This document shows, one piece after another, positions 1 to 64,000 of a stretch of 64,000 nt of DNA. Position numbers and translations under genes: made by a program. The notes under the pieces are model-generated. The model worked only from the letters and a program-made list of their open reading frames with translations, was not told the origin of the DNA and made no database searches. Source of the DNA: Dehalococcoidia bacterium (GTDB lineage Bacteria; Chloroflexota; Dehalococcoidia; Tepidiformales; Tepidiformaceae); NCBI GenBank assembly GCA_020847985.1, contig JADLBC010000025.1, positions 24,124 to 88,123 on the forward strand. The letters run 5' to 3'. Each line of letters starts with the position of its first letter. Within the stretch, counting starts at the first letter, position 1.

Positions 1-792
1 GCGATGAGCGGGCTCTCGCACCTCTCCGGGTACGCGGACGGCACGCCGATGAAGCCGGGCAACTTCTTCGGCGACCAGAACGCGGGCGTGCATGCGGCCT
101 TCGCGGCGTTGGCGGCGCTGCGCCATCGCGGTCGCACGGGCGAGGGCCAGCACATCGAGCTGGCGATGATCGAGGGCGAGTTCCAGGTGCTCGGCGACGC
201 CTACATCGATTACGCGATGAACGGGCGGGAACGGCGCCGCCAGGGGAATCGCCACGCCTGGATGGCGCCCCACGGCGTCTACCCGTGCGCCGGCGAGGAT
301 GCGTGGGTGGCGATCGCCGTCGCGAACGATGCGCAATTCGAGGTGTTGTGCGGCGTGATCGGCCGGCCCGAACTGGCCGCGGACCCGCGATTCGCCACAC
401 AAGCGGCGCGGCACGCGAACGATCAGGCGCTCGCGGAACCGGTCGCGGCGTGGACGCGCATTCGCACCCATTATGACGCGCAGACGGCCCTGCAGGCGGC
501 CGGTGTCCCGGCCGGCGCGGTGCTGCACTCCGGTGAGTTGCTGCGCGACCCGCACGTGCTCGCGCGCCACGGGTTCGAGTACGTCGAAGTGCCGGAGGTC
601 GGGCCGGCGCCGTACCCGCGGGTGGCGTTCACGCTCAGCGAAACGCCGGTCCCCATCACCAAAGCCGCGCCAGGCTTCGCCGAGGACAACGACGCCGTGT
701 TCGGGGAGTTGCTGGGGATGAGCGCCGCGGAGATCGCCGCGATGGAAGCGGCCGGGACGACGTCACGCCTGCCAACCGGCCAGGCTCACTGA
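1..792 (+). CDS. CoA transferase family III (CaiB/BaiF-like), C-terminal part; the gene continues upstream of the window
   Basis: The frame is open from nt 1. The product resembles the C-terminal half of family III CoA-transferases (GTPMKPGNFFGDQNAG..., WVAIAV..., DPRF..., DPHV). Confidence 0.8.
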   Translation, partial: AMSGLSHLSGYADGTPMKPGNFFGDQNAGVHAAFAALAALRHRGRTGEGQHIELAMIEGEFQVLGDAYIDYAMNGRERRRQGNRHAWMAPHGVYPCAGEDAWVAIAVANDAQFEVLCGVIGRPELAADPRFATQAARHANDQALAEPVAAWTRIRTHYDAQTALQAAGVPAGAVLHSGELLRDPHVLARHGFEYVEVPEVGPAPYPRVAFTLSETPVPITKAAPGFAEDNDAVFGELLGMSAAEIAAMEAAGTTSRLPTGQAH

Positions 793-803
793 AGGAGAAC
801 GGT

Positions 804-1565
804 ATGTCGAAGGTGCTCGTGGAATCGGCAGGCGCGGTGCGAACGGTGACGCTGAACCGCGCGGAGAAGCGGAACGCGCTCGACCCGGAGATGCTCACGC
901 TGCTGACGGAAGCCTTTCGCGTGGAGCCGCCGGCGGAGGAACGCGTCACGGTCATCCGCTCCACGGGCACGGTGTTCTGCGCGGGGTTGGACCTGCGGGA
1001 GCGGCTGGGAACGCTCGACCAGCCGGGCGCGAGTTCGATCGAAGACGTGCTGCACGCCATCGAGATGTACCCCCTGCCGGTCGTCGGCGTCGTGCAGGGC
1101 GATGCCATCGCGGGCGGGACCGAACTGGCGCTGCACTGCGACCTGGTGGTGGCCTCCACGGCGGCGCGCTTCGGGATGTCGCTGGCGCAGGTCGGGCTGG
1201 CGCCGACGTGGTTCCTCGCGAAGAAACTGCTCGAAGTCGCGGGGCCGGTTGCCTCGCGGGAGATCCTGCTTCTCGGCGACCCGCTGCCGGCGGAGCGCAT
1301 GCACGCGCTGGGGATCATCTCGCGGGTGGCGGCGCCGGCCGAACTCGACGCCGCGGCCACGGCCGTCATCGACCGGCTGGTGGCGAACGCGCCGCTTTCG
1401 CTGCGGGCGATGAAGGCGCTGCTGGTTCGGGAGATGGCGTTCCGCGACGGCATCGCCCACGCCGATGTGGACGAGCTGGTCGAAGCGGCACGGCGGAGTA
1501 GCGATTCGCGCGAGGGCATCACGGCGCGGCTGGAGAAGCGCGCGCCGCGGTTTACCGGTGCGTAG
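804..1565 (+). CDS. enoyl-CoA hydratase/isomerase (crotonase family)
   Basis: The N-terminus is typical of crotonases (VRTVTLNRAEKRNALD, FCAGLDL, GGTELALHCD). It lies 12 nt after the previous stop. Confidence 0.9.
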   Translation: MSKVLVESAGAVRTVTLNRAEKRNALDPEMLTLLTEAFRVEPPAEERVTVIRSTGTVFCAGLDLRERLGTLDQPGASSIEDVLHAIEMYPLPVVGVVQGDAIAGGTELALHCDLVVASTAARFGMSLAQVGLAPTWFLAKKLLEVAGPVASREILLLGDPLPAERMHALGIISRVAAPAELDAAATAVIDRLVANAPLSLRAMKALLVREMAFRDGIAHADVDELVEAARRSSDSREGITARLEKRAPRFTGA

Positions 1566-1937
1566 CTACTGCTGGGATTGCCACTCCGCGGCATCGAAGT
1601 AGTCGCGCCAGGCGGCGATTTTGCCGTCGCGCACTTCGAACACGCCCATGACGCGCAGTTCGATGACCTTATCGCCGTGGCCGAAGCGGTCGATGCGCTC
1701 GTTGAGCACGACGTTGCGATCGACGGCCTGGTTGCGGACTTCCCAGCCTTTGCACTGGTAGCGCGAGGTGTAGCCCGTGAGCACCTGGCGGACGGCATCG
1801 CGGCCCTGGACCGCGCGCATGGGGATGTTGTGGTAGACGGCGTCGAGCGTGAAGTAGTTGGCGAGCTTCTCGGGATCGGGGTGCTCGGTGTCGAATTCGC
1901 GGATGAACGCGGTGACGATGGCGCCGGGGTCGGTCAC
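1566..1937 (-). CDS. SnoaL/limonene-1,2-epoxide hydrolase-like NTF2-fold protein
   Basis: The 123-aa product has an NTF2-like pattern (FTLDAVYHNIP..., VFEVRDGKIAAWRDYFD). Confidence 0.65.
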   Translation of the reverse strand: MTDPGAIVTAFIREFDTEHPDPEKLANYFTLDAVYHNIPMRAVQGRDAVRQVLTGYTSRYQCKGWEVRNQAVDRNVVLNERIDRFGHGDKVIELRVMGVFEVRDGKIAAWRDYFDAAEWQSQQ

Positions 1938-1953
1938 GGGGATCTCCTTGGGT

Positions 1954-3192
1954 TCATGGCTGGGCGAGGATGGTGCGGCGGAGAAGCAGCATCGCGGTGG
2001 TGACGGCGCGGCGCTTGAGGGCGGCGCGCCCCTGGTTGACGTTGAGGCTCATGGTGCCCGTTTCGCCCCCCGGGCCGGCGACGCCGATGTGGACGAGCCC
2101 CGGGGGGATGCCATCCTGCGGGTCCGGCCCGGCGACGCCGGTGATGCCGATGCCGAAGTCCGTGCCGAGCCGTTCGCGCGCCGCCGTGGCCATGGCGATG
2201 GCCGTCTCGGCGGAGATCACACCGAACTCCTCGATGATCTCGGCGGGCACGCCGCTTTCGACCTTGAAGTCGGTCCAGTAGGTGACGAGGCCGCCCTTGA
2301 AGTAGTCGGCGGCGCCGGAGACATCGGTGAGGGTACTGGCGAGGAGGCCGCCGGTGCACGATTCCATGGAGGCGAGCGTCTGGCGCTTCTCGGCGAAGAG
2401 GGCACGGATGTGGCCTTCGAGGGTGTCTTCGTCCTTGCCCCAGATGGCGGTGCCGAAGATGCGCTCAAGTTCCTGTTCGACGGGCAGGATGCGATGCCAG
2501 GCCTCCTCGCGGGTGGGCGCCTTCGCGCCGATGCGGAGGTGGACGCCATCGCCCCGGGCGTAGGTGCCGACGCCGATGCCGGGCGTGCCGTAGAGGTGCT
2601 TCGCCATCGAATCGACGGTGCTTTCGCCGAGCCCGAGGGTCTTGATCGTGCGCGTGACCAGGACTTCGGCCGTGGATCGCCGTTCGAGTTCGGGGCGAAC
2701 CTCGTTCGTCCACATGTACTCCATCTCGGGCGGGACACCGGGCATGGAGACGATGACGTGCCCATCCTTTTCGACCCACCATCCGGGCGCCGTGCCGCGA
2801 GGGTTGAGCAGCGGGCGGGCACTGGGGATGAGCCATGCCTGCTTCACGTTCTGTTCGGGCATGGCGGCGGCACCGCGGCGGCCGAACCAGGCGCGCAGCG
2901 CGGATTCGAGGTCCGGGTCGACGCGCGGCGTTTCGCCGAGGAGGGCGCAGATGCCCTCGCGGGTGAGGTCGTCCTCGGTGGGGCCGAGCCCGCCGGTGGT
3001 GATGATGACGTCCGAGCGCTCCCAGGCGCGCTGGAAGATTTCGGTGATGCGGCCGAGGTTGTCGCCGACGACGGTCTTCCAGTAGAGGTCGATACCCAGT
3101 TCGGGGAGCTGTTTAGCGAGGTGCGCGCTGTTGGTATCGATGATCTCACCGAGCAGGATCTCGGTGCCGATGGCGATGATTTCCGCTTTCAC
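1954..3192 (-). CDS. cinA: CinA family protein (MoCF-type domain plus nicotinamide-nucleotide amidohydrolase PncC domain)
   Basis: The product begins VKAEIIAIGTEILLGEIIDTNSAHLAKQL and ends with a PncC-like C-terminus. The GTG start at 3192 was checked in the sequence. The 48 upstream codons of the track ORF are Arg/Ser/Ala-rich, low-complexity and not protein-like. Confidence 0.85.
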   Translation of the reverse strand: MKAEIIAIGTEILLGEIIDTNSAHLAKQLPELGIDLYWKTVVGDNLGRITEIFQRAWERSDVIITTGGLGPTEDDLTREGICALLGETPRVDPDLESALRAWFGRRGAAAMPEQNVKQAWLIPSARPLLNPRGTAPGWWVEKDGHVIVSMPGVPPEMEYMWTNEVRPELERRSTAEVLVTRTIKTLGLGESTVDSMAKHLYGTPGIGVGTYARGDGVHLRIGAKAPTREEAWHRILPVEQELERIFGTAIWGKDEDTLEGHIRALFAEKRQTLASMESCTGGLLASTLTDVSGAADYFKGGLVTYWTDFKVESGVPAEIIEEFGVISAETAIAMATAARERLGTDFGIGITGVAGPDPQDGIPPGLVHIGVAGPGGETGTMSLNVNQGRAALKRRAVTTAMLLLRRTILAQP

Positions 3193-3350
3193 GGCGCCAG
3201 TGTACGGGAGTGGCGGCCCGCGGTGCGCAACGGCGTTGCAGGAAGCGTACGGCGCGCTCGCAGGAGCCTCGCATGTGGATGTGTGGCGCGCCTTACGTAA
3301 AGAGGACGTGGTAGCATTCGAGGACTGACCACGCAATTTGGGGGTCCGCC

Positions 3351-4163
3351 ATGGCTCGAGCGATGTGGACGGGGTCGATCAGCTTCGGACTGGTGAACGT
3401 GCCGGTGAAGCTCTATACGGCCGCGAAGAACCGGGATGTGCGCTTCAACCAGCTGCACGCCCCGGACCATTCCCGGATCCAGATGAAGCGCTTCTGCGCC
3501 GAGGAGCAAGTCGAGATCCCGTACGACGAGATCGTGAAGGGGATCGACGTCGATGGCCGGTACGTCGTTATCACGGACGAAGAGATGGACGCCCTCGCGC
3601 CGGCCGTGACGCAGGGCATCGAGATCGAGGAGTTCGTGAACCTCGTCGATATCGACCCGGTGTACTTCGAGCATTCGTACTACCTGGCGCCGGAAAAAGG
3701 CGGGGCGAAGGCCTATGCCCTCCTCCGCGATGCGATGGAGCAGTCGGGGAAGATCGCGCTCGGGCGCGTAGTGCTGCGGCAAAAGCAGTACCTCGTGGCG
3801 CTGCGGCCGACGGGCCGGGCGCTCTCCATGGCCACGCTCTTCTTCCCCGACGAGGTGGTCTCCCAGGACGAGATCGACGGCCTCCCGAAGGACGACGTGG
3901 AGGCGACCGAGCGCGAGCTGAAGATGGCGCAGCAGCTCATCGAGACCCTCACCGGCGAATTCGAGCCGGAAAAATTCCGCGATGAGTACCGCGAGCAGCT
4001 CGAAGCACTCATCGAGGAGAAGGCTGCCGGGAACGCTCCGGTGGAACTGAAGCCCAAGGCCGCGGCGCCGGCGAAGGTCACGGACCTGATGGCCGCCCTC
4101 GAAGCGAGCATCGCCGCCGCGAAGGACGCGAAGGAGCCGGCGAAGGGCCGCAAGACCGCGTGA
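3351..4163 (+). CDS. ku: Ku protein (non-homologous end joining)
   Basis: MARAMWTGSISFGLVNVPVKLYTAAK... is the canonical bacterial Ku N-terminus. The C-terminal tail is Lys/Ala-rich. Confidence 0.9.
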   Translation: MARAMWTGSISFGLVNVPVKLYTAAKNRDVRFNQLHAPDHSRIQMKRFCAEEQVEIPYDEIVKGIDVDGRYVVITDEEMDALAPAVTQGIEIEEFVNLVDIDPVYFEHSYYLAPEKGGAKAYALLRDAMEQSGKIALGRVVLRQKQYLVALRPTGRALSMATLFFPDEVVSQDEIDGLPKDDVEATERELKMAQQLIETLTGEFEPEKFRDEYREQLEALIEEKAAGNAPVELKPKAAAPAKVTDLMAALEASIAAAKDAKEPAKGRKTA

Positions 4164-4246
4164 GAGAGAAAAGAGATACGAGGAAAGAGAAACGGGGCGC
4201 GTTGGGGGCCTAACGCGTAGGGCGTGGTTGGGGTATCCCGGGAGGG

Positions 4247-4405
4247 ATGGAATCGTTCAACGGGAAGCTGGCGGTCGCGATCGCGGTGGCGCTCATGGCG
4301 TTCATCGTCATCGGGCTCGGCGTGGGCATCCGCATCGCAACGAGTGATGGCCCGGCGGTGACGGCCACGCCGAAGGTGACCGCCACGGCCACGATGTCAC
4401 ACTAG
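4247..4405 (+). CDS. hypothetical 52-aa single-pass membrane peptide
   Basis: The ORF runs from ATG 4247 to TAG 4403-4405 and encodes MESFNGKLAVAIAVALMAFIVIGLGVGIRIATSDG... with one hydrophobic helix. GGAGGG directly abuts the ATG, which is poor spacing. It is below the 60-aa cutoff of the ORF track. Confidence 0.3.
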   Translation: MESFNGKLAVAIAVALMAFIVIGLGVGIRIATSDGPAVTATPKVTATATMSH

Positions 4406-5187
4406 TCGCGGCGGCGGCGGCGAGGCAGCGGGCGGCGCTCGATGGCGGCCGAGGAGGGCGGCGTGCGATTGGGGCTGGCAACCGCCGGAGCCGCCCTGCG
4501 CGCAGCGGCGTCCCGCTCAATCGCCCGGGGGCTGAAGGCCCAGCGTGCCCAGAGCACGCCATCGCCCACGGTCTCGGTCGCCAGGATCTGGCCGCCGAGC
4601 GCGGACGGGCTCACCGGTGCCCCTTCGAGCGCCGGGAAGAGCGTACGGACCGGGGCGTTCCCCACGAGCACCGGGGGCACCATGAGGCTCACTTCATCGA
4701 CGACGCCGGCGCGGAGCAGGGCGGCGTTCAGCGTGCCGCCGCTCTCGACGCGCACGGTCTCGATGCGCATGTGGGCGTGCAACTGTTCGAGCGCCTCGCG
4801 CAGGTCTACGTGCCCCGATCCCGTGATGATGGTGGTGATGGACTCGCTCGCGAGGTAGTCGATGTACTCGCGCGGGGTCTCCGGCGTGCAGAGCACCGCG
4901 CCGGCGCGAAAGTAGGGCTGGCGGCGAAGGCTCGGCCCGGTGGTGATGCGCGCGCCGCTATCGGCGACGACGAGCAGCGGGAGCTTGCGGTCGTAGGTGG
5001 GCTCGGTGTCCAGGTCGACGGGCTCGTCCGGGTCGACGGCGGCGAGGATGGTATCGCTCCCGGCGAGGATGGCGTCTTCGTGCCAGCGTTCGGCGACGCC
5101 GTAGAAGAGCCCCAGGTCGACGGGGAAGCCATCGATGCGGCCGTCGATGGAGACGGCGTTGTGGATGACGACGTAGGGCAGCGGCAT
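4402..5187 (-). CDS. RibD C-terminal domain / dihydrofolate reductase family protein
   Basis: VVIHNAVSIDGRIDG..., DAILAGSDTIL and GGTLNAALL are typical of the RibD_C reductase fold. It has an Arg-rich C-terminal tail. Confidence 0.75.
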   Translation of the reverse strand: MPLPYVVIHNAVSIDGRIDGFPVDLGLFYGVAERWHEDAILAGSDTILAAVDPDEPVDLDTEPTYDRKLPLLVVADSGARITTGPSLRRQPYFRAGAVLCTPETPREYIDYLASESITTIITGSGHVDLREALEQLHAHMRIETVRVESGGTLNAALLRAGVVDEVSLMVPPVLVGNAPVRTLFPALEGAPVSPSALGGQILATETVGDGVLWARWAFSPRAIERDAAARRAAPAVASPNRTPPSSAAIERRPLPRRRRRD

Positions 5188-5192
5188 CGCGG

Positions 5193-6359
5193 TCAGGCGG
5201 GCGCCGCGGCCGACTTCTTGCGCGCGATCACGGCATCAAGTTCGACCCGCAGGCGATCGAGGACGGCGTCATAGGGGAAGGCGCCGAGTTCTTCCTCGCC
5301 GCGCTTGAGGTTGACGAAGTTCGGAGCGCACCAGAGGCCGAGGTCGGCGTCGTCGGTTTCGCCCGGGCCGTTTACGCGGCAGCCCATGACGGCGATGGTG
5401 ACATCGAACTCCTTCGCGTAAGCCGACATCTCCTTCACCTTGAGGGCGAGGTCGATGAACGCTTCGTTTTCGACGCGGCTGCAGCTGGGGCAGCTGATGA
5501 TGTTGAGCCCATGGTCCTGGAAGACGGGCACGGAGCGGAACCGGCCGGCTTCGATATCGGCGATGATCTGGTTCCCGGCTTCGACTTCGCGCCACTTTTC
5601 GGCGAAGGGAAGCGTGAGGGAGACGCGAATGGTGTCGCCGATGCCGCGCGAAAGAAGCTGTTCGAAGGCAATGCGCGTCTTGAGGACGCCGTCGGGGAGC
5701 ATACCGGCCTCGGTGACGCCGAGGTGAAGGGGCACATCGGGGCGGATCGCGGCGAAGCGCGTGTTCCCTTCGATCACCTTGCGCGGGTCGCTGTCCTTCA
5801 TCGAGACGACGTAGCGCGTGAAGCCGAGGTCGTCCAGGTAGCGGCAGTGTTCGAGCGCGCTTTCGACCATGGCGGTGACGCCTTCGAGCTTTGGCTCATC
5901 GGCGCCTTCGAACTTCTCGGCGAGGGCCGGGTCGACGGACCCGCAGTTCACGCCGATGCGCAGGGCGATGTCGTTGCGGGCGGCGGTTTCGGCGATGAAG
6001 GCGACCTTGTCGCGCGCGGACTTCTGCTTTTCGTGGTGATAGAGATGGCCCGGGTTGTAGCGGACCTTGCTCACGTGCGGCGCGACCTGGGCGACCAGCC
6101 GGTAGTTCTCCTGGAGGTCGATGACCAGGTTCGCCTCGGGGACGCGGGCGCGGATCTCGGCGAGCGCTTCGACGTCCTTCGCGCTATCGATGGCGATGCG
6201 CACGAGGCCGGCGCCGGCGGCGTGGAGCATGCGGGCCTGGTTGGTAGTGGCCTCGATGTCCTGCGTGCGGGTGGCGCACATGGACTGGACGACGATGGGG
6301 TTGCCCCCGCCGATGGTGACCGAACCGGCCCGCACCGGCCTGGAATTCGCGCGCTTCAT
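5193..6359 (-). CDS. ispG: 4-hydroxy-3-methylbut-2-en-1-yl diphosphate synthase
   Basis: The product begins [32 protein letters not shown]..., followed by RIGVNCGS and C-terminal CPSCSR / GCRVNGPGE Fe-S motifs. The ATG at 6359 was checked. The upstream 388 codons of the 776-aa track ORF are a shadow of the opposite-strand MBL gene. Confidence 0.9.
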
Positions 6360-6402
6360 GCAGGAAATATACCGCCGGGACGCGCAACGGGGTGTAAGGC
6401 GA

Positions 6403-6430
6403 GTTGCCAGTTCCCGGTTGCCAGTTCCCA
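6403..6430. repeat. tandem 14-bp direct repeat (GTTGCCAGTTCCCG / GTTGCCAGTTCCCA)
   Basis: Read directly in the ispG/MBL divergent intergenic region, with 13 of 14 positions identical. A TAGAAT hexamer lies at 6444-6449. Confidence 0.8.
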
Positions 6431-6467
6431 GGGAGAGCGGGCGTAGAATCCGGGCGAGAGGTGCGCC

Positions 6468-7439
6468 ATGCCTGTGCTGCCGCTGCTGGAGGCGGATTCG
6501 ATCGAGATCACGACGCTGGTGGACAACCAGATCGATGCCCTGCTCGGCGGCGACGAGGAGGTGCGGCGGCGGCCGTGGGGGCCGCGCGTGCACAACCCGT
6601 TCGTCGATGCGCCCGATGTCGCCACGACACTGCACGCCGAGCACGGATTCTCGGCGCTGGTCACCCTCGTGCAGGGCGGCGAACGCCGGCACCTCCTCTT
6701 CGATGCCGGGGTCTCGCCGAACGGGCTCATCGAGAACATGGACCGGCTGCAGCTCGATGCGCGCGACATCGAGGCGCTGGTCCTCTCGCACGGGCACTTC
6801 GACCACACGGGCGGCATCGCCGGGCTGGTGGAACGGCTGGGGCGGCCTTCGATGCCGATGATCGTGCACCCCGTGGCCTACACGCAGCGGCGGTCGGCGC
6901 CTCCGGGGGCGAACCCCACACCGTTGCCGCCACCATCGCGGACGGCGCTCGAAGGCGCCGGGTTCGAACTGATCGAGACGCGCGACCCTTCGCTCATCTA
7001 TGAGGACCGCATCCTCATCACCGGCGAGGTGCCGCGCACCACCGGTTTCGAGCAGGGGTTCCCGTTCTTCCAGCGCCAGGGCGAGGCGGGCTGGGAGCCG
7101 GAGCCGCACCTCATGGATGACCAGGCGCTCATCGCCAACGTGAAGGGGAAGGGGCTGGTGGTGCTCACCGGTTGCGGGCACAGCGGCATCGTCAACATCG
7201 TGCGGCGGGCGCAAGCGCTCACCGGCGTCGAACGCGTGCACGCGGTCATCGGGGGGTTCCACCTCAACGGCGCGTTCTTCGAGCCCGTGATCGCGCCGAC
7301 GATTGAGGCCTTCCGGGAGTTCGAGCCGAACGTCATCGTGCCCGGGCACTGCACCGGTTACCGCCCGCAGATGGCGATCGCGGAGGCGTTCCCCGAGGCG
7401 TACGTCCACAACGCGGTGGGGACGACGTTCGTGCTGTAG
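6468..7439 (+). CDS. MBL-fold metallo-hydrolase
   Basis: Carries the HGHFDHTGG metal-binding motif and an LTGCGHSG segment. Confidence 0.8.
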
Positions 7440-7512
7440 GCGCCCGCCGTTCGCGCTATGCGGCGGCGTGGTATGAATGCGACGGGCGGTGACCCGGCCG
7501 AGGAGGAGTTCC

Positions 7513-8691
7513 GTGGACTTCAACCTGAGTGCGGAAACGCGCGCGTGGCGCGACGAGCTGCGAGCCTTCCTCGCCGCCGAGATCCCGGCCGGTTTCGCCG
7601 GTTCGGACGACTTCTTCGACCGCGAGGACCAGGTGCCCTTCGCGCGGGAGCTCTACCGCAAGCTGGGCGCGCGCCGGTGGCTCACGCCCGCCTGGGCCGA
7701 GCAGTACGGCGGCATGGGAAAGACCGCCATCGAGCAGATGGTGCTGAACGAAGAGCTCGCGTGGTACCGGGCGCCCGCGGGCGGGCGGCTGTTCACCATC
7801 GGCATCACGGGCCCGGCAATGCTCGTGCACGCATCGGCCGAGCAGAACGCGCGCTACCTGCCGCGCATGGCCAGCGGCGAGGACTGGTACTGCCAGGGCT
7901 TCAGCGAGCCCGAATCCGGCAGCGACCTCGCGAGCATGCAAACGACGGCCACGCGCGACGGCGACGAGTACGTGATTCGCGGCCAGAAGATCTGGACCTC
8001 GAACGGGCACGTCGCCGACAAGATGCTGCTGCTCGCGCGGACCGACCAGGCGGCGGCCAAGCACCGCGGCATCAGCGCCTTCATCGTCGATATGGCCGCA
8101 CCGGGCATCTCGGTGCAGCCGATCCTGAACATTGCCGGGCGCCGCGACTTCAACCAGACCTTCTTCGATGATGTGCGCGTGCCCGCGAAGGACCTCGTGG
8201 GCGGCGAAAACAACGGCTGGTACGTCGCGGCCACGACGCTCGACTTCGAACGTTCGAACATCGCCGCGATCAGCGGTGCGCGGCGCACGGTGGCCGACCT
8301 CGTGGCCTGGGCGAAGGAGCGCCATGCTGGCCGCCGCCCCTGGGACGACGCGAATGTGCGCGCGCACCTCGCGGAGTTGCATGTCGAGGCGGAAGTGGGC
8401 CGGCTCATCGCCTACCGGACGGCGTGGCTGCAGGCCGCGGGCAAGGTGCCGAACTACGAAGCGTCCATCGGCAAGGTATGGATGGCGATGCTCGGCATCA
8501 AGGTGGCGAACTACGGCGTGAACCTGCTCGGGCTCTACGGCCAACTCACGCGCGGCGCGGAGCACGCACCCATCGATGGCCGGGTGCTGGAGTCCTACCT
8601 GCTGGCGGCCTCGGGGCCGGTGGCGGGGGGCACGGGCGAGGTGCAGCGGAACATCATCGCGCAGCGCGGCCTCGGGCTGCCGCGAGGGTAA
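7513..8691 (+). CDS. acyl-CoA dehydrogenase
   Basis: The product has ACAD-like domains ([34 protein letters not shown]). The GTG at 7513 is preceded by AGGAGG at 7501-7506. Confidence 0.9.
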
Positions 8692-8784
8692 TCCGAACCC
8701 GCGGCGGGGAGTCTGGATTCGGCGGCCTGTTACACTTGGAGGTCACGGCCCGATGGCCGAAGCCCGATTTCCGAGGATGCACCC

Positions 8785-11490
8785 ATGCCCGCAGCGCCCG
8801 TTCGCAAGCAACTACCCCCTGCGTACGAGCCTGCTTCGGTAGAGACGCGCATCTACGAGATGTGGGAATCACACGGCTACTTCAAGCCGCGCATCGACCC
8901 GGACCGGCCGCCGTACACGATCATCATGCCCCCGCCGAACGTCACCGGTGAGTTGCACCTCGGCCATGGGCTGGAAGACGCGATCACGGACGCGCTCGTG
9001 CGCTGGCACCGCATGCAGGGCGACCCCGCGCTCTGGCTGCCCGGCGAAGACCACGCCGGCATCGCGACCCAGAACGTGCTCGAACGCGAAATCGCCAAGG
9101 AAGGGCTCACCCGCCACGACCTTGGGCGGGAGGCGTTCGTCGAGCGCGTGTGGATGTGGGTGCGGAAGTACCGCCACCGCATTTCGGACCAGCACCGCAA
9201 GCTCGGCGCTTCGGCGGACTGGTCGCGCGATGTGTTCACGCTCGACCCGGGCATCGTGAAGGCGGTGCGGACGACGTTCGCGAACCTCTATCGCGACGGG
9301 CTCATCTATCGCGGCCTGCGCATGATCAACTGGTGCCCCCGCTGCGAGACGGCGCTCAGCGACCTCGAAGTCGATTACGTCGATGTCGCCTCGAAGCTCT
9401 ACTACGTGCGGTATCCCATCGTGGCGGAGGGCGGCATGCCCCTGCCCGACTTCGTGGTCGTGGCGACAACGCGGCCGGAGACGATGGTGGGCGATACCGG
9501 CGTCGCCGTGAACCCGGACGATCAACGGTACGAGGAGCGCATCGGTCGCCAGTTGATGTTGCCGCTGGTGAATCGCGAAATCCCGATCGTCGCGGACGAT
9601 GCCGTGAAGCCCGAGTTCGGCACGGGCGCCGTGAAGGTGACTCCCGGCCACGACCCGAACGACTGGGAGATTGGCCAGCGCCACGACCTGCCCGTGATCG
9701 TCGCGATCGACCGGCAGGGGCGCATGAACGACGAGGCCGGCCCGTATGCGGGCATGACCGCGGACGACGCGCGCGCGGCGATCCTCCGCGACCTGGAGGA
9801 TGAGGGCTTCCTGGACCACACCGAGGAGTACACCCACAGCGTCGGCCATTGCAGCCGCTGCAAGACCGTGCTGCAGCCCATCCCGAGCGAGCAATGGTGG
9901 CTGGACGTCCACAAGGAGTACGAACCCGGACGCTCGATCGCGGGGGCGGCGGCCGCGGCGGTGCGCGAGGGGCGGATCCAGATCGTGCCGCAGCGCTTCG
10001 AGAAGGTGTACCTGAACTGGATGGATAACATCCGCGACTGGTGCATCAGCCGGCAACTCTGGTGGGGCCACCAGATCCCCGTGTGGTACTGCGACAAGAA
10101 CCACATGACCGTCGCCGTCGAAGACCCCGCCGCCTGCGGTACGTGCGGGAGCACGGCACTCCGCCAGGACGAAGACGTGCTCGATACCTGGTTCTCGTCC
10201 GGGCTGGCGCCGCACGCCGACCTGGGTTGGCCAGACGACAACGAGGACCTTCGCTACTTCTACCCCACGAGCGACATGCAGATGGGGTACGACATCATGT
10301 TCTTCTGGTGCGCGCGAATGATCATGTTCGCGATGTACAACATGCGGCACCTGGGCGACGACAATGCCGTGCCGTTCAAAACCGTGATGTTCCACGGACT
10401 GATCCGCGACCAGCACGGCGAAAAGATGACGAAGTCGCGTGGGAACGTGGTCGATCCGCTCGTTTCAGCCGGGCAATTTGGCGCCGATGCGTTCCGCTTC
10501 GCGGTGCTCACGGGCGCGACGATGGGTGCGGACCAGAAGTACAGCGACGAACGGCTCGCGGCCGCGCGGAATTTCGCCAACAAGCTCTGGAACTCGGCGC
10601 GGTATGTGCTCGGCAAGCTGGGCGAACAGAAGGTCGCACGGCCGCACCCGCTCGATCGCGAGACCTACGCGATCGAGGACCGCTGGATCCTTTCGCGGCT
10701 GGAGCAGCTGGAGATCGATGTCGATTCGCTCCTGCGCGCCTACCAGCTCGGGGAAGCGGCGCGGCAGGTGCAGGACTTCCTCTGGAACGAGTTCTGCGAC
10801 TGGTACATCGAAATGACGAAGGTGCGCCTGGCCGCGGGCGACGAGCGGCCGCTGAAGGTGCTGGCGCACGTGCTCGACCATGGGCTGCGGCTGCTGCACC
10901 CGTTCATGCCGTTCGTCACCGAGGAGCTGTGGCAGGCGCTGCGGGAACACATCGAAGGCGACATGGCGAACGCGCTCATCGTCGCGTGGTTCCCAAAGAG
11001 TGGGGCGAACTGGAAGGACGAGCGGACCGAGGCGGCACTGGCGCACGTCATCGACGTCAACCGCGCGATTCGCAACATCCGCGCGGAAAAGAAGCTCGAT
11101 GTCGCCTTCAAGCCGGCCGTGTACCTGCGCGCGGGCGAGCACGCGAGCGCCCTGGGCGAAACGCTCGCCGCGACGGCGTTCACCTCGCGCGTGGAGCCAG
11201 TGGTGACCGCGCCGGATGCCGCGCTGCCGGCGGGCGAGTTCGCCTTCGCGCGCATCGCCGACACGGAGGTCGCGGTGGCGCTGCCCGCCGTCGACGCGGC
11301 GGCCGAACGCGCACGCCTGGAGAAGGAGTTGGCCGAGGCCGCCGCCTACGAGGAGCGGCTGACGAAGCAGCTCGGGAACGAACAGTTCCGCTCGAAGGCG
11401 CCCGCCAAGGTGGTCGCGGACATGGAGGCGACGCTCGCGGAGACGAGGGTGCGCGTGGCCGGCCTGCGGGAGCGCATCGCGAGCCTGTAG
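8785..11490 (+). CDS. valS: valine--tRNA ligase
   Basis: The 901-aa product has PPNVTGELHLGH (HIGH), KMTKSRGN (KMSKS) and a C-terminal coiled coil. Confidence 0.95.
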   Translation: MPAAPVRKQLPPAYEPASVETRIYEMWESHGYFKPRIDPDRPPYTIIMPPPNVTGELHLGHGLEDAITDALVRWHRMQGDPALWLPGEDHAGIATQNVLEREIAKEGLTRHDLGREAFVERVWMWVRKYRHRISDQHRKLGASADWSRDVFTLDPGIVKAVRTTFANLYRDGLIYRGLRMINWCPRCETALSDLEVDYVDVASKLYYVRYPIVAEGGMPLPDFVVVATTRPETMVGDTGVAVNPDDQRYEERIGRQLMLPLVNREIPIVADDAVKPEFGTGAVKVTPGHDPNDWEIGQRHDLPVIVAIDRQGRMNDEAGPYAGMTADDARAAILRDLEDEGFLDHTEEYTHSVGHCSRCKTVLQPIPSEQWWLDVHKEYEPGRSIAGAAAAAVREGRIQIVPQRFEKVYLNWMDNIRDWCISRQLWWGHQIPVWYCDKNHMTVAVEDPAACGTCGSTALRQDEDVLDTWFSSGLAPHADLGWPDDNEDLRYFYPTSDMQMGYDIMFFWCARMIMFAMYNMRHLGDDNAVPFKTVMFHGLIRDQHGEKMTKSRGNVVDPLVSAGQFGADAFRFAVLTGATMGADQKYSDERLAAARNFANKLWNSARYVLGKLGEQKVARPHPLDRETYAIEDRWILSRLEQLEIDVDSLLRAYQLGEAARQVQDFLWNEFCDWYIEMTKVRLAAGDERPLKVLAHVLDHGLRLLHPFMPFVTEELWQALREHIEGDMANALIVAWFPKSGANWKDERTEAALAHVIDVNRAIRNIRAEKKLDVAFKPAVYLRAGEHASALGETLAATAFTSRVEPVVTAPDAALPAGEFAFARIADTEVAVALPAVDAAAERARLEKELAEAAAYEERLTKQLGNEQFRSKAPAKVVADMEATLAETRVRVAGLRERIASL

Positions 11491-11515
11491 GGTCCGACTC
11501 CCGCGAGCGCGGACG

Positions 11516-11709
11516 TGCCCAAAGCCCCGCGATGCCATTCGACTGGTCGAGCGTGACGGTTAGTACCTGGTCCGAATCACGGGCAGCCACCGGATCTACC
11601 GCCATCCGGCGAAACCGGGCTCCGTTACCATCGCCGGCCCGGCCGTGACATGGCCACCCGGACGTGGATTAGCATATTGAAACAGCCGGGGCGGAGGCGG
11701 AACGCATGA
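11516..11709 (+). pseudogene. hicA: hicA-like toxin gene, disrupted by an in-frame TAG and a 1-nt frameshift
   Basis: From GTG 11516 the reading is MPKPRDAIRLVERDG-TAG(11561-11563)-YLVRITGSHRIYRHPAKPGSVTIAG. The HicA-like C-terminus GRDMATRTWISILKQPG is only in the -1 frame. That frame ends in a TGA overlapping the hicB ATG (ATGA at 11706-11709). Confidence 0.6.
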
Positions 11710-11921
11710 CCGCGTATTACGTCGGATTCGAACCCACAGGCACGGGCTTCTCGGCATACGTGCCCGACCTCCCGGGGTGCGTCGCCGCCGGTGACGACAT
11801 CGACGAGACGCGCGCGCTCATCCGCGAGACCATCGAAGCGCACGTCGTGTCGATGCGGCAGGCGGGGGAAGCGGTGCCGCGGCCCTCCATCGTGGAGCGC
11901 GTCGAAGTCGCGGTGGCGTAG
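11706..11921 (+). CDS. hicB: HicB-family antitoxin (UPF0150-type domain only)
   Basis: YYVGFEPTGTGFSAYVPDLPGCVAAGDDIDETRALIRETIEAHV is a typical HicB N-domain. Confidence 0.8.
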   Translation: MTAYYVGFEPTGTGFSAYVPDLPGCVAAGDDIDETRALIRETIEAHVVSMRQAGEAVPRPSIVERVEVAVA

Positions 11922-11924
11922 CCG

Positions 11925-14039
11925 TCAGGCGCGCTCGCGGCTGTTGATCCAGGCGCGAGCGAGGTGCAACTGCTCGTAGGTCACCGTGTCCCCCAGCGCC
12001 TCCTTGAGCGGGCCGAGCTGGCCGATGGGGCCTTCGCCGGCGGCTTTGCGAATGCGGCCGAGCGTGATCGTATCCACCCACGGGCTGACATCGTCGATCT
12101 CCTGCGCGAGCAGCAGGTCCACGACGTGCTGGGTGATGGTCTGCGGGCTGAGCCCACGCTGGCGGGCGATGGATTCGATGGTCTCGCCTTCCCGGAGGAG
12201 TTCGAGGGTGCGGCGCGTCGAAGGCGCGATGACGCGGCCGTTGCGCGCGCGGATGGGCACTTCGCGCTCGCCGGCCGCGGTGCGCGCGGCAGCCGCGGGG
12301 TTCGCGGATGGCGGTGGCGCCGCCCCGGCGGCGGAGCGCGTCACCGCGAGGAAGGCCTCGCCGTACCGTTCGTACTTCACGTTGCCGACGCCCGAGACGG
12401 CGAGCAATTCGAAGCGCGTGCGCGGCTTCTTGCGCGCCATCTCGTGGAGGGTGGCGTCGCTGAAGATGGTGAACGGCGGCACATTCGCATCCTCGGCAAA
12501 GCGGCGGCGAATCGCGCGCAGGGCGTGGAAGAGGCGGTCCTCCTCCTCATCGACGGCGCCGATGGTGTGGGTGGGCGGCGCGATGCAGGGGCCGCAGTTC
12601 CCGCAGGCGGCGGCGTGCGTGGCGTCGCCGAAATAGTCGAGGATGCGGGCGCGGAGGCAGGTCCTCGATTCGGCGTACTGCTGCATGGCATCGAGCTTCT
12701 TCAGGGCGTGCTCGCGGTGCGCTTCGAGGCCGGCGGTATCGATCTCGTTTTCGCCGGCCGGGCGGGTCGCCCAGGCGATGTACCCCTGCTTCCCGGCGAG
12801 CCCGGAATCCACCAGCGCCTGCACCGCCGCGTTGATGCCCGGCTGGTCCTCTTCGTCCATGAGGTCGCGAATGTGCGTGCGCCGGCCCTCGTTCGCGACG
12901 AGCTTGCGGTAGACATCCACCACCATGTGGGCCTCGGGATGCGAGAGGTCGATGAAGTACTCGCGGAGGCCGCGGTCGCGGGCGGAGAAGAAGAGCACGC
13001 AATCGGCGGGTTCGCCATCGCGGCCGGCGCGCCCGGCCTCCTGGTAATAGGACTCAAGCGAATCGGGCAGGTCGTGGTGGAGGACCATGCGCACGTCGGG
13101 CTTGTCGATGCCCATGCCGAAGGCGTTCGTGGCGACGATGATGCGCAGGCTGTCGCGGGCGAAGGCATCCTGGATGCGGCGCCGGTCTTCGTCCTCCATG
13201 CCGGCGTGGTAGCGGGCGCAGCGGATGCGCTGGCGCTGCAGGTATTCGGTCAGCTCCTCCACCTTCTTGCGCGTGCCGCAGTAGACGACGGCGGACTCCT
13301 CGCCGAGGGTCTTGAGCTTCGCGGCGATGAGTTCGTGCTTCTCGCGGATGCTCTTCACGCGCACGACATCGAAGCGCAGGTTCGGCCGATCGAACCCGGC
13401 CACGTGGACCACGGCGTCGCGAAGCTGCAGGCGTTCGACGATGTCGGCGCGCACGAGGGGATCCGCGGTGGCGGTGAGGGCGATGATGGGCGGGTCGCCC
13501 AGGCGCGCGCGCATGCCGCCGAGGTCGCGATAGCTCGGGCGGAAGTCGTGGCCCCACTGGGAGATGCAGTGCGCCTCATCGACGGCGAGGAGGCTGACGC
13601 GGACACCGCGCAACGCGGCCATGAAGGCGCCATCGCCGAAGCGTTCCGGGGCGACGTAGAGGAGCTGGAAGCGGCCCAGCTGCGCATCCTGCATGACGCG
13701 CGCCTGCTCCTCGCGGGCCATGGACGAATTCACCGCCGCGGCCTGGACGCCAGCCTGCCCGAGAGCGTCGACCTGGTCCTTCATGAGCGCGAGCAGCGGC
13801 GAGACGACGACGGTGAGGCCACCTTCGAACAGCAGCGCGGGGACCTGGTAGCAGAGGCTCTTGCCGCCGCCCGTGGGCATGACGGCGAGCGTGTCGCGCC
13901 CCGCCAGCACCGATGCGATGACCTCGGGCTGGCCCGGCCGGAATTCGTGATAGCCGAACACATCGGCGAGCACCTTGCGGGCGGGCGCGAGGGCGCGCGG
14001 GTCGGCGAAGGGGGCCCGGGGCGGCGATGCTGCGGTCAT
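11925..14039 (-). CDS. recQ: ATP-dependent DNA helicase RecQ with HRDC and an extra C-terminal HTH-like region
   Basis: FGYHEFRPGQ, MPTGGGKSLCYQ, DEAHCISQWGHDFRP and a Zn-binding CGNCGPC motif are present. Confidence 0.95.
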   Translation of the reverse strand: MTAASPPRAPFADPRALAPARKVLADVFGYHEFRPGQPEVIASVLAGRDTLAVMPTGGGKSLCYQVPALLFEGGLTVVVSPLLALMKDQVDALGQAGVQAAAVNSSMAREEQARVMQDAQLGRFQLLYVAPERFGDGAFMAALRGVRVSLLAVDEAHCISQWGHDFRPSYRDLGGMRARLGDPPIIALTATADPLVRADIVERLQLRDAVVHVAGFDRPNLRFDVVRVKSIREKHELIAAKLKTLGEESAVVYCGTRKKVEELTEYLQRQRIRCARYHAGMEDEDRRRIQDAFARDSLRIIVATNAFGMGIDKPDVRMVLHHDLPDSLESYYQEAGRAGRDGEPADCVLFFSARDRGLREYFIDLSHPEAHMVVDVYRKLVANEGRRTHIRDLMDEEDQPGINAAVQALVDSGLAGKQGYIAWATRPAGENEIDTAGLEAHREHALKKLDAMQQYAESRTCLRARILDYFGDATHAAACGNCGPCIAPPTHTIGAVDEEEDRLFHALRAIRRRFAEDANVPPFTIFSDATLHEMARKKPRTRFELLAVSGVGNVKYERYGEAFLAVTRSAAGAAPPPSANPAAAARTAAGEREVPIRARNGRVIAPSTRRTLELLREGETIESIARQRGLSPQTITQHVVDLLLAQEIDDVSPWVDTITLGRIRKAAGEGPIGQLGPLKEALGDTVTYEQLHLARAWINSRERA

Positions 14040-14100
14040 TGGCTCGCATTCTAGAACAAATGAGCGATAACGCGAGAGGCAACCGTGAAGATTTCGCCGC

Positions 14101-14661
14101 TTAGTAGGTGCCGCCGTACCGGTCCGCGAATTCGCGCGCGGTCATCGTATAGATCAGCTCGTCGTGGAAGCGGCCGCCGCTGAAGTGCGACTCGCGCAGA
14201 CGCCCGCCCGCGGTAAACCCCATGGCCTCGTGGAAGCGCTGCGACCGCTGGTTGAACGCGTACACGGTCGCGTGCGCGGCGTGATAGCCGAGTTCCTCGA
14301 ACATGTAGCGCAGGAGGAGGTGGACGGCTTCGCGGCCATATCCCTTCCCCTGGTCGATGCCGCCGATGGTGATGCCGTATTCGAACGAACGATGCCGGCG
14401 GTCGGCGCCGTGCACATTGATGAGCCCCACGAGCTTGATTTCGCTGAACGAGACGATGGCGAGCCGCACGTTGTCGCCGTCGGGGCCGACGGTGTGCTGG
14501 GATTCGGTCCAGGCGCGGGTGTCGGCCGCGCTCCGGGGAAAGCGGAGGTCGTCGCCCATGCGCTGCGCTTCGTGGTCGGCATCGAGGCGGGCGATGGCAT
14601 CCACATCGCCGGGTTCGATGGCGCGAAGGAAGACGAGCATGCCCTCCCAGAGCCCGGGCAT
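14101..14661 (-). CDS. GNAT family N-acetyltransferase (RimJ/RimL-like)
   Basis: GKGYGREAVHLLLRYMFEELG is an acetyl-CoA binding motif. The start overlaps the upstream MFS stop (TGATG). Confidence 0.85.
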   Translation of the reverse strand: MPGLWEGMLVFLRAIEPGDVDAIARLDADHEAQRMGDDLRFPRSAADTRAWTESQHTVGPDGDNVRLAIVSFSEIKLVGLINVHGADRRHRSFEYGITIGGIDQGKGYGREAVHLLLRYMFEELGYHAAHATVYAFNQRSQRFHEAMGFTAGGRLRESHFSGGRFHDELIYTMTAREFADRYGGTY

Positions 14662-15944
14662 CAGCGGCCCCCGGCGGGAGAAGCGGCGATGGCGGCTTCG
14701 CCCGCCTCGGCGGGGATGCGGCCCGTCTGGTAGAGGCGGCGAAGATGGGGTGCGAACGCCGTCGCGAGAACGATGGCGACGAACGAGAGGCCGGGCAGGA
14801 AGAAGAGCGCGGGTGCGCCCGTCCAGTCGGCGAGGGTGCCGAATCCGAGGTTCGCGAAGGCCATGATGCCGCCGGCCGACATGAGGTAGAAGCTCATCAC
14901 GCGGCCGCGAATGCCATCGGGAATGACCTGCTGGAGGAGGACGGCGGTGACGGCCATGAACATCGCCTGGGAAAGGCCCATGAGCACGGCGCTGAAGGCG
15001 GCGGCGGGCACGTTCATGCTCGCGGCCATCAGCATCGGCGAGACGCCGCTCGCGATCGCCGTCGCCAGCAGCATGCGCCCGCGCTGCCCGCCGGGGAACA
15101 TCGCGAGCATGAACGTGCCCGTGAGCGCGCCGATGCCGACGCCCATCGTCATGATGGTGAAGCCCGTCGAGGCCTGGTGCAGCTCATGGCGCGCGAAGCC
15201 GGGAAGCATCGCATCGAACGACATGGTCAGGGCGCAGTGCGCGACGACGAGTACGAAGACCGACGCGACCGGGCCGTGGTGGCGCACATAGCTGAGCCCC
15301 TCGCCGAGGTTCGCGAAAACCTGGCGCAGCGCCACGACATCGCCCCGGGATTCCGTCTGCACGCGCCGCACGGAGGTGAAGGCGACGAGCGCGAAGATGG
15401 CCGCGAGCAAGTAGGCGCCCCAGACCCCGACCGTGCCGAGGAGCGGCGCCGAGAGCAGCGGCCCGACCGCGCGCGAGCCGTGCTGCGTCATGCTCGTGAG
15501 CGCGACGGCGTTGCCGAGGTCCTCGGAGGGCACGACGTTCGCGAGCAGCGCCTGGTCGGAGGGGATTTCCACCGCGCGCACGACGCCCTGGGCGAGCGCG
15601 ACGGCGACCACCATCCACACTTCGATCACGTCCGTGGCGGCGAGCACGAAGAGCACCGAGGTCGTCGCGAAGGCGCCCAGTCGGGTGACCTTCACCAGCG
15701 TGCGGCGCTGCACGCGGTCGGCGATGGTGCCGCCGATGGGCGCGAGCAGATAGGGCGACATCGAGGCGAAGGTGGAGACGCCCACCCAGAAGGATGAATC
15801 GCTGAGCTTATAGACGATGTAGGCGTTGCCGAGGAGCAGCGTCCAGAGGGAGATGCTTGAGCAGGCGGAGCCGCCCCAGAGCGCGCGAAAGTCGCGATGG
15901 CGGGTCGCGGGGAGACGGTCGCTGAGCAGGGCGGCGAGTGCCAT
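14661..15944 (-). CDS. MFS transporter
   Basis: The product has multiple hydrophobic helices. The ATG at 15944 (MALAALLSDRLPATRHRDFRALW) was chosen over the upstream start of the track ORF. Confidence 0.85.
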   Translation of the reverse strand: MALAALLSDRLPATRHRDFRALWGGSACSSISLWTLLLGNAYIVYKLSDSSFWVGVSTFASMSPYLLAPIGGTIADRVQRRTLVKVTRLGAFATTSVLFVLAATDVIEVWMVVAVALAQGVVRAVEIPSDQALLANVVPSEDLGNAVALTSMTQHGSRAVGPLLSAPLLGTVGVWGAYLLAAIFALVAFTSVRRVQTESRGDVVALRQVFANLGEGLSYVRHHGPVASVFVLVVAHCALTMSFDAMLPGFARHELHQASTGFTIMTMGVGIGALTGTFMLAMFPGGQRGRMLLATAIASGVSPMLMAASMNVPAAAFSAVLMGLSQAMFMAVTAVLLQQVIPDGIRGRVMSFYLMSAGGIMAFANLGFGTLADWTGAPALFFLPGLSFVAIVLATAFAPHLRRLYQTGRIPAEAGEAAIAASPAGGR

Positions 15945-16186
15945 GCGCGGCACTATACGGCCTCGGCGATGGTGAGGCGTTGGTTCGATGTGACGAAAGT
16001 CGCTGGCGAAACCCGTCACGGACCGGCGAGCGGGCCGTGACGCCGATGACGCGCTCGCGGGTTGTTCACGCGGGAGCGTTCCATATACGAAGCAATGTCG
16101 CCTTTATTTCCGATTGCGTTTTGCAACGGGATCGCCATACCCTCGGAAGAACAACGCTCCCGGACTTTTTTCCGACCAGGTGACAG

Positions 16187-16963
16187 GTGAGAAAAGCGAT
16201 TCGCGCTCGCCGCCAGCAGCTGCTTGCGGCGTTTCTGATGGGCTTCATTTTCGCGGTGTTCGCGGGCACGCGGGCGGCGCGGGCCGAAGGCGCCGAGGCG
16301 GCCGTGGTGACGGCGGGCGCCGGCACGGTGGGGTACGACATCTCGTGGCCGCAGTGCGCCGGCCCCAACCCCCAGGGCGAGATCGGCTTTGCCGTCATCG
16401 GGCTCACGGGCGGGAAGCCGTTCACGCGGAACCGCTGCTTCGATGCCCAGTACCAATGGGCCCGGCAGACGGAGACGCACCCGGATGTCTACATCAACCT
16501 GGACTACCCAAAGGCGACGGACTGGAACACGTTCGTTGGCCCGGCGGGCATCTGCATGGGCGGGCAGGCGGCGTGCGCGGCCTACAACTGGGGCTACAAC
16601 TCCGCTCGCGATGCCGTCACGCTCGCGCGGATGAAGGGCATCACGCCCTCCGTGTGGTGGCTCGATGTCGAACAGGAGAACTACTGGTCGCCGGAGAAGG
16701 GCGCGAACGAGCGCGTGGTGGCCGGGGCGATCGACTATCTGTCGGCGCAGGGGCTGAGCATCGGCGTGTATTCGACCGGGTACCAGTGGGGCGAAATCAC
16801 CGGCGGCTACCGGCCGAACGTGCGCGCCTGGATGGCCGGCGCCCGCAACCTCGCCGAGGCCGAGAAGAAGTGCGGGCAGGCGAGCTTCACGGCCGGGCCG
16901 GTGGCGATGGTGCAGTGGGTGGAGACGTTCGACCGCAACCTGATCTGCCCGGCCGGACGGTAG
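16187..16963 (+). CDS. secreted GH25/DUF1906-like glycoside-hydrolase-fold protein
   Basis: The product has a signal peptide (LLAAFLMGFIFAVFAGTRAARA), then GYDISWPQC, WWLDVE and GVYSTGYQW. It starts with GTG. Confidence 0.6.
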   Translation: MRKAIRARRQQLLAAFLMGFIFAVFAGTRAARAEGAEAAVVTAGAGTVGYDISWPQCAGPNPQGEIGFAVIGLTGGKPFTRNRCFDAQYQWARQTETHPDVYINLDYPKATDWNTFVGPAGICMGGQAACAAYNWGYNSARDAVTLARMKGITPSVWWLDVEQENYWSPEKGANERVVAGAIDYLSAQGLSIGVYSTGYQWGEITGGYRPNVRAWMAGARNLAEAEKKCGQASFTAGPVAMVQWVETFDRNLICPAGR

Positions 16964-17071
16964 ATTCGAAGCTCCGCGCGCGGTTGCGCCGCTCCGATGG
17001 TGATGCGCGCGTACGACGAAGCCCCCTCCTCGCGGAGGGGGCTTTCATGCGGCGCCGGCGGCCGGCCTCCC

Positions 17072-18079
17072 TTACACGCGGTAGGGGTGGGGGCCGAAGT
17101 CCGCTTCGTAATACGGCGAGACGTGCGTGCCCGGCGGCACGAGGCCATCGATGATCTCGCGGTCCTCGGCGGTGATGGTGACATCGAACGCCTTCAGGTT
17201 GTCCTCAAGCTGCTCCATCGTGCGCGGGCCGATGATTGGGCTCGTGACGCCAGGCTGCTGCATCACCCAGGCGAGGGCGAGCTGGGACATGGTGATGCCC
17301 CGCGCCTTCGCCAGCGGCTCGAGGCCTTCGAGGGCATCGAAGATGCGGTCGTTCCAGCGGCGGCGCTGCGCGGGGTTGCTGTTGTAGGTGGCCCAGCGGC
17401 TGTCCTCGGGCGGCGGCTCGTCGCGGCGGTACTTGCCCGTGAGCATCCCCCCGGCGAGCGGGCTCCAGGGGATGAGCCCGATGCCGAACGTCTGCGCCAT
17501 GGGCACCAGTTCGCGCTCGATGCGCCGGTCGAGGATGTGGTAGGGCGGCTGTTCGCAGATGAACCGGTGGAGGCCGTACTCCTTCGACGTCCAGAGGCTC
17601 TCGACCACCTGCCAGGCGGCGTAGGTGCTGGTGCCGATATAGCGGACCTTGCCCGAGCGAACGAGGTCGTCGAGCGCGCGAAGGGTCTCGTCGGCGGGGA
17701 TGTCCGGGTCCGGGCGATGGATCTGGTAGAGGTCGATCCAGTCGGTGCCGAGGCGGCGAAGGCTGGCCTCGCACGATTCGATGATATGACGGCGGGTGTT
17801 GCGCCAGTCGTTGGGCCCTTCGCCCATGCGGCCGTGGACCTTCGTGGCCAGGATGGTTTGCTGGCGGCGGCCGTTCGCCTTGAGGGCGGCGCCGGTGGCC
17901 TCTTCGCTGCGGCCCGCGTTGTAGACGTTCGCGGTATCGATGAAGTTGATGCCGGCATCGATCGCGCGGTCGATGATGCGCGCGGAATCGGCGGCGGTGG
18001 TCTTGCCGCCGAACATCATGCACCCGAGGCAGAGGTTCGAGACCTTGATCCCGGTGCGGCCGAGGCTGCGGAGCTCCAT
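17072..18079 (-). CDS. aldo/keto reductase
   Basis: The product begins MELRSLGRTGIKVSNLCLGCMMFG and contains INFIDTANVY and IDLYQIHRPD. The ATG at 18079 is preceded by GGAGGAG. Confidence 0.9.
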   Translation of the reverse strand: MELRSLGRTGIKVSNLCLGCMMFGGKTTAADSARIIDRAIDAGINFIDTANVYNAGRSEEATGAALKANGRRQQTILATKVHGRMGEGPNDWRNTRRHIIESCEASLRRLGTDWIDLYQIHRPDPDIPADETLRALDDLVRSGKVRYIGTSTYAAWQVVESLWTSKEYGLHRFICEQPPYHILDRRIERELVPMAQTFGIGLIPWSPLAGGMLTGKYRRDEPPPEDSRWATYNSNPAQRRRWNDRIFDALEGLEPLAKARGITMSQLALAWVMQQPGVTSPIIGPRTMEQLEDNLKAFDVTITAEDREIIDGLVPPGTHVSPYYEADFGPHPYRV

Positions 18080-18176
18080 GGCTCCTCCTGTTTCGAGGGT
18101 TCTTCCGAGAATAGGGCAGCCGGCGGCGGAGAGGATCGCGGGCCGGCAGCGAATGCCGCGGCCGTAGAATCGCGGG

Positions 18177-18935
18177 GTGGACGAACGGCCCGCGCTGACG
18201 GTGGCATCGTTGAACCTCCACGGCATGAAGGCGGGCTGGCGGGAGCGGGCGCCGCTCGTGCTGGCCGCGCTTGCGGCCGAAGCGCCCGATGTCGTGCTCC
18301 TGCAGGAGGCCGCGCGCTGGCTGCCCCAGCCCCGGTGGCTCGCGTGGCGGCTCACCCGCGCGACCGGCCATCGCTACCGCGCACTGACCGTTCCCAAGAC
18401 CGGGTGGTGGTGGTTCGTGGAGGGGCTGGCGCTGCTGACGCGGCTGCCCGTCCTTTCGCACGCGCGGCTCGACCTGCGGGGGAACGAGCGCGTGGCGCAG
18501 CGGGTCACGCTCGCGGCGCCGGGCGGACGCGTGTTCGATGCCTACAACGTGCATCTCGCGCACCGCGGCGATGACGAAGCGCTGCGAACGGCGCAGGCGC
18601 GACGCCTCGTCGGCTGGATCGCGAACCGCGGGCCCGTGCCGGCCGTCGTCGCTGGCGATTTCAATGCGGACCCATGGTCGGAAACGGTGGGCGTGATGCA
18701 GGAGCGGCTGCGGTCGGCGCACGTGGCCGCGAACGGGGGCGAACCCGCGTTCACGGCGCCTTCGCACGCGGCCCCGGGCGAGGGCCGGACCATCGACTAC
18801 CTGTTCGTGAACGGCGGCTTCGCGGTGGAACGCTGTTCGGTGGCGTTCACGGGCGTCGAGCGAGATGGGCGGCGCCTGTACCCGTCCGACCATCTCGGGC
18901 TGGTGGCGCGGCTCACTTTCGCCGCCGGGGAATGA
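18177..18935 (+). CDS. endonuclease/exonuclease/phosphatase (EEP) family protein
   Basis: SLNLHG, VVLLQEA, GDFNA and SDHLGL are present. Confidence 0.8.
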   Translation: MDERPALTVASLNLHGMKAGWRERAPLVLAALAAEAPDVVLLQEAARWLPQPRWLAWRLTRATGHRYRALTVPKTGWWWFVEGLALLTRLPVLSHARLDLRGNERVAQRVTLAAPGGRVFDAYNVHLAHRGDDEALRTAQARRLVGWIANRGPVPAVVAGDFNADPWSETVGVMQERLRSAHVAANGGEPAFTAPSHAAPGEGRTIDYLFVNGGFAVERCSVAFTGVERDGRRLYPSDHLGLVARLTFAAGE

Positions 18936-18938
18936 GCC

Positions 18939-19655
18939 TCAGGCGCGCTTGCGGCCCCAGGCGACGGCGCCTTTCGCGGTCACCCAGAGGGGCAGCAGCA
19001 CGGCGTTCGCGGCGCGCGTGGCGTCTTCGAACGAATACTGCCGGGCGAGCAAGTGGAAGCGCACGGATTCGCGGTCAGTGAGCCGGAACAGGGGCATCTC
19101 CCACGGCTCGACCACGACGTCATCGAAGACGGCGGCAAGCATTTCACCCGCGAGTTCGCTATCGAACGTCAGTGGTGGCTCCGGGGTGAGGTAGGGCCGC
19201 AGCTCCGGGGAGTTATCGCGGCTCGGCGCGCAGGTGACGAAAAGGCCCCCGGGGCGGAGGACGCGCGCCGCTTCGCGCATCGGCGCCAGCGGGTCGGCGA
19301 AGTGGTAGAGCGTGTAGAGCGACGCGACGGCGGCGAAGGCGGCATCGGCGAAGGGAACCCGGGTGGCATCGGCGCGAACGAGCGCGCCCGCGGCGTGGCG
19401 CAACTGCGCGGGCGACTGGTCGAGTCCCACCCAGGGGAGGCCGCGCGCATCGAGGAGGCGGCCCAGCGTGCCGCGGCCGCAGCCAAGGTCGAGCACGGGC
19501 GCGGCGCCCATCGCGGCCAGGCGGTCGGCGATCCGGGGGTGCACGTCGCGAAACTCGGGCAGGAGGATAGAGCCGCGCACGGCCGCATCGGCGGGGATGC
19601 CGTGGCGGAAGACTGGCTCGTCGTAATCGAGGGGAACGGGCTGCGCGGGCTCCAT
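18939..19655 (-). CDS. class I SAM-dependent methyltransferase
   Basis: Motif I VLDLGCGRGTLG and RPGGLFV are present. The internal ATG at 19655 was checked. Confidence 0.85.
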   Translation of the reverse strand: MEPAQPVPLDYDEPVFRHGIPADAAVRGSILLPEFRDVHPRIADRLAAMGAAPVLDLGCGRGTLGRLLDARGLPWVGLDQSPAQLRHAAGALVRADATRVPFADAAFAAVASLYTLYHFADPLAPMREAARVLRPGGLFVTCAPSRDNSPELRPYLTPEPPLTFDSELAGEMLAAVFDDVVVEPWEMPLFRLTDRESVRFHLLARQYSFEDATRAANAVLLPLWVTAKGAVAWGRKRA

Positions 19656-19860
19656 GGAGGAAGCGTGGCAGGCCGGGCGAGGGCTGTCACGCCGCCAGGG
19701 TTTGCGCGTGGCGACGACGCCCCATGGCGGAGTTACACGTACCGGCCGCCGCTCTCGGTGATGATGAAGATCTCCGTGCCGGCGGTTTTGCCCGCTGCCG
19801 GGGGGTGCGCTACAGTTAGCGTTCGACTGCTCAAAACGAACCCGGGTTGGATAGAGACAC

Positions 19861-20127
19861 ATGGCGAACAAGAAGTCCGCGCTGAAGCGGTGGCACCAGT
19901 CCCTGAAGGAGCGCGACCGCAACCGGTCCCGGCGCTCGGCGATGCGTTCGGCAACGCGCAGGCTGCGCGAAACCGCGACCGAAGGCGATACCGAGGCGAC
20001 GAAGGAAGCGCTGAGCGCGGCCTATTCCTCGCTCGACCGCGCGGCCAAGATGGGCGCGATTCACACCGGCAAGGCCGACCGCCTAAAGCGCCGCCTCGCC
20101 GCCCTCGTGGCGAAGAGCGCCGGCTAA
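19861..20127 (+). CDS. rpsT: 30S ribosomal protein S20
   Basis: MANKKSALKRWHQSLKERDRNRSRRS... is a typical bS20 sequence. Confidence 0.95.
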   Translation: MANKKSALKRWHQSLKERDRNRSRRSAMRSATRRLRETATEGDTEATKEALSAAYSSLDRAAKMGAIHTGKADRLKRRLAALVAKSAG

Positions 20128-20150
20128 AGGGACAGCCCGGGAGCATCGTG

Positions 20151-20178
20151 ACGCCCGCCCACCGTGGCGGGCGTTTTG
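20151..20178 (+). terminator. intrinsic terminator after rpsT
   Basis: A 9-bp GC stem (ACGCCCGCC / GGCGGGCGT) with a 6-nt loop is followed by TTTT. Confidence 0.7.
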
Positions 20179-20227
20179 GTGCCCGGCGATTTTCCCGGCC
20201 GCTGGCTTGCTGCTACGCTGGGGTTCA

Positions 20228-20304
20228 GCGTCAAGAGGGTGCAGGGCGAACTTCGCCCGGGTGCCCGGCAACCTGGTTATGCCTCCAAGGTGCCAAGAGG
20301 ACGC
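20228..20304 (+). promoter_or_regulatory. SAM riboswitch-like aptamer (SAM-I / SAM-IV clan core) in the metK leader
   Basis: P1 GCGUC...GACGC encloses AAGAG, a GGGCG/CGCCC hairpin, GGCAACC and GGUGCCAAGAG. It sits about 160 nt upstream of metK. Confidence 0.55.
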
Positions 20305-20347
20305 GGCTCGCGGGAGACGAGCAACAAAAGGCGGGCGCCGGCGGCCC

Positions 20348-20423
20348 GCCCCTCCAGCCGAGGGGCTTCCGTTCCGATGAACGTGCAAGCAGCCCCTCCG
20401 CATGCGAGGGGCTTTCCGTTGTT
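20348..20423 (+). terminator. two near-identical terminator-like hairpins (expression platform of the metK leader)
   Basis: The first is GCCCCTC-CAGCC-GAGGGGC-TTCCGTT at 20348-20373. The second is AGCCCCTC-CGCATGC-GAGGGGCT-TTCCGTTGTT at 20391-20423. Confidence 0.45.
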
Positions 20424-20464
20424 CGGGCCCGCTGACGACGGCTTGGAAAGGGATAGCGCTGCAC

Positions 20465-21661
<1,197 letters not shown>

Positions 21662-21671
21662 CGAGGAACGA

Positions 21672-22682
21672 ATGGACGCGATCGTGCTGGTCGGGGGGCA
21701 GGGCACGCGGCTTCGGCCGCTGACGGCGCGCCGGCACAAGAGCCTCGTACCCGTGCTCAACCGCCCGGCGATCGCGTACCTGTTCGATTGGCTCGCCGCG
21801 TCGGGCATCGAGCGGGTGGTGTTGGCGCTCGGCCAGGACAACGACGACCTGGCCGATGCCTACCCCGAGGGCACCTATGGGCCGATGGCGCTGCGCATCG
21901 TGAAGGAGCGCGAACGGCTCGAATCCGGGGGGGCGATTCGCTTCGCCGTCCAGCAGGCGGGCATCGAAGGGCGCTTCGCCGTGCTCAACGGCGACGTCTT
22001 CGTCGAGTTCGGCTTCCGCGACATGCTGGCCGAGCACGAACGCACGGGCGCGCGCCTGAGCCAGTACCTCTACCCCGTCGCGGAACCGTGGCGCTATGGC
22101 GTCGCCGTCGTCGATGACCGGAGCATGATCACGGGCTTCGTCGAAAAGCCGCCCATGGGCGAGGAGCCGGGAAATCTCGTGAATGCCGGCGTGTGGATCT
22201 TCGAACCCGAACTCGTGGGGCAGATTCCCCCGGGCGCGGTGCGCGTCGAGGAGACGCTCTTCCCGTCGCTCGTGGCACGAAGGCAACCCGTGCTCGGGTA
22301 TACGGCCGAGGGCATCTGGGCCGACATCGGGACGCCGCAATCGTACCTGGCGCTGAACCAGGCATTGCTGGCACGGGCGAAGACGAACGCGGTCGCAGCG
22401 GATGCGAAGGTCGCGGACGGCGCGCTCATCGAAGGCTCGAGCATCGGCAAAGGTTCGGTGGTCGAACGGGCCGCCATCTCCGCCTCCGTGCTGTGGGAGG
22501 GCGTGCGCGTGGGCGATGGCGCCTCCGTCGCGGAGAGCGTGCTCGCCGACGGGGTCGTCGTCGGCGAAGGGGCCCGGGTGCGCGGGGTGGTGGCCGGCCC
22601 GGGCGCGGTCATCGCCGCGGGCGTCGCCGTCCCACCCGGGACGGTCATCGACCGGGACGGGCGCTATGATGGACGACAATGA
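21672..22682 (+). CDS. sugar-phosphate nucleotidyltransferase with C-terminal left-handed beta-helix (mannose-1-phosphate guanylyltransferase-like)
   Basis: The product begins MDAIVLVGGQGTRLRPLT and has hexapeptide repeats at the C-terminus. GAGGAA lies upstream of the ATG at 21672. Confidence 0.85.
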   Translation: MDAIVLVGGQGTRLRPLTARRHKSLVPVLNRPAIAYLFDWLAASGIERVVLALGQDNDDLADAYPEGTYGPMALRIVKERERLESGGAIRFAVQQAGIEGRFAVLNGDVFVEFGFRDMLAEHERTGARLSQYLYPVAEPWRYGVAVVDDRSMITGFVEKPPMGEEPGNLVNAGVWIFEPELVGQIPPGAVRVEETLFPSLVARRQPVLGYTAEGIWADIGTPQSYLALNQALLARAKTNAVAADAKVADGALIEGSSIGKGSVVERAAISASVLWEGVRVGDGASVAESVLADGVVVGEGARVRGVVAGPGAVIAAGVAVPPGTVIDRDGRYDGRQ

Positions 22683-24103
22683 CTGAGAACCCCGTCCACT
22701 TCGGAACCGATGGCTGGCGAGCGATCATCGCCGACACGTTCACCTTCGAAAATGTCCGGGCGTGCGCGCAGGCCGTGGCGGCGCACTTCGCTGAGACCTA
22801 CGGGCTCGAAAAGCCCGTGGTGGTGGGCTACGACACCCGGTTCCTTTCAGACCAGTTCGCGCGCGAGGTGGCACGCGTGCTCGCGGGGAACGGCTTCCAG
22901 GTCCAGCTCGCGACGCGGCCCGCGCCGACGCCCGCGCTCAGCTGGCGGATCATCGAAGTGGCGGCAGCCGGCGGCGTGGTGGTGACGAGCAGCCACAACC
23001 CGTATCACTGGAACGGGATCAAGGTGAAGCCGCACTACGGCGGCAGCGCCAGCCCCGAGATCGTGGCCGATATCGAACAGCGCGTGCCCGCCTTCCTCGC
23101 CGACCCGGGCAGCATCCGCCAGGCGCCGGCGAACGCCGCCGCCATCTCCAGCTTCGACCCCGTGCCCGGCTACCTGGACGCGCTCCGCCGGCAGGTCGAT
23201 GTCGAACGGATCAAGGCGGCGGGACTGCGCGTGGGGCTGGACCCGATGTACGGCGCCGGCGCGGGCCTCCTCGCCGAGCTGCTGGCGGGCGGCCGCACGA
23301 CGGTGACCGAGATCCACGCCGAGCGGAACCCGGCCTTCCCGGGCATTCGCGCGCCCGAACCGATCGAGTCGAACCTCGGCGAGTTCATGGCGATGATGGC
23401 CGGCGGCGGCTTCGATGTGGGCATCGCCAATGACGGCGACGCCGACCGCGTGGGCCTCGTGGATGAGCGCGGCGGCTACGTGGACCAGCTGCGCACGTTC
23501 GCGCTGCTCGTCAATTACATGCTCGGGAACCGCGGCCTGCGTGGCGCCATCGTGAAATCGGTGACGACATCGAACATGGCGACGCTGCTGGCGCGGCACT
23601 ACGGCGTGCCCAGCTTCGAAACACCCGTGGGCTTCAAGCACATCGGCCCGCTGATGATGCGCGAGGATGCGCTCATCGGCGGCGAGGAGAGCGGCGGGTA
23701 CGGCTTCCGCGGGCACCTGCCCGAGCGCGACGGCATCCTCGCGGGCCTCTTTCTGCTCGACTACGTGGCGGCGACCGGGAAGCGGCCTTCGCAGCTGCTG
23801 GACGAGATGTTCGCGATCACGGGCGCGCACTACTACGAACGGCTCGATTTCGACCTGGAACAGGGCACGAACGCGGCGGTGAAGGCGCGGCTCGACGCGG
23901 CGGCGCCCACCGAAATCGCCGGGCGTGCCATCGTCTCCAGCGACCGCACCGACGGCTGGCGTTTCTTCATCCCCGAGGGATGGCTGCTCCTGCGGCTTTC
24001 GGGCACGGAGCCACTCCTGCGGATCTACACGGAAGTGACCGACGAATCACTTGTGAAGCCTGTACTTGAGGCGGGGAAAGCCATCGCGGGCGTTGCCCGG
24101 TGA
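22679..24103 (+). CDS. phosphomannomutase/phosphoglucomutase
   Basis: TSSHNP, NDGDADR and GEESGG motifs are present. The start forms an ATGA overlap with the upstream gene. Confidence 0.9.
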   Translation: MTENPVHFGTDGWRAIIADTFTFENVRACAQAVAAHFAETYGLEKPVVVGYDTRFLSDQFAREVARVLAGNGFQVQLATRPAPTPALSWRIIEVAAAGGVVVTSSHNPYHWNGIKVKPHYGGSASPEIVADIEQRVPAFLADPGSIRQAPANAAAISSFDPVPGYLDALRRQVDVERIKAAGLRVGLDPMYGAGAGLLAELLAGGRTTVTEIHAERNPAFPGIRAPEPIESNLGEFMAMMAGGGFDVGIANDGDADRVGLVDERGGYVDQLRTFALLVNYMLGNRGLRGAIVKSVTTSNMATLLARHYGVPSFETPVGFKHIGPLMMREDALIGGEESGGYGFRGHLPERDGILAGLFLLDYVAATGKRPSQLLDEMFAITGAHYYERLDFDLEQGTNAAVKARLDAAAPTEIAGRAIVSSDRTDGWRFFIPEGWLLLRLSGTEPLLRIYTEVTDESLVKPVLEAGKAIAGVAR

Positions 24104-25173
24104 CGAACCTCGACGACCCCTCGCTGCTGGAGCTCGATGCTTCGGGGATGCTGCGCCACATCAGCGACGCGGGCCCCGAGCTCGTGCGCGCATGGGAACG
24201 CTGCGAGGACCTCGTGCTGCCCGCGGGAGCGGAAGACGCGACGAGCGTCGTGCTCGCGGGCGTGGGCGGCTCGGCGACGGCGGCGGACTACTTCGCGGCG
24301 ATCTGCGCGCCCTATTCCGAAGTGCCCGTCTCCGTCGTGCGCGGCTACAACCTCCCGAACCACGTGAACGACCGCACGCTCGTGGTGGTGCTTTCCTATA
24401 GCGGGAACACCGATGAGACGCTCGCCTGCTATGACGACGCCTGGAAGCGGGGGGCGAAGCTGCTCGCACTCACGCGCGGCGGGCGGCTGCGTAAGCGCGC
24501 GGGCGAGGATGGCACGGCCTGGCACGAAGTCTCGTACGAATCGCCACCACGGGCGGCGACGGTGCACAGCCTCGCGCCGCTGCTGCGCATGGGCCACCGC
24601 CTGGGGCTTTGCAACATCGATTCGCGGGCGATCCGCAAGGCGGCGAAGCTGCACGCGCGGCTGGTCGAGGATATCGAGCCTTCGATGCCCTACCCACGCA
24701 ACGGGGCGAAGCAGATCGCGGCCGGGCTCCAGGGGCGCCTGCCCTTCATCTTCGGCGCCGAGCACCTTTCGCCCGCGGCGACGCGCTTCCGGAACCAGCT
24801 CGCGGAGAACGGCAAGGCGTTCGGCGCGGCCGAGAGCCTGCCCGAGGCGAATCACAACCTGATCGTCGGGTTGGAGACGGCTCGGCACCTGAGCCACGTG
24901 CTCGCGGCCGTGCAGGTGGAGTCGCGGTCGCTGAATTCGACGCCCGTGCTGCGGCGTTTCGACGTCACGGCGGAGATGCTGAAGGAGTGCGGCGTGCCCG
25001 TGTTCCGCATCGACCTCGGCGGCGCGACGGTGCTGGAGCAGCTTCTGCAGGCCACCGCATGGGGCGACTTCGTTTCGTACTACGTGGCACTGCTGCATGG
25101 CGTGGACCCCACGCCCATTCCCCAGATCGAACGGGCGCGTGCGGCGATCGCGACGCCGCTGCAGGTCGTCTAG
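24100..25173 (+). CDS. bifunctional phosphoglucose/phosphomannose isomerase (SIS domain)
   Basis: GVGGSATAADY and SYSGNTDET are present. The start forms a GTGA overlap with the upstream gene. Confidence 0.85.
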   Translation: MTNLDDPSLLELDASGMLRHISDAGPELVRAWERCEDLVLPAGAEDATSVVLAGVGGSATAADYFAAICAPYSEVPVSVVRGYNLPNHVNDRTLVVVLSYSGNTDETLACYDDAWKRGAKLLALTRGGRLRKRAGEDGTAWHEVSYESPPRAATVHSLAPLLRMGHRLGLCNIDSRAIRKAAKLHARLVEDIEPSMPYPRNGAKQIAAGLQGRLPFIFGAEHLSPAATRFRNQLAENGKAFGAAESLPEANHNLIVGLETARHLSHVLAAVQVESRSLNSTPVLRRFDVTAEMLKECGVPVFRIDLGGATVLEQLLQATAWGDFVSYYVALLHGVDPTPIPQIERARAAIATPLQVV

Positions 25174-25937
25174 CGGCGGGCGGGCCGCAGGCGCGCCAGC
25201 CCTTCCTTGAGCGCGAACGCGACGCCCAGGCCGGCCGCGCAGACGAGTGCGCCGGCCACGGCATCGACGATGAAGTGGTTCCCCGTGAGCACCACGGAGA
25301 AGAACATCAGGATCGGCCAGAGGATGCCCAGTGCGCGCATCACCGGGTGGCGGGTGACGACCGCGACGGCGCCGCCGAGCAGCAGCGACCAGCCGAAATG
25401 GAGGCTGGGAATGGCCGCGTACTGGTTCACGAAGGCGCCCACTTCCTGGGCGTTGTAGCTGACACGGTCGTGCACGGCCATGGTGTCGATGAAGCCTTCG
25501 AGCGGGAAAAGGCGCGGCGGCGCGACGGGATAGGTGGCGTAGATCACCACGGCGATGGCGCCGGAGGCGAGGAAGGCGTTGCGCATGAGCGTGTACGTCG
25601 GCCTGTGCCAGATGAACAGCCACACGGCGAAGGCGATGACGACGGGCATGTGCCCCCAGAAGTAGATCCAGTTCATCGCCTTGATGAGCGCGTAGTGGTC
25701 CAGGATCCAGCCCTGCATGGCCAGCTCGTGATACAGCCCGAGGTGCTTTTCGAAGGCGATGACATCGCGGCCGTTGGCGAAGGCGGTGACGGCGCGGCCA
25801 TCGACGGAGGCGCGCACGAGGAAGTACACGAGGAATGCACCGGCGACCATCACGGCTTCGTGGAGGCCGACGCGGTGGGTGGCTCGCCATGCGCGGAAGG
25901 CGTGAATGCGCAGGTCGCGCGTCTGGGTGATGGCCAT
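25170..25937 (-). CDS. PAP2-family (PAP2_3-like) membrane phosphatase/transferase
   Basis: The product is polytopic with IPSLHFGW and TGNHFIVDAVAG. Confidence 0.7.
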   Translation of the reverse strand: MAITQTRDLRIHAFRAWRATHRVGLHEAVMVAGAFLVYFLVRASVDGRAVTAFANGRDVIAFEKHLGLYHELAMQGWILDHYALIKAMNWIYFWGHMPVVIAFAVWLFIWHRPTYTLMRNAFLASGAIAVVIYATYPVAPPRLFPLEGFIDTMAVHDRVSYNAQEVGAFVNQYAAIPSLHFGWSLLLGGAVAVVTRHPVMRALGILWPILMFFSVVLTGNHFIVDAVAGALVCAAGLGVAFALKEGLARLRPARR

Positions 25938-26035
25938 GGAGAGACGGCCGCGGCGGCATGGCTATGCCCGGTTCGGGGGCGCCGCTACACTCGCCTCAAA
26001 ACGGTACCATCGCCGGACACGAGGTCACAACACCT

Positions 26036-27538
26036 ATGCGGATCGCCACTTCCACTGGAGACATCGCCCAATCGGACGCGGATGTCATCGTCGTCAACCT
26101 CTTCGAGGGGGTGACCGTGCCCGGGGGCGCGACGGGCGCCGTCGATGCGGCACTCGGCGGCGCGATTCGCCGCCTGATTGAGCTTGGCGACCTCCGCGGC
26201 AAGGCCGGCGAGTTCACCCTCATTCACACCCACGGGCAGATCCCCGCGCCGCGCGTGCTCGTCGCCGGCCTCGGGAAACAGGCCGACTTCGATGTCGATG
26301 CCATTCGCAACCTGAGCGCCAACGTCGTCCGCTACCTGCGGCGCCCGGGCATCGGGCGGGTGGCCACGATTGTCCACGGTGCCGGCATCGGCGGTTTGGA
26401 CCTCGGCGCCTGCGCGCAGGCGGTGGCGGAGGGCGCCATCCTCGGCAGCTACCGCTTCCTCAAGCACCGTTCTTCCTCGCCGGACGAGCGGACCGAGATC
26501 GCGACCCTGGAGATCGTCGAGCACGATGCCGGCCGCGCTGCGGCGGTCGAGGCGGCGGCGCGCCGCGGCGACGTTCTCGGGATGGCCACCAACACCGCCC
26601 GCGACATGGCGAACGAGCCTTCGAACCACCTCACACCCACGATGCTCGCCGAGCGCGCGCAGATGATCGTGGCGGCGACGCCTTCGCTCAGCATCCAGGT
26701 GCTGGAGCGCGCGGAGATGGAGGCGAAGGGCATGGGGTCGATGCTCTCCGTGGCGAAGGGGAGCGCCCAGCCGCCGAAGATGATCCGCATCGACTACCGG
26801 GGCAAGGGCGGCGAGGGGTTCGACCTCGCGATCGTGGGCAAGGGCATCACCTTCGATACCGGCGGCATCAGCATCAAGCCCGCCGGGAACATGGACGCGA
26901 TGAAGGCGGACATGACGGGCGCCGCGACGGTGATCGCGGCGATGCAGGCGATCGCGGCGCTCGGCCCGAAGGTCGACGTCGTGGCCATCGCCCCCTGCAC
27001 GGAGAACATGCCCGGCGGCAACGCCACCAAGCCGGGCGATGTCGTGTCGGCGATGAACGGCACCACCATCGAAATCCTGAACACGGATGCCGAGGGGCGG
27101 CTCGTGCTCGCCGACGGCCTCTGCTGGGCGGTCGAACTCGGGGCGCGCCGGCTCGTCGATGTGGCGACACTCACCGGCGCGGCGACGACCAGCTTCGGCG
27201 ATGTCTGCTACGGGATCATGACCAACGACGACGGCCTGGCGGGCGCGCTGGAGCAGGCGGCCGCCGCGAGCGGCGAAAAGACCTGGCGCCTGCCGATGTT
27301 CAAGGAGTACGACGACTACGTGAAGAGCGACGTCGCGGACATCAAGAACGCCGGCACGCGCGGCGCCGGCACGATCGTGGGGGCGAAGTTCCTCGAGCGG
27401 TTCGTCGGCAAGACGCCGTGGGTCCACCTCGATATCGCCAACGTGGACATGATGGACAAGGACCGCGGCTGGGTGAGCAAGGGCGCGAGCGGCTACAGCG
27501 TGCGCACGCTCATCAACCTCGCGCTGGGCCTCGAATAA
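26036..27538 (+). CDS. pepA: leucyl aminopeptidase (M17)
   Basis: GKGITFDTGGISIKP and NTDAEGRLVLAD are present. The internal ATG at 26036 was checked. Confidence 0.9.
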   Translation: MRIATSTGDIAQSDADVIVVNLFEGVTVPGGATGAVDAALGGAIRRLIELGDLRGKAGEFTLIHTHGQIPAPRVLVAGLGKQADFDVDAIRNLSANVVRYLRRPGIGRVATIVHGAGIGGLDLGACAQAVAEGAILGSYRFLKHRSSSPDERTEIATLEIVEHDAGRAAAVEAAARRGDVLGMATNTARDMANEPSNHLTPTMLAERAQMIVAATPSLSIQVLERAEMEAKGMGSMLSVAKGSAQPPKMIRIDYRGKGGEGFDLAIVGKGITFDTGGISIKPAGNMDAMKADMTGAATVIAAMQAIAALGPKVDVVAIAPCTENMPGGNATKPGDVVSAMNGTTIEILNTDAEGRLVLADGLCWAVELGARRLVDVATLTGAATTSFGDVCYGIMTNDDGLAGALEQAAAASGEKTWRLPMFKEYDDYVKSDVADIKNAGTRGAGTIVGAKFLERFVGKTPWVHLDIANVDMMDKDRGWVSKGASGYSVRTLINLALGLE

Positions 27539-27587
27539 GAGGGAGACGGGCGCCGGGGGAACTACCCCCGGCTGCCGCCGCATGGGC

Positions 27588-28109
27588 TCAGGCGGCGGCG
27601 AGTTCGAGTTCGACAAGCAGGGTCGTGCCATCGCTGCGGACCGAGATGGGGCGGCCCATGCTCTCGAACATCGTGAGCATCTTGCGGTTTTCGGGCAGCA
27701 CCATCGCCGTGAAGCGGGTGATGCCGTTCAGCGCGGCGTTCGCGGCCAGGAGCTCGAACAGCTCGCGACCGAGGCCGTGGCCCTGGAACTCGTCCTCGAT
27801 CAGGAAGGCGATCTCGGCCTCGCCCGAGCCGGTGGCTTCGTAGCGGCCCACGGCGCGGATGGCGTCGTCGCCATCGAGCTGGCCAACGAAGGCGCAGCGC
27901 CGGCGATGGTCGACTTCGGCCAGGCGGTCCGCGAAATTGGGGTCGAGGCGGCTGGTGGATTTGAAGAAGCGCAGGCGGCGTGATTCGGCCGAGCTGCGGG
28001 CCACGTGATCGCAAAGCCTTGGGCCGTCATCCGAGGCGATGGGGCGAAAAGCGATGCGGCGGCCATCGCGGAGCTGCTTCTCATGGCGTTCTGCGGCTTC
28101 GGTGGTCAT
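27588..28109 (-). CDS. GNAT acetyltransferase (Pat-like acetyltransferase domain), paralog 1
   Basis: IAFRPIASDD, RLRFF, AEIAFLIEDEFQGHGLGRELF are present. The ATG at 28109 was checked. Confidence 0.8.
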   Translation of the reverse strand: MTTEAAERHEKQLRDGRRIAFRPIASDDGPRLCDHVARSSAESRRLRFFKSTSRLDPNFADRLAEVDHRRRCAFVGQLDGDDAIRAVGRYEATGSGEAEIAFLIEDEFQGHGLGRELFELLAANAALNGITRFTAMVLPENRKMLTMFESMGRPISVRSDGTTLLVELELAAA

Positions 28110-28177
28110 GCATCCATTTTCGACGCTCGCGGAGAAAAATGGGAGTAGTTTGCAATTGTTGTGGCAAATGGATGCAT

Positions 28178-28732
28178 TCAATCCTTCGCCGGGCTGGCGA
28201 TGTCCAACGTCAGCCGGTCGACCTCGCCTTCGCCGACCATGCGGTACGGGTACCCGCTTTGCCGGAGGACTTCGATCATGCCGATGTTCTCGGCGAGGAC
28301 GACGGCGATGAGGCGGTAAATGCCAAGCGTGTTGGCGTAGGCGGCGAGGTGGTGCAGGAGCTCGGTGCAGACGCCCTGGCCCTGGAACGGCTCCTCGACC
28401 ACGAACGCGATCTCCGCCTCCGCCGGGTCGGATTGGCGCTGGTAGCGGCCGACGGCGCGGATGGCGGCTTCGCCCGGGACGTGTGCGACCCATGCGCCCC
28501 GCTCCTTGAAATCGACCTCGGCCAGGTGCGGGAAGAAGTGGCCACGTTCGAGCGCGGCCAGGCGGGCGGCGGTGATGGGGCTGAAGAAGCGCAGCCGCAG
28601 CGCATGCGCCGAAAGCCGCCCGGCGAGCGCCTGCAGCTCCGCCGCGTCGTCGGGGCGGATGGGGCGAACGATGAGTTCGCGGCCATCGTGCAGCCGGTAC
28701 GGTTCGGGGGCGAAGGCTGTGTGGCGCCGCAT
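28178..28732 (-). CDS. GNAT acetyltransferase, paralog 2
   Basis: LIVRPIRPDD, RLRFF, AEIAFVVEEPFQGQGVCTELL are present. The start is ATG 28732, with an alternative at 28762. Confidence 0.8.
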   Translation of the reverse strand: MRRHTAFAPEPYRLHDGRELIVRPIRPDDAAELQALAGRLSAHALRLRFFSPITAARLAALERGHFFPHLAEVDFKERGAWVAHVPGEAAIRAVGRYQRQSDPAEAEIAFVVEEPFQGQGVCTELLHHLAAYANTLGIYRLIAVVLAENIGMIEVLRQSGYPYRMVGEGEVDRLTLDIASPAKD

Positions 28733-28813
28733 GGATCCAGTATGGGCCGTTCGCGACGCCATTCGTACGCGAGTTTCGGCCGGAAGCGCGGGCCCGCGTA
28801 GACTGCGCTGCGA

Positions 28814-29773
28814 ATGGACACGGTCGCCCTGGGCAGCTCCGGTATCGAAGTCTCGCGGCTCTGCCTCGGGACCATGCAGTTCGGCTGGACCGCCGGCGAA
28901 GCGGCCTCGTTCGCGACGCTCGATGCCTTCGCGGAGGCCGGCGGCACCTTCCTCGATAGCGCGGACATCTACTCGCGGTGGGTACGGGGGCACGGCGGCG
29001 GCGAAGCCGAACGGATGGTGGGACGCTGGCTCGCGGCCCGCGGCAATCGCCACCGCATGGTCATCGCCACGAAGGTGCGCGGGCGGATGTGGCCGGGGCC
29101 GGCAGGAGAGGGGCTCGGCCGCGATCACATCATCAAGGCGTGCGAGGCGAGCCTGGAGCGCCTCGGCGTGGAGACCATCGACCTCTACCAGTGCCACTGG
29201 GCCGATGACTCGGTGCCCGTCGAGGAGACGTTGCGCGCCTTCGAGGATCTCATCCGCGCCGGGAAAGTGCGCGCCATCGGCGCCTCCAATCACGATGTCG
29301 ATGAGTTGCGCGAGGCGCTGAACGAAGGCGAGACGCTCGGGCTGCCGGTGTTCGTTTCGCTCCAGCCGCACTACAACCTGGTCCACCGCGGCGAATTCGA
29401 AGGCGAGGTGCAGGACCTTTGCCTCGAACGGGGGCTCGCGGTCGTGCCGTACAGCCCCCTGGCGAAGGGGTTCCTCACCGGGAAGTACGAGCAGGGCGCG
29501 AAGCCGGAGGGGCCGCGCGCGAACGGCGTGCGGGAGTACATGACCTCATCCGGGTGGGCGACGATCGCCTGCCTGCGGGAGATCGCGGGCGCGCGCGGCA
29601 CCACGCCGGCGGCCGTCGCGGTCGCGTGGTTGCTGGCCCAACGGGGGGTGACGGCGCCGATCGTGGGGGCGAATTCGCCCGCGCAACTGGCGGAGGTGCT
29701 GCCGGCCGCGGAGTTCGCGCTCACGGCGGGCGAAGTTGCCGCGCTGGCGGAAGCGAGCACCCCCGGGGCATGA
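28814..29773 (+). CDS. aldo/keto reductase
   Basis: LGSSGIEVSRLCLGTMQFG, FLDSADIY and IDLYQCH are present. Confidence 0.9.
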   Translation: MDTVALGSSGIEVSRLCLGTMQFGWTAGEAASFATLDAFAEAGGTFLDSADIYSRWVRGHGGGEAERMVGRWLAARGNRHRMVIATKVRGRMWPGPAGEGLGRDHIIKACEASLERLGVETIDLYQCHWADDSVPVEETLRAFEDLIRAGKVRAIGASNHDVDELREALNEGETLGLPVFVSLQPHYNLVHRGEFEGEVQDLCLERGLAVVPYSPLAKGFLTGKYEQGAKPEGPRANGVREYMTSSGWATIACLREIAGARGTTPAAVAVAWLLAQRGVTAPIVGANSPAQLAEVLPAAEFALTAGEVAALAEASTPGA

Positions 29774-29831
29774 TCCCGGCCACCGTCGCATCAAGGTAGA
29801 GTGCGGCGATGATGACAGCCGCGAGTACACC

Positions 29832-31103
29832 GTGAGCGCGCCCGTGGGTAGCCGTGCGCTGCGCGCGCTCGCGCCCTGGTGGGAAGTCGTCCTGCTCGGG
29901 GTGCTCACCGTCGGCGCCTACGGCCTGGTGATGTACTCCTTCGGCGTCCTCATCGGGCCCATCCGTGAAGCGACCGGATGGCCCATCGGCGGGCTCTCTC
30001 TCGCCTACACCGTGAGTTCGCTCCTGGGAGGCCTCGCGGCGCCGTTCACCGGGTGGCTGCTCGACCGCTTCGGCCCACGGCCGGTGATCGTGGGGTCGCT
30101 CGTGCTGGGCAGCGGCGGGCTGCTGGCGGCGGCGAGCGCACCTTCCCTGCCGCTCTTCGTGCTGGCATGGGGCACCGGCGGCGGCATCGTCTCGGCGGGG
30201 CTGTACTACAGCGTGAGCATGGCCGTCACGGCGCGGCTTTTCGTGGAGAAGCGGCTGCGCGCCTTCGCCATCCTGACCTTCATCGGCGGGCTCGCGAGCG
30301 TCGTGTTCTTCCCCATCGCCGGGCTCCTCGTGGAGCAGCTTTCCTGGCGAACGGCCCTGCGCGTGCTCGTGGCGCTGATGGCCATCCATTGCCTCCCGGC
30401 GGCGCTGCTCGTCCGGCGGGGGCGGTCGGCGGCCGGTGGGCGGGTCGCGTTCTGGAGCGGAATGGGCGAGGCGCTTCGGCTGCCGGAAGCGCGTTGGATG
30501 ATCGGGATGTTCGCGCTGGCCGGCCTCTCAGTGTCGGCGGTGCAGGTCCACCAGGTGCCGGCCATGACGGCCGGCGGCATCTCGCTCGCGGCGGCCACGA
30601 CGATCGCCTCGGTGAAGGGGCTGCTGTCGTTGCCCGGCCGCGCCGGGACCGAGGCCGTGGTGCGGCGGGCGGGGGTGCCGGTGGCACTCGGCGCGGCCTA
30701 CGCGGCGATGGCCGCCGGCACGCTGACGCTCGCATTCGGGGGCATCGGCGCGGCGCTGGCGTTCATGACCGTGACGGGGCTCGCGTTCGGGACGATTTCG
30801 CCGCTGCAGGGCCTGTTCGCCGCGAACGTCTACGGCGAACGGCGGCTGGGCACGCTGATGGGCGTCCAGACCTTCCTCGTCAGCCTCGCGGGAGCCGGGG
30901 GGCCCGTCGTCCTGGGGATCGCGGTCGATGCGACGGGCGGCTATCGCGCGGGGATCATCGCGAGCGCGCTGCTGGCGGGGGCGGCCCTGCTGATGCTGGT
31001 CACCCGGCCGCGCGCTGAGCCTCAGCCCGCGGCGGACGACTCCGATGACCCGTCGTCCGGGTTGTCGGGGGCGCCGACTTCGTCCTCTTTCGCTTCGAAA
31101 TAG
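29832..31103 (+). CDS. MFS transporter
   Basis: The product has about 12 hydrophobic segments. The GTG at 29832 is proposed as the start, but this is uncertain. Confidence 0.8.
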   Translation: MSAPVGSRALRALAPWWEVVLLGVLTVGAYGLVMYSFGVLIGPIREATGWPIGGLSLAYTVSSLLGGLAAPFTGWLLDRFGPRPVIVGSLVLGSGGLLAAASAPSLPLFVLAWGTGGGIVSAGLYYSVSMAVTARLFVEKRLRAFAILTFIGGLASVVFFPIAGLLVEQLSWRTALRVLVALMAIHCLPAALLVRRGRSAAGGRVAFWSGMGEALRLPEARWMIGMFALAGLSVSAVQVHQVPAMTAGGISLAAATTIASVKGLLSLPGRAGTEAVVRRAGVPVALGAAYAAMAAGTLTLAFGGIGAALAFMTVTGLAFGTISPLQGLFAANVYGERRLGTLMGVQTFLVSLAGAGGPVVLGIAVDATGGYRAGIIASALLAGAALLMLVTRPRAEPQPAADDSDDPSSGLSGAPTSSSFASK

Positions 31104-32101
31104 CTGCCGGGCTTGCGGCGGGCGAGGAAGTAATCGAGCGCGACCTTGATGGCGGCGGCGGCGGGCAGCGAGAGCAGGATGCCCGTCACGCCCAGCAGTT
31201 CGCCGCCGATGAGCACCGTGAGAAGCACGACGAGCGGCTGCAGCCCGAGCGTCTGCCCGTAGACGCGCGGCACGAGCAGGCGGTCTTCGAACTGCTGGTA
31301 CACGAGCAGGGCGATGAGCACGATGAGGGCGCGGGTGACGGACTGGTCGAAGGCGGCGAACACCGGCGGGACGATGGCGATGAACGCGCCGATGAGCGGG
31401 ATGATATCGGCGAAGCCCGCGAGCACGGCAAAGGCGAGCGCGTTGTCGACCCCGAGAATGAGCAGCACCGCGAGCGTGTAGAGCGCGATGATCGCGGAGG
31501 TGATGACCTGGCCGCGGATGTAGCCGCCGACGACGCGGCCCATCGCCTCGAGCAGTTCGTCCGCTTCGTGCTCGCGGCGGTCGGGGATGAAGCGGTAGAG
31601 GTAGGCCTTCATCTTCGGCGCATCGACGAGCAGGTAGGCCGTGAGCACGATGATGGTGAGCGCCGAAAGAAGCCCGAAGAGCACCTTCTGCCCATAATCG
31701 ACGGCGACGCGGCCGGAGACGACTTCGCTCCAGTTGATCTCCTCGGCGCGGTCGCTGAGTTCGACGTCGACGCCGAAATCGGCGAGGAAGTCCTCGAGGC
31801 GCTGGGCGTCGTTGGGGAGGTTGTCACGGAGGTCGGTGAATTCGCTCACCATCGCGGGGACGAACATCGCCGCGAGGCCGCCGAGGATGGCGAGGACCGC
31901 GAGGATGACCACGAGGACGGCCACCACGCGCGGGAAGCGATGGCGCACGAGCCATTCGACGTAGGGGAGCAGCGCGGCCATGAAGATGAAGGCGACGGCG
32001 ATGAGGAGCACGACCGCCCAGACCTGGGGGATGACCCAGACCGCACCGATGGCCGCGGCAAGCACGAACAGACCCCGCCAGGAGACCTCGAGCTTGAACA
32101 C
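31022..32101 (-). CDS. AI-2E family transporter (PerM-like)
   Basis: GGAGG lies 4 nt before the GTG at 32101, which was checked. The polytopic product contains GFADIIPLIGAFIA. Its 3' end overlaps the convergent MFS gene by 82 nt. Confidence 0.85.
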   Translation of the reverse strand: MFKLEVSWRGLFVLAAAIGAVWVIPQVWAVVLLIAVAFIFMAALLPYVEWLVRHRFPRVVAVLVVILAVLAILGGLAAMFVPAMVSEFTDLRDNLPNDAQRLEDFLADFGVDVELSDRAEEINWSEVVSGRVAVDYGQKVLFGLLSALTIIVLTAYLLVDAPKMKAYLYRFIPDRREHEADELLEAMGRVVGGYIRGQVITSAIIALYTLAVLLILGVDNALAFAVLAGFADIIPLIGAFIAIVPPVFAAFDQSVTRALIVLIALLVYQQFEDRLLVPRVYGQTLGLQPLVVLLTVLIGGELLGVTGILLSLPAAAAIKVALDYFLARRKPGSYFEAKEDEVGAPDNPDDGSSESSAAG

Positions 32102-32194
32102 AAGACCTCCCGGGGCGTGCTCGGGCCATTGTGCCTGCCGCGGCGGATTCCTCACAGTGCCCGGGCGGCCGGTATAGTGCCGCCGGGAGCCGCC

Positions 32195-32752
32195 ATGATC
32201 ACGTCGATTGACGCCTTCCTCCGCTACTTCGATGCCGTGCACCGGCGCGCCGTGCGCGACATCGCCGCGCTGCCGCCGGAAGCCGATGGCTGGCGCCCGG
32301 CCGTGGGGACCGGCGAGAACGCCTGGAGCATCAACCAGGTCATCGGGCACATGGCCGGGTCGCGGTTGTACTTCGCGAGCGCCTACGCCGGCAACGGGTG
32401 GGTCAGCCCGCGGCCGCCAGATGTGCGTTCGCGCGCGCAGTGGGTGCCCGCGATCGAGGCGAGCGCCCGGGCGCTGCGCGAGGCGCTCGAGGGCACGCCG
32501 GACGCATGGCTGGCGCGCAAGGTGGCGATGATCGACTCGGCCGGGGAACTCTCGGGGTGGCGCGTGCTCATGATGATGGTCGAGCACGACATCCATCACC
32601 GCAGCCAGGTCGATACCTACGCGGGCGCGAACGGCTGGGACGTGCCGCAGATCTTCGACCGCTCGGCGGAGACGATCGAACGGCTGCAGCCAGGGCAACG
32701 GGCGAAGCACGGCCGCGACGGGCAACGCGCCGGCGGTTCGCAAGGCGGCTGA
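32195..32752 (+). CDS. DinB-family protein
   Basis: WSINQVIGHM and EHDIHHRSQV are a His-triad pattern. Confidence 0.8.
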   Translation: MITSIDAFLRYFDAVHRRAVRDIAALPPEADGWRPAVGTGENAWSINQVIGHMAGSRLYFASAYAGNGWVSPRPPDVRSRAQWVPAIEASARALREALEGTPDAWLARKVAMIDSAGELSGWRVLMMMVEHDIHHRSQVDTYAGANGWDVPQIFDRSAETIERLQPGQRAKHGRDGQRAGGSQGG

Positions 32753-32855
32753 AAGACCAATTCCGCACGCCGCTTCACGCGGATGGTCGTTTGCGTGTTC
32801 TACGATTACGGGAGGAGTGCCGGACCGGGAGCCGCGGCACCCAGGAGGCTCGCCG

Positions 32856-33878
32856 ATGACCTCGGCCCGAGCGAACCGCAGCCGTTCGAAACAGCCGATC
32901 GAGGATTATCTCCTGAGCGAGGAGCAGCTGGAGGAGATGTACTACCGCATGCTCCTCAGCCGGCGGCTGAACGAGCGGATGATCGCCATGAACCGGCAGG
33001 GGCGGGCGGCGTTCGTCATCGCCGGGGCCGGGCAGGAAGCGGCGCAGGTGGGCGCGGCGATGGCGCTCCAGCCGGGGGTCGACTACCTCGCGCCGTATTA
33101 CCGCGACCTGGGCATGAACCTCGTGTTCGGCATGAACGCCCGCGAGGCGATGCTCAACGTCCTCGGCAAGATCGATGACCCCAACGGCGGCGGGCGGCAG
33201 ATGCCATCGCACTGGGGGAATCGCGAACGGCACATCGTCTCGCAATCGAGCGTGGTGGCGACGCAGTTCCTGCACGCCGCGGGCATCGCGCTCGGGGCGA
33301 AGCTGCGCCAGGACCCGGTGGTGGTGATGGCCACCTGCGGCGAGGGCAGCACGAGCCGTGGCGACTTCCACGAGGCGCTCAACTTCGCCACCATCCATCG
33401 CCTGCCCGTCATCTTCTTCATCGAAAACAACGGCTACGCCATCTCCGAACGCACGGACAAAGAGATGGCCACGGCGGGCGTGGCACAGCGCGCCAGGGGA
33501 TACGGCCTGCGCGGCATCGTCGTCGATGGGATGGACGGGATCGCGGTGTACCAGGCCGTGCGCCCGGCGGTCGACCAGGCGCGGCGCGGGGGCGGGCCGT
33601 TCCTCATCGAAGCACGCTGCTACCGCCTCTGGCCACATTCGAGCGACGACGACGACACCCGCTACCGGCCACGCAAGGAACTCGAGGAGTGGGCCGCGAA
33701 GGACCCCATCAAGCTCTTCCGCGAGCGCGTGGAGCGCGACGGCATCTTCCCGCGCGAAGACCTCGACGCGATCGAGGCGCGCGTGGACGAAGAGGTGCGC
33801 GAAGCCGCCGCCTGGGCGCAGCAGCAACCCGACCCGAAGCCCGAGGATGCGCTCGGCTTCGTCTACAAGGAGGGCTGA
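32856..33878 (+). CDS. 2-oxoacid dehydrogenase E1 component, alpha subunit (TPP-dependent)
   Basis: YRMLLSRRLNERM and GEGSTSRGDFHEALNFA are present. AGGAGG lies 7 nt upstream of the ATG at 32856. Confidence 0.9.
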   Translation: MTSARANRSRSKQPIEDYLLSEEQLEEMYYRMLLSRRLNERMIAMNRQGRAAFVIAGAGQEAAQVGAAMALQPGVDYLAPYYRDLGMNLVFGMNAREAMLNVLGKIDDPNGGGRQMPSHWGNRERHIVSQSSVVATQFLHAAGIALGAKLRQDPVVVMATCGEGSTSRGDFHEALNFATIHRLPVIFFIENNGYAISERTDKEMATAGVAQRARGYGLRGIVVDGMDGIAVYQAVRPAVDQARRGGGPFLIEARCYRLWPHSSDDDDTRYRPRKELEEWAAKDPIKLFRERVERDGIFPREDLDAIEARVDEEVREAAAWAQQQPDPKPEDALGFVYKEG

Positions 33879-33879
33879 G

Positions 33880-34857
33880 ATGGCGGCGATGACGGTCATC
33901 GAGGCCGTGCGGGCCACCCTCGATGAGGCGCTCGGCGGCGACGAACGCGTGTTTCTGCTGGGCGAGGATGTCGAGGCCGGCGGCGTGTTCCGCGCGACCG
34001 AAGGGCTCGTGGCGAAGTACCCCGGGCGCGTGCTCGATTCGCCGCTGGCGGAATCGTCGATCATCGGGCTCAGCATCGGCGCCGCGCACTACGGCATGCG
34101 CCCGGTGGCCGAGATCCAGTTCGCGGATTTCATCCACGCGGGGTTCGACCAGCTTTGCAGCGAGGCATCGCGCTGGAGCTACCGCACCCGCGGCGATTCG
34201 TGGCTGCCGATGGTGGTGCGCACGCCCTGGGGGGGCGGCGTCCACGGCGGGCAGCACCATTCGCAGAGCATCGAGGCGTACTACGCGCACATGCCCGGGA
34301 TCAAGGTGGTGGCGCCGTCGTTCCCGGCGGACTACCGGTCGCTCCTGAAGGCGGCCATCGCCGATCCGAACCCCGTCCTCTTCCTCGAACACAAGCGGAC
34401 GTACCGGCTGGTGAAGCAGGAGATGGAGGGTGCGCCGGCCGAGGAGGTCATAGGGCGGGCGCGAATCACGCGGCGCGGGGAAGACCTCACGATCTTCGCC
34501 TACGGACTGATGCTGCACGAATCGCTCGCGGCGGCGGAGCAGATCGCGGCGGACGGCATCGATGCCATGGTCGTGGACCTGCTCACGCTCAACCCGCTCG
34601 ACCGCGAGACGATCCTGGAGGCGGCGAAGGCGACGGGCAAGGTGCTGATCGTGCATGAGGACACGCTCACCGGCGGGCTTGGGGGCGAAATCGCGGCGAT
34701 CATCGCCGAGCACGCCTTCGAGCACCTCGACGCGCCCATCCGCCGGGTGGCCGGCCCCGATATCCCGCCGATGCCGTTCCATCACACGATGGAATCCTTC
34801 TTCATGCCGGACCGGGCGAAAATCGCCGCGGCCGCGCGCGACCTGGCAGCGTACTAG
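33880..34857 (+). CDS. 2-oxoacid dehydrogenase E1 component, beta subunit
   Basis: VFLLGEDV, DSPLAESSIIG and QHHSQS are present. AAGGAGGG lies upstream of the start. Confidence 0.9.
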   Translation: MAAMTVIEAVRATLDEALGGDERVFLLGEDVEAGGVFRATEGLVAKYPGRVLDSPLAESSIIGLSIGAAHYGMRPVAEIQFADFIHAGFDQLCSEASRWSYRTRGDSWLPMVVRTPWGGGVHGGQHHSQSIEAYYAHMPGIKVVAPSFPADYRSLLKAAIADPNPVLFLEHKRTYRLVKQEMEGAPAEEVIGRARITRRGEDLTIFAYGLMLHESLAAAEQIAADGIDAMVVDLLTLNPLDRETILEAAKATGKVLIVHEDTLTGGLGGEIAAIIAEHAFEHLDAPIRRVAGPDIPPMPFHHTMESFFMPDRAKIAAAARDLAAY

Positions 34858-34874
34858 CCAACGGGGAGGCAGCG

Positions 34875-36200
34875 ATGGCGACGGTGATGATGCCGCAACT
34901 CGGCGAGAGCGTGACGGAGGGCACGATCATCCAGTGGCTCAAGCAGCCCGGCGACCGCGTGCGCATCGATGAGCCGCTCTGCGAAATCGAGACCGAGAAG
35001 GTGACGGCGGAGCTGCCCTCGGAGTTCGAAGGGACGATGGGCGAAATCCTCGTGCCCCAGGGCGAGACCGTGGCCGTGGGCGCCCCGCTGTGCGAAATCG
35101 TGGAGGCGGGTGCGACCGCCGAGGAGGCACCCGAGCCCGTCGCGGCCGGTTCGTGGCAGGGCGGGCCAATGGCCATCCCCGCGGAGCGCACGCTGCCCGC
35201 GAACGAGCCGGCAGCCGCGGCCCCGGGTCCGGCGCTCAAGGCGAACCGCCCGGCGCCGGCGCGGCCGGCAAGCCAGGCGAACGGGCACAACCCCGAGGAT
35301 CGCTCGCGCTTCGTCTCGCCCGCCGTGGGAAGGCTCGCGGCGGAGCACGGCATCGACCTTGCATTGGTCGAAGGCACCGGCATCGGCGGGCGCGTGACCC
35401 GGAAGGACATCGAGGCGCGCATCGCCGCCGGCCCGGCGCAACCGCCCCCCGCGGCCAGGGCGACGGCGGCAGCACCGGCGCCGCCGCGCACCGCGACACC
35501 GGCAGCCGCCGCGGGCGGCGCCTACGAAGTCGTGTCGCTTTCGGCGACGCGACGAACGATCGCGGAGCACCTGCGGCGTTCGAACCTGGAAGCGCCCCAG
35601 GCATGGACGATGGTGGAAGCCGACATCACCGGCCTCGTACGGCTGCGCGAACGGGAACGGGAGCGTTTCGAGCAGGAGGAGGGCGTCGCGCTCACGCTGT
35701 TGCCGTACTTCGCCGCGGCGGTCTGCGAGACGCTGCGCGACTTCCCGATGCTGAACGCGCGCTGGGAGGGCGACGAACTGCGCCGCTACCACGCCTTCGA
35801 CCTCGGCATCGCGGTCGCGGCCGAGAGTGGGCTGGTGGTGCCCGTGGTCCATGGTGCGGGCGACCTGAGCGTGGCCGGCCTGGCGCGGCGCATCTCCGAA
35901 CTGGCGGCGAAGGCGCACGCGCGCACCCTTCGCGTCGAGGACATCGAGGGGGGCACCTTCACCGTGAACAACACGGGTGCCTTCGGATCCATCGCCTCGA
36001 AGCCGATCGTGAACCCGCCCCAGGTGGCAATCGTGACGATGGAGCGGGCGGTGAAGCGCGCCGTCGTTCGCGACGACGACAGCATCGCCGTGCGCTGGAT
36101 GATGAACGTCTGCCTGAGCTTCGACCATCGCGCGCTCGACGGGCTGGAGGCGGGGGGCTTCCTGGCGGCGCTGAAGGGGCGGCTGGAGTCGCAGGCATAG
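34875..36200 (+). CDS. dihydrolipoamide acyltransferase (E2) with lipoyl, E1/E3-binding and catalytic domains
   Basis: CEIETEKVTAELPS is the lipoyl-Lys motif, there is an Ala/Pro linker, and LSFDHRALDG is the catalytic motif. Confidence 0.9.
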   Translation: MATVMMPQLGESVTEGTIIQWLKQPGDRVRIDEPLCEIETEKVTAELPSEFEGTMGEILVPQGETVAVGAPLCEIVEAGATAEEAPEPVAAGSWQGGPMAIPAERTLPANEPAAAAPGPALKANRPAPARPASQANGHNPEDRSRFVSPAVGRLAAEHGIDLALVEGTGIGGRVTRKDIEARIAAGPAQPPPAARATAAAPAPPRTATPAAAAGGAYEVVSLSATRRTIAEHLRRSNLEAPQAWTMVEADITGLVRLRERERERFEQEEGVALTLLPYFAAAVCETLRDFPMLNARWEGDELRRYHAFDLGIAVAAESGLVVPVVHGAGDLSVAGLARRISELAAKAHARTLRVEDIEGGTFTVNNTGAFGSIASKPIVNPPQVAIVTMERAVKRAVVRDDDSIAVRWMMNVCLSFDHRALDGLEAGGFLAALKGRLESQA

Positions 36201-36248
36201 GGGCAGGCATAGGGTGGACGCGGCCCGCCCGCCGTGTAGGCTGCGCCG

Positions 36249-37091
36249 ATGGAACAGCTATCGCCGTCTGAATTCGAACGGCTGCGGCCCCTGGTGCCGC
36301 ACCCGCACGCGGCGGGGCACATGGCCTTCGTCCACAGCGTGATCGACGGCACGATGCCGGGCGCCGCCTTCGCCGAGAGCGCCGGGAGCCCGCGCAGCGC
36401 CATCGTCTGCAACGAAGGCGGGTTCTGGCATGCCATCGGCGAACCGGATGCTCGCTTCGCCCGCGAAGTGGCGGCGGCGCTGCCCGCGCTGGTGCACTAC
36501 CCGGGGACGGCGGTCTGGGCATCGGCGCCCGCCTGGGATGCCGCCCTCGCCGAGGTCTTCGCGCTGCGGCGAGAACGGTTGGAATACACGACGCCGGCAG
36601 GCTTTCCACCTCGCCCGGCACTCCCGCGCGGGTTCCGGATCGAACCCATCGACGCCGCCATCGCGCGGAAGTTCGAGGGAGCGGTGGACCCGTGGGTGGT
36701 GGCCGTCTGGGGTGGCCCGGAGGCGTTCACCGAACGCGCCTTTGGCTTCGCCGTGATGGATGGCGAACGGCTGGCGAGCTTCTGCTGCCCGTGCGCCATC
36801 GGGGGGCCGGCGGGGCTCGTGGAAGGCGAAGTGGAGGTGGGCACGAACGACGCGTACCGCCGCATGGGGCTCGCGCGGGCTGCATCTATCGACTATTTCG
36901 AAGAGTGCCAGAGGCGCGGCCTTGTTCCTTCGTGGACGTGCAGCGCCGATAACATTGCGTCACATCGGCTGGCGATCTCGCTCGGGTTCAAACTCGCGCG
37001 GAGCGTGGGAGGTTATGCCATCGAGCGGGTGATGGAGCGCGATGGCGACGGGAAGTGGCGCATCGCCCCGGAGGCGGCGAATAACCGTTAG
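36249..37091 (+). CDS. GNAT-like acetyltransferase family protein
   Basis: The C-terminal half looks GNAT-like (EVGTNDAYRRMGLA...). The assignment is weaker than for the other GNATs. Confidence 0.6.
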   Translation: MEQLSPSEFERLRPLVPHPHAAGHMAFVHSVIDGTMPGAAFAESAGSPRSAIVCNEGGFWHAIGEPDARFAREVAAALPALVHYPGTAVWASAPAWDAALAEVFALRRERLEYTTPAGFPPRPALPRGFRIEPIDAAIARKFEGAVDPWVVAVWGGPEAFTERAFGFAVMDGERLASFCCPCAIGGPAGLVEGEVEVGTNDAYRRMGLARAASIDYFEECQRRGLVPSWTCSADNIASHRLAISLGFKLARSVGGYAIERVMERDGDGKWRIAPEAANNR

Positions 37092-37403
37092 TGTACTGAA
37101 AACTATAGTCGCAACGGGCTTTTCCGACGTGCAGAACGTTCACAATCGCCTGATTCCCGGGCGAGACAGCGGCGCTGGATCAGAAGGCCGCGTGCAGGCA
37201 CCATGCGCCGACGGTGCGAGGAGGAGCGTCCCGGAAGCGACGTTACGTCGCCTCCGATCGTTCGGAGCTGTACCGGAATAATCACTATCTGTGATGCTCG
37301 TGTGGGCTCTGATTCTTCACACAAGCGTCCCCGGATTTTGTGGACACGCCTGATTTGGCCTGCCTATCATGGCCACCGCCCCTGAACCCAACGGTAACGA
37401 GGT

Positions 37404-38315
37404 ATGCGGCGAATGGACGAGTGCATCGCCCAGTTTTTGAACTTTCTTGCCGTCGAGAAGAACGCTTCGAACAACACGATCGCGGCGTACCGGAACGACC
37501 TCGGGCAGTTTCAGAAGTTCATGGGAGCAGCCGATGGCGGCAAGGACGCCTGGGCGAAAACCGACGGCGGCAAGGTCGTCGCGTTCGTCGAGGACCTGCG
37601 CGAACGGCAGTACAAGGACGCCACGGTGGCGCGCAAAATCGCGGCGGTGAAGTCGTTCTTCGGCTTCCTCGCGGCCGAGGGCCTCGTGCCGCGCGACCCC
37701 ACGGAGCAGCTGAAATCGCCCCAGGTGGGCAAGTCGCTGCCGCGTGCGCTGTCCGTCAAGGAAGTCGATGAGCTGCTCGAGCAGCCCGCCCGGCGCAACA
37801 CCCCCGAGGCGCGCCGCGATAAGGCGATGCTCGAACTCCTCTACGCCACCGGCCTGCGCGTGACCGAGCTCGTCTCGCTCGACCTCGCCGACGTGGCGCT
37901 GGAGAGCGACCCCGTGACCGTGCGCTGCATCGGCAAGGGCGAACGCGAGCGCGTGCTGCCGCTCTATCAGCGGGCGGTGGACGAACTGCGGCAGTACATC
38001 TTCCACGTGCGGCCGCGCCTGGTGCGCAATCGCCGCGAGCCCGCGCTCTTCGTCAACCGGCGGGGCGAGCGGCTCACGCGGCAGGGTTTCTGGCTGATCC
38101 TGAAGAACTACGCGCGGGAAGCGAAGCTCGACAAGACGATCACGCCGCACACGCTTCGCCACACCTATGCGACGCACATGCTTTCGGGCGGCATGCCCCT
38201 GCGAAACGTGCAGGACGCGCTCGGCCACGCGAGCATTTCGACCACGCAGATCTACACGCAGCTGACCGACCAGCAGAAGCGCGCGGAGTACGACAAGGCG
38301 CACCCCCGGGCCTGA
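37404..38315 (+). CDS. xerD: tyrosine recombinase XerC/XerD family
   Basis: NTIAAYRNDL, ATGLRVTEL, HTLRHTYATHML and LGHASISTTQIYT (RHRY pattern) are present. Confidence 0.85.
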   Translation: MRRMDECIAQFLNFLAVEKNASNNTIAAYRNDLGQFQKFMGAADGGKDAWAKTDGGKVVAFVEDLRERQYKDATVARKIAAVKSFFGFLAAEGLVPRDPTEQLKSPQVGKSLPRALSVKEVDELLEQPARRNTPEARRDKAMLELLYATGLRVTELVSLDLADVALESDPVTVRCIGKGERERVLPLYQRAVDELRQYIFHVRPRLVRNRREPALFVNRRGERLTRQGFWLILKNYAREAKLDKTITPHTLRHTYATHMLSGGMPLRNVQDALGHASISTTQIYTQLTDQQKRAEYDKAHPRA

Positions 38316-38340
38316 CTTCCCCCTTGTGAGAGCGAAGGTG

Positions 38341-38365
38341 AGCCCGCGAACCGCGGGCTTTTTCC
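38341..38365 (+). terminator. intrinsic terminator after the xerD-like gene
   Basis: An 8-bp stem (AGCCCGCG / CGCGGGCT) with a 3-nt loop is followed by TTTTT. Confidence 0.75.
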
Positions 38366-38416
38366 TTGCCCGGCGGTCGCGGCCGGCCCCGTTCGAGCCT
38401 GTTACGATGCCGCGCG

Positions 38417-39298
38417 ATGGATTCGGACCTGATGGCGGCGCTGATGGCCGATGACCCCCCGGCGGCACTCCGCGCGCTCGACCGCGAGGGCACCCTCACA
38501 CGCCTCATCCCCGAACTCGAAGCCGGCCGCGGGTTCGTCCAGCCCGAACGGCATCACTACACGGTGATCGAACACAACCTCGCGGCGGTGGCCGCGCTCC
38601 ACGAGGCGACGACGGACACCCCCGCGGGCAGGGAACTGCGCGATTCGCTCGCCTGGATCGACATGGACGCGTCGCTGGAGCGCGCGGTGGGAAGCGTGCC
38701 TTTGATGGCGCTGCTGCGGCTCGCCGCGCTCGTGCACGACATCGCGAAGCCGCACACGGCGACGATCGTCGAGGGTGCGCTGCGATTCCCGCGGCATGGG
38801 CCACGCGGCGCGGAATTGCTGCGCGAACGGCTTCCCGCGCTGGGATTTGGCCCTGAAGAGACGGCGTTCGTGGCCGCGATGGTGCGCTACCACCTGCGGC
38901 CGGGCGAACTGGTGAAGGCGTGGCCGCCGACGGACCGCGCCGTCCGCAAGTTCGTGACCGACCTGGACGGCCACGTGCTGCCGCTGATGCTGGTAAACCT
39001 CGCCGATGGCTGGGCGACGCGCGGGCCCGGGTACACGCGGGAGCACTTCCGGCGGCACTGCGGCTTCGTCAATTATGTCACGGCCCGAGCATGGGCTGTC
39101 ATGGATGACGGCGGCGAGGCGCCCCTCATCACGGGCGAGGACCTGATTCGCGAGCTTGACCTCGAAGGTGGACGATTGCTAGGGGCTGTCCTAACATCGG
39201 TTCGCCGGGCCCAGTCAGAGGGCGCAATAACGAACCGGGATGAGGCTCTGGCGTTGGCCGGCGAGCTCCTGGCCAGCATGCGAGCGGAGCAAGCCTGA
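38417..39298 (+). CDS. HD-domain protein (CCA-adding-enzyme C-terminal-like)
   Basis: HHYTVIEHN and LVHDIAKP are present. The ATG at 38417 was checked. Confidence 0.7.
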   Translation: MDSDLMAALMADDPPAALRALDREGTLTRLIPELEAGRGFVQPERHHYTVIEHNLAAVAALHEATTDTPAGRELRDSLAWIDMDASLERAVGSVPLMALLRLAALVHDIAKPHTATIVEGALRFPRHGPRGAELLRERLPALGFGPEETAFVAAMVRYHLRPGELVKAWPPTDRAVRKFVTDLDGHVLPLMLVNLADGWATRGPGYTREHFRRHCGFVNYVTARAWAVMDDGGEAPLITGEDLIRELDLEGGRLLGAVLTSVRRAQSEGAITNRDEALALAGELLASMRAEQA

Positions 39299-39329
39299 GC
39301 TGCTTGCCCGGCCCCAGGAGAAACCCCCC

Positions 39330-39659
39330 ATGGCTGTCATGTGGAGTGTCATCTTCTACACCGTGCTCGCGGTGGCGGCGTTCTATTTCATCCTGCTCCA
39401 GCCGGTGCTCAAGAATCAGCGGGAGCAGAAGAAAGCGGTCCGGGCGCTGCAAATCGGCGATGAAGTGCTGACGACGGGCGGGCTCATCGGCGAAGTGAAG
39501 GACATCATTCAGCCCGTCGACGGGCCAACGGAAATCATCCTCGAAATCGCCGCCGGGGTGCGCGTGCGCGCCGTCACGGATGCGGTTTCGCGACGGCTGA
39601 CAACGCTCGAACCCGCCGAGACGGCAACTTCGCCGGAGGTAATCAAGCCCAGTGCGTAG
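39330..39659 (+). CDS. yajC: preprotein translocase subunit YajC
   Basis: LLQPVLKNQREQKK, GDEVLTTGGLIGEV are present. Confidence 0.85.
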   Translation: MAVMWSVIFYTVLAVAAFYFILLQPVLKNQREQKKAVRALQIGDEVLTTGGLIGEVKDIIQPVDGPTEIILEIAAGVRVRAVTDAVSRRLTTLEPAETATSPEVIKPSA

Positions 39660-41058
39660 CACGACCACGGTCCTCATCTTCCTCGGGGTGCTGTTCCTCA
39701 CGGGCTTCGCCCTCATCGCCGTCTGGCCGAGCGACCCCAACCGGTACCTTCCGGGTGACTTCTGGCCCGAGGGCCGGGGCATCAAGATCGGCAGCTGGGA
39801 GCGCGAGACCATGCGCCTCGGCCTCGACCTGCGCGGCGGCTCCTACCTCGTCCTCCAGGCCGACCCGCCCGCCGACTACCAGGGCGACCTGGGGCAGGCG
39901 CTCGATGTCGCGAAGGAAGTGGTGGAACGCCGCGTCAACGCCTTCGGCGTGAGCGAAGCCGAGATCACGAAGACGAGCGGCAACCGGCTGACGGTCGAAG
40001 TGCCGGGCATGGACATCAACGAGGCGACGGACCTCATCGGCAAGACGGCGCGCCTCGAATTCCGGGTGCCGAACCCCGAGGGCACGGATGTCATCCCCGC
40101 CACGGGCGTCGTCGATGGCCAGACGTACACGATGAGCGGGCAGTATCTGAAGAACAACACGTTCCCATCGCAACAGGGCACGACCTACGCCGTGAACTTC
40201 GAGACCACAGGCATCGGTTCGAAGCTCATGGAGCAGATCACCGGGAACGCGCTGCGCTTCCCCGAGGGCGACACGCGGCGGTTCCTGCTCATCTACCTCG
40301 ACGACGAGCTCATTTCGCAGGCGCAGGTCCAGAGCGTGATCTCCGACAAAGGGCAGATCACGGGACAGGATTCCTTCACGGCGGCGAAGACGCTTTCGAA
40401 GCAGCTCAACGCCGGCGCGCTGCCCGTGCCGCTGAAGACGATCCAATCGAGCGAGGTGAGCGCGACCCTGGGCGAGGACTCCGTGCTCGATTCGGTGCAC
40501 GCGGGCATCGTCGGGCTCATCGCCGTGGCCCTGTTCATGATCCTCTATTACCGGCTGCCGGGCGCGCTGGCGGCGGCGGCGCTGGTGGTCTACACCTCGC
40601 TGACGCTGACGGTGTTCAAGCTGTGGCCGGTGACGCTGACGCTCTCGGGCATCGCGGCGTTCGTGCTCTCGGTGGGCATGGCCGTGGACGCGAACATCCT
40701 CATCTTCGAACGAATGAAAGAAGAGCTACGCCGGGGCCGGACGCTGAACAGCGCCATCGACCTGGGCTTCCGCCGGGCGTGGACGTCGATTCGCGATTCG
40801 AACATCTCGACGCTCATCACCTGCCTCATCCTGTACTACTTCGGAAACCAGTTCGGGGCATCGCTGGTGAAGGGCTTCGCCCTGACGCTGGCGATCGGCG
40901 TGCTCATTTCGATGTTCTCGGCGATCACCGTGACGCGGACGTTCCTGAAAATGATCGTGGGGACGCCGGTGGCGCGGAACCACTGGCTGTTCAACGCCGA
41001 GGAGCGCAAGCGCGGCCGCGCGGCCGCATCCAGGGCAGAAGCCGCGGGGGGGAAGTAA
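39652..41058 (+). CDS. secD: protein translocase subunit SecD
   Basis: LGLDLRGG and the C-terminal 6-TM SecD/F domain are present. The GTG start overlaps the yajC stop. Confidence 0.95.
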   Translation: MRSTTTVLIFLGVLFLTGFALIAVWPSDPNRYLPGDFWPEGRGIKIGSWERETMRLGLDLRGGSYLVLQADPPADYQGDLGQALDVAKEVVERRVNAFGVSEAEITKTSGNRLTVEVPGMDINEATDLIGKTARLEFRVPNPEGTDVIPATGVVDGQTYTMSGQYLKNNTFPSQQGTTYAVNFETTGIGSKLMEQITGNALRFPEGDTRRFLLIYLDDELISQAQVQSVISDKGQITGQDSFTAAKTLSKQLNAGALPVPLKTIQSSEVSATLGEDSVLDSVHAGIVGLIAVALFMILYYRLPGALAAAALVVYTSLTLTVFKLWPVTLTLSGIAAFVLSVGMAVDANILIFERMKEELRRGRTLNSAIDLGFRRAWTSIRDSNISTLITCLILYYFGNQFGASLVKGFALTLAIGVLISMFSAITVTRTFLKMIVGTPVARNHWLFNAEERKRGRAAASRAEAAGGK

Positions 41059-41061
41059 CCG

Positions 41062-42045
41062 ATGCTCGACTTCGCAGGCAAGCGATGGTGGTACCTCTCG
41101 GTCTCGTTGGCGCTCTTCGTCGTGGCGGTGGCGAGCCTGGCCATCTTCCAGCTCAAGGCGGGCATCGAATTCACGTCGGGCTCGTCGTTCACGATCGAGT
41201 TCACGGAGAAGCCGGTGCAGCAGGGCGAGCTGCGTTCGGCGATGGGCGACCTCGGGCATAGCGAGGCGCGCATCCAGGGCGCGGGCCAGAACACCTACAT
41301 CATTCGCACGCGCGAACTGCAGGTGGCATCGGCCGGCGATTCCACGGTGACGGGGCCCTCGGCGCCCGTCCAGGGCGAAATCGACCAGCTTGAGGCGGGG
41401 CTGCGCGAGCGCTTTGGCGCGCTCACCCGGCGCGACTTCTCGACCGTTTCGAGCACGGTGAGCAGCGAAATCGCCCGCAACGCGACGCTGGCGGTAATCG
41501 CGGCCTCGGTGTTCATCCTGCTCTACATCTGGTGGGCGTTCCGGCACCTGCCGCGCCCATACCGGTATGGCACGGCGGCGGTGATCGCGGTGCTGCACGA
41601 TGCCTTCATCATCCTCGGTCTGTTCGCGCTGCTCGGGGAGATTCGCGGCACGGAAGTGGACACGGGCTTCATCACGGCGCTGCTGACGGTCATCGGCTTC
41701 TCCGTGCACGACACCATCGTGGTGTTCGACCGCATCCGCGAAAACATCTCGCACGACCCGTACATCCCCTTCGAGGAAGCCGTGAACGCGAGCATGACGG
41801 AGACGCTCGCGCGGTCGATCAACACGTCGTTCGTGGTGGTGCTGACGGTGATCGCGATGCTGCTCATCGGCGGCGTGACCATCCGGAACTTCCTCATCGT
41901 GCTGCTGGTGGGCGTGGCGGCGGGGACGTATAGCTCGATCGGCATCGCCAGCCAGCTGCTCGTGGCCTGGGAGCGCGACGACATCGGACGCTGGTTCCGG
42001 CGGATGCGCGGCCGCCCGGAGGGGCAGGTCGCCGAGCCGGCCTGA
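41062..42045 (+). CDS. secF: protein translocase subunit SecF
   Basis: GIEFTSG, HDAFIILG and DTIVVFDRIREN are present. Confidence 0.95.
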   Translation: MLDFAGKRWWYLSVSLALFVVAVASLAIFQLKAGIEFTSGSSFTIEFTEKPVQQGELRSAMGDLGHSEARIQGAGQNTYIIRTRELQVASAGDSTVTGPSAPVQGEIDQLEAGLRERFGALTRRDFSTVSSTVSSEIARNATLAVIAASVFILLYIWWAFRHLPRPYRYGTAAVIAVLHDAFIILGLFALLGEIRGTEVDTGFITALLTVIGFSVHDTIVVFDRIRENISHDPYIPFEEAVNASMTETLARSINTSFVVVLTVIAMLLIGGVTIRNFLIVLLVGVAAGTYSSIGIASQLLVAWERDDIGRWFRRMRGRPEGQVAEPA

Positions 42046-42070
42046 ATTCCCACCTCGCTCTCTTCTCCGA

Positions 42071-42100
42071 AGCCCGCGCCACGCGCGGGCTTTGTTGTTT
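42071..42100 (+). terminator. intrinsic terminator after secF
   Basis: A 9-bp stem (AGCCCGCGC / GCGCGGGCT) with a 3-nt loop is followed by TTTGTTGTTT. Confidence 0.7.
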
Positions 42101-42206
42101 CCCCGCCGCAACGGCGGTGTTGCAAAAGACGCGATGACGTGTCTTTACCCTGGGATGCCGCCGGCCGGGAGTCCCGCCGGGGACGGAGCGTGCCGATTAT
42201 CGAGAC

Positions 42207-43751
42207 GTGAAAGAAGGCCCCAGGCCGTGGATTCCCGTGCTCATCGTTGGCGGGGGAGCCGTGTTCCTCGCGGTGTACGGTGCGCTGCTCGCGGCGGGCG
42301 CGCCGGGGCTGGTGCTGCGCGGCCTGCTCTTCAACATCGGGCCCATCACGGCGATGGCGCTGGCGCCCCACACGTTGCGCCGGGCGCGTGGCCGCCAGCG
42401 CTGGGGCTGGGCGACCGTGGCCGGGCTGGCGGTCTGCTGGTTCATCGCTGAAGCCATCTATTCGGTCTACGAACTCTGCGGCGCCGAGGCTCCCTTCCCC
42501 GGTGCCGCCGACCTTTTCTATTACCTCGGCTACTTCTCGCTCATCGCCTCGGTGCCGCTGCTTTCGCCGCCCCACCGGCGGCTAAGCGACCGGCGAGCGA
42601 TGCTCGATGGCGCCACCGTGGTGATGGCCGTGGGCGTGCTCGCCTGGCAGTTCGTGGTCGAACCGACGGGCGCCGGGGCGGAGACCTTCTTCCAGAGCGC
42701 GCTCCTCCTGGGCTACCCCCTGCTCGACCTCGGGCTGATCGTCTCGCTGGTAGTGCTGTTCTACGGGGCGTCCGGGGCACTGCCGCGGCCCGTGGCGGCG
42801 CTGGTCGTGGCGATCGCGTTCACCGTCGCGGGAGATATTCCCTACCTCATGGGGGTGGGCGCCGGTTCGACGGCGTCGTGGCCGGACCTCCTCTGGCTGG
42901 CGGGATATTTCGCGCTCGCGCTCGCGCTGTACTGGGCCGCGAGGGACCCGTTGGAGGCGATAACCCGCGGGCGCTCCGAGAGCACGCTCGAGCTGGTGCT
43001 GCCATACGTGGCGGTGACGCCGCCGGGCGTGGCAATGCTGTACGAGGCGTTCACCGGCCGGGTGGAATCGGACCTGGTGACCGGGACGGCCATCGCCGTG
43101 ATGTTCCTGATGACGCGCCAGTGGCTGACGATCGTGGAGAACCGCCAGCTCAATCGCGCCTTCGAGGCCGAGATCGAGGTCCGCGAACAGCTGCTCATCG
43201 AACTCGAACGGCGAAATGAAGCGCTGGAAGAGCTTCGGCGCGAAGCCCAGTTCCGGGCAGACCACGATTCGCTCACCGGGCTGCTCAACCGGCGGGCCTG
43301 GTTCGCGCTCGCGGCCGACGCGGACGCGACCTCGGTGGCCATCTTCGATATCGACTTCTTCAAGCGCATCAACGACACCTACGGGCACCCGGTGGGCGAC
43401 CACGTGCTGAAGGAGGTGGCGTGGCGCCTGGGCGGGCTGCTCGGCCCGGGGAGCGCGCTGGGGAGGCTCGGCGGCGAAGAGTTCGCAGCGTTCTTCACGG
43501 GTGAGGCCGGGGACCCGGTGATGCAGTGCCACTCGGCGGTGGAGACGATCGCGACGGTGCCCGTGGTGCTGCCCGGGGGCGAAGAGCTGGCCATCAGCGT
43601 GAGCGCGGGGCTCGCGCCCGTGGGCGATGGCGCGGACCGCGACGAGGTGCTCGCCGCCGCCTACGAGGTCGCCGACGGGGCGCTGTACGAGGCGAAGCAG
43701 GGAGGCCGCCGGCGGCTGGTTTGGCGCGCCGGTGTGGTGAAGGCGGCCTGA
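42207..43751 (+). CDS. diguanylate cyclase (GGDEF) with N-terminal polytopic membrane sensor region
   Basis: DSLTGLLNRR, FDIDFFKRINDTYGHPVGD and RLGGEEFA are present. Confidence 0.85.
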   Translation: MKEGPRPWIPVLIVGGGAVFLAVYGALLAAGAPGLVLRGLLFNIGPITAMALAPHTLRRARGRQRWGWATVAGLAVCWFIAEAIYSVYELCGAEAPFPGAADLFYYLGYFSLIASVPLLSPPHRRLSDRRAMLDGATVVMAVGVLAWQFVVEPTGAGAETFFQSALLLGYPLLDLGLIVSLVVLFYGASGALPRPVAALVVAIAFTVAGDIPYLMGVGAGSTASWPDLLWLAGYFALALALYWAARDPLEAITRGRSESTLELVLPYVAVTPPGVAMLYEAFTGRVESDLVTGTAIAVMFLMTRQWLTIVENRQLNRAFEAEIEVREQLLIELERRNEALEELRREAQFRADHDSLTGLLNRRAWFALAADADATSVAIFDIDFFKRINDTYGHPVGDHVLKEVAWRLGGLLGPGSALGRLGGEEFAAFFTGEAGDPVMQCHSAVETIATVPVVLPGGEELAISVSAGLAPVGDGADRDEVLAAAYEVADGALYEAKQGGRRRLVWRAGVVKAA

Positions 43752-43752
43752 C

Positions 43753-45678
43753 CTACCAGCTTCCCCCGCCACCGCCACCGCCGCCGCCACCCGAGAAGCC
43801 GCCACCGCCGCCACCCGAACCCGAGGACGCGGGCGTGCTGGAGATGGCGCTGCCAACGCTGCTGGAGAAGCTCTGCATGCCCTGGGAGAAGGCCATCGCC
43901 TGGAAGGGCGCGGTACCGGCGTACCAGCCGGAGGTGGCCTCCGCCGCCTGGTCTTCAATCCCTTCGAACGCCTTCGCCCACTTTTCGACGCAGCCGAACA
44001 CCATCGCGTAGGGCAGGTAGCGCGCGAAGATGTTGCGCTGCTCGTTGAACTCCTGCTGGCGGGTTTCGGCGGTATCGACGTAGAGGCGGAAGCCGAGCAC
44101 GCGGCGCCGCGCTTCGCTGCCCACGGCCGTGCGCCGCGCCATCGTCCGCGCCCCGAGCACCGCGAACAGCACCCCCAGCACCACGAACGGCACGCCGATG
44201 AACCCCCGGCCAAAGGCGAACGCCGACCCCACGCTCAGCGCCACGCCGGCGATAGCGAGGACGATGCCCGGGACGGCCCCACGCCAGCGCTGGGTCTCCG
44301 GGTTGCGGTCGAACCACCGGCGGTTGACGGCGTCGCGGTAGAGCTCGTCCTTCACCTTCTTCAGGTCCTGGGCGAACTTCGTCTTGAGCGAGGAGATCTT
44401 CACCTCGGTGCGCTTGCCCTTGAAGAGCGCGCCAAAGAGGGCGGCTTCGTACGGCTGGAGGCCCTCGGGCTCTTTCAGCTTTTCGAACTGCCAGTCGCGG
44501 TTGCCGAAGTGGCCCTTCTTGGGGATCTCCGTGATGTGGAGATAGCCGCGCACCGCCATGTCCACGATCGTCGCCGTGACATCGAGCGTGTCGGCGCGCT
44601 CATCGAGGAGCACGCCCATCTGCGCGGGCCGCAGCTCATCCGGCGGGAGGTATTCGACCACGACATCGTCCTTCGCGAAGAGCGGACGCGTCTCCTGGGT
44701 GGGGTCGTTCGTCAGGTAGTGCACGGTGGTGAAGCGGCGGTCCCGGCCAAGCCGCCACCAGACGGCGATGATGCCGAACACACCCAGCGCGGCCAGCACG
44801 GCGGACTCGGCGATCTCCACGAGGTCGAATTCGAAGTAGTCGTCGATGCTCGGGCGGTCCTTCACGATCGGCGCGGGGATGGTCACCGCGTCGCGCGGGA
44901 ACATCGCGACGATGGAGAGCTGCTCGTTCGGGGCGAGGAAGCGCGTGGCCGTATAGGTGACGCTGCCGGCGCCATCGGCGGTCTTGCAGGAGGCGGTCGA
45001 GCGGTACCCCTGGAAGCAGACGGCGGTGATGGCGGCGTTCGTGGGGAGCTTTACCGTGACCACGGTCGCATCGACGGTGACGGGCCAGGTGCCGCTCGCG
45101 TTCCAATAGAGTTCGCCGTGCGAGGCGTAGGCATCGAGGGCGCCGGTCAGTTTGTAGGTGATGCGGTAGACGTGCTCGCCGGTGATGGTGGTGTCGGGGT
45201 CGCCGATCTTGAGCTGGATGCCGTCACCGGCGTTGGACCTGTCGTACTTGTAGGCGTTACCGGCCGCATCGGTGATGCTTTCGACGGCGATGCCGTAGTG
45301 GCGGTCGCTGCCAACCGGGCAATCGTAGGTGCGGGGGTCGCCGCCTTCGCGATCGATGCCGGCGCAGGCCTGCTTCGTCACGAGGTTGCGGAAGATGCCG
45401 TGGCGGGGGTCGGGGCCGAAGTCCCAGGTGATGGTCTCGGTGACGTGGATGGAGCCATCGGGCTGGATGTCGTAGACGGCCTCGAAGCGGCGCATGCGCT
45501 CCTCGGCGCGCGCGGGCGCGGGGAGCAGCGCGACGGCGGCAACGCATATCGCGAACAAAAGGGGGACGGCGAGGGCGCGAGCAAGAGGGCGGCTGTGCAC
45601 GCGCACATGTTCGAGGCTGCGGCCGCGTTCGCCAAGGCGGGGAGTCCGCAAGACAAGGCCCCGGCCGTTCTTTATCAT
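43753..45678 (-). CDS. DUF2207-like membrane protein with poly-Gly C-terminal tail
   Basis: The product has a signal-like N-terminus, an extracellular beta-rich domain, TM helices and a SGSGGGGGGFSGGGGGGGGGGSW tail. The start is uncertain. Confidence 0.7.
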   Translation of the reverse strand: MIKNGRGLVLRTPRLGERGRSLEHVRVHSRPLARALAVPLLFAICVAAVALLPAPARAEERMRRFEAVYDIQPDGSIHVTETITWDFGPDPRHGIFRNLVTKQACAGIDREGGDPRTYDCPVGSDRHYGIAVESITDAAGNAYKYDRSNAGDGIQLKIGDPDTTITGEHVYRITYKLTGALDAYASHGELYWNASGTWPVTVDATVVTVKLPTNAAITAVCFQGYRSTASCKTADGAGSVTYTATRFLAPNEQLSIVAMFPRDAVTIPAPIVKDRPSIDDYFEFDLVEIAESAVLAALGVFGIIAVWWRLGRDRRFTTVHYLTNDPTQETRPLFAKDDVVVEYLPPDELRPAQMGVLLDERADTLDVTATIVDMAVRGYLHITEIPKKGHFGNRDWQFEKLKEPEGLQPYEAALFGALFKGKRTEVKISSLKTKFAQDLKKVKDELYRDAVNRRWFDRNPETQRWRGAVPGIVLAIAGVALSVGSAFAFGRGFIGVPFVVLGVLFAVLGARTMARRTAVGSEARRRVLGFRLYVDTAETRQQEFNEQRNIFARYLPYAMVFGCVEKWAKAFEGIEDQAAEATSGWYAGTAPFQAMAFSQGMQSFSSSVGSAISSTPASSGSGGGGGGFSGGGGGGGGGGSW

Positions 45679-45737
45679 CGGTCCGGCCGGGTGTGCGGTG
45701 GGACACGGGCGCCGGCAGCAAACCCCAGGAACGGTGC

Positions 45738-46613
45738 ATGGAATCATTCGAATACCTGGCACCCAGGACGCTCGCGGAGGCTTTCGCGGCACTGGGAAAC
45801 GGGAAGCGCAGCCTGATGCTGGCGGGCGGGACCGACGTAATCGTGCAGCTGCGCGAAAACCGCCGGAGCTGCGACCAGCTGATCGACCTCAAGCACATCC
45901 CGGAGCTGATGGCGGTGGATATCCGGGCCGATGGCGGCCTGGACATCGGCGCCGCCGTGCCGCTCGCGGAACTCTATGGCAACCGCGATATCGCGCGGCG
46001 CTGGCCCGGCCTCGTGGACGCGGCGAGCATCATCGGCGGGCGGGCGATCCAGTCCCGCGCGAGCTTCGGGGGCAACCTCTGCAACGCGAGCCCGGCGGCC
46101 GATAGTTCGCCTTCGCTCATGGCGCACGGCGCGGTCCTGACCATTGCCTCGGCGGGTGGCACGCGCACGGTGCCCGTGGACGAGTTCTTCGCGGGCCCGG
46201 GCCGGAGCGTGCTGCAGCCGGGCGAAGTCCTGCTGCGGGTTTCGATCCCGCCGCAGCCGGCGCGGTCGGCGGTGTTCTACCACCGCTTCATCCCGCGCAA
46301 CGAAATGGACATCGCCGTGGCGAGTGCGGGCGTGCGGCTGGTGCTCGACGAAAGCGGCGACCGCATCGCCTCGGCGCGGGTAGCGCTGGGCGCGGTGGCG
46401 GCGACGCCGATCATGGTCCCGGCCGCGGCCGAAGCGGTGGTGGGCCAGGCGCCGGTGGCCGACACGTTCGCGAAGGCGGGCGAGGCGGCATCCGCGGCGG
46501 CCCAGCCGATCACGGACATGCGCGGCTCGGCGGCGCAGCGCAAGCACCTGGTCTCGGTCCTCACCGTGCGAGCCTTCGAGCACGCACTCCAGCGCATCCG
46601 GGAGGGGCGGTAA
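45738..46613 (+). CDS. xanthine dehydrogenase/CO dehydrogenase family, FAD-binding subunit (CoxM/CutM-like)
   Basis: MLAGGTDVIVQL and ASFGGNLCNASPAAD are present. Confidence 0.9.
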   Translation: MESFEYLAPRTLAEAFAALGNGKRSLMLAGGTDVIVQLRENRRSCDQLIDLKHIPELMAVDIRADGGLDIGAAVPLAELYGNRDIARRWPGLVDAASIIGGRAIQSRASFGGNLCNASPAADSSPSLMAHGAVLTIASAGGTRTVPVDEFFAGPGRSVLQPGEVLLRVSIPPQPARSAVFYHRFIPRNEMDIAVASAGVRLVLDESGDRIASARVALGAVAATPIMVPAAAEAVVGQAPVADTFAKAGEAASAAAQPITDMRGSAAQRKHLVSVLTVRAFEHALQRIREGR

Positions 46614-47099
46614 ATGGCACGGCGAACCTACGTTGCGACGACGATCAACGGGATGCCCACGGAGTTCCTGTGCGAGCCACGCCAGAGCGTGCTCGAAGTG
46701 CTCCGCGATGAGCTTGGCCTGACGGGTGCGAAGGAAGGCTGCAACAACGGCAACTGCGGCGCCTGCGCGGTCCTGCTCAACGGGCAGGTCGTCAACTCCT
46801 GCTGCGTCCTCGGCGTCGAACTCGAAGGCGCCGACGTGACGACGATCGAGGGCATCGCCGACGGCGAGAACCTTCACCCGCTGCAGCAGGCGTTCCTCGA
46901 AGAGGCGGCGCTCCAGTGCGGCATTTGCACGCCGGGCTTCATCGTCTCGGCGAAGGCGCTGCTGGATTCGAACCCCCACCCGGATGAGCACACCGTGCGC
47001 TTCTGGCTGGCGGGCAACCTGTGCCGCTGCACCGGTTATGACAAGATTGTTCGAGCGGTGCTGAAGGCGGCGGACGCCTCCGGGGCGCCCGTTCCCTGA
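46614..47099 (+). CDS. (2Fe-2S)-binding small subunit (CoxS/CutS-like)
   Basis: CNNGNCGACAV and QCGICTPGF...CRCTGY are present. Confidence 0.9.
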   Translation: MARRTYVATTINGMPTEFLCEPRQSVLEVLRDELGLTGAKEGCNNGNCGACAVLLNGQVVNSCCVLGVELEGADVTTIEGIADGENLHPLQQAFLEEAALQCGICTPGFIVSAKALLDSNPHPDEHTVRFWLAGNLCRCTGYDKIVRAVLKAADASGAPVP

Positions 47100-47189
47100 C
47101 CGCGTGGCCGGTGCCATGCCGGCCATCCACATTCCCGGGCGGCGCCACGCGGCGCGGTCCCCCAAGCCTGGCCCAGGGAGGTTCGACGC

Positions 47190-49463
47190 ATGACGACCAG
47201 CGAACGCTCGACGAACTACCGCGTCATCGGGACGCGGCCCGTGCGCCCGGACGGCGTGGAGAAAGTCACCGGGAAGGCGCAGTACGGTGCCGATGTCCGG
47301 CTGCCGGGGCTGCTGCACGGGCGCATCCTGCGCAGCCCGCACGCCCACGCGCGCATCGTCGCGATCGATACGAGCGAAGCGGAGAAGGTGCCCGGCGTCT
47401 TCGCCGTGGTGACGCACCGGGACTTCCCGGCCGCGCGCGACGTGGTGCAGGAACTCGGCGAAAGCTCCGTCAACGCCATGGAGCTGAGCGACAACATCCT
47501 CGCCTCGAAGAAGGCGCTCTATCGCGGGCACGCGGTGGCGGCGGTGGCGGCGACGAGCCCGCACATCGCCGAAGAGGCGCTAAGCAAGATCCGCGTGGAG
47601 TACCAGGTGCTGCCGACGGTGCTCGATGTGCGCGACGCCATGCGCGAGGACGCCCCGCTGCTGAACGAGACGCGCTTCACGAAGGAGCTCGGCGGGGCGC
47701 GCAGCGAGAAGCCCAGCAACATCGCCAGCCACATCCGCTTCCAGGGCGGCAACGCCGACGACGCCATCGCCGGCGCGGACGTCGTCATCGAGCGCGAATA
47801 CCGCACGAAGATGGTGCACCAGGGCTACATCGAACCCCACAACGCGACGGCGAGCTGGAATGCCGACGGGACGGTGACGATCTGGACGAGCACGCAGGGC
47901 GCGTTCTCCGTTCGCGGCCAGGTGGCGGAAATCCTGCGGCACCCGATTTCGAGCATCCGCGTCATCCCCATGGAGATCGGCGGCGGCTTCGGCGGCAAGC
48001 TCCCCATCTATCTCGACCCCGTCGCGGCGCTGCTTTCGAAGAAGTCCGGCCGGCCGGTGAAGGTGCTCATGAGCCGCACCGACGTGTTCGAAGGCTCGGG
48101 CCCGACGAGCGGCACCTGGATTAAGATCAAGCTCGGCGTGAAGGACGGGAAGATCGCCGGCGTGAAGGCGGAGCTCGCGTACGAAGCCGGCGCCTATCCC
48201 GGCAGCCCCGTCGGCGCCGGTTCGATGACGATGCTGGCGCCGTACGCGATCGACAACTTCCAGGTCGATGGCTACGACGTCTGCCTGAACAAGCCGAAGG
48301 TGGCGGCGTACCGCGCGCCGGGCTCGCCCGCGGCGGCCTTCGCGCTGGAGCAGGCGCTGGACGAAGCGGCACGCGCCATCGGGGCGGACCCGCTCCAGTT
48401 CCGGCTCGATAACAGCGCGCGCGAAGGCGTGCGCATGGTCACGGGCGCGCCGCTCGCCAAAGTCGGCCACGAGGAGTGCGTGCAGGCGATCCTCGATTCG
48501 CCGCACTACAAGTCGCCCATCGAGGGGCCCTACCGCGGCCGCGGCGTGGCCTCCGGCTACTGGTTCAACGGCGGCATGCAATCGAGCGTGACGGCGGCGG
48601 TGAACCCGGATGGCACGGTGAACCTGATCGAGGGTTCCACGGACATCGGCGGTTCGCGCGCGTCGCTTTCGATGCAGCTCGCGGAGACGTTGGGGATTCG
48701 CTACGAGGACGTCCACGCGACCGTCGTCGATACGGACTCCGTCGGCCACAACGACGTCACGGGCGGGAGCCGAACCACCTTCGCGAGCGGCCTGGCCGTG
48801 TACGAAGCGGGCATGGACATTCGCCGCCAGATGCGTGAGCGGGCGGCGCGGGAATGGAACGTGCCCGCCGACCAGGTCGAGTACGAGGACGGGCGCATCA
48901 CCTGGAGCGATGGCGCCGGGAACTCCAGGGAGACCTCCTTCGCCGAACAGGCGCGCACGGCACCGCAGAAGGGCGGGCCGATCGTCGGCAAGGCGTCGCT
49001 TTCGGCGCGCGGCGTGGGCGGCGCCTACGGCACGCACCTCGTCGATGTCGAAGTCGACCCGGACACGGGCAAGGTCACCATCCTGCGGTACACGGCCGCA
49101 CAGGATGTGGGCACGGCGATTCACCCGTCGTACGTCGAAGGCCAGATCCAGGGCGCGGTCGCGCAGGGCGTGGGCTGGGCGCTGAACGAGGAGTACTACT
49201 TCGACGACAACGGCCGGATGCTGAACGCGAGCTTCCTGGACTACCGGATGCCGACGACGCTGGACCTGCCCATGATCGACACGATCCTCGTCGAAGTGCC
49301 GAACCCGGGCCATCCATACGGTGTGCGCGGCGTGGGCGAAGTGCCGATCGTGCCGCCGTTGGCCGCGGTCGCGAACGCCATCGCGGACGCGACGGGCAAG
49401 CGGTTCACGGAGCTGCCGATTTCGCCGCGACGGCTGGTCGAGGAGCTGCACGGCCTCGCGTAA
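47190..49463 (+). CDS. molybdopterin-binding large subunit of the xanthine dehydrogenase family
   Basis: The 757-aa product contains GGGFGGK and GVGEVPIVP. Confidence 0.9.
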   Translation: MTTSERSTNYRVIGTRPVRPDGVEKVTGKAQYGADVRLPGLLHGRILRSPHAHARIVAIDTSEAEKVPGVFAVVTHRDFPAARDVVQELGESSVNAMELSDNILASKKALYRGHAVAAVAATSPHIAEEALSKIRVEYQVLPTVLDVRDAMREDAPLLNETRFTKELGGARSEKPSNIASHIRFQGGNADDAIAGADVVIEREYRTKMVHQGYIEPHNATASWNADGTVTIWTSTQGAFSVRGQVAEILRHPISSIRVIPMEIGGGFGGKLPIYLDPVAALLSKKSGRPVKVLMSRTDVFEGSGPTSGTWIKIKLGVKDGKIAGVKAELAYEAGAYPGSPVGAGSMTMLAPYAIDNFQVDGYDVCLNKPKVAAYRAPGSPAAAFALEQALDEAARAIGADPLQFRLDNSAREGVRMVTGAPLAKVGHEECVQAILDSPHYKSPIEGPYRGRGVASGYWFNGGMQSSVTAAVNPDGTVNLIEGSTDIGGSRASLSMQLAETLGIRYEDVHATVVDTDSVGHNDVTGGSRTTFASGLAVYEAGMDIRRQMRERAAREWNVPADQVEYEDGRITWSDGAGNSRETSFAEQARTAPQKGGPIVGKASLSARGVGGAYGTHLVDVEVDPDTGKVTILRYTAAQDVGTAIHPSYVEGQIQGAVAQGVGWALNEEYYFDDNGRMLNASFLDYRMPTTLDLPMIDTILVEVPNPGHPYGVRGVGEVPIVPPLAAVANAIADATGKRFTELPISPRRLVEELHGLA

Positions 49464-49534
49464 GCCGGCCCGGCACACGAAGAATCCGAGGACGAGGCCC
49501 GCGCGATGTGGGCCTCGTTCCATCTGGAGGGGCG

Positions 49535-50028
49535 ATGACCCTGGTCTACATCCCCGCGCCGCTGCGCGACATGTGCGGCGGGGTCGCGACGCTGCAGATC
49601 GAGGCGCCGACGCTCGATGCACTCCTCCGTGCGCTCGATGTGCGCTGCCCCGGGTTCTACGCGCGCGTTGTCGAAGGCGGGCGTGTGCGGCCCGAGCTGG
49701 CCGTGGCCATCGACGGGGAGGCCGCGACCTACCCGCTCTCTGAGCCGATGAGCCACGTGCGCGACGTGTCCATCATCCCCGCCATCGGGGGTGGCGCCGG
49801 CATCGAAGACACCGAAATCGCGCGCCGTTACCCGCGCACCGGGCAGCGGCGAGACCGCTGGTTCGCCGAACCGCCGATGGGCCCGCACGTCCTCGGGCTG
49901 GTCGAGCACCTTTCGCGGGAGATGGAGCTGAAGGCGGGCACGCGCGTCCTCGATCTCGGCTGCGGGCGGGCGACCAGCAGCATGTTCCTCGCCGAGGAGT
50001 TCGGCGTGGAGACGTGGGCCACCGACCT

Positions 50029-50044
<16 letters not shown>
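49535..50044 (+). CDS. MoaD/ThiS-like beta-grasp protein (aa 1-87, ...IIPAIGGG) continued in frame by a truncated class I methyltransferase fragment
   Basis: GGAGGGG lies before the ATG at 49535. The N-part matches the MoaD/CysO pattern (PAPLRDMCGG...DVSIIPAIGGG). The tail carries motif I VLDLGCGRATS and then stops after about 25 more residues. The 3' end overlaps the convergent uvrA-like gene by 16 nt. Confidence 0.6.
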
Positions 50045-52410
<2,366 letters not shown>

Positions 52411-52476
52411 GGCATCTCCCTCAATTTCGGCTGGGTCAAAGTCGAGTGTACCGGGCGTCGCGCCGCGCGGCCCGGT

Positions 52477-52872
52477 TCAGCCATGCCATGTGAGCTGCGT
52501 CAGCTGGACGAGGTTGCCACAGGTGTCGTCCACCACGGCGATGGTCGAGCCCGTGACCGCCGTCGGGGGCATGGTGAACCGCGCGCCGCGCGCCTGCATC
52601 CGTTCGAAGTCGCCCTGGATGTCATCCGTGGAGAACATCGCCGCCGGGGCGCCCTGCGCGAACCTCGCCTCCTGGTAGGCCCGCGCCGCCGGGTCGTTCG
52701 CGAGCGCAAGCTGGAGCTCGGTGCCGTCGGGCTCTTCAGGAGAGACGACCGTGAGCCAACGGAACGGCCCGTTGGTGAAGTCGGCCTTCTTCGCGAACCC
52801 GAGGACCTCCGTGTAGACGCGCAGGGCGGCGTCCTGGTCGTCGACGAAGATGGTGGTGAGTTTGATTTTCAT
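52477..52872 (-). CDS. VOC (glyoxalase/bleomycin-resistance fold) family protein
   Basis: The product begins MKIKLTTIFVDDQDAALRVYTEVLGF. GAGGAG lies upstream of the ATG at 52872. Confidence 0.85.
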   Translation of the reverse strand: MKIKLTTIFVDDQDAALRVYTEVLGFAKKADFTNGPFRWLTVVSPEEPDGTELQLALANDPAARAYQEARFAQGAPAAMFSTDDIQGDFERMQARGARFTMPPTAVTGSTIAVVDDTCGNLVQLTQLTWHG

Positions 52873-52958
52873 GGCCAATCTCCTCTGGAATGATGTCGGC
52901 GGTGGCGTCGCGGGCGCCTTCGAAGGTATGACGCACGGCACGGTGGGAGTGTGACGAG

Positions 52959-53834
52959 ATGATGGATGCGCGGACCGCGGAGCAGTTCGAAAGCGAACGG
53001 GCACGGCTGAACGCGGTCGCCTACCGGCTGCTCGGCTCGGCAAGCGAGGCCCAGGACGCCGTCCAGGAGGCGTGGTTGCGGCTCCAGCGCGCTGACGCCG
53101 GCGAGCTGACGAACCCCGCAGGGTGGCTGACGACCGTGGTGGCGCGCATCTGCCTCGATACCCTCCGCGCGCGACGGACACGGCGGGAAGAGCCGCTCGA
53201 GGCCGCCGGCGAAGCCGCTCACGACGCCGCCGGCCCGGAGGGCGAAGCAGTCCTCGCCGAATCCGTCGGCATCGCCATGCTGGCCGTGCTGGAACGCCTC
53301 GTGCCGGCCGAGCGCGTCGCCTTTGTGCTGCATGACGTGTTCGACATGCCCTTCGAGGAGATCGCCGGGATCGTCGGCCGCACGCCGGTGGCGGCGAGGC
53401 AGCTCGCGAGCCGGGGACGCCGGCGTGTCCACGGCGCGCCCCCCGAGAACGCGGCACGCGACATGGCACGGCACCGCGAGGTGGTGGCCGCGTTCTTCCG
53501 TGCCTCGCGCTCGGGGGATTTCGAAGCGCTCCTCGCCCTGCTCGACCCCGACGCCGTCCTGCGCCCCGACGCGGAGGCACTCCGGATGGGGGCTCGAAAC
53601 GGTTGGATCTCGGGCGAAGTGCGCGGCGCGCAGGCGGTGGCACGGCAGCTGGCGGGCCAGGCGCAGGGGGCCGAGCTGGCGCTCATCGATGGGCTGCCCG
53701 GTGCGGTGTGGGCGCCGGGGGGCACGCCGCGGGTGGCGTTCGTGGTCACGGTCGCGGCCGGGCGCGTCGCGGCGATTGAGCTGATGGCGGATGCGAGGTG
53801 GCTGGCCGGCCACAGGATTGAGCTGCTGCAGTAG
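52959..53834 (+). CDS. ECF-type sigma-70 family sigma factor with SnoaL-like C-terminal domain (SigJ-like)
   Basis: AEQFESERARLNAVAYRLLGS..AQDAVQEAWLRL and a region 4 HTH (FEEIAGIVGRTPVAARQLASRGRR) are present. Confidence 0.85.
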   Translation: MMDARTAEQFESERARLNAVAYRLLGSASEAQDAVQEAWLRLQRADAGELTNPAGWLTTVVARICLDTLRARRTRREEPLEAAGEAAHDAAGPEGEAVLAESVGIAMLAVLERLVPAERVAFVLHDVFDMPFEEIAGIVGRTPVAARQLASRGRRRVHGAPPENAARDMARHREVVAAFFRASRSGDFEALLALLDPDAVLRPDAEALRMGARNGWISGEVRGAQAVARQLAGQAQGAELALIDGLPGAVWAPGGTPRVAFVVTVAAGRVAAIELMADARWLAGHRIELLQ

Positions 53835-53927
53835 AAGGCCGGGCGCGAGCGTGCGCTCGAAAGGCGGGAAGCGCCGGGCCGTTCTCTCCGGCCGGCCGCC
53901 GGCGGTGGGCGGTGGGGTGGGATGCAG

Positions 53928-53953
53928 AAAGGCCCCCGTTGCCGGGGGCCTTT
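53928..53953. terminator. 11-bp GC-rich hairpin, probable native terminator of the interrupted tRNA gene or a bidirectional terminator
   Basis: The stem is AAAGGCCCCCG / CGGGGGCCTTT with a 4-nt loop. It lies 10 nt beyond the encoded CCA end of the tRNA fragment. Confidence 0.5.
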
Positions 53954-53963
53954 CGAACGAATC

Positions 53964-54008
53964 TGGTAGCGGGGGAGGGATTCGAACCCCCGACCTTCGG
54001 GTTATGAG
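53964..54008 (-). tRNA. 3'-terminal 45 nt of an initiator-type tRNA-Met(CAT); not a complete gene, putative att repeat of an integrated island
   Basis: The minus-strand reading is CUCAUAA-CCCGA-AGGUC-GGGGG-UUCGAAU-CCCUC-CCCCGCU-A-CCA. This gives an anticodon loop, the 3' anticodon stem, a variable loop, a full T arm, the 3' acceptor strand and CCA. The upstream 35 nt cannot form an anticodon stem or a D arm. Confidence 0.7.
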
Positions 54009-54122
54009 GGCATCTCGGGCTATCCCAAGCTCTCCGCCGCACTCCATTATGTCGCTTTTTGAACTTGGACTCCGGACGCAGCAAGCCATCCGTACCATCC
54101 GGTTCAGGCCCATCACAGCAGG

Positions 54123-54142
54123 GCGATTTGCAGCGATTTGCA
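54123..54142. repeat. perfect tandem 10-bp repeat GCGATTTGCA x2
   Basis: Read directly, about 115 nt inside the island from the tRNA fragment. Confidence 0.8.
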
Positions 54143-54542
54143 GGCTCGACCTGGGGGCGGGAGCGCAGGGAAGCGACGGGAGCAGGTGGGCCCAGTACCG
54201 CGAGATACTCGCTCGGAGCGTACGGCGACGAGCCGTTGGCTACCTTTATTGGCACGGCGGTGTCCTCGATCGCCTGGTCCGGCGGGCGATCCGCCTAACC
54301 ATAATTCGTCTGGTTCTGTGAATCTCACCCCCCAAGAAATGACAATCTGTGTCGCCTCGTGGTCCATCCTCCTCGGTACGGGATGGTACGCAGTGGGACA
54401 GTCATCCCATCCTGTCCAGCGGCAGCTTGTCGGCGAGGTTCGTCGACGCATTCCGCAGACGAGCATTCGAGCGCTCCAACCATGGTCAGGCCTTTCGCTC
54501 AGTGCCGGGCACTGACGTCATGTTGGGCCGGCGCACGGGCTT

Positions 54543-55346
54543 CTAGAGGTCAGGATGCTCCGCGTACAGCATGAGCGGTTCGGTGACGTCTGAAATCGGC
54601 GGAAGAGACTCCCACGAGATCTCTTCTCCCCGCCACGGATGGAGTTGGGTCATTTCCACCAGGGGCCATGCCCAGGGGCCAGGCGGCGCATAGACCACAG
54701 CAGCAACGACCTCATCGATCCGGATGACGCAGCAATACGCGCGCTTTAAGAGTTCCTGCGCCATCTCACCCATGCCCGGTCTAGAGAAGCCGAACACATT
54801 GCCCTGAACCTGAATGAAATTGAGCCGATGAGGCGCATTCGGCATCTGGCCAAGGAAGACGCCCACGCCAGGCGGAACGCCCTGTTGCGCGGCGTGGCGG
54901 GCTTCGCGAGGGAACGCCAGCCGGTAATTCTGAGCGCTATTGATAACGATTGCCGTTTTCGCGAACCAGTGTGCAATCACTCTTCCGTCGGCTTCGCTGA
55001 TGGTTGGACATCGCGGAAACATAACCTTGCGGAACCGCCCTTCAAGGGCGTTCATCCATCCACCGTTGCACGCTTCGCAGATTTCGCCCGCAAGCAGCGC
55101 GGTGGTCGGGTGAGGACCTCTGGAATCGAGGATGTCGCCAAACACGCTCGTGTGCGTTGGCGTCCACGTTTCTTTCTCAGCCCCGAGTTCCCTCTGGAGC
55201 CAAAGCGGGAAGATGTGCTCCTTCGCCCGGTTGCCCGACTGCGCCGAACACATCCAACAGAAGGGCACGCCTTCGTTGATGCGAGATTCCAGCTTCGCGC
55301 CCTTACGCTTCAAGTACTTGTCGTAACCGCGTTCCTTATCGCTCAC
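54543..55346 (-). CDS. HNH_5-like endonuclease-family protein with a C-terminal uncharacterised domain
   Basis: CWMCSAQSGNRAKEHIFPLWL ... CEACNGGWMNALE has the CxxC...EH...CxxCN arrangement. The GTG start has GGGAG 8 nt upstream. Confidence 0.55.
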   Translation of the reverse strand: MSDKERGYDKYLKRKGAKLESRINEGVPFCWMCSAQSGNRAKEHIFPLWLQRELGAEKETWTPTHTSVFGDILDSRGPHPTTALLAGEICEACNGGWMNALEGRFRKVMFPRCPTISEADGRVIAHWFAKTAIVINSAQNYRLAFPREARHAAQQGVPPGVGVFLGQMPNAPHRLNFIQVQGNVFGFSRPGMGEMAQELLKRAYCCVIRIDEVVAAVVYAPPGPWAWPLVEMTQLHPWRGEEISWESLPPISDVTEPLMLYAEHPDL

Positions 55347-55461
55347 CGCCTACTCCCGACCTCTTGGCGACGTTGGCGTCAAGCCCCGTCACGTCCGCAT
55401 GATGGTCTGCCACGCTCGGATGGACTGTGATTTAAGCCCTCGATCGATCCGGTGCGGTGGA

Positions 55462-56346
55462 TCACGCATCCCAGCGCCGTGTCTCTGGATTCCACGTTCC
55501 TGCTAGCACTCTCCTCTGCAGAACGGGATCAACCACCGCTGCTGCAGCGGCATGCCCGGCGTTCAGGTCGGCGTCCAAACCCACCTCGCCAGCCAGTTGG
55601 CGGTACGGAACGCGCCACTCCGTGGGTGGCGGCGGGAGGTTCGAAGGCAGATCGTGGGTTCCGCGGCCGGCGAAGACCTCTTGGAGATCGACCAAAAGCG
55701 CCGCCGCGTCCAACGAGAACAACTGAGCGATCAGCGCCAGATCGACCAGGTCTTTGGGGCGACTGCTAACTCTGTCCCCTTCATAGCGGCGCGTGTAAGC
55801 GTGGAGCTTCTCAGCGACCTGACGAGTCAATGGAAGCACGGGGACCGGCACCGGTTCGATTCCGGCGAATGCCAGCAGGTCCGGCGTTGTGAGTGTCTCG
55901 GCCTGATTGATGAGACCGTCCCACTCCCCAACGTCCAAGAGAAATGTCTCGAAGAGCCGGCCGGCGAGCGAAGCTTCTACCCGGAACCGGTGGGCGCCGC
56001 CCATGCGGTCAGGGTCAGCAGTCGTCCGTTCCACCCGGAACGAGAAGAAGTCACCCAAGTCCTCGATCGTTACCTCGATCAGCCTCTCGAGCAGTTCATC
56101 CTCCTGAACCTGCCAGGCGAGATCGATGTCGCGAGTGGTGCGTGCCCGATCCGGCATGCGCAGTTGGAGAGCGAACCCGCCCTTGAGCGCCCATTGGCCC
56201 GGCGCGACGCGTAGGAGGCGAGCGAGCAACCGTTCGAATGCAACCTGCTTGCGCAGTCGCGCAAGGAGCGCACCTTCCCGGTGACTGCGATCCTTCAGCC
56301 GATCCTCAAGCGCCCGACGAAACGCGGCGGCAGTCTCGTACCTCAC
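55462..56346 (-). CDS. abiEii: AbiEii/AbiGii-family nucleotidyltransferase toxin (DUF1814)
   Basis: The N-terminus is FERLLARL...WALKGGFALQLR...RTTRDIDL. The start forms a GTGA overlap with the upstream abiEi stop. Confidence 0.85.
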   Translation of the reverse strand: MRYETAAAFRRALEDRLKDRSHREGALLARLRKQVAFERLLARLLRVAPGQWALKGGFALQLRMPDRARTTRDIDLAWQVQEDELLERLIEVTIEDLGDFFSFRVERTTADPDRMGGAHRFRVEASLAGRLFETFLLDVGEWDGLINQAETLTTPDLLAFAGIEPVPVPVLPLTRQVAEKLHAYTRRYEGDRVSSRPKDLVDLALIAQLFSLDAAALLVDLQEVFAGRGTHDLPSNLPPPPTEWRVPYRQLAGEVGLDADLNAGHAAAAAVVDPVLQRRVLAGTWNPETRRWDA

Positions 56347-56945
56347 GCAGGCACTCGCCCGACAGCGCTTTCAATGATTCGGCGAGTACGGGCGGAGCGG
56401 CCTTTCACCATCTCCCGGAGCCGACGAGGTGTCGTCAGACCGCGGTCCACGGCCTGCCGAACAGCAAGCTCTATTTGCTCAGGCGGAGAACCATCTTCCA
56501 GAGCATCGACGAGCGTTCGCTCGGGGCTGGTCACCGGCACGCCGTCAATGGTCCGGAGATCTTCCGTCCCGAGTTGCCCTTCGATTGTGTGTATTCGCAC
56601 GCCCGAACGCGGACGCACGCCACGCTTAGCCCGTGGGATGGAGACGTGAACCGCGGACGGGATCAGGTCGGTGAGTTCGTAGAGCTCGAGCGCGCTCTCG
56701 TGGGAGACAACGGCCCCGGTGGCCTTGAGCGGCAGCCATGCCGCCACAACGTGTTCGTGGGGACTGGAGGGAAAGTGTCTTAGGCGATACAGGCCTCGTC
56801 GGACTCGCTCAAACCGTCCTCCGGGGCGGGCGTGGTAGCGGAGCGTCGTCCGGTCGATGCCCGCATACTCCGCTTGGCCCGCGGTGAAGTAGCCTGCCTG
56901 CTGCTCGGCAATCTCGTAGAGCTGGTCATGCGCCGTGTCCGACAT
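56343..56945 (-). CDS. abiEi: AbiEi-family antitoxin/transcriptional regulator
   Basis: A winged-helix N-domain (GYFTAGQAEYAGIDRTTLRYHARPGGRFERVRRGLYRL) is followed by HESALELY. The ATG at 56945 was checked. Confidence 0.85.
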   Translation of the reverse strand: MSDTAHDQLYEIAEQQAGYFTAGQAEYAGIDRTTLRYHARPGGRFERVRRGLYRLRHFPSSPHEHVVAAWLPLKATGAVVSHESALELYELTDLIPSAVHVSIPRAKRGVRPRSGVRIHTIEGQLGTEDLRTIDGVPVTSPERTLVDALEDGSPPEQIELAVRQAVDRGLTTPRRLREMVKGRSARTRRIIESAVGRVPA

Positions 56946-56954
56946 ACGGGGCAC

Positions 56955-56998
56955 ATGATAGCCCAAACGTCGGACCACTGGGCCTCTCGGGCTAGCAT
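56955..56998. promoter_or_regulatory. imperfect inverted repeat ATGATAGCCC-N24-GGGCTAGCAT just upstream of abiEi (candidate AbiEi operator/promoter)
   Basis: The arms at 56955-56964 and 56989-56998 are complementary at 9 of 10 positions. A TATCAT hexamer on the minus strand lies 12 nt upstream of the abiEi ATG. Confidence 0.35.
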
Positions 56999-57168
56999 CA
57001 CGGGCTGTGTGAGCGACGGCGACTGGTTTGTCCGCCTATCGGCCGCGCCCTCGGATCTTGGAAAGCTCTCGAGCGAGGATGATCCAATCTGGCCCGTCGG
57101 GGTCGGGAGTGAGAGGCCCAGCTTCGACGTCTTCAGCGACCGCCGCGATCGACGACACGAGGTCGTGG

Positions 57169-57489
57169 TCAACTTCCATGCTGCCATCGGAACTGCAGGT
57201 TCAGCTCATCCCCGGGCAGCGTCGCGATCGCCGTGAGAGGGACGAGAACACGGCCGCCCACGCGCACCACTCGAAGGTCGCCGCGCGCAATGGCGTTCCG
57301 AACTGCGGTGTGGCCCACGCCGAGCATCTGAGCTACCTCGGGCACCGAGTACGCCCTCCGTTGGAGGGGCGGCAACGTTCGGAGGCGATCTACGGTCCCG
57401 TTGGCGACACTTTCTGAGAGGTCGTCCCAGAACTGCGCATCACTCCGAATCTCTCGAGCAGTGAGCCGCGCGAAGTCTCTAACGTTCAT
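57169..57489 (-). CDS. excisionase-family (MerR-like) helix-turn-helix DNA-binding protein
   Basis: YSVPEVAQMLGVGHTAVRNAIARGDLRVVRVGGRVLV is present. GGAGG lies 5 nt upstream of the ATG at 57489. Confidence 0.7.
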   Translation of the reverse strand: MNVRDFARLTAREIRSDAQFWDDLSESVANGTVDRLRTLPPLQRRAYSVPEVAQMLGVGHTAVRNAIARGDLRVVRVGGRVLVPLTAIATLPGDELNLQFRWQHGS

Positions 57490-57530
57490 CTTGTCCTCCA
57501 CCTAGGCACTGCCGGGCCGACAAGCGGCCC

Positions 57531-58091
57531 CTACGGTTGCTCCTCAGGCGTTGAATCGGCGCACTCGCTCCACCAGTTGAAAAGTGGATGGTCGCGCGGC
57601 GGCCGGTAGCGGCTCCGCGTTTCAATGGACCTCAAGACCGCGCTGAGCCTGGGCAGCGCGATTTGCCCGACACGTTGCCACGCGTGAAGTAGTTCCGGCG
57701 TCGACGAGCGTGCGACCGACCGTTCACTGGCGATCCGGCGAGCTTTTCGGTCGTCGGTGGCGACAGCGAGCTGCCGAACCTCCGCAATCGCGATCGCCTC
57801 GGCCTCCCCGTCGTCGACGAGCGCCGCGAGGTCGACGACGAGATCAAGTTCTGTAGCATCAACCGCTGTGACGGCGACGAGGCCTGCAGCCCCGAGCGGA
57901 GAGAGGTCGATGGCTTGGCGTTCGCTCCCTCGCTCAGCGACCTCGATGTAAATGGCCTCGTCGGCGACGGCCGGCGGCACGACGAGCGTCAGCAGCAGAG
58001 TCGACAAAATCTCCTCCGCACAGCCCGAGGCCATGAGATTCATCAGGACATCGGCGTCCGCTACGAGTTCCGTTGGGTCATGGCCGAGTGC
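57531..58091 (-). CDS. PIN-domain (COG2405-like) putative nuclease
   Basis: VADADVLMNL ... VADEA ... DDGEAEAIAIAEVRQLAVATDDRKARRIA matches the acidic PIN pattern. The start is uncertain: TTG 58091 overlaps the upstream stop by 14 nt, and the alternative is the track-ORF start at 58172. Confidence 0.55.
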   Translation of the reverse strand, partial: ALGHDPTELVADADVLMNLMASGCAEEILSTLLLTLVVPPAVADEAIYIEVAERGSERQAIDLSPLGAAGLVAVTAVDATELDLVVDLAALVDDGEAEAIAIAEVRQLAVATDDRKARRIASERSVARSSTPELLHAWQRVGQIALPRLSAVLRSIETRSRYRPPRDHPLFNWWSECADSTPEEQP

Positions 58092-59292
58092 CAACGTGCA
58101 TCGACTCCGACAACGGCGGATGAGTCCCGCTTCCGTCTTGGACGTCTCGGCCCGTGCTCGCCATCCTGTCAACGAGCTCTCGCACCGTCAGTCGGTCTTC
58201 ACCGAGCAGCTCGGCCAGCTCGCGCTCGGTGAGAAGCGCGCGGTCGAACGCTTCGAGCGCAAGAAAGACAAACCGCCTGGGGAACTTCAAAGTGTCCGCT
58301 GGCGGAGCCTCGACACCCAGCAGCCGGCTGGCGGCCTGAATGTTCGCTCCCGAGTGAGTTAGCGCGTCCCAGGTGCCGCTCGAGACAACCCGGAGGCCCT
58401 CCAAGCGCAGCACCAGTGCTTGGAACGAAACCTCGTACTCGTCGGCAATCAGCAGCAGATCCGCCACAGTCACTTGGCGATCGGCGCTTTCCAATTCGCG
58501 AATCCTGCGCTGTAGACCAGCGCTTGGCATCAGGAACGCCGCCGCGAATTGATCCGCGAATCGCTCGTGCTCCGGAATCCGCTGGTATCCAGAAATCCGA
58601 GTGACCTCAGGACGATCCAATCGAGTCAAGAAATGGCCGAACTCGTGTGCAAGCGACCAGCGCTGGCGAACGGCAGGGTGATTCGCATTGATTGCCACGC
58701 ACGGCCCAGCTTCATGCGAGACACCGTAAAGCGCAGCTACACCACCCGGCAGTGGAATGCTGAAGATGCGGAGCCCACCCTCACGTTCGAGGAGTTCCCG
58801 CAGCTTCAGGACAGGGCCGTCACCGGCCGCGAGGCGACGCCGTTCGGCATCTGCAACCATCTCCGCATCCTGCTCTAGCCGCGCCGCTTCATAGCGATAA
58901 TAGGGAACGGCCCCCGGCCGGAGCGGGCTGTCGAGCATCTTCTCCAATCGGAGATAGCTTGCGACCAGCGTCTCAAGGGACGCGACTGCTTGCTCGAGTT
59001 CGGTTCGTTCGGCCAGAGGAGCGTCCGCGGGAAGTCGAAACTGGGCCTGGAGCGAGATAGGTGGCATGGGCTCACGCACGAGCTCCGAAATGCGGCTTCC
59101 GTAGGCTTTCGCGAGGTTCACAAGCAACGCCGAATCGACGCGGCGCTGCCCGGCTTCGATGGCAGCGACCGTCGGTCTCGATACGCCCAGCACCTCCGCG
59201 ATATCTGCCTGCGTTCGCCTATGCAGCTTCCTCAGCGTCTGGAGCCTGCGTCCCAGCTCCGCCTGATCGAATCTGGCCTCTTGCTCGCTCAT
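58078..59292 (-). CDS. fused XRE-type HTH plus ImmA/IrrE-family (COG2856) zinc metallopeptidase
   Basis: The HTH is RRTQADIAEVLGVSRPTVAAIEAGQRR and the metallopeptidase motif is HEFGH. The ATG at 59292 lies 1 nt after the QueC-like stop, with an alternative GTG at 59301. Confidence 0.85.
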   Translation of the reverse strand: MSEQEARFDQAELGRRLQTLRKLHRRTQADIAEVLGVSRPTVAAIEAGQRRVDSALLVNLAKAYGSRISELVREPMPPISLQAQFRLPADAPLAERTELEQAVASLETLVASYLRLEKMLDSPLRPGAVPYYRYEAARLEQDAEMVADAERRRLAAGDGPVLKLRELLEREGGLRIFSIPLPGGVAALYGVSHEAGPCVAINANHPAVRQRWSLAHEFGHFLTRLDRPEVTRISGYQRIPEHERFADQFAAAFLMPSAGLQRRIRELESADRQVTVADLLLIADEYEVSFQALVLRLEGLRVVSSGTWDALTHSGANIQAASRLLGVEAPPADTLKFPRRFVFLALEAFDRALLTERELAELLGEDRLTVRELVDRMASTGRDVQDGSGTHPPLSESMHVGTRP

Positions 59293-59293
59293 C

Positions 59294-60538
59294 TCATCCA
59301 CTCCACCCGAGCCGGCGGGCGAGTTCGCGGTCCGCCGCGATCAAGCTGGCCCACTCCAAACCGTAGCGCCGCAGTACGGCCAGCCGCTCGGCTGCTTCCA
59401 ACGATGGCGGCGAGCCTATGCCGAGTCCGATTTCCGGCCACTTAGCCGTCACTGTCTCGTAGTGCTCGGACGCAGCACGCGACACCAGTTCCCATGCCTG
59501 GAACGCCATCAGAAGCAGATGATCCGGTGGCGTTGCGCACTCGAACGCCGGTTGTCGATAATCGAGACGATCGAACTCCGCGAGACCCGCACTCCTGAGT
59601 GCCTGCTGACGCAAGATGCAAGACCCGCATCGCCCGCACTGTTTGGCCCGCTTATCGCGGAGCGGAAAACCGTCACAGGAGACCGTCCAGGCGATGAATG
59701 GCTTCAGGTCATCCGGGATCCCGGCGACTAGCTCCGCTTTGGTGTAGCCCCGGTACGGGAGGTCGATTGATACCGCGAAGCCCGCGGCGTCGAAGACTTG
59801 CTGAAGCTGTTGAACGACATGGGGATGGGTCGATTTGGTGGCCTGGGCACCCATCTGATGCTCAACGAGGCGCGGGTTGAGCGATCCGTAGCCATTCTCG
59901 AAGATCAGCACCCGGTGCGCCCCGGACCAACTCGCCACAGCAACGGCGACAGCGGAGTAAAGGAAACCGCGCGTTCGCTGGGAGCGCTCCACATCTGGCG
60001 CCTCGATGAGGTTCACTGGGACCGGCAGGTGCACCACACGATCGGGATACAGTTCACCCAGCGCCGATGCCAAATCCCGCTGGATCTTCCCAACCACGGT
60101 GCTGGAGCGCAGGGAGAGGAGTCCGATCCGCCCCGTCGAACGCCCCGCGAGCCAGCGCGCCGCTCCAGCGAACGAATCGAGTCCGCCGGAGAAGAGAGCT
60201 ACTTCATCGATCTGCTGCCCGCGAGCGAACGAGAGCCAAGCCTGCTGCTCTTCAGCCAAGGTCGGACGACCCTCGGCAAACTCCAGACGCCAATGGTCGT
60301 CGGTGAGCACCGCCAGGGCCTGCTCAAGCACTGGCCCGACATGCACCCAAAGGCGGCGAGAGGATATGGGCAAGCAGACATCCATGGGCCGAATCCACTC
60401 TCGCCCGCGGTGCCGCGAGCGGTCGGCCGCGTAGAGCTGCGCCGCGATGGAAACCAAATCGACCACTTGGGCGTCCGGCGCTTCGGACAGCGCCCGCGTC
60501 GCGGAGCCCAGTGAATAGCGTGGAGCAGTGACCTTCAC
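59294..60538 (-). CDS. QueC-like PP-loop ATPase (7-cyano-7-deazaguanine synthase family) with an extra ~100-aa N-terminal region; C-terminus ...RRLGWSG
   Basis: The PP-loop ALFSGGLDSFAG and the QueC-type Zn cluster SC-x13-CGRCGSCILR are present. The GTG at 60538 overlaps the stop of the upstream ORF (GTGA). The 123 upstream codons of the track ORF are Arg/Pro/Gly-rich and not protein-like. Confidence 0.8.
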   Translation of the reverse strand: MKVTAPRYSLGSATRALSEAPDAQVVDLVSIAAQLYAADRSRHRGREWIRPMDVCLPISSRRLWVHVGPVLEQALAVLTDDHWRLEFAEGRPTLAEEQQAWLSFARGQQIDEVALFSGGLDSFAGAARWLAGRSTGRIGLLSLRSSTVVGKIQRDLASALGELYPDRVVHLPVPVNLIEAPDVERSQRTRGFLYSAVAVAVASWSGAHRVLIFENGYGSLNPRLVEHQMGAQATKSTHPHVVQQLQQVFDAAGFAVSIDLPYRGYTKAELVAGIPDDLKPFIAWTVSCDGFPLRDKRAKQCGRCGSCILRQQALRSAGLAEFDRLDYRQPAFECATPPDHLLLMAFQAWELVSRAASEHYETVTAKWPEIGLGIGSPPSLEAAERLAVLRRYGLEWASLIAADRELARRLGWSG

Positions 60539-61089
60539 CGGTGGCTCTCTTGTGTAAGCGATACGCTTATCGCAGTTCCGAGCGTCTCCTCCGCCGACAA
60601 GCGCGTGCGACCTCGGGCTCTTGGCACCTTGCCCTGCATCTGTTGCGTGAAGAACCGATCTAGGCTGGGGACCAGTTGGGCGAGGAGCAGGTCCTCTTGG
60701 CGCCCCGTTGCTACGATGCCTCTCCGCCGTAGGCTGTCGGTGCGGGCGGGTCCAAGGATCCCCTCTGCTAGGCGTCGGCGCACATCGGTCCGCCACCGCT
60801 CGCGGTCTGCTGTCGCAGGAGGATCCTCCCGGAGCGACCGGGCGACCGCACGCTCCGCCGCTCGTACGGTCGCGTCCGACACACCCTGGCTGCCAAACAG
60901 TCGGCACGCGGGCGCCCAGTAGTGGCGCGGCAAGTTGGGGAGCACGTCTCGATCTGGCATCATTCTGACCATGTCAGATGTTCTTGGCATGATGGTGGAC
61001 TTCATCGCGAGCATTGTCAACAGCCCGGTCGAGCCAATGATGAGTGCTGCCGGCCGGCCATGCAGCCGCTGTGGCACAAACGAAGCCAT
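60535..61089 (-). CDS. hypothetical protein translationally coupled to the QueC-like gene
   Basis: This frame is protein-like (…VSDATVRAAERAVARSLRED…DLLLAQLVPSLDRFFTQQMQG…), whereas the overlapping QueC-frame extension is not. Its TGA overlaps the QueC-like GTG. The start is uncertain: ATG 61089 or internal ATGs at 60972, 60963 or 60960. I recognise no family. Confidence 0.45.
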   Translation of the reverse strand: MASFVPQRLHGRPAALIIGSTGLLTMLAMKSTIMPRTSDMVRMMPDRDVLPNLPRHYWAPACRLFGSQGVSDATVRAAERAVARSLREDPPATADRERWRTDVRRRLAEGILGPARTDSLRRRGIVATGRQEDLLLAQLVPSLDRFFTQQMQGKVPRARGRTRLSAEETLGTAISVSLTQESHR

Positions 61090-61246
61090 GCCGCAGTCCG
61101 GCAGATGCGGGGCGGCTATCGTTATGGACTGGTCATCGCGACCGCACCGTTCAAGGTTTCCGCCTCCGGTCCGGGCGCACCGACGGGCTCGACGACGCGA
61201 AGGGCCCCCGGGGCTTTCACCGACGTCCGGTGCCTGCGAGGAGAAG

Positions 61247-61263
61247 GCGACAGCGTCTGTCGC
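61247..61263. promoter_or_regulatory. 7-bp palindrome GCGACAG-CGT-CTGTCGC in the divergent control region
   Basis: Read directly. It sits 11 nt upstream of the putative -35 of the plus-strand operon. Confidence 0.35.
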
Positions 61264-61273
61264 ACATATGTTC

Positions 61274-61303
61274 TTGACTAGGTTGCAGCCGTGGCTCTAC
61301 CGT
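61274..61303 (+). promoter_or_regulatory. candidate sigma-70-type promoter TTGACT-N18-TACCGT for the micro-ORF/E2-E1/JAB operon
   Basis: The hexamers were read directly. They lie about 40 nt upstream of the micro-ORF ATG. Confidence 0.3.
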
Positions 61304-61344
61304 GAAATGAAATTAGCAACGCGCATAAGCGCTTGGAGGTTCAG

Positions 61345-61464
61345 ATGGCTGACACAGAACGGGAGCGGCCTGATCATCCGCCCCACCCTGAGCATCCTCC
61401 TCATCCGCCTCATCCGGAGCCGGGTCGCAAGCCGCCGCGGCCTCCTGGTCGCCCGTACGGATAG
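61345..61464 (+). CDS. 39-codon His/Pro-repeat micro-ORF ending in Gly (MADTERERPDHPPHPEHPPHPPHPEPGRKPPRPPGRPYG)
   Basis: GGAGG at 61335-61339 lies 5 nt before the ATG at 61345. Five tandem 9-nt units encode HP[PE] at 61375-61419. The TAG at 61462-61464 lies 2 nt before the GTG of the E2-E1 gene. It is below the ORF-track size cutoff. Confidence 0.4.
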   Translation: MADTERERPDHPPHPEHPPHPPHPEPGRKPPRPPGRPYG

Positions 61465-61466
61465 CT

Positions 61467-63212
61467 GTGCGCACGCCGTGGTTCGAGCGCGACGCGTCGC
61501 TCCTCGACCGAGAACTCACCGCCATTAGTAATGCGGGGTTCGAGTTCGCCCTGGAAGCTGCGCCGCGAGCCCTGGGCTTCATCGTTCTGAGGGGCAGGCT
61601 CCATGTTGGCTCAGAGCGGTTCGAGTCAGAGCTGCTGTACCCGGCGTCGTTCCCGTTCGGACGGCCAGAAGTCCGCGTGAACCTGAGACTTCCGCGGCAC
61701 TCATCGCCCTACGATCGAGTTCTGTGCCTCTGGCCGGGTGCGGCTGAAGACTGGGACTGGAACGAGAACGAAGGTCAGCAAGGCGCCTACACACTTGAGC
61801 GTGCCGTGGCGCTGCTCAGCATTCGAGGTGACGTAGACGAACTCCGCCGCCAGTCGGAGCGAAGCCCAGACCGCCAAAGCCGCTACTTGTTCGCGCCCGA
61901 CTCGGGGGCGCTCCTGATCCCGGCCGCACTTGATGGAGATGTGCCCTCAGACTCGTGGGGCCGGGCCGAGATAACCATGCTCGGCGCCAACACGGCCCGA
62001 ATTGGCGTGCTCACACGACTTGAGATCTTCGCGCGCGACGGTTCGACCTTGGGGGATCGTACGGCCGAGCCGGAAATCGCGGCAGCCCTAGTCCGGCCAG
62101 ATGCCCTGAAAGTCAGCGCCCGATGGGTGAAGCTGAAGCGCTATCCGCCTTTCAAGAACACGCGCGACGAATTCGAATCGCATTTTCCAGATTGGGTCAA
62201 CCAGCAGCTCCCGGCGACCGGCAAGGTCGCCCTCTCAGCCAATGCCCAAATCCGGATGCTCGGGGCAGCATTCCCGGAGGAGTGGCAGTGGAGTAAAGAG
62301 TCCGACGAGCTCGAATTCCGCGACGAGTGGGTGTTCGTCCTCGAATCGAGACAACCTGGAGGGCTGAGGAGGCATACCTACCGGCCGTTTCGCCTGGGGA
62401 AGGAGCACACGTTCGCGCGCAACCCTTCGCTGGCCGCACTGGACTCCAAGCGGGTAACGGTCGTGGGCCTTGGAGCACTCGGGTCGCCGATTGCACTCGG
62501 ACTAGCCCGTGCTGGCGTCGGGGCTCTCGTGCTGTTGGACCACGACATCGTCGAAACGGGAAATGCGCAGCGCGGTGCCTTCGATATCCTCGCTGCTGGG
62601 ACGCTCAAAACCGAGGAGATGAGGCGCCGGATCTTGTCGGTCAACCCGTACGCGCAGATTTCGATCGTCAACGGGCCTTGGGGTGGCATCCACACCGATG
62701 GATCTACGGTGGAAGACCTCGATGAGGTGTGGAAGATCGTGAGTTCGAGCGACCTCATCGTCGCTGCCGTTGCGAGCTACGAAACATCGCTAGATTTGCA
62801 GATGGTCGCGATTGAGCAGCGGATCCCACTTCTCTACACCGATGTAGTGCAGGGAGCATGGGGAGGGCGAGCGTTCTTGTATCGTCCAGGCCTGACAGGC
62901 TGTCTCGGTTGCCTCTACGCGCTACTGGCGACCACCCCGGAAATGTCTCCTGTCGCTAGCCCGGAGCCCGAGGTCCTGCCGGCGAACTGCGTTGCGCCGA
63001 CCTTCACCGGGAGCGGATTCGACATTGAGTCGGTGGCGACCATCGCCGTGAGACTCGCCGTCCAGGCGCTAGTCGCGCGCGACGACGGCTACCCCGCCGA
63101 GACCGCGAACTACGTCGTGTACCAGGCTGTCGGCACGCCAGACGCACCTGAGATCAGGAACTGGTCCGTCGTGCCCCGCCCTGAATGCGCCGTGTGTGCT
63201 GCCCACCCATGA
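61467..63212 (+). CDS. Cap2-like fusion protein: N-terminal E2 (UBC-like) domain plus C-terminal E1 (ThiF/MoeB-type adenylation) domain
   Basis: The E2 core is LYPASFPFGRPEVRV...HSSPYDRVLC(87)LW...W...LERAVALLS. The E1 part has RVTVVGLGALGSPIALGLARAG, LLDHD and NAQR. It also has CxxC pairs at 479/482 and 574/577, plus Cys508. Confidence 0.85.
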   Translation: MRTPWFERDASLLDRELTAISNAGFEFALEAAPRALGFIVLRGRLHVGSERFESELLYPASFPFGRPEVRVNLRLPRHSSPYDRVLCLWPGAAEDWDWNENEGQQGAYTLERAVALLSIRGDVDELRRQSERSPDRQSRYLFAPDSGALLIPAALDGDVPSDSWGRAEITMLGANTARIGVLTRLEIFARDGSTLGDRTAEPEIAAALVRPDALKVSARWVKLKRYPPFKNTRDEFESHFPDWVNQQLPATGKVALSANAQIRMLGAAFPEEWQWSKESDELEFRDEWVFVLESRQPGGLRRHTYRPFRLGKEHTFARNPSLAALDSKRVTVVGLGALGSPIALGLARAGVGALVLLDHDIVETGNAQRGAFDILAAGTLKTEEMRRRILSVNPYAQISIVNGPWGGIHTDGSTVEDLDEVWKIVSSSDLIVAAVASYETSLDLQMVAIEQRIPLLYTDVVQGAWGGRAFLYRPGLTGCLGCLYALLATTPEMSPVASPEPEVLPANCVAPTFTGSGFDIESVATIAVRLAVQALVARDDGYPAETANYVVYQAVGTPDAPEIRNWSVVPRPECAVCAAHP

Positions 63213-63694
63213 GCCGCCTATTCGTCGTCCGGGCCGTTGTTGAAGCCATCGAGGAGGAAGCAAAGCGCTCCAGATGGACCGAGACTGGCGGCGTGCTCGT
63301 CGGTTATTGGTCCTCGGACGATGACTTGGTCGTGGTTGACGCGGTGGTGGCTTCCCGTCGTTCGCGGCGATCGCCTAGCGGCTTCGAGTCCTCTGTTCCC
63401 GATGACTGGGCAACGATTGAGGAAGTGGTGAGGGCAAGCTCGGGCGCGTTCACTTACATAGGCGACTGGCACAGCCATCCCTTGGGCGGGTGCCGCCCGA
63501 GTCGTCGGGATTTCGAAACGACGGTGAAGGTCTCTCGGTCACGCGACGCGGACACCCAGAGGCCGTTGCTTTGGATAGCGGCGCGCCAACGCCCGCTCGT
63601 CGGAGATATCGAACACGGGGCATTCTTGCTCCTCGGGCCCGACAAGCTCACTCAGATGCGCATCAGGACGTTGGACTCCGTGCCCGGCGCGTAG
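63209..63694 (+). CDS. Cap3-like JAB/JAMM (MPN+) metalloisopeptidase
   Basis: ETGGVLVG ... GDWHSHPLGGCRPSRRD gives the E, HxH, S and D JAMM motif. The start forms an ATGA overlap with the E2-E1 stop. Confidence 0.85.
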   Translation: MSRLFVVRAVVEAIEEEAKRSRWTETGGVLVGYWSSDDDLVVVDAVVASRRSRRSPSGFESSVPDDWATIEEVVRASSGAFTYIGDWHSHPLGGCRPSRRDFETTVKVSRSRDADTQRPLLWIAARQRPLVGDIEHGAFLLLGPDKLTQMRIRTLDSVPGA

Positions 63695-64000
63695 GCCGTG
63701 GACGACCTTGGCCCACACCAGTACAAGGTCGTGCTCGTCAAAGATTCCGTCTTTTCGGCCTCCTGCTGAAGGACCGGTTCCTCGCTCTCAGGGTGCCGAA
63801 TTCCGCCGACATCGCTGCGGTACAAATCGAAGACCACCTCGCGAACCATCGCATCAATCCTGAGCTGCTCCGTTCTGATAACTTCACGTCGCTTCGAGCG
63901 TCGGCAGGCCGCGTAGACAGTGCTTGTTCCTCGGCTGGCAGGTCGCTCTCTGCTGTCAGCTAGCTTCCGAACTCGTAGGCGGTTGCTATCCGAGACACAA
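63652..64000 (-). CDS. possible 3' end of an unidentified convergent gene; the frame is open to the window edge
   Basis: The minus-strand frame is open from nt 64000 to the TGA at 63652-63654 (…EVIRTEQLRIDAMVREVVFDLYRSDVGGIRHPESEEPVLQQEAEK…). It overlaps the JAB 3' end by 43 nt. I recognise no family. Confidence 0.25.
   Translation of the reverse strand, partial: CVSDSNRLRVRKLADSRERPASRGTSTVYAACRRSKRREVIRTEQLRIDAMVREVVFDLYRSDVGGIRHPESEEPVLQQEAEKTESLTSTTLYWCGPRSSTAYAPGTESNVLMRI

Follow-up and report, generated by a model that had tools for sequence, protein, structure and literature searches.

Organization of the locus

Three genes follow one another on the plus strand of the window, by which we mean the whole stretch of 64 kb that was analysed. 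The first (61345–61464) is a micro-ORF encoding a 39-aa peptide, MADTERERPDHPPHPEHPPHPPHPEPGRKPPRPPGRPYG, followed by a stop codon, which is the proposed conjugated tag and E1 substrate. It has a Shine–Dalgarno site, GGAGG, at 61335–61339, and it is preceded by a conserved upstream region (61254–61344, plus strand), whose start is set where homology to a 91%-identical locus, L002, begins; upstream of 61254 the two sequences differ. This region includes a putative promoter, with TTGACT at 61274–61279 and TACCGT at 61298–61303. The stop codon of the micro-ORF lies 2 nt ahead of the GTG start of the second gene (61467–63212), which encodes a 581-aa Cap2-like fusion of E2, linker and E1 domains. 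The third gene (63209–63694) encodes a Cap3-like JAMM/JAB peptidase of 161 aa, and its ATG overlaps the E2–E1 stop codon as ATGA. Searches with Rfam and ARAGORN gave no match in the region of these genes.

The E2–E1 fusion and the JAB peptidase

In the 581-aa protein the E2 domain comprises residues ~1–130, the linker domain residues ~131–310 and the ThiF-type E1 domain residues ~311–581. The E2 part can be read directly in the sequence (YPASFPFGRPEV...RHSSPYDRVLC87LWP, with the C87 codon at 61725–61727), as can the E1 motifs GLGALGS (334–340) and LLDHD (356–360), the pairs C479xxC482 and C574xxC577, which make up the Zn site, and C508 (codon at 62988–62990). Pfam ThiF matches residues 320–535 (E-value 1.4e-27), the PADLOC CBASS 'E1-E2' models match the C-terminal half only (best E-value 1.7e-32), and Pfam Prok-E2_B is matched by 5 of 13 aligned relatives. 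An alignment of 119 E2–E1 sequences shows H78, C87, R369, K381 and C508 to be invariant, and the same is true of the ATP-site residues. The clade to which the protein belongs carries the signature C-x2-PTFTGxGFD, and a profile search retrieved full-length homologs in hundreds of 50%-identity clusters, 490 of them with E-values below 1e-30.

The AlphaFold2 model of the fusion (pLDDT 94.1, pTM 0.92) has as its best Foldseek match Cap2 (7TO3_A, E-value 5e-24), which is aligned over the whole length; aligned by structure, the fusion is 16% identical to the Cap2 of E. cloacae. In this model the protein has a Cap2-like fold. BubCD is a weak and partial match, and what the E1 domain matches in structure and in sequence includes MccB and PaaA.

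The 161-aa protein matches Prok-JAB (E-value 2.3e-11) and the PADLOC CBASS JAB model (2e-21), and has the JAMM signature E..HSHx7SxxD. By tblastn, a JAB gene lies directly 3′ of the E2–E1 gene in all 28 loci L001–L028, and it was called at this position in three of four loci added later, L074 having none. The sequence-only reading, an E2–E1 fusion ATGA-coupled to a JAMM protein, is borne out by these results, the N-terminal domain being an E2 and the catalytic residues being conserved, and both enzymes look intact.

The matches to MccB and PaaA, together with the tiny gene placed directly 5′ of an E1-like enzyme, which is the MccA/MccB layout, raise the alternative that the E1 domain turns the peptide into a bioactive peptide–nucleotide or cyclised product, as in microcin C or pantocin. 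We regard this as quite unlikely. The invariant His and Cys of the E2 domain and the Cys of the E1 crossover loop suggest a thioester relay, Cap2 alone, and not MccB, is matched in structure over the full length, and the peptide ends in Gly and not in Asn. Furthermore, an RRE or peptide-clamp domain is missing, conservation does not extend to any exporter or immunity gene, and a JAB isopeptidase accompanies the E2–E1 gene almost everywhere (L074 being the sole exception).

A conserved micro-ORF precedes the E2–E1 gene

The gene neighbourhoods of homologs were inspected, a check proposed from the sequence alone, and the layout of micro-ORF, E2–E1 and JAB was found to recur. A micro-ORF is present 5′ of the E2–E1 gene in L002, L004 and L007, and again in over 40 other loci; the hosts belong to the Actinomycetota, Chloroflexota, Acidobacteriota, Bacillota and Proteobacteria. 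The upstream ORFs of the relatives encode 30–59 aa, are rich in Pro and His, and have a Shine–Dalgarno site, which is accompanied by an ATG in nearly all copies; for the majority of loci the gap to the E2–E1 gene lies between −7 and +18 nt. Among 38 distinct homologous loci, collected in part by means of a clade-specific DNA pattern, 33 have a Pro-rich, Gly-ended ORF abutting the E2–E1 start, and the same features are found in only 3 of 4405 background ORFs of these loci. Representatives picked without the DNA pattern have the micro-ORF in four out of four cases and, when the upstream sequence is included, the peptide or a protein with the same tail precedes E2–E1 in every sampled locus. Relative to the copy in L002, the micro-ORF has six synonymous and two non-synonymous changes and one in-frame indel of 9 nt. 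From these sequence comparisons the micro-ORF looks translated and under selection, and it is the conserved partner of E2–E1 and JAB. The Gly-terminated micro-ORF had been noticed in the first reading as a mere neighbour; its presence is confirmed, but not that description.

Conservation of the peptides peaks at their C-terminal end, Rx[VYF]G, which in the relatives takes the form ...PP[KR]PPxxRx[VYF]G, at times followed by a short extension. The penultimate residue is Y or F in the clade of the window and V in other E2–E1 clades, a difference that is confounded by phylogeny. The neighbour-joining tree carries no support values. The residues found after the Gly are AC, GC, EC, S, CG, VR or ILTSA, and in L076 they amount to 24 aa; such extensions imply processing of a peptide precursor. 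The N-terminal two thirds are of low complexity and variable length, the motifs PPG, PPP and PPGPP are abundant in all the peptides, and the micropeptide is probably disordered. A profile search with the micropeptides returned two matches only, to unnamed or 'hypothetical' proteins.

The tail resembles what is known of Cap2 substrates. The CD-NTases of operons with Cap2 and Cap3 have a C-terminal Gly or Ala (PMC10097602), and their extended, disordered tail occupies the Cap2 adenylation site (10.1101/2022.03.31.486616); in sequence terms, the micropeptide has the Gly end and a probably disordered character. Two sister loci of the same E2–E1 clade have this Pro-rich tail on proteins of the kinds known as Cap2 substrates: in L027 a CD-NTase ends in ...PPRPREVG and in L018 a ThsB-TIR protein ends in ...PPRRREVG. 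The tail of the micro-ORF therefore agrees with the recognition tail known for Cap2. Tailed ThsB proteins have been described alongside Cap2/Cap3 (10.64898/2025.12.03.692087). In the set of ~45 related loci, a CD-NTase is present in one (L027) and a ThsB-TIR in one system (contigs L018/L044), the rest having the micro-ORF alone upstream of E2–E1. The earlier proposal that the module has a partner other than a CD-NTase is supported by this distribution. By its sequence, the micropeptide amounts to a stand-alone version of the disordered tail by which Cap2 recognises the CD-NTases of type II CBASS and some Thoeris TIR proteins. If the stand-alone tagging proposed below is real, the tails of CBASS CD-NTases and of Cap2/3-linked TIR proteins could have arisen by fusion of such a peptide gene to an upstream sensor gene, or the reverse.

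Polyproline stretches such as PPG and PPP stall ribosomes, which makes a cis-regulatory role for the micro-ORF conceivable. It would then be a leader, in which stalling dependent on EF-P or proline-tRNA, combined with translational coupling, sets the expression of E2–E1 and JAB, and the substrate of the E1 would be encoded elsewhere. The abundance of these motifs, the tight coupling or overlap of micro-ORF stops with E2–E1 starts and the low-complexity, length-variable N-terminal part all agree with such a role. Nevertheless, we find it unlikely, because conservation is strongest at the Rx[VYF]G end, the very end shared with the CD-NTase and TIR tails of the sister loci. In addition, the last residue follows the Gly/Ala rule of Cap2 substrates, the Gly is kept while the extensions after it vary, and an alternative substrate with a tail is neither conserved in the neighbourhood nor detected in the window.

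Genomic context of the module

In agreement with the sequence-only reading, the ORFs between 54 and 64 kb include no CD-NTase, CBASS effector or beta-grasp protein detectable with Pfam or PADLOC, and phmmer searches of the 64-kb window retrieved no CD-NTase (two queries), TIR or TIR-SAVED protein; a metallo-beta-lactamase (MBL) query gave one marginal match, 47 kb from the module. The near-identical contigs L001 and L002 cover ~8 kb past the end of the window, and searches of this added stretch turned up no gene for a CD-NTase, a TIR, a SAVED or a beta-grasp protein. Likewise, no cyclic-nucleotide effector (SAVED, CapV, Cap4, TIR or similar) was matched by Pfam or PADLOC in the window region or in the downstream parts of L001 and L002. 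DUF6527 was not found among the neighbours of the module, no other neighbour, including any exporter or immunity gene, is conserved across the loci, and a scan of viral contigs found no relatives. The three-gene module stands alone.

A peptide that mimics a substrate tail, in an operon that lacks an effector, might also be a pseudo-substrate or regulator sitting in the active site of E2–E1, the enzyme pair serving a distant CBASS or Thoeris system. We consider this very unlikely, as no CD-NTase or TIR was found in the 64-kb window, and a mobile module that occurs in varied contexts is hard to square with reliance on a partner located far away. The extensions after the Gly, moreover, imply maturation to a reactive C-terminus.

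On the minus strand, at 58078–59301, lies a gene for a fused XRE-HTH and M78 (ImmA/IrrE) protein of CapH/CapP or RmrA type (Pfam HTH_3 and Peptidase_M78; PADLOC RmrA/capP). Divergent HTH and/or M78 genes are found 5′ of the micro-ORF in ~10 of 36 distinct loci. At the window locus a QatC-like pair lies between this gene and the module, and the recovered part of L002 lacks the gene; the protein is a possible regulator of the module, of uncertain membership. Neighbours at the window locus and L002 include AbiE, a QatC homolog and PDC-S19. Together with the recurring capH, capP and RmrA-type regulators, these neighbours point to a function in defence, and an argument from CapH/CapP context has likewise been made for Bub operons (PMC11601596).

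The divergent operon contains a QatC homolog (PADLOC 5e-52, PDB QatC 5e-32). QatA and QatD are absent beside it, and the coupled upstream ORF of 184 aa, which codon-position GC indicates to be real, has no similarity to QatB, such that QatC is the only component of QatABCD represented. A longer, 537-aa reading of QatC was rejected, its N-terminal 123 codons being non-coding by codon-position GC. A functional link between this operon and the module was also rejected: the operon, which the sequence-only reading had listed as a neighbour, is not conserved in L002 or in any other locus. The convergent genes downstream (353 and 354 aa) were rejected as partners as well; the 354-aa protein is PDC-S19, an independent candidate defence gene, and is shared only with the 91%-identical relative. 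The module lies within a mosaic island that holds other partial systems.

This island, one of whose incomplete systems is the QatC homolog lacking both QatA and QatD, and the likeness of the peptide to a CD-NTase or TIR tail could suggest that the module is what decay has left of an operon for type II CBASS or Thoeris, in which the sensor body and the effector were lost and a functionless tail end remains with the accessory genes. This explanation is strongly disfavoured. The same three-gene layout is found in more than 40 loci of distant phyla, each with its own Shine–Dalgarno site and ATG, the coding frame shows purifying selection, and the catalytic residues are intact. Hundreds of full-length E2–E1 clusters exist, and in every sampled locus with upstream sequence the E2–E1 gene comes directly after the peptide gene or after a gene for a protein that has the same tail. 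The specific concern of the first reading, that this copy might be a deletion remnant of a CD-NTase operon, is answered by the finding of a CD-NTase only in L027 among the ~45 loci.

Proposed mechanism and significance

Our preferred interpretation, to which we assign a probability of roughly 0.55, is that the three genes form a self-contained peptide-conjugation system, with the micropeptide as the likely equivalent of ubiquitin. The 39-aa proline-rich peptide would take the role of ubiquitin, its C-terminal Gly being adenylated by the ThiF-type E1 domain. It would then be carried as a thioester on Cys508 of the E1 and subsequently on Cys87 of the E2, before being joined to amino groups of target proteins, from which the JAB peptidase would take the tag off again. 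In relatives with residues past the Gly, the JAB peptidase may also mature the peptide precursor. The probable role of the system is that of an inducible module for antiphage defence or the response to stress. What counts against the tagging interpretation is that the tag would have no enzymatic cargo and the module no conserved effector, which leaves the output unexplained.

We propose to call this arrangement peptide-type Cap2/Cap3, defined by a Pro-rich micro-ORF of at most 60 aa that ends in Rx[VYF]G, to which a short extension may be added, and abuts an E2–E1 gene with the C-x2-PTFTGxGFD signature, followed by JAB; both the window and the loci of the family have it. The wider proposal, that ubiquitin-like conjugation by a ~40-residue polyproline peptide, a Cap2-like E2–E1 and a JAB peptidase occurs in many phyla as stand-alone antiphage tagging, is more tentative, and we place it slightly below even odds.

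The module has the look of a system for protein tagging in bacteria that is widespread and has been overlooked, a bare peptide taking the place of ubiquitin or of a cGAS-like enzyme. If so, E1/E2 chemistry can operate without the ubiquitin fold and a bare tail is enough as a transferable tag, which would bear on the evolution of ubiquitin-like signalling and on what Cap2 recognises. The system would be compact, widespread and so far unannotated, nearly every sampled locus being of the peptide type; annotation pipelines will have missed it because its key gene is a micro-ORF of 30–59 codons. It would also serve as a minimal, genetically tractable system in which to look for the proteins that Cap2-type conjugation targets in the cell, and could yield a small programmable peptide-ligation tool.

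Comparison with known systems

No description of a peptide-only Cap2/Cap3 system was found in the literature searched, which included few subscription papers. Microcin C shares with the module a tiny peptide gene directly 5′ of an E1-like enzyme that acts on the peptide C-terminus. However, MccB has an N-terminal peptide clamp where the enzyme described here has an E2 domain, it has no catalytic Cys relay, and its product is a peptidyl-nucleotide antibiotic; the precursor ends in Asn, whereas here the end is Gly, and export and immunity genes lie alongside, whereas no transporter is conserved with the module.

Pup, of the PafA/Dop system of actinobacteria, is a short, disordered, non-beta-grasp covalent tag with a dedicated de-tagging enzyme. 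It is joined via the side chain of its C-terminal Glu by a glutamine-synthetase-like ligase, without an E1/E2 relay, and its likeness to the present module is functional only, with no sequence similarity.

The Bil (BilABCD) and Bub systems, of which Bil tags phage structural proteins, resemble the module in pairing E1/E2 chemistry with a peptidase, of the JAB type or another, in a small modifier with a C-terminal Gly that is processed from precursors, and in a frequent association with CapH/CapP. In contrast, their modifiers are beta-grasp Ubls and their E1 and E2 are either unfused or fused in another manner, whereas here no beta-grasp ORF is present and the E2 is fused to an E1 with a single adenylation domain. 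Bub (6E/DUF6527) is further distinguished by oxyester intermediates, an E1 without catalytic Cys and the DUF6527 protease BubE, whereas in our family C508 is invariant and neither oxyester chemistry nor a DUF6527 neighbour is present.

One superfamily of E2+E1/JAB operons takes in both the module and classes 6a–6e of Iyer, Burroughs and Aravind (2006), in which the partners are a metallo-beta-lactamase (6a), a nucleotidyltransferase (6b, later type II CBASS), a metal-binding protein (6c) and beta-grasp Ubls (6d and 6e), but none of the five has a micropeptide partner. Class 6a is an E2–E1–JAB triple fusion, whereas the window has JAB as a gene of its own, with no MBL gene beside the module; a distant relative, L006, does have a metallo-beta-lactamase partner as in that class.

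Thoeris with Cap2/Cap3 (bioRxiv 10.64898/2025.12.03.692087) is closer, since L018/L044 share the E2–E1 clade and the Pro-rich ...REVG tail. There the tail is carried by a ThsB-type TIR enzyme that works with an effector, whereas in the window the tail is free and neither TIR nor effector is present, a TIR protein being found in the relative L018. Type II CBASS differs in having a CD-NTase and a cyclic-nucleotide effector, both absent here, where the 'substrate' is a tail-only peptide of 30–59 aa. With its Cap2/Cap3 pair the module nonetheless shares the build and fold of the E2–linker–E1 enzyme, the catalytic Cys pair, the adjacent Cap3-type JAB and, in sequence terms, a putative substrate with a disordered tail that ends in Gly or Ala.

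A Cap2-type enzyme and a JAB protein encoded next to a micro-ORF

Three closely packed genes occupy positions 61345-63694 of the window on the plus strand. The first is a micro-ORF of 39 codons (61345-61464, +; MADTERERPDHPPHPEHPPHPPHPEPGRKPPRPPGRPYG) with a GGAGG sequence 6 nt before its ATG, followed by the E2-E1 ORF of 581 aa (61467-63212, +), which has a GTG start 2 nt past the micro-ORF stop, and by the JAB ORF of 161 aa (63209-63694, +), whose start overlaps the E2-E1 stop as ATGA. The 161-aa protein matches Prok-JAB and, at 2e-21, the CBASS JAB models, and has the JAMM signature E...HSHx7SxxD; all the E2-E1 and JAMM motifs named in the sequence-only reading were found at the residues it assigned.

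In the 581-aa protein of the window, Pfam identifies ThiF at residues 320-535 (E 1.4e-27) and gives no E2 call for the N-terminal half, and the PADLOC CBASS 'E1-E2' models cover the C-terminal half only. An exhaustive profile search with E2-E1 retrieved 490 representatives with E < 1e-30, and in most of the best 150 of these the match is a single stretch of nearly full length (approximately residues 3-578). Prok-E2_B of Pfam is matched by five of 13 aligned relatives, and in an alignment of 119 sequences H78 and C87 (HxNP...LC motif), R369, K381 and C508 are invariant. The AlphaFold2 model built from this alignment (pLDDT 94.1, pTM 0.92) has as its top PDB match Enterobacter cloacae Cap2 bound to its CD-NTase (7TO3_A, E 5e-24, TM ~0.6), one of the few PDB entries matching the whole chain. 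Because of the full-length relatives, the Prok-E2_B matches, the invariant H78, C87 and C508 and the Cap2-like model, the protein is, on alignment and predicted fold, an E2-linker-E1 enzyme of the Cap2 type in which neither catalytic cysteine is missing, which bears out the earlier proposal of an N-terminal E2 domain with a conserved catalytic Cys.

Absence of the CBASS partners

The ORF annotation with Pfam and PADLOC agrees with the sequence-only reading that there is no CD-NTase, CBASS effector or beta-grasp protein among the ORFs of 54-64 kb. Phmmer searches of the whole 64-kb window with two CD-NTases, ThsB-TIR, TIR-SAVED and MBL returned nothing credible. The window stops 306 nt past the JAB gene, and therefore the continuation was taken from two contigs, one near-identical (L001) and one with 91% identity (L002). 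Both carry genes convergent with the module (L001 3191-5501, -), encoding a 353-aa protein of no family, a 354-aa PDC-S19 protein (PADLOC, E 4e-150), which is a candidate defence gene, and a 63-aa ORF; further on, L002 has a helicase (DpdE/ZorD-like C-terminal part) and then a DUF6094 methyltransferase. The genes past JAB in this continuation include neither a cyclase nor an effector. Decay of a CBASS operon is excluded as a general explanation, as the family is broad and intact, and the idea that the E2-E1/JAB pair serves a distant CBASS is unsupported.

Tblastn placed a JAB gene 3' of E2-E1 in each of the 28 loci checked, and all-against-all clustering of the neighbours revealed no other conserved neighbour besides JAB and the micro-ORF. 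One peptide-type E2-E1 locus (L074 3001-5433) has no JAB called downstream, and is probably a disrupted copy, because resolvase and transposase genes abut it.

Conservation of the micro-ORF

The Gly-terminated micro-ORF had been regarded as a mere neighbour; its presence was correctly noted, but tabulation of the homologous neighbourhoods indicates that it is kept across E2-E1 loci and, judging from this association, is the conserved partner of the enzyme. In L002, an AbiEii fragment occupies the upstream position that the QatC-like operon has here, and the DNA is homologous to the window from ~61254 onwards. Its micro-ORF is kept, set apart from that of the window by an in-frame insertion of 9 nt and eight substitutions, six synonymous and two non-synonymous. 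More distant relatives also have it, with products MTNEREGG...RPPKPPDKPFGILTSA (L004, 43% identical) and ...RPPKPPGRRFG (L007, 35% identical), and scanning of genome and metagenome collections added 66 further loci. Apart from exceptions of two kinds (L027, which has a CD-NTase, and L018/L044, which have a TIR protein), wherever the E2-E1 start is covered by the locus, a Pro/His/Glu/Lys-rich ORF of 30-59 aa stops a few nt from this start or overlaps it, nearly always with a Shine-Dalgarno sequence and ATG. The conserved core of the micropeptide is P-x-x-PP-[KRE]-PP-x(2-3)-[RK]-x-[VYF]-G.

Under a strict definition, 33 of 38 distinct loci have the micro-ORF, while 3 of the 4405 remaining ORFs in these loci qualify, in a sample partly biased by the clade-specific DNA search pattern used in gathering it; the micro-ORF is also present in 4/4 added representatives chosen from the protein search, without the DNA pattern. 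It is usually overlooked by gene callers, and the micropeptide profile matched only two unnamed proteins of 5.8 billion. A distant relative with 26% identity (L006 8793-12411) has no micropeptide; there, a metallo-beta-lactamase-fold gene lies directly upstream of E2-E1 and JAB is separate, a locus resembling class 6a of Iyer 2006.

The micropeptide as probable E1 substrate

CD-NTases of operons with full-length Cap2 and Cap3 terminate in Gly or Ala (PMC10097602). The micropeptides obey this rule, nearly all ending in Gly and that of L009 in Ala. In the exceptional loci, the micro-ORF upstream of E2-E1 is replaced by a 213-aa ThsB-type TIR protein with the tail ...PPRRREVG (L018 5346-5987, also L044), or by a 339-aa SMODS CD-NTase with the tail ...PPRPREVG and a SAVED/Mrr effector upstream (L027 4973-5992), both sharing the Pro-rich tail ending with the micropeptides. 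Tailed ThsB proteins in Thoeris operons with Cap2/Cap3 were recently reported (10.64898/2025.12.03.692087). The E2-E1 proteins of L018/L044 and L027 nest within the peptide-type clade (NJ tree without support values), which, together with the common tail, suggests that tail and sensor genes may have been fused or split. Since the Gly/Ala rule is obeyed and the same tail is found on the CD-NTase and TIR proteins, the micropeptide appears to be a free-standing form of the tail recognised by Cap2-type enzymes, and is probably the E1 substrate. Its penultimate residue follows the enzyme clade, being Y or F in the window clade and V in others.

In many micropeptides the Gly is followed by 1-5 residues (AC, GC, EC, S, CG, VR or ILTSA), and in one by 24. 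Such extensions would be expected if JAB matures a precursor, as known for other bacterial Ubl systems (PMC11601596). The longest form, of 80 aa (L076 267-509), has ...PPKHRPVG and then a 24-residue extension that is not Pro-rich (FHGGSVIPDGTAESFASFEKRG), which makes it a candidate for a pro-peptide that JAB would have to process.

From the parts list, conservation, fold and sequence logic we infer that the peptide would be translated and, in some lineages, trimmed at its C-terminus by JAB; its terminal Gly would then be adenylated by the E1 domain, carried as a thioester by Cys508 and then Cys87, and passed to amino groups on target proteins, with JAB reversing the conjugation. A leader peptide acting via polyproline stalling is possible as an extra layer, but leaves unaccounted for both the conserved Rx[VYF]G end and the fact that the CD-NTase and TIR proteins end in the same way. 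The cysteines invariant in both E2 and E1, the presence of JAB almost throughout and the absence of genes for export or immunity speak against an MccB-like peptide-nucleotide pathway, in which a peptide would also be adenylated.

Genomic context

The module lies within a stretch of lower GC (0.60-0.65 versus ~0.70) starting near 54 kb. Where GC falls from ~0.70 to ~0.61 (~54 kb) we found the 3' half of a tRNA gene (~53965-54010, -), with CAT anticodon loop, T-arm and ...GCTACCA, then a terminator-like hairpin. A 5' half matching the fragment is absent, and ARAGORN and Rfam make no call for it. Because it coincides with the GC fall, the fragment is a probable marker of the att border of a defence island that integrated here.

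From there on, the DNA is dense in defence-type genes. At the island edge, a 267-aa ORF with Cys-rich CxxC-like motifs (54543-55346, -) has no Pfam or PADLOC match. It is followed by a complete AbiEi (211 aa)/AbiEii (294 aa) pair of the toxin-antitoxin or abortive-infection type (55462-56978, -; PADLOC 4e-64 and 1e-90), and by a 213-aa protein matching PDC-S70, one of the candidate phage-defence families of PADLOC, with a 110-aa HTH_17 protein, excisionase or mad1-like, downstream of it (57169-58172, -); the two may form a further small pair of the defence or TA type. A QatC homolog (59294-60538, -; PADLOC QatC 5e-52, PDB QatC 9ZEE 5e-32) is overlapped (GTGA) by an upstream 184-aa ORF in the position of QatB (60535-61089, -), with no detectable QatB similarity. 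QatA and QatD are absent beside it, and the two genes (59294-61089) may form a reduced or variant Qat-like system. After the QatC homolog comes a fused HTH-M78 gene, and of the QatC-like operon and this gene only the HTH-M78 type recurs at other module loci: in ~10 of 36 distinct loci, XRE-HTH and/or M78 peptidase genes (CapH/CapP type), fused in some loci, e.g. L029, are found in divergent orientation no more than ~700 nt upstream of the micro-ORF. For Bub operons, a CapH/CapP association at 31% served as an argument that they act in immunity or stress (PMC11601596). Other neighbours across loci are type I R-M genes, toxin-antitoxin pairs, integrases and transposases; no relative of the module was found on viral contigs.

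Comparison with known systems

Among the classes of bacterial E1/E2/JAB operons defined in 2006 (Iyer, Burroughs and Aravind; 6a-6e) there is none with a peptide, and full-text searches of a literature set with few subscription papers retrieved no account of Cap2/Cap3 genes paired with a peptide. As a speculation, a rigid polyproline rod on phage or host proteins could block assembly or mark them, in a manner likened to the tagging of a phage tail protein by Bil, or to Pup. We class the module as Cap2/Cap3 machinery with what would be a different, minimal modifier.

Follow-up and report, generated by a model that had tools for sequence, protein, structure and literature searches.

Near the end of the window (the whole 64,000-nt stretch of Dehalococcoidia DNA that was analysed), a micro-ORF of 39 residues is followed on the forward strand by genes for a Cap2-like E2-E1 fusion enzyme and a JAB metallopeptidase. 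The features of this locus, in window coordinates, are as follows.

61236..61344, + strand: putative control region, conserved 5' of the module; homology to the related loci L002 and L009 starts exactly at 61236
61264-61271, + strand: palindrome ACATATGT, in the conserved upstream region
61274-61279, + strand: -35-like TTGACT, in the conserved upstream region
61335-61339, + strand: GGAGG ribosome-binding site, with the 5-nt spacer TTCAG between it and the ATG at 61345
61345..61464, + strand: micro-ORF of 39 aa, MADTERERPDHPPHPEHPPHPPHPEPGRKPPRPPGRPYG and a stop; candidate peptide modifier and E1 substrate
61375..61419, + strand: five 9-nt units encoding HPP-HPE-HPP-HPP-HPE (residues 11-25), a length-variable His-Pro spacer
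61450..61461, + strand: C-terminal RPYG of the micro-ORF, candidate adenylation/conjugation end
61462-61464, + strand: TAG stop of the micro-ORF, followed by CT (2 nt) and the GTG at 61467
61467..63212, + strand: Cap2-like E2-E1 fusion enzyme, 581 aa, GTG start (Pfam, PADLOC, AlphaFold/Foldseek)
63209..63694, + strand: JAB/JAMM metallopeptidase (Cap3-like), 161 aa, its start overlapping the E2-E1 stop as ATGA

The earlier note had read the ribosome-binding site with its 5-nt spacer, the 39 codons, the five His-Pro units and the stop, separated by 2 nt from the GTG of a Cap2-like gene, from the letters alone, and all of these are correct (61335-61464, GTG at 61467). Beyond the His-Pro units the peptide ends in the tail PGRKPPRPPGRPYG. 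In the tail each Lys and Arg other than R28 precedes a Pro, so that trypsin would be expected to leave a long remnant, KPPRPPGRPYG, on any conjugate. At the DNA level the repeat is degenerate, and Tandem Repeats Finder detects 2.7 copies of the 9-nt unit at 61393-61416. The 39-aa product is 38% Pro. Its AlphaFold model has no secondary structure (pTM 0.25), and searches of the peptide against Pfam, NCBIfam and PADLOC gave no matches.

Comparison with L009, a 91%-identical locus, bears on whether this small ORF is translated. The two micro-ORFs differ at nine nucleotides, eight of them at codon position 3; in the micro-ORF frame seven of the nine changes are synonymous and two non-synonymous (conservative), while the other two frames have no synonymous differences. 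The last 14 codons contain a single silent change. The number of His-Pro units also varies in frame: L009 has five, and L002 and L003 have six, the extra HPE being a 9-nt in-frame indel. Because of this bias toward silent third-position changes, the in-frame repeat indel and the conserved homologues described below, the micro-ORF is, as judged by its pattern of substitution, a real coding gene under purifying selection. A 197-aa ORF that overlaps it (60935-61528) has higher GC3 than the micro-ORF, but all its differences are non-synonymous, and it was dropped as a candidate. The GC-rich DNA of this region contains, in 9 kb, 116 ORFs that are 30 aa or longer.

The region 5' of the micro-ORF is conserved as well. 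Homology between the window and L002 starts 109 nt 5' of the micro-ORF, and a block within it, TGTCGCACATATGTTCTTGACTA, is identical across L002, L003 and L009. Because a simple sigma-70 scan called no promoter in this upstream region, its promoter function is something that we infer. A divergent QatC-like gene and an HTH-M78 gene were considered as further parts of the module and rejected; neither occurs at any related locus, and the L002 homology begins at 61236.

In the 581-aa protein an E2 domain (His78, Cys87) lies at the N-terminus, and a linker domain separates it from the ThiF/E1 adenylation domain at the C-terminus. The latter contains G334xG336xxG339, R369, K381, zinc cysteines at 479, 482, 574 and 577, and Cys508, which from its place after the first CxxC is the probable E1 catalytic cysteine. 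ThiF is matched in Pfam at 1.4e-27 and the PADLOC 'E1-E2' models at 1.7e-32. The E2 His and Cys, the Gly-loop, the Arg, the Lys, the zinc cysteines and the crossover-loop Cys are invariant in 25 homologues. An AlphaFold model (pLDDT 87.2, pTM 0.84) finds its best Foldseek match in Enterobacter cloacae Cap2 (7TO3), full length, with E = 1e-22 over 642 aligned columns, in keeping with the Cap2-like label given to the gene in the earlier note; MccB and PaaA are also among the sequence and structure matches. The JAB protein matches Prok-JAB (2.3e-11) and the PADLOC JAB model (2e-21), and its HSHPx7SxxD motif is intact (sequence HSHPLGGCRPSRRD). With their catalytic residues in place, both enzymes look active. 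The window stops 306 nt past the JAB gene.

Relatives of the enzyme were collected in several ways. A word-indexed protein search gave five relatives, a profile rerun added none, and it took an exhaustive representative search to widen the set, to 490 clusters of E2-E1 homologues with E-values no higher than 1e-30. Genome and metagenome scans returned near-identical loci only, along with unrelated ThiF and CBASS genes, and no family members were found by viral-contig scans or by tblastn against phages. From at least 143 clusters, 13 independent lineages were inspected (the window group, L004, L012, L013, L015-L018 and L019-L023), including three picks at ranks 21, 68 and 132 of the exhaustive profile search. 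These cover four phyla, with enzyme identities of 24-44%, and include a Hymenobacter plasmid (L018), an Arthrobacter FB24 plasmid (L019), Sinorhizobium fredii pNGR234a (L023) and one Myxococcales MAG. A neighbour-joining tree of 151 sequences places 143 of them in the clade that the 13 peptide-linked enzymes span, with the CBASS and MBL control enzymes falling outside it.

All 13 lineages have a charged, mostly Pro-rich ORF of 39-59 aa just 5' of E2-E1. The small ORFs end 31 nt or less before the E2-E1 start or overlap it, and in most loci stop and start overlap or have 2 nt between them. Thus the check proposed in the earlier note, a search for such an ORF upstream of orthologous E2-E1 genes, turned out positive down to 24% enzyme identity. 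The peptides end in [Y/F/V]-Gly in 12 of the 13 lineages and in Tyr-Ala in one; in four, 1-5 residues follow. At the very C-terminus the tails are RPYG, RRFG, RPVG (four times), QPVG, EVG and KKYA, and those with extensions are KPFG-ILTSA, RRYG-RARL, RPVG-QQ and YAYG-A. The ends are therefore not uniform, one having Ala, four being extended, and either Val or an aromatic residue preceding the Gly. HP[EPQ] repeats recur in the L013, L017, L019, L021 and L023 peptides, and the acidic N-terminus MADTE is common to the window peptide and that of L016. The peptides have as many as 8 Pro-Pro pairs, but L017 has none and L016 has one. Across these lineages the conserved part of the peptide is its C-terminal [Y/F/V]-Gly, not its proline content. 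A possible likeness to ribosome-binding proline-rich antimicrobial peptides was set aside; L016 and L017 count against an essential proline content.

The order of residues was examined with leave-one-out HMMs. Nine of the 13 peptides beat all 300 composition-matched shuffles (z = 4.5-10.8), among them the window peptide (z = 7.2), and the remaining four scored weakly above the shuffles (z = 1.3-2.5). By this measure it is residue order that is conserved, not composition alone. The family has left little trace in annotation. One peptide carries just the annotation 'hypothetical'; ten of them were looked up in a 15-billion-protein collection, where none is present, and the Arthrobacter FB24 and S. 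fredii pNGR234a peptides are missing from the gene tables of those plasmids in PLSDB, which are incomplete.

The JAB is kept in 12 of the 13 lineages (L015 is without it), and in 13 of 14 loci examined the gene lies directly 3' of E2-E1 with an intact JAMM motif. Flanking genes vary in every locus and include no recurrent partner; the conserved set is therefore the peptide, E2-E1 and JAB only. The window ORFs that were tested, at about 45-64 kb, gave no SMODS/CD-NTase match, the called genes of the related loci include no CD-NTase, and none lies within 8.4 kb downstream at the orthologous locus L002. The control loci L005 and L011 (type II CBASS) do carry a CD-NTase, and it occupies the position that the micro-ORF takes here. 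Across the related loci no conserved SAVED, TIR, phospholipase, nuclease or transmembrane effector lies next to the module, and no conserved export, immunity, transporter or tailoring genes lie near it. There is no MBL gene at the window locus; control L006 has one. Among the neighbour genes tested none matched PafA or Dop, and no proteasome genes are present. The window module adjoins other defence genes, and elsewhere the genomic settings are defence islands, toxin-antitoxin neighbours, plasmids and CapH/CapP-like regulators.

Type II CBASS is the known system that this module most closely recalls in layout. Cap2 (E2-E1) and Cap3 (JAB) were reportedly found, by Ledvina et al. and by Jenson et al. 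in 2023, to act on the C-terminus of the CD-NTase. The likeness extends to the E2-linker-E1 architecture and fold, the JAB directly downstream, the substrate gene directly upstream, and a substrate end that is a disordered tail closing with Gly or Ala after a hydrophobic or aromatic residue. In type II systems the extended, disordered C-terminus of the CD-NTase enters the E1 site and is adenylated, and Cap3 cleaves C-terminal fusions at the CD-NTase end; E. cloacae CdnD ends in KPAEPQKTGRFA (…GRFA) (10.1101/2022.03.31.486616). The CD-NTase tails of the CBASS controls used here are PRFA and TRFA. In contrast to CBASS, the module has no CD-NTase, cyclic-nucleotide effector or signalling, its enzymes form a clade separate from the CBASS controls, and its 'substrate' is a free-standing peptide of 39-59 aa that has His-Pro repeats and a conserved N-terminus of its own. 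Cap2 holds its CD-NTase by the globular body as well, whereas a 39-aa peptide offers only a tail, from which affinity and specificity would both have to come.

Other modifier systems are similar in part. Bil (BilABCD) and Bub are stand-alone modules of a modifier, an E1, an E2 and a deconjugating peptidase, in which tagging (e.g., of a phage tail protein) serves as defence and trimming of the precursor frees the C-terminal Gly of the modifier. Their modifiers are β-grasp ubiquitin-like proteins and their E1 and E2 are separate proteins of canonical type, whereas the module here has a peptide with no fold and a Cap2-type fusion. The β-grasp fold of ubiquitin, ThiS/MoaD, BilA and BubA takes about 70 or more residues, and the window peptide has 39. 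Pup of Actinobacteria is a small, disordered, ribosomally made modifier that is put on lysines. It ends in GGQ or GGE, is ligated via the Glu side chain by the glutamine-synthetase-like PafA and Dop, and feeds the proteasome. The module peptides end instead in [Y/F/V]-G or YA, and the chemistry would be that of an E1/E2 thioester from the C-terminal Gly, with a JAB. MccA/MccB (and PaaA) share with the module an E1-like adenylating enzyme that acts on a tiny peptide, whose gene directly precedes that of the enzyme in one operon. MccB acts on a C-terminal Asn and makes a peptidyl-nucleotide antibiotic. It carries a peptide-clamp domain, has partners for export and immunity, and lacks an E2 domain and a JAB. 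The module peptide differs in ending with Gly, and its enzyme has an E2 domain in place of the clamp. The 6A-MBL type (E2-E1-JAB plus an MBL-fold protein; type 6a, Iyer et al. 2006) is likewise a CD-NTase-less Cap2/Cap3 relative with a presumed partner encoded upstream (L006), but there the partner is an MBL-fold enzyme of 381 aa rather than a peptide. On NF058523 (NCBIfam, 6A-MBL) the window proteins reach 50.1 and 86.6 bits, far short of the cut-off of 320. The 2006 operon classification (6a-6e; Iyer et al. 2006) has no such peptide type, and full-text literature searches turned up no account of a peptide serving Cap2-like enzymes as substrate.

The reading that best fits these comparisons, with a probability of roughly 0.6, is that the fold-less, Pro/His-rich 39-aa peptide is the dedicated substrate of the Cap2-like E2-E1 and that with the JAB the two make up a self-contained three-gene peptide-modifier module. 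The E1 (ThiF) domain would bind the extended C-terminal tail and adenylate the terminal Gly; the peptide would then pass as a thioester from E1 Cys508 to E2 Cys87 and end up on a target amine, a ubiquitin-like modifier without the β-grasp fold. The JAB would cut off the 1-5 residue extensions of some family members, exposing the Gly, and could also reverse the conjugation. The tight stop/start spacing would couple translation of peptide and enzyme. Adenylation, transfer, JAB processing, the targets and a defence role are all steps that we infer from the comparative analysis. The earlier note had proposed that the peptide is the 'missing Ubl' of this operon, a disordered Gly-terminated tag. The conservation implied by that idea is borne out in 13 lineages, once with a terminal Ala; the support for a tag function is comparative.

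Four rival explanations were weighed. The earlier note had also suggested an EF-P-dependent leader, in which the Pro-rich ORF would stall ribosomes at low EF-P or under translation stress and so set the output of E2-E1 and JAB, the peptide itself being functionless. The close or overlapping stop and start in most loci would suit this, as would the E2-E1 gene having no strong ribosome-binding site of its own; the EF-P dependence of PPG/PPD/PPP-type motifs is established, and most of the peptides carry several PPG, PPD or PPP motifs. Yet no polyproline motif is shared by all: L017, with no Pro-Pro, and L016, with one, have retained the ORF with its coupling and its Tyr-Gly or Tyr-Ala terminus. 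What is conserved is that end and the acidic N-terminus rather than an arrest motif at constant spacing to the stop, and residues past the Gly would be senseless in a stalling peptide. Folding of the micro-ORF region gave an MFE not unusual against shuffles (z = +0.67) and an Rfam search of it matched no family, so that arrest-linked mRNA structure is not indicated; on the same two results a structured RNA or riboswitch was rejected. Stalling as the conserved function is thus not supported and the leader is quite improbable, while stalling may occur as a side effect in the Pro-rich members. It is very improbable indeed that the ORF arose by chance in GC-rich DNA or is what remains, at the 3' end, of a CD-NTase gene now deleted. 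A tail like those of CD-NTases, the abundance of ORFs in such DNA and the higher GC3 of the overlapping 197-aa ORF would all be expected of that, but the micro-ORF has its own ribosome-binding site and ATG, a signature of purifying selection, and N- and C-terminal motifs conserved across four phyla, and the differences in the overlapping ORF are all non-synonymous. The selection, tail and HMM results largely refute it.

The peptide could also be a pseudo-substrate or regulator that occupies or primes the E1 site, or is linked to nothing but the enzyme, gating an E2-E1 whose true substrate (e.g., a CD-NTase or other Gly-terminated protein) acts in trans. Its tail is like CD-NTase tails, other defence genes adjoin the module in the window, and Cap2 self-conjugates in vitro (10.1101/2022.03.31.486616). 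Against such a role, which is unlikely, the flanks differ at all loci with no recurrent partner, homology between the window and L002 reaches only 109 nt 5' of the ORF, and a trimming, deconjugating JAB is kept in 12 of 13 lineages. Activation of the C-terminus might also yield something other than a tagged protein. The E1 could adenylate the peptide (as MccB does MccA), or the E2 could move it onto a small molecule or lipid (as Atg7/Atg3 make Atg8-PE), and the product would be a lipopeptide or otherwise modified peptide. Short ribosomal peptides are known substrates of ThiF-family enzymes, MccB and PaaA being among the matches here, and Cap2 is structurally nearest Atg7, Atg3 and Atg10. This is unlikely too, as the E2-E1 lacks the MccB-type N-terminal peptide clamp, no conserved export, immunity or tailoring genes lie nearby, and the conserved E2 cysteine and deconjugating JAB fit reversible protein conjugation.

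If the peptide is a modifier, the defence islands, toxin-antitoxin neighbours, plasmids and CapH/CapP-like regulators suggest a role in conflict with phage or mobile elements, with the tagging itself as effector. A bolder version is possible, though at somewhat less than even odds: a widespread, unannotated three-gene system in which a fold-less, Pro/His-rich, ribosomally made peptide of about 40-60 residues replaces ubiquitin, is activated at its terminal Gly by the Cap2-like E2-E1, is put covalently on phage or host proteins or on lipid in the manner of Atg8, and is trimmed or removed by the JAB, the tagging being the immune or conflict effector.

To our knowledge, what E1/E2-type conjugation is known to move is a β-grasp protein or an entire enzyme, the latter by way of its tail in type II CBASS. 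A peptide modifier, if confirmed, would mean that the β-grasp fold is dispensable for E1/E2 chemistry, and the module, at about 2.4 kb, would be a minimal, compact tagging system that could be used as a tool. The peptide family, invisible to annotation, would mark out a new family of modules with a probable part in defence or mobile-element conflict, one amenable to direct testing in cultured strains. The module bears as well on substrate recognition by Cap2 and on how the ubiquitin system acquired its Atg7/Atg3-like branch.

The small gene ahead of the E2-E1 fusion gene in the window is a 39-codon reading frame (61345-61464, plus strand) with the product MADTERERPDHPPHPEHPPHPPHPEPGRKPPRPPGRPYG. 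It has a strong ribosome binding site, GGAGG at 61335-61339, followed by TTCAG and the ATG at 61345. Its TAG (61462-61464) is separated by CT from the GTG at 61467 that opens a 581-aa ORF, and five HPP/HPE units occupy 61375-61419. A sequence check bore out each of these features, all of them claimed in an earlier note; at the DNA level, near-identical copies of the repeat number only 2.7. Upstream, a block TGTCGCACATATGTTCTTGACT (window 61258-61279), with the palindrome ACATATGT adjoining a -35-like TTGACT, is identical in the related loci L002, L003 and L009; it is a possible operator bound by an HTH regulator.

These three near-identical loci (metagenomes and a MAG assembly; enzyme 91% identical) all contain the same ORF. 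Between the window and L009, the micro-ORF has nine nucleotide differences, eight at third codon positions; two alter the peptide, conservatively (D3E, R6Q), and the other seven are silent. Every difference is amino-acid-changing in the other two frames. L002 and L003 have one additional HPE unit, a clean 9-nt indel relative to the window. A 197-aa ORF in another frame (60935-61528, plus strand) overlaps the micro-ORF and the E2-E1 start. All its differences from L009 are non-synonymous, and the codon-position pattern of the micro-ORF differences therefore marks it as spurious, despite a GC3 above that of the true frame that could mislead gene callers. For the micro-ORF region, an Rfam search matched no family and RNA folding was no better than in shuffles (z = +0.67).

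Word-indexed protein searches gave almost no relatives of the enzyme; when 1.84 billion representatives were searched exhaustively with a profile, 490 proteins reached E of 1e-30 or better. The loci inspected were the five nearest contig-placeable matches (P0121-P0124, P0126), P0003, and ranks 21, 68 and 132, with three complete plasmids added via tblastn. The check proposed earlier, for a similar ORF upstream of orthologous E2-E1 genes, turned out positively in every inspected locus: the small ORF ends at most 31 nt upstream of the E2-E1 start, or overlaps it.

Peptides encoded upstream of E2-E1 in related loci (C-terminal ends unless stated)
L004, metagenome: …RPPKPPDKPFG-ILTSA
L012, metagenome: …RPPKPPGRRFG
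L013, metagenome: …GGRTYAYG-A
L015, metagenome: …PPKRPQPVG
L016, metagenome (start and end): MADTEKAKQGG…DKKKKYA
L017, metagenome (repeats and end): …HPEHPQHP…RPRRYG-RARL
L018, Hymenobacter sp. NBH84 plasmid (WP_185284582.1, annotated 'hypothetical'): …KDRPVG-QQ
L019, Arthrobacter sp. FB24 plasmid 1 (absent from the gene table provided): MAGKPENPEHPQHPEHPEHPQHPEHPEHP…GPRPVG
L020, metagenome: …PPGHREVG
L021, metagenome (part and end): …KPDHPEHPDPPDHPPHPPHPP…DDRPVG
L022, metagenome: …KKDRPVG
L023, Sinorhizobium fredii NGR234 pNGR234a (absent from the gene table provided): …SHPPSHRPVG

Enzyme identity among the peptide-linked lineages is 24-44%. In a leave-one-out HMM test, 9/13 peptides scored above all 300 composition-matched shuffles (z = 4.5-10.8) and the others reached z = 1.3-2.5; the family therefore shares residue order, beyond composition. 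A C-terminal [Tyr/Phe/Val]-Gly is invariably kept (once as Tyr-Ala), either terminal or with 1-5 residues after it. Also conserved are an acidic N-terminus (MADTE is common to the window and L016) and a basic stretch containing Pro, and HP[E/P/Q] repeats are frequent. Proline content, in contrast, is not conserved: the L016 peptide is Lys/Asp-rich with a single Pro-Pro, and that of L017 has none. A beta-grasp Ubl is ruled out for the window peptide (39 aa, 38% Pro, an AlphaFold model without secondary structure). No Pfam, NCBIfam or PADLOC model matches the peptides, none of ten looked up is present in a 15-billion-protein collection, and no description was found in the full-text literature searched, although papers beyond that library may exist. 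The comparisons show the micro-ORF to be a small gene that is conserved, under selection and translationally coupled, and whose [Y/F/V]-Gly end is conserved as well.

No such ORF precedes E2-E1 in three control loci, where the slot holds a CD-NTase (L005 and L011, type II CBASS) or an MBL-fold gene (L006, 6A-MBL-type). A crude neighbour-joining tree places 143/151 sequences within the clade that the 13 peptide-linked enzymes span, and the three controls outside it. In L007 (1-1700), homology to the window starts only at E2-E1 residue 13, after unrelated coding sequence that lacks the micro-ORF. The explanation is either chimerism in the assembly or a breakpoint of recombination.

The 581-aa ORF encodes an E2-E1 fusion enzyme resembling Cap2 (ThiF domain 1.4e-27; PADLOC 'E1-E2' models 1.7e-32). 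Its AlphaFold model is confident (pLDDT 87.2, pTM 0.84), and among PDB entries it aligns best, along its full length, with E. cloacae Cap2 (7TO3; E = 1e-22, 642 aligned columns). Invariant in 25 homologues are E2 His78 and Cys87 and, in E1, the Gly-rich loop, Arg369, Lys381, the zinc cysteines and Cys508, presumed to be on the crossover loop. The JAB peptidase gene (63209-63694) has an ATGA overlap with E2-E1 and the motif HSHPx7SxxD; a JAB with intact JAMM motif follows in 13/14 loci. L015 (6767-7131) has the micro-ORF and E2-E1 with no JAB downstream, the next gene, after a 364-nt gap, being arylsulfotransferase-like. Judged by these residues, both enzymes look active, and the micro-ORF takes the place of the substrate gene beside a Cap2/Cap3-type pair whose catalytic residues are intact.

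In E. cloacae, the CdnD end …KPAEPQKTGRFA occupies the E1 site of Cap2, where it is adenylated, and Cap3 cuts C-terminal fusions at the CD-NTase end (preprint 10.1101/2022.03.31.486616). The CD-NTases of the CBASS controls end in …PRFA and …TRFA, and the peptides' conserved end matches this documented substrate. The module would operate like Cap2/Cap3 of type II CBASS but, lacking both CD-NTase and effector, is not CBASS. Bil and Bub share its logic but differ in modifier fold and enzyme type; Pup is likewise disordered but differs in chemistry; MccA/MccB also joins a ThiF-family enzyme to a tiny peptide encoded upstream, but its domains and partners are different. Iyer et al. 2006 distinguished five E1/E2/JAB operon types, and the module is none of them. 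Sequence comparison supports, without proving, a conjugation system of the Cap2/Cap3 type whose dedicated peptide substrate has no fold.

Homology between the window and L002 runs from 61236 (109 nt 5' of the ATG) through JAB to the window end. It persists beyond JAB (63695-64000); in L002 (2988-11409), minus-strand genes after JAB include those for two ~350-aa proteins, a ResIII/Helicase_C protein and DUF6094. The upstream genes differ: the window has a QatC-like gene together with an HTH-M78 regulator, L002 another gene. Only the peptide, E2-E1 and JAB recur across all loci. The window module is located in a defence island.

Neighbours of the module in the window
50029-52410, minus strand: ABC-ATPase/STAND-like protein, 793 aa
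55462-56346, minus strand: AbiEii
56343-56978, minus strand: AbiEi
58078-59301, minus strand: fused HTH + M78 peptidase gene, RmrA- and CapH/CapP-like, with an 8-nt overlap with the QatC-like gene
59294-60907, minus strand: QatC-like QueC-family gene (PADLOC QatC 5e-52)

The QatC-like protein scores 197 bits against NCBIfam QatC, under the cut-off of 280, and is extended by ~137 residues at its N-terminus. The context is atypical, as QatA, QatB and QatD were not seen, and the QatC-like/HTH-M78 pair is absent from L002. Elsewhere, too, the module has neighbours of kinds usual in defence islands and on mobile DNA, e.g., M78 or HTH regulators (L013, L016, L017), toxin-antitoxin pairs (L004, L023), a Z1/DUF4420/Vsr cluster (L017) and an integrase (L018). 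The enzyme was found in no phage record. The Hymenobacter and Arthrobacter FB24 plasmid modules (L018 1-3500; L019 900-8800) lie amid copper and cadmium resistance genes, including DUF305, copper-binding proteins, an HMA-domain protein and a cadmium transporter. HPE/HPQ repeats are present in several peptides, and such His-rich repeats could bind metal; the setting may be coincidental plasmid cargo.

The peptide is probably an E2-E1 substrate or a modifier (probability about 0.6). Comparative genomics favours the tag proposed earlier, short of proof. The E1 domain would adenylate the terminal Gly, and the peptide would pass as a thioester to Cys508, then Cys87, and then onto a target amine; JAB would trim extension-bearing precursors and undo conjugation. 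A role in phage or mobile-element conflict may be envisaged, with tagging itself the effector, as in Bil.

A peptide in this slot might instead be a pseudo-substrate or self-priming regulator, which is unlikely; activation toward a non-protein product, as with MccB or Atg8, ranks next below. The other early proposal, a stalling leader, is improbable and unsupported as a conserved function; members without PP contradict it, and so do the features actually conserved. A remnant or chance ORF, set beside the mostly synonymous changes between the window and L009, is the least credible of these. A peptide-tag module, if real, would surprise specialists, and it is directly testable in cultured strains.
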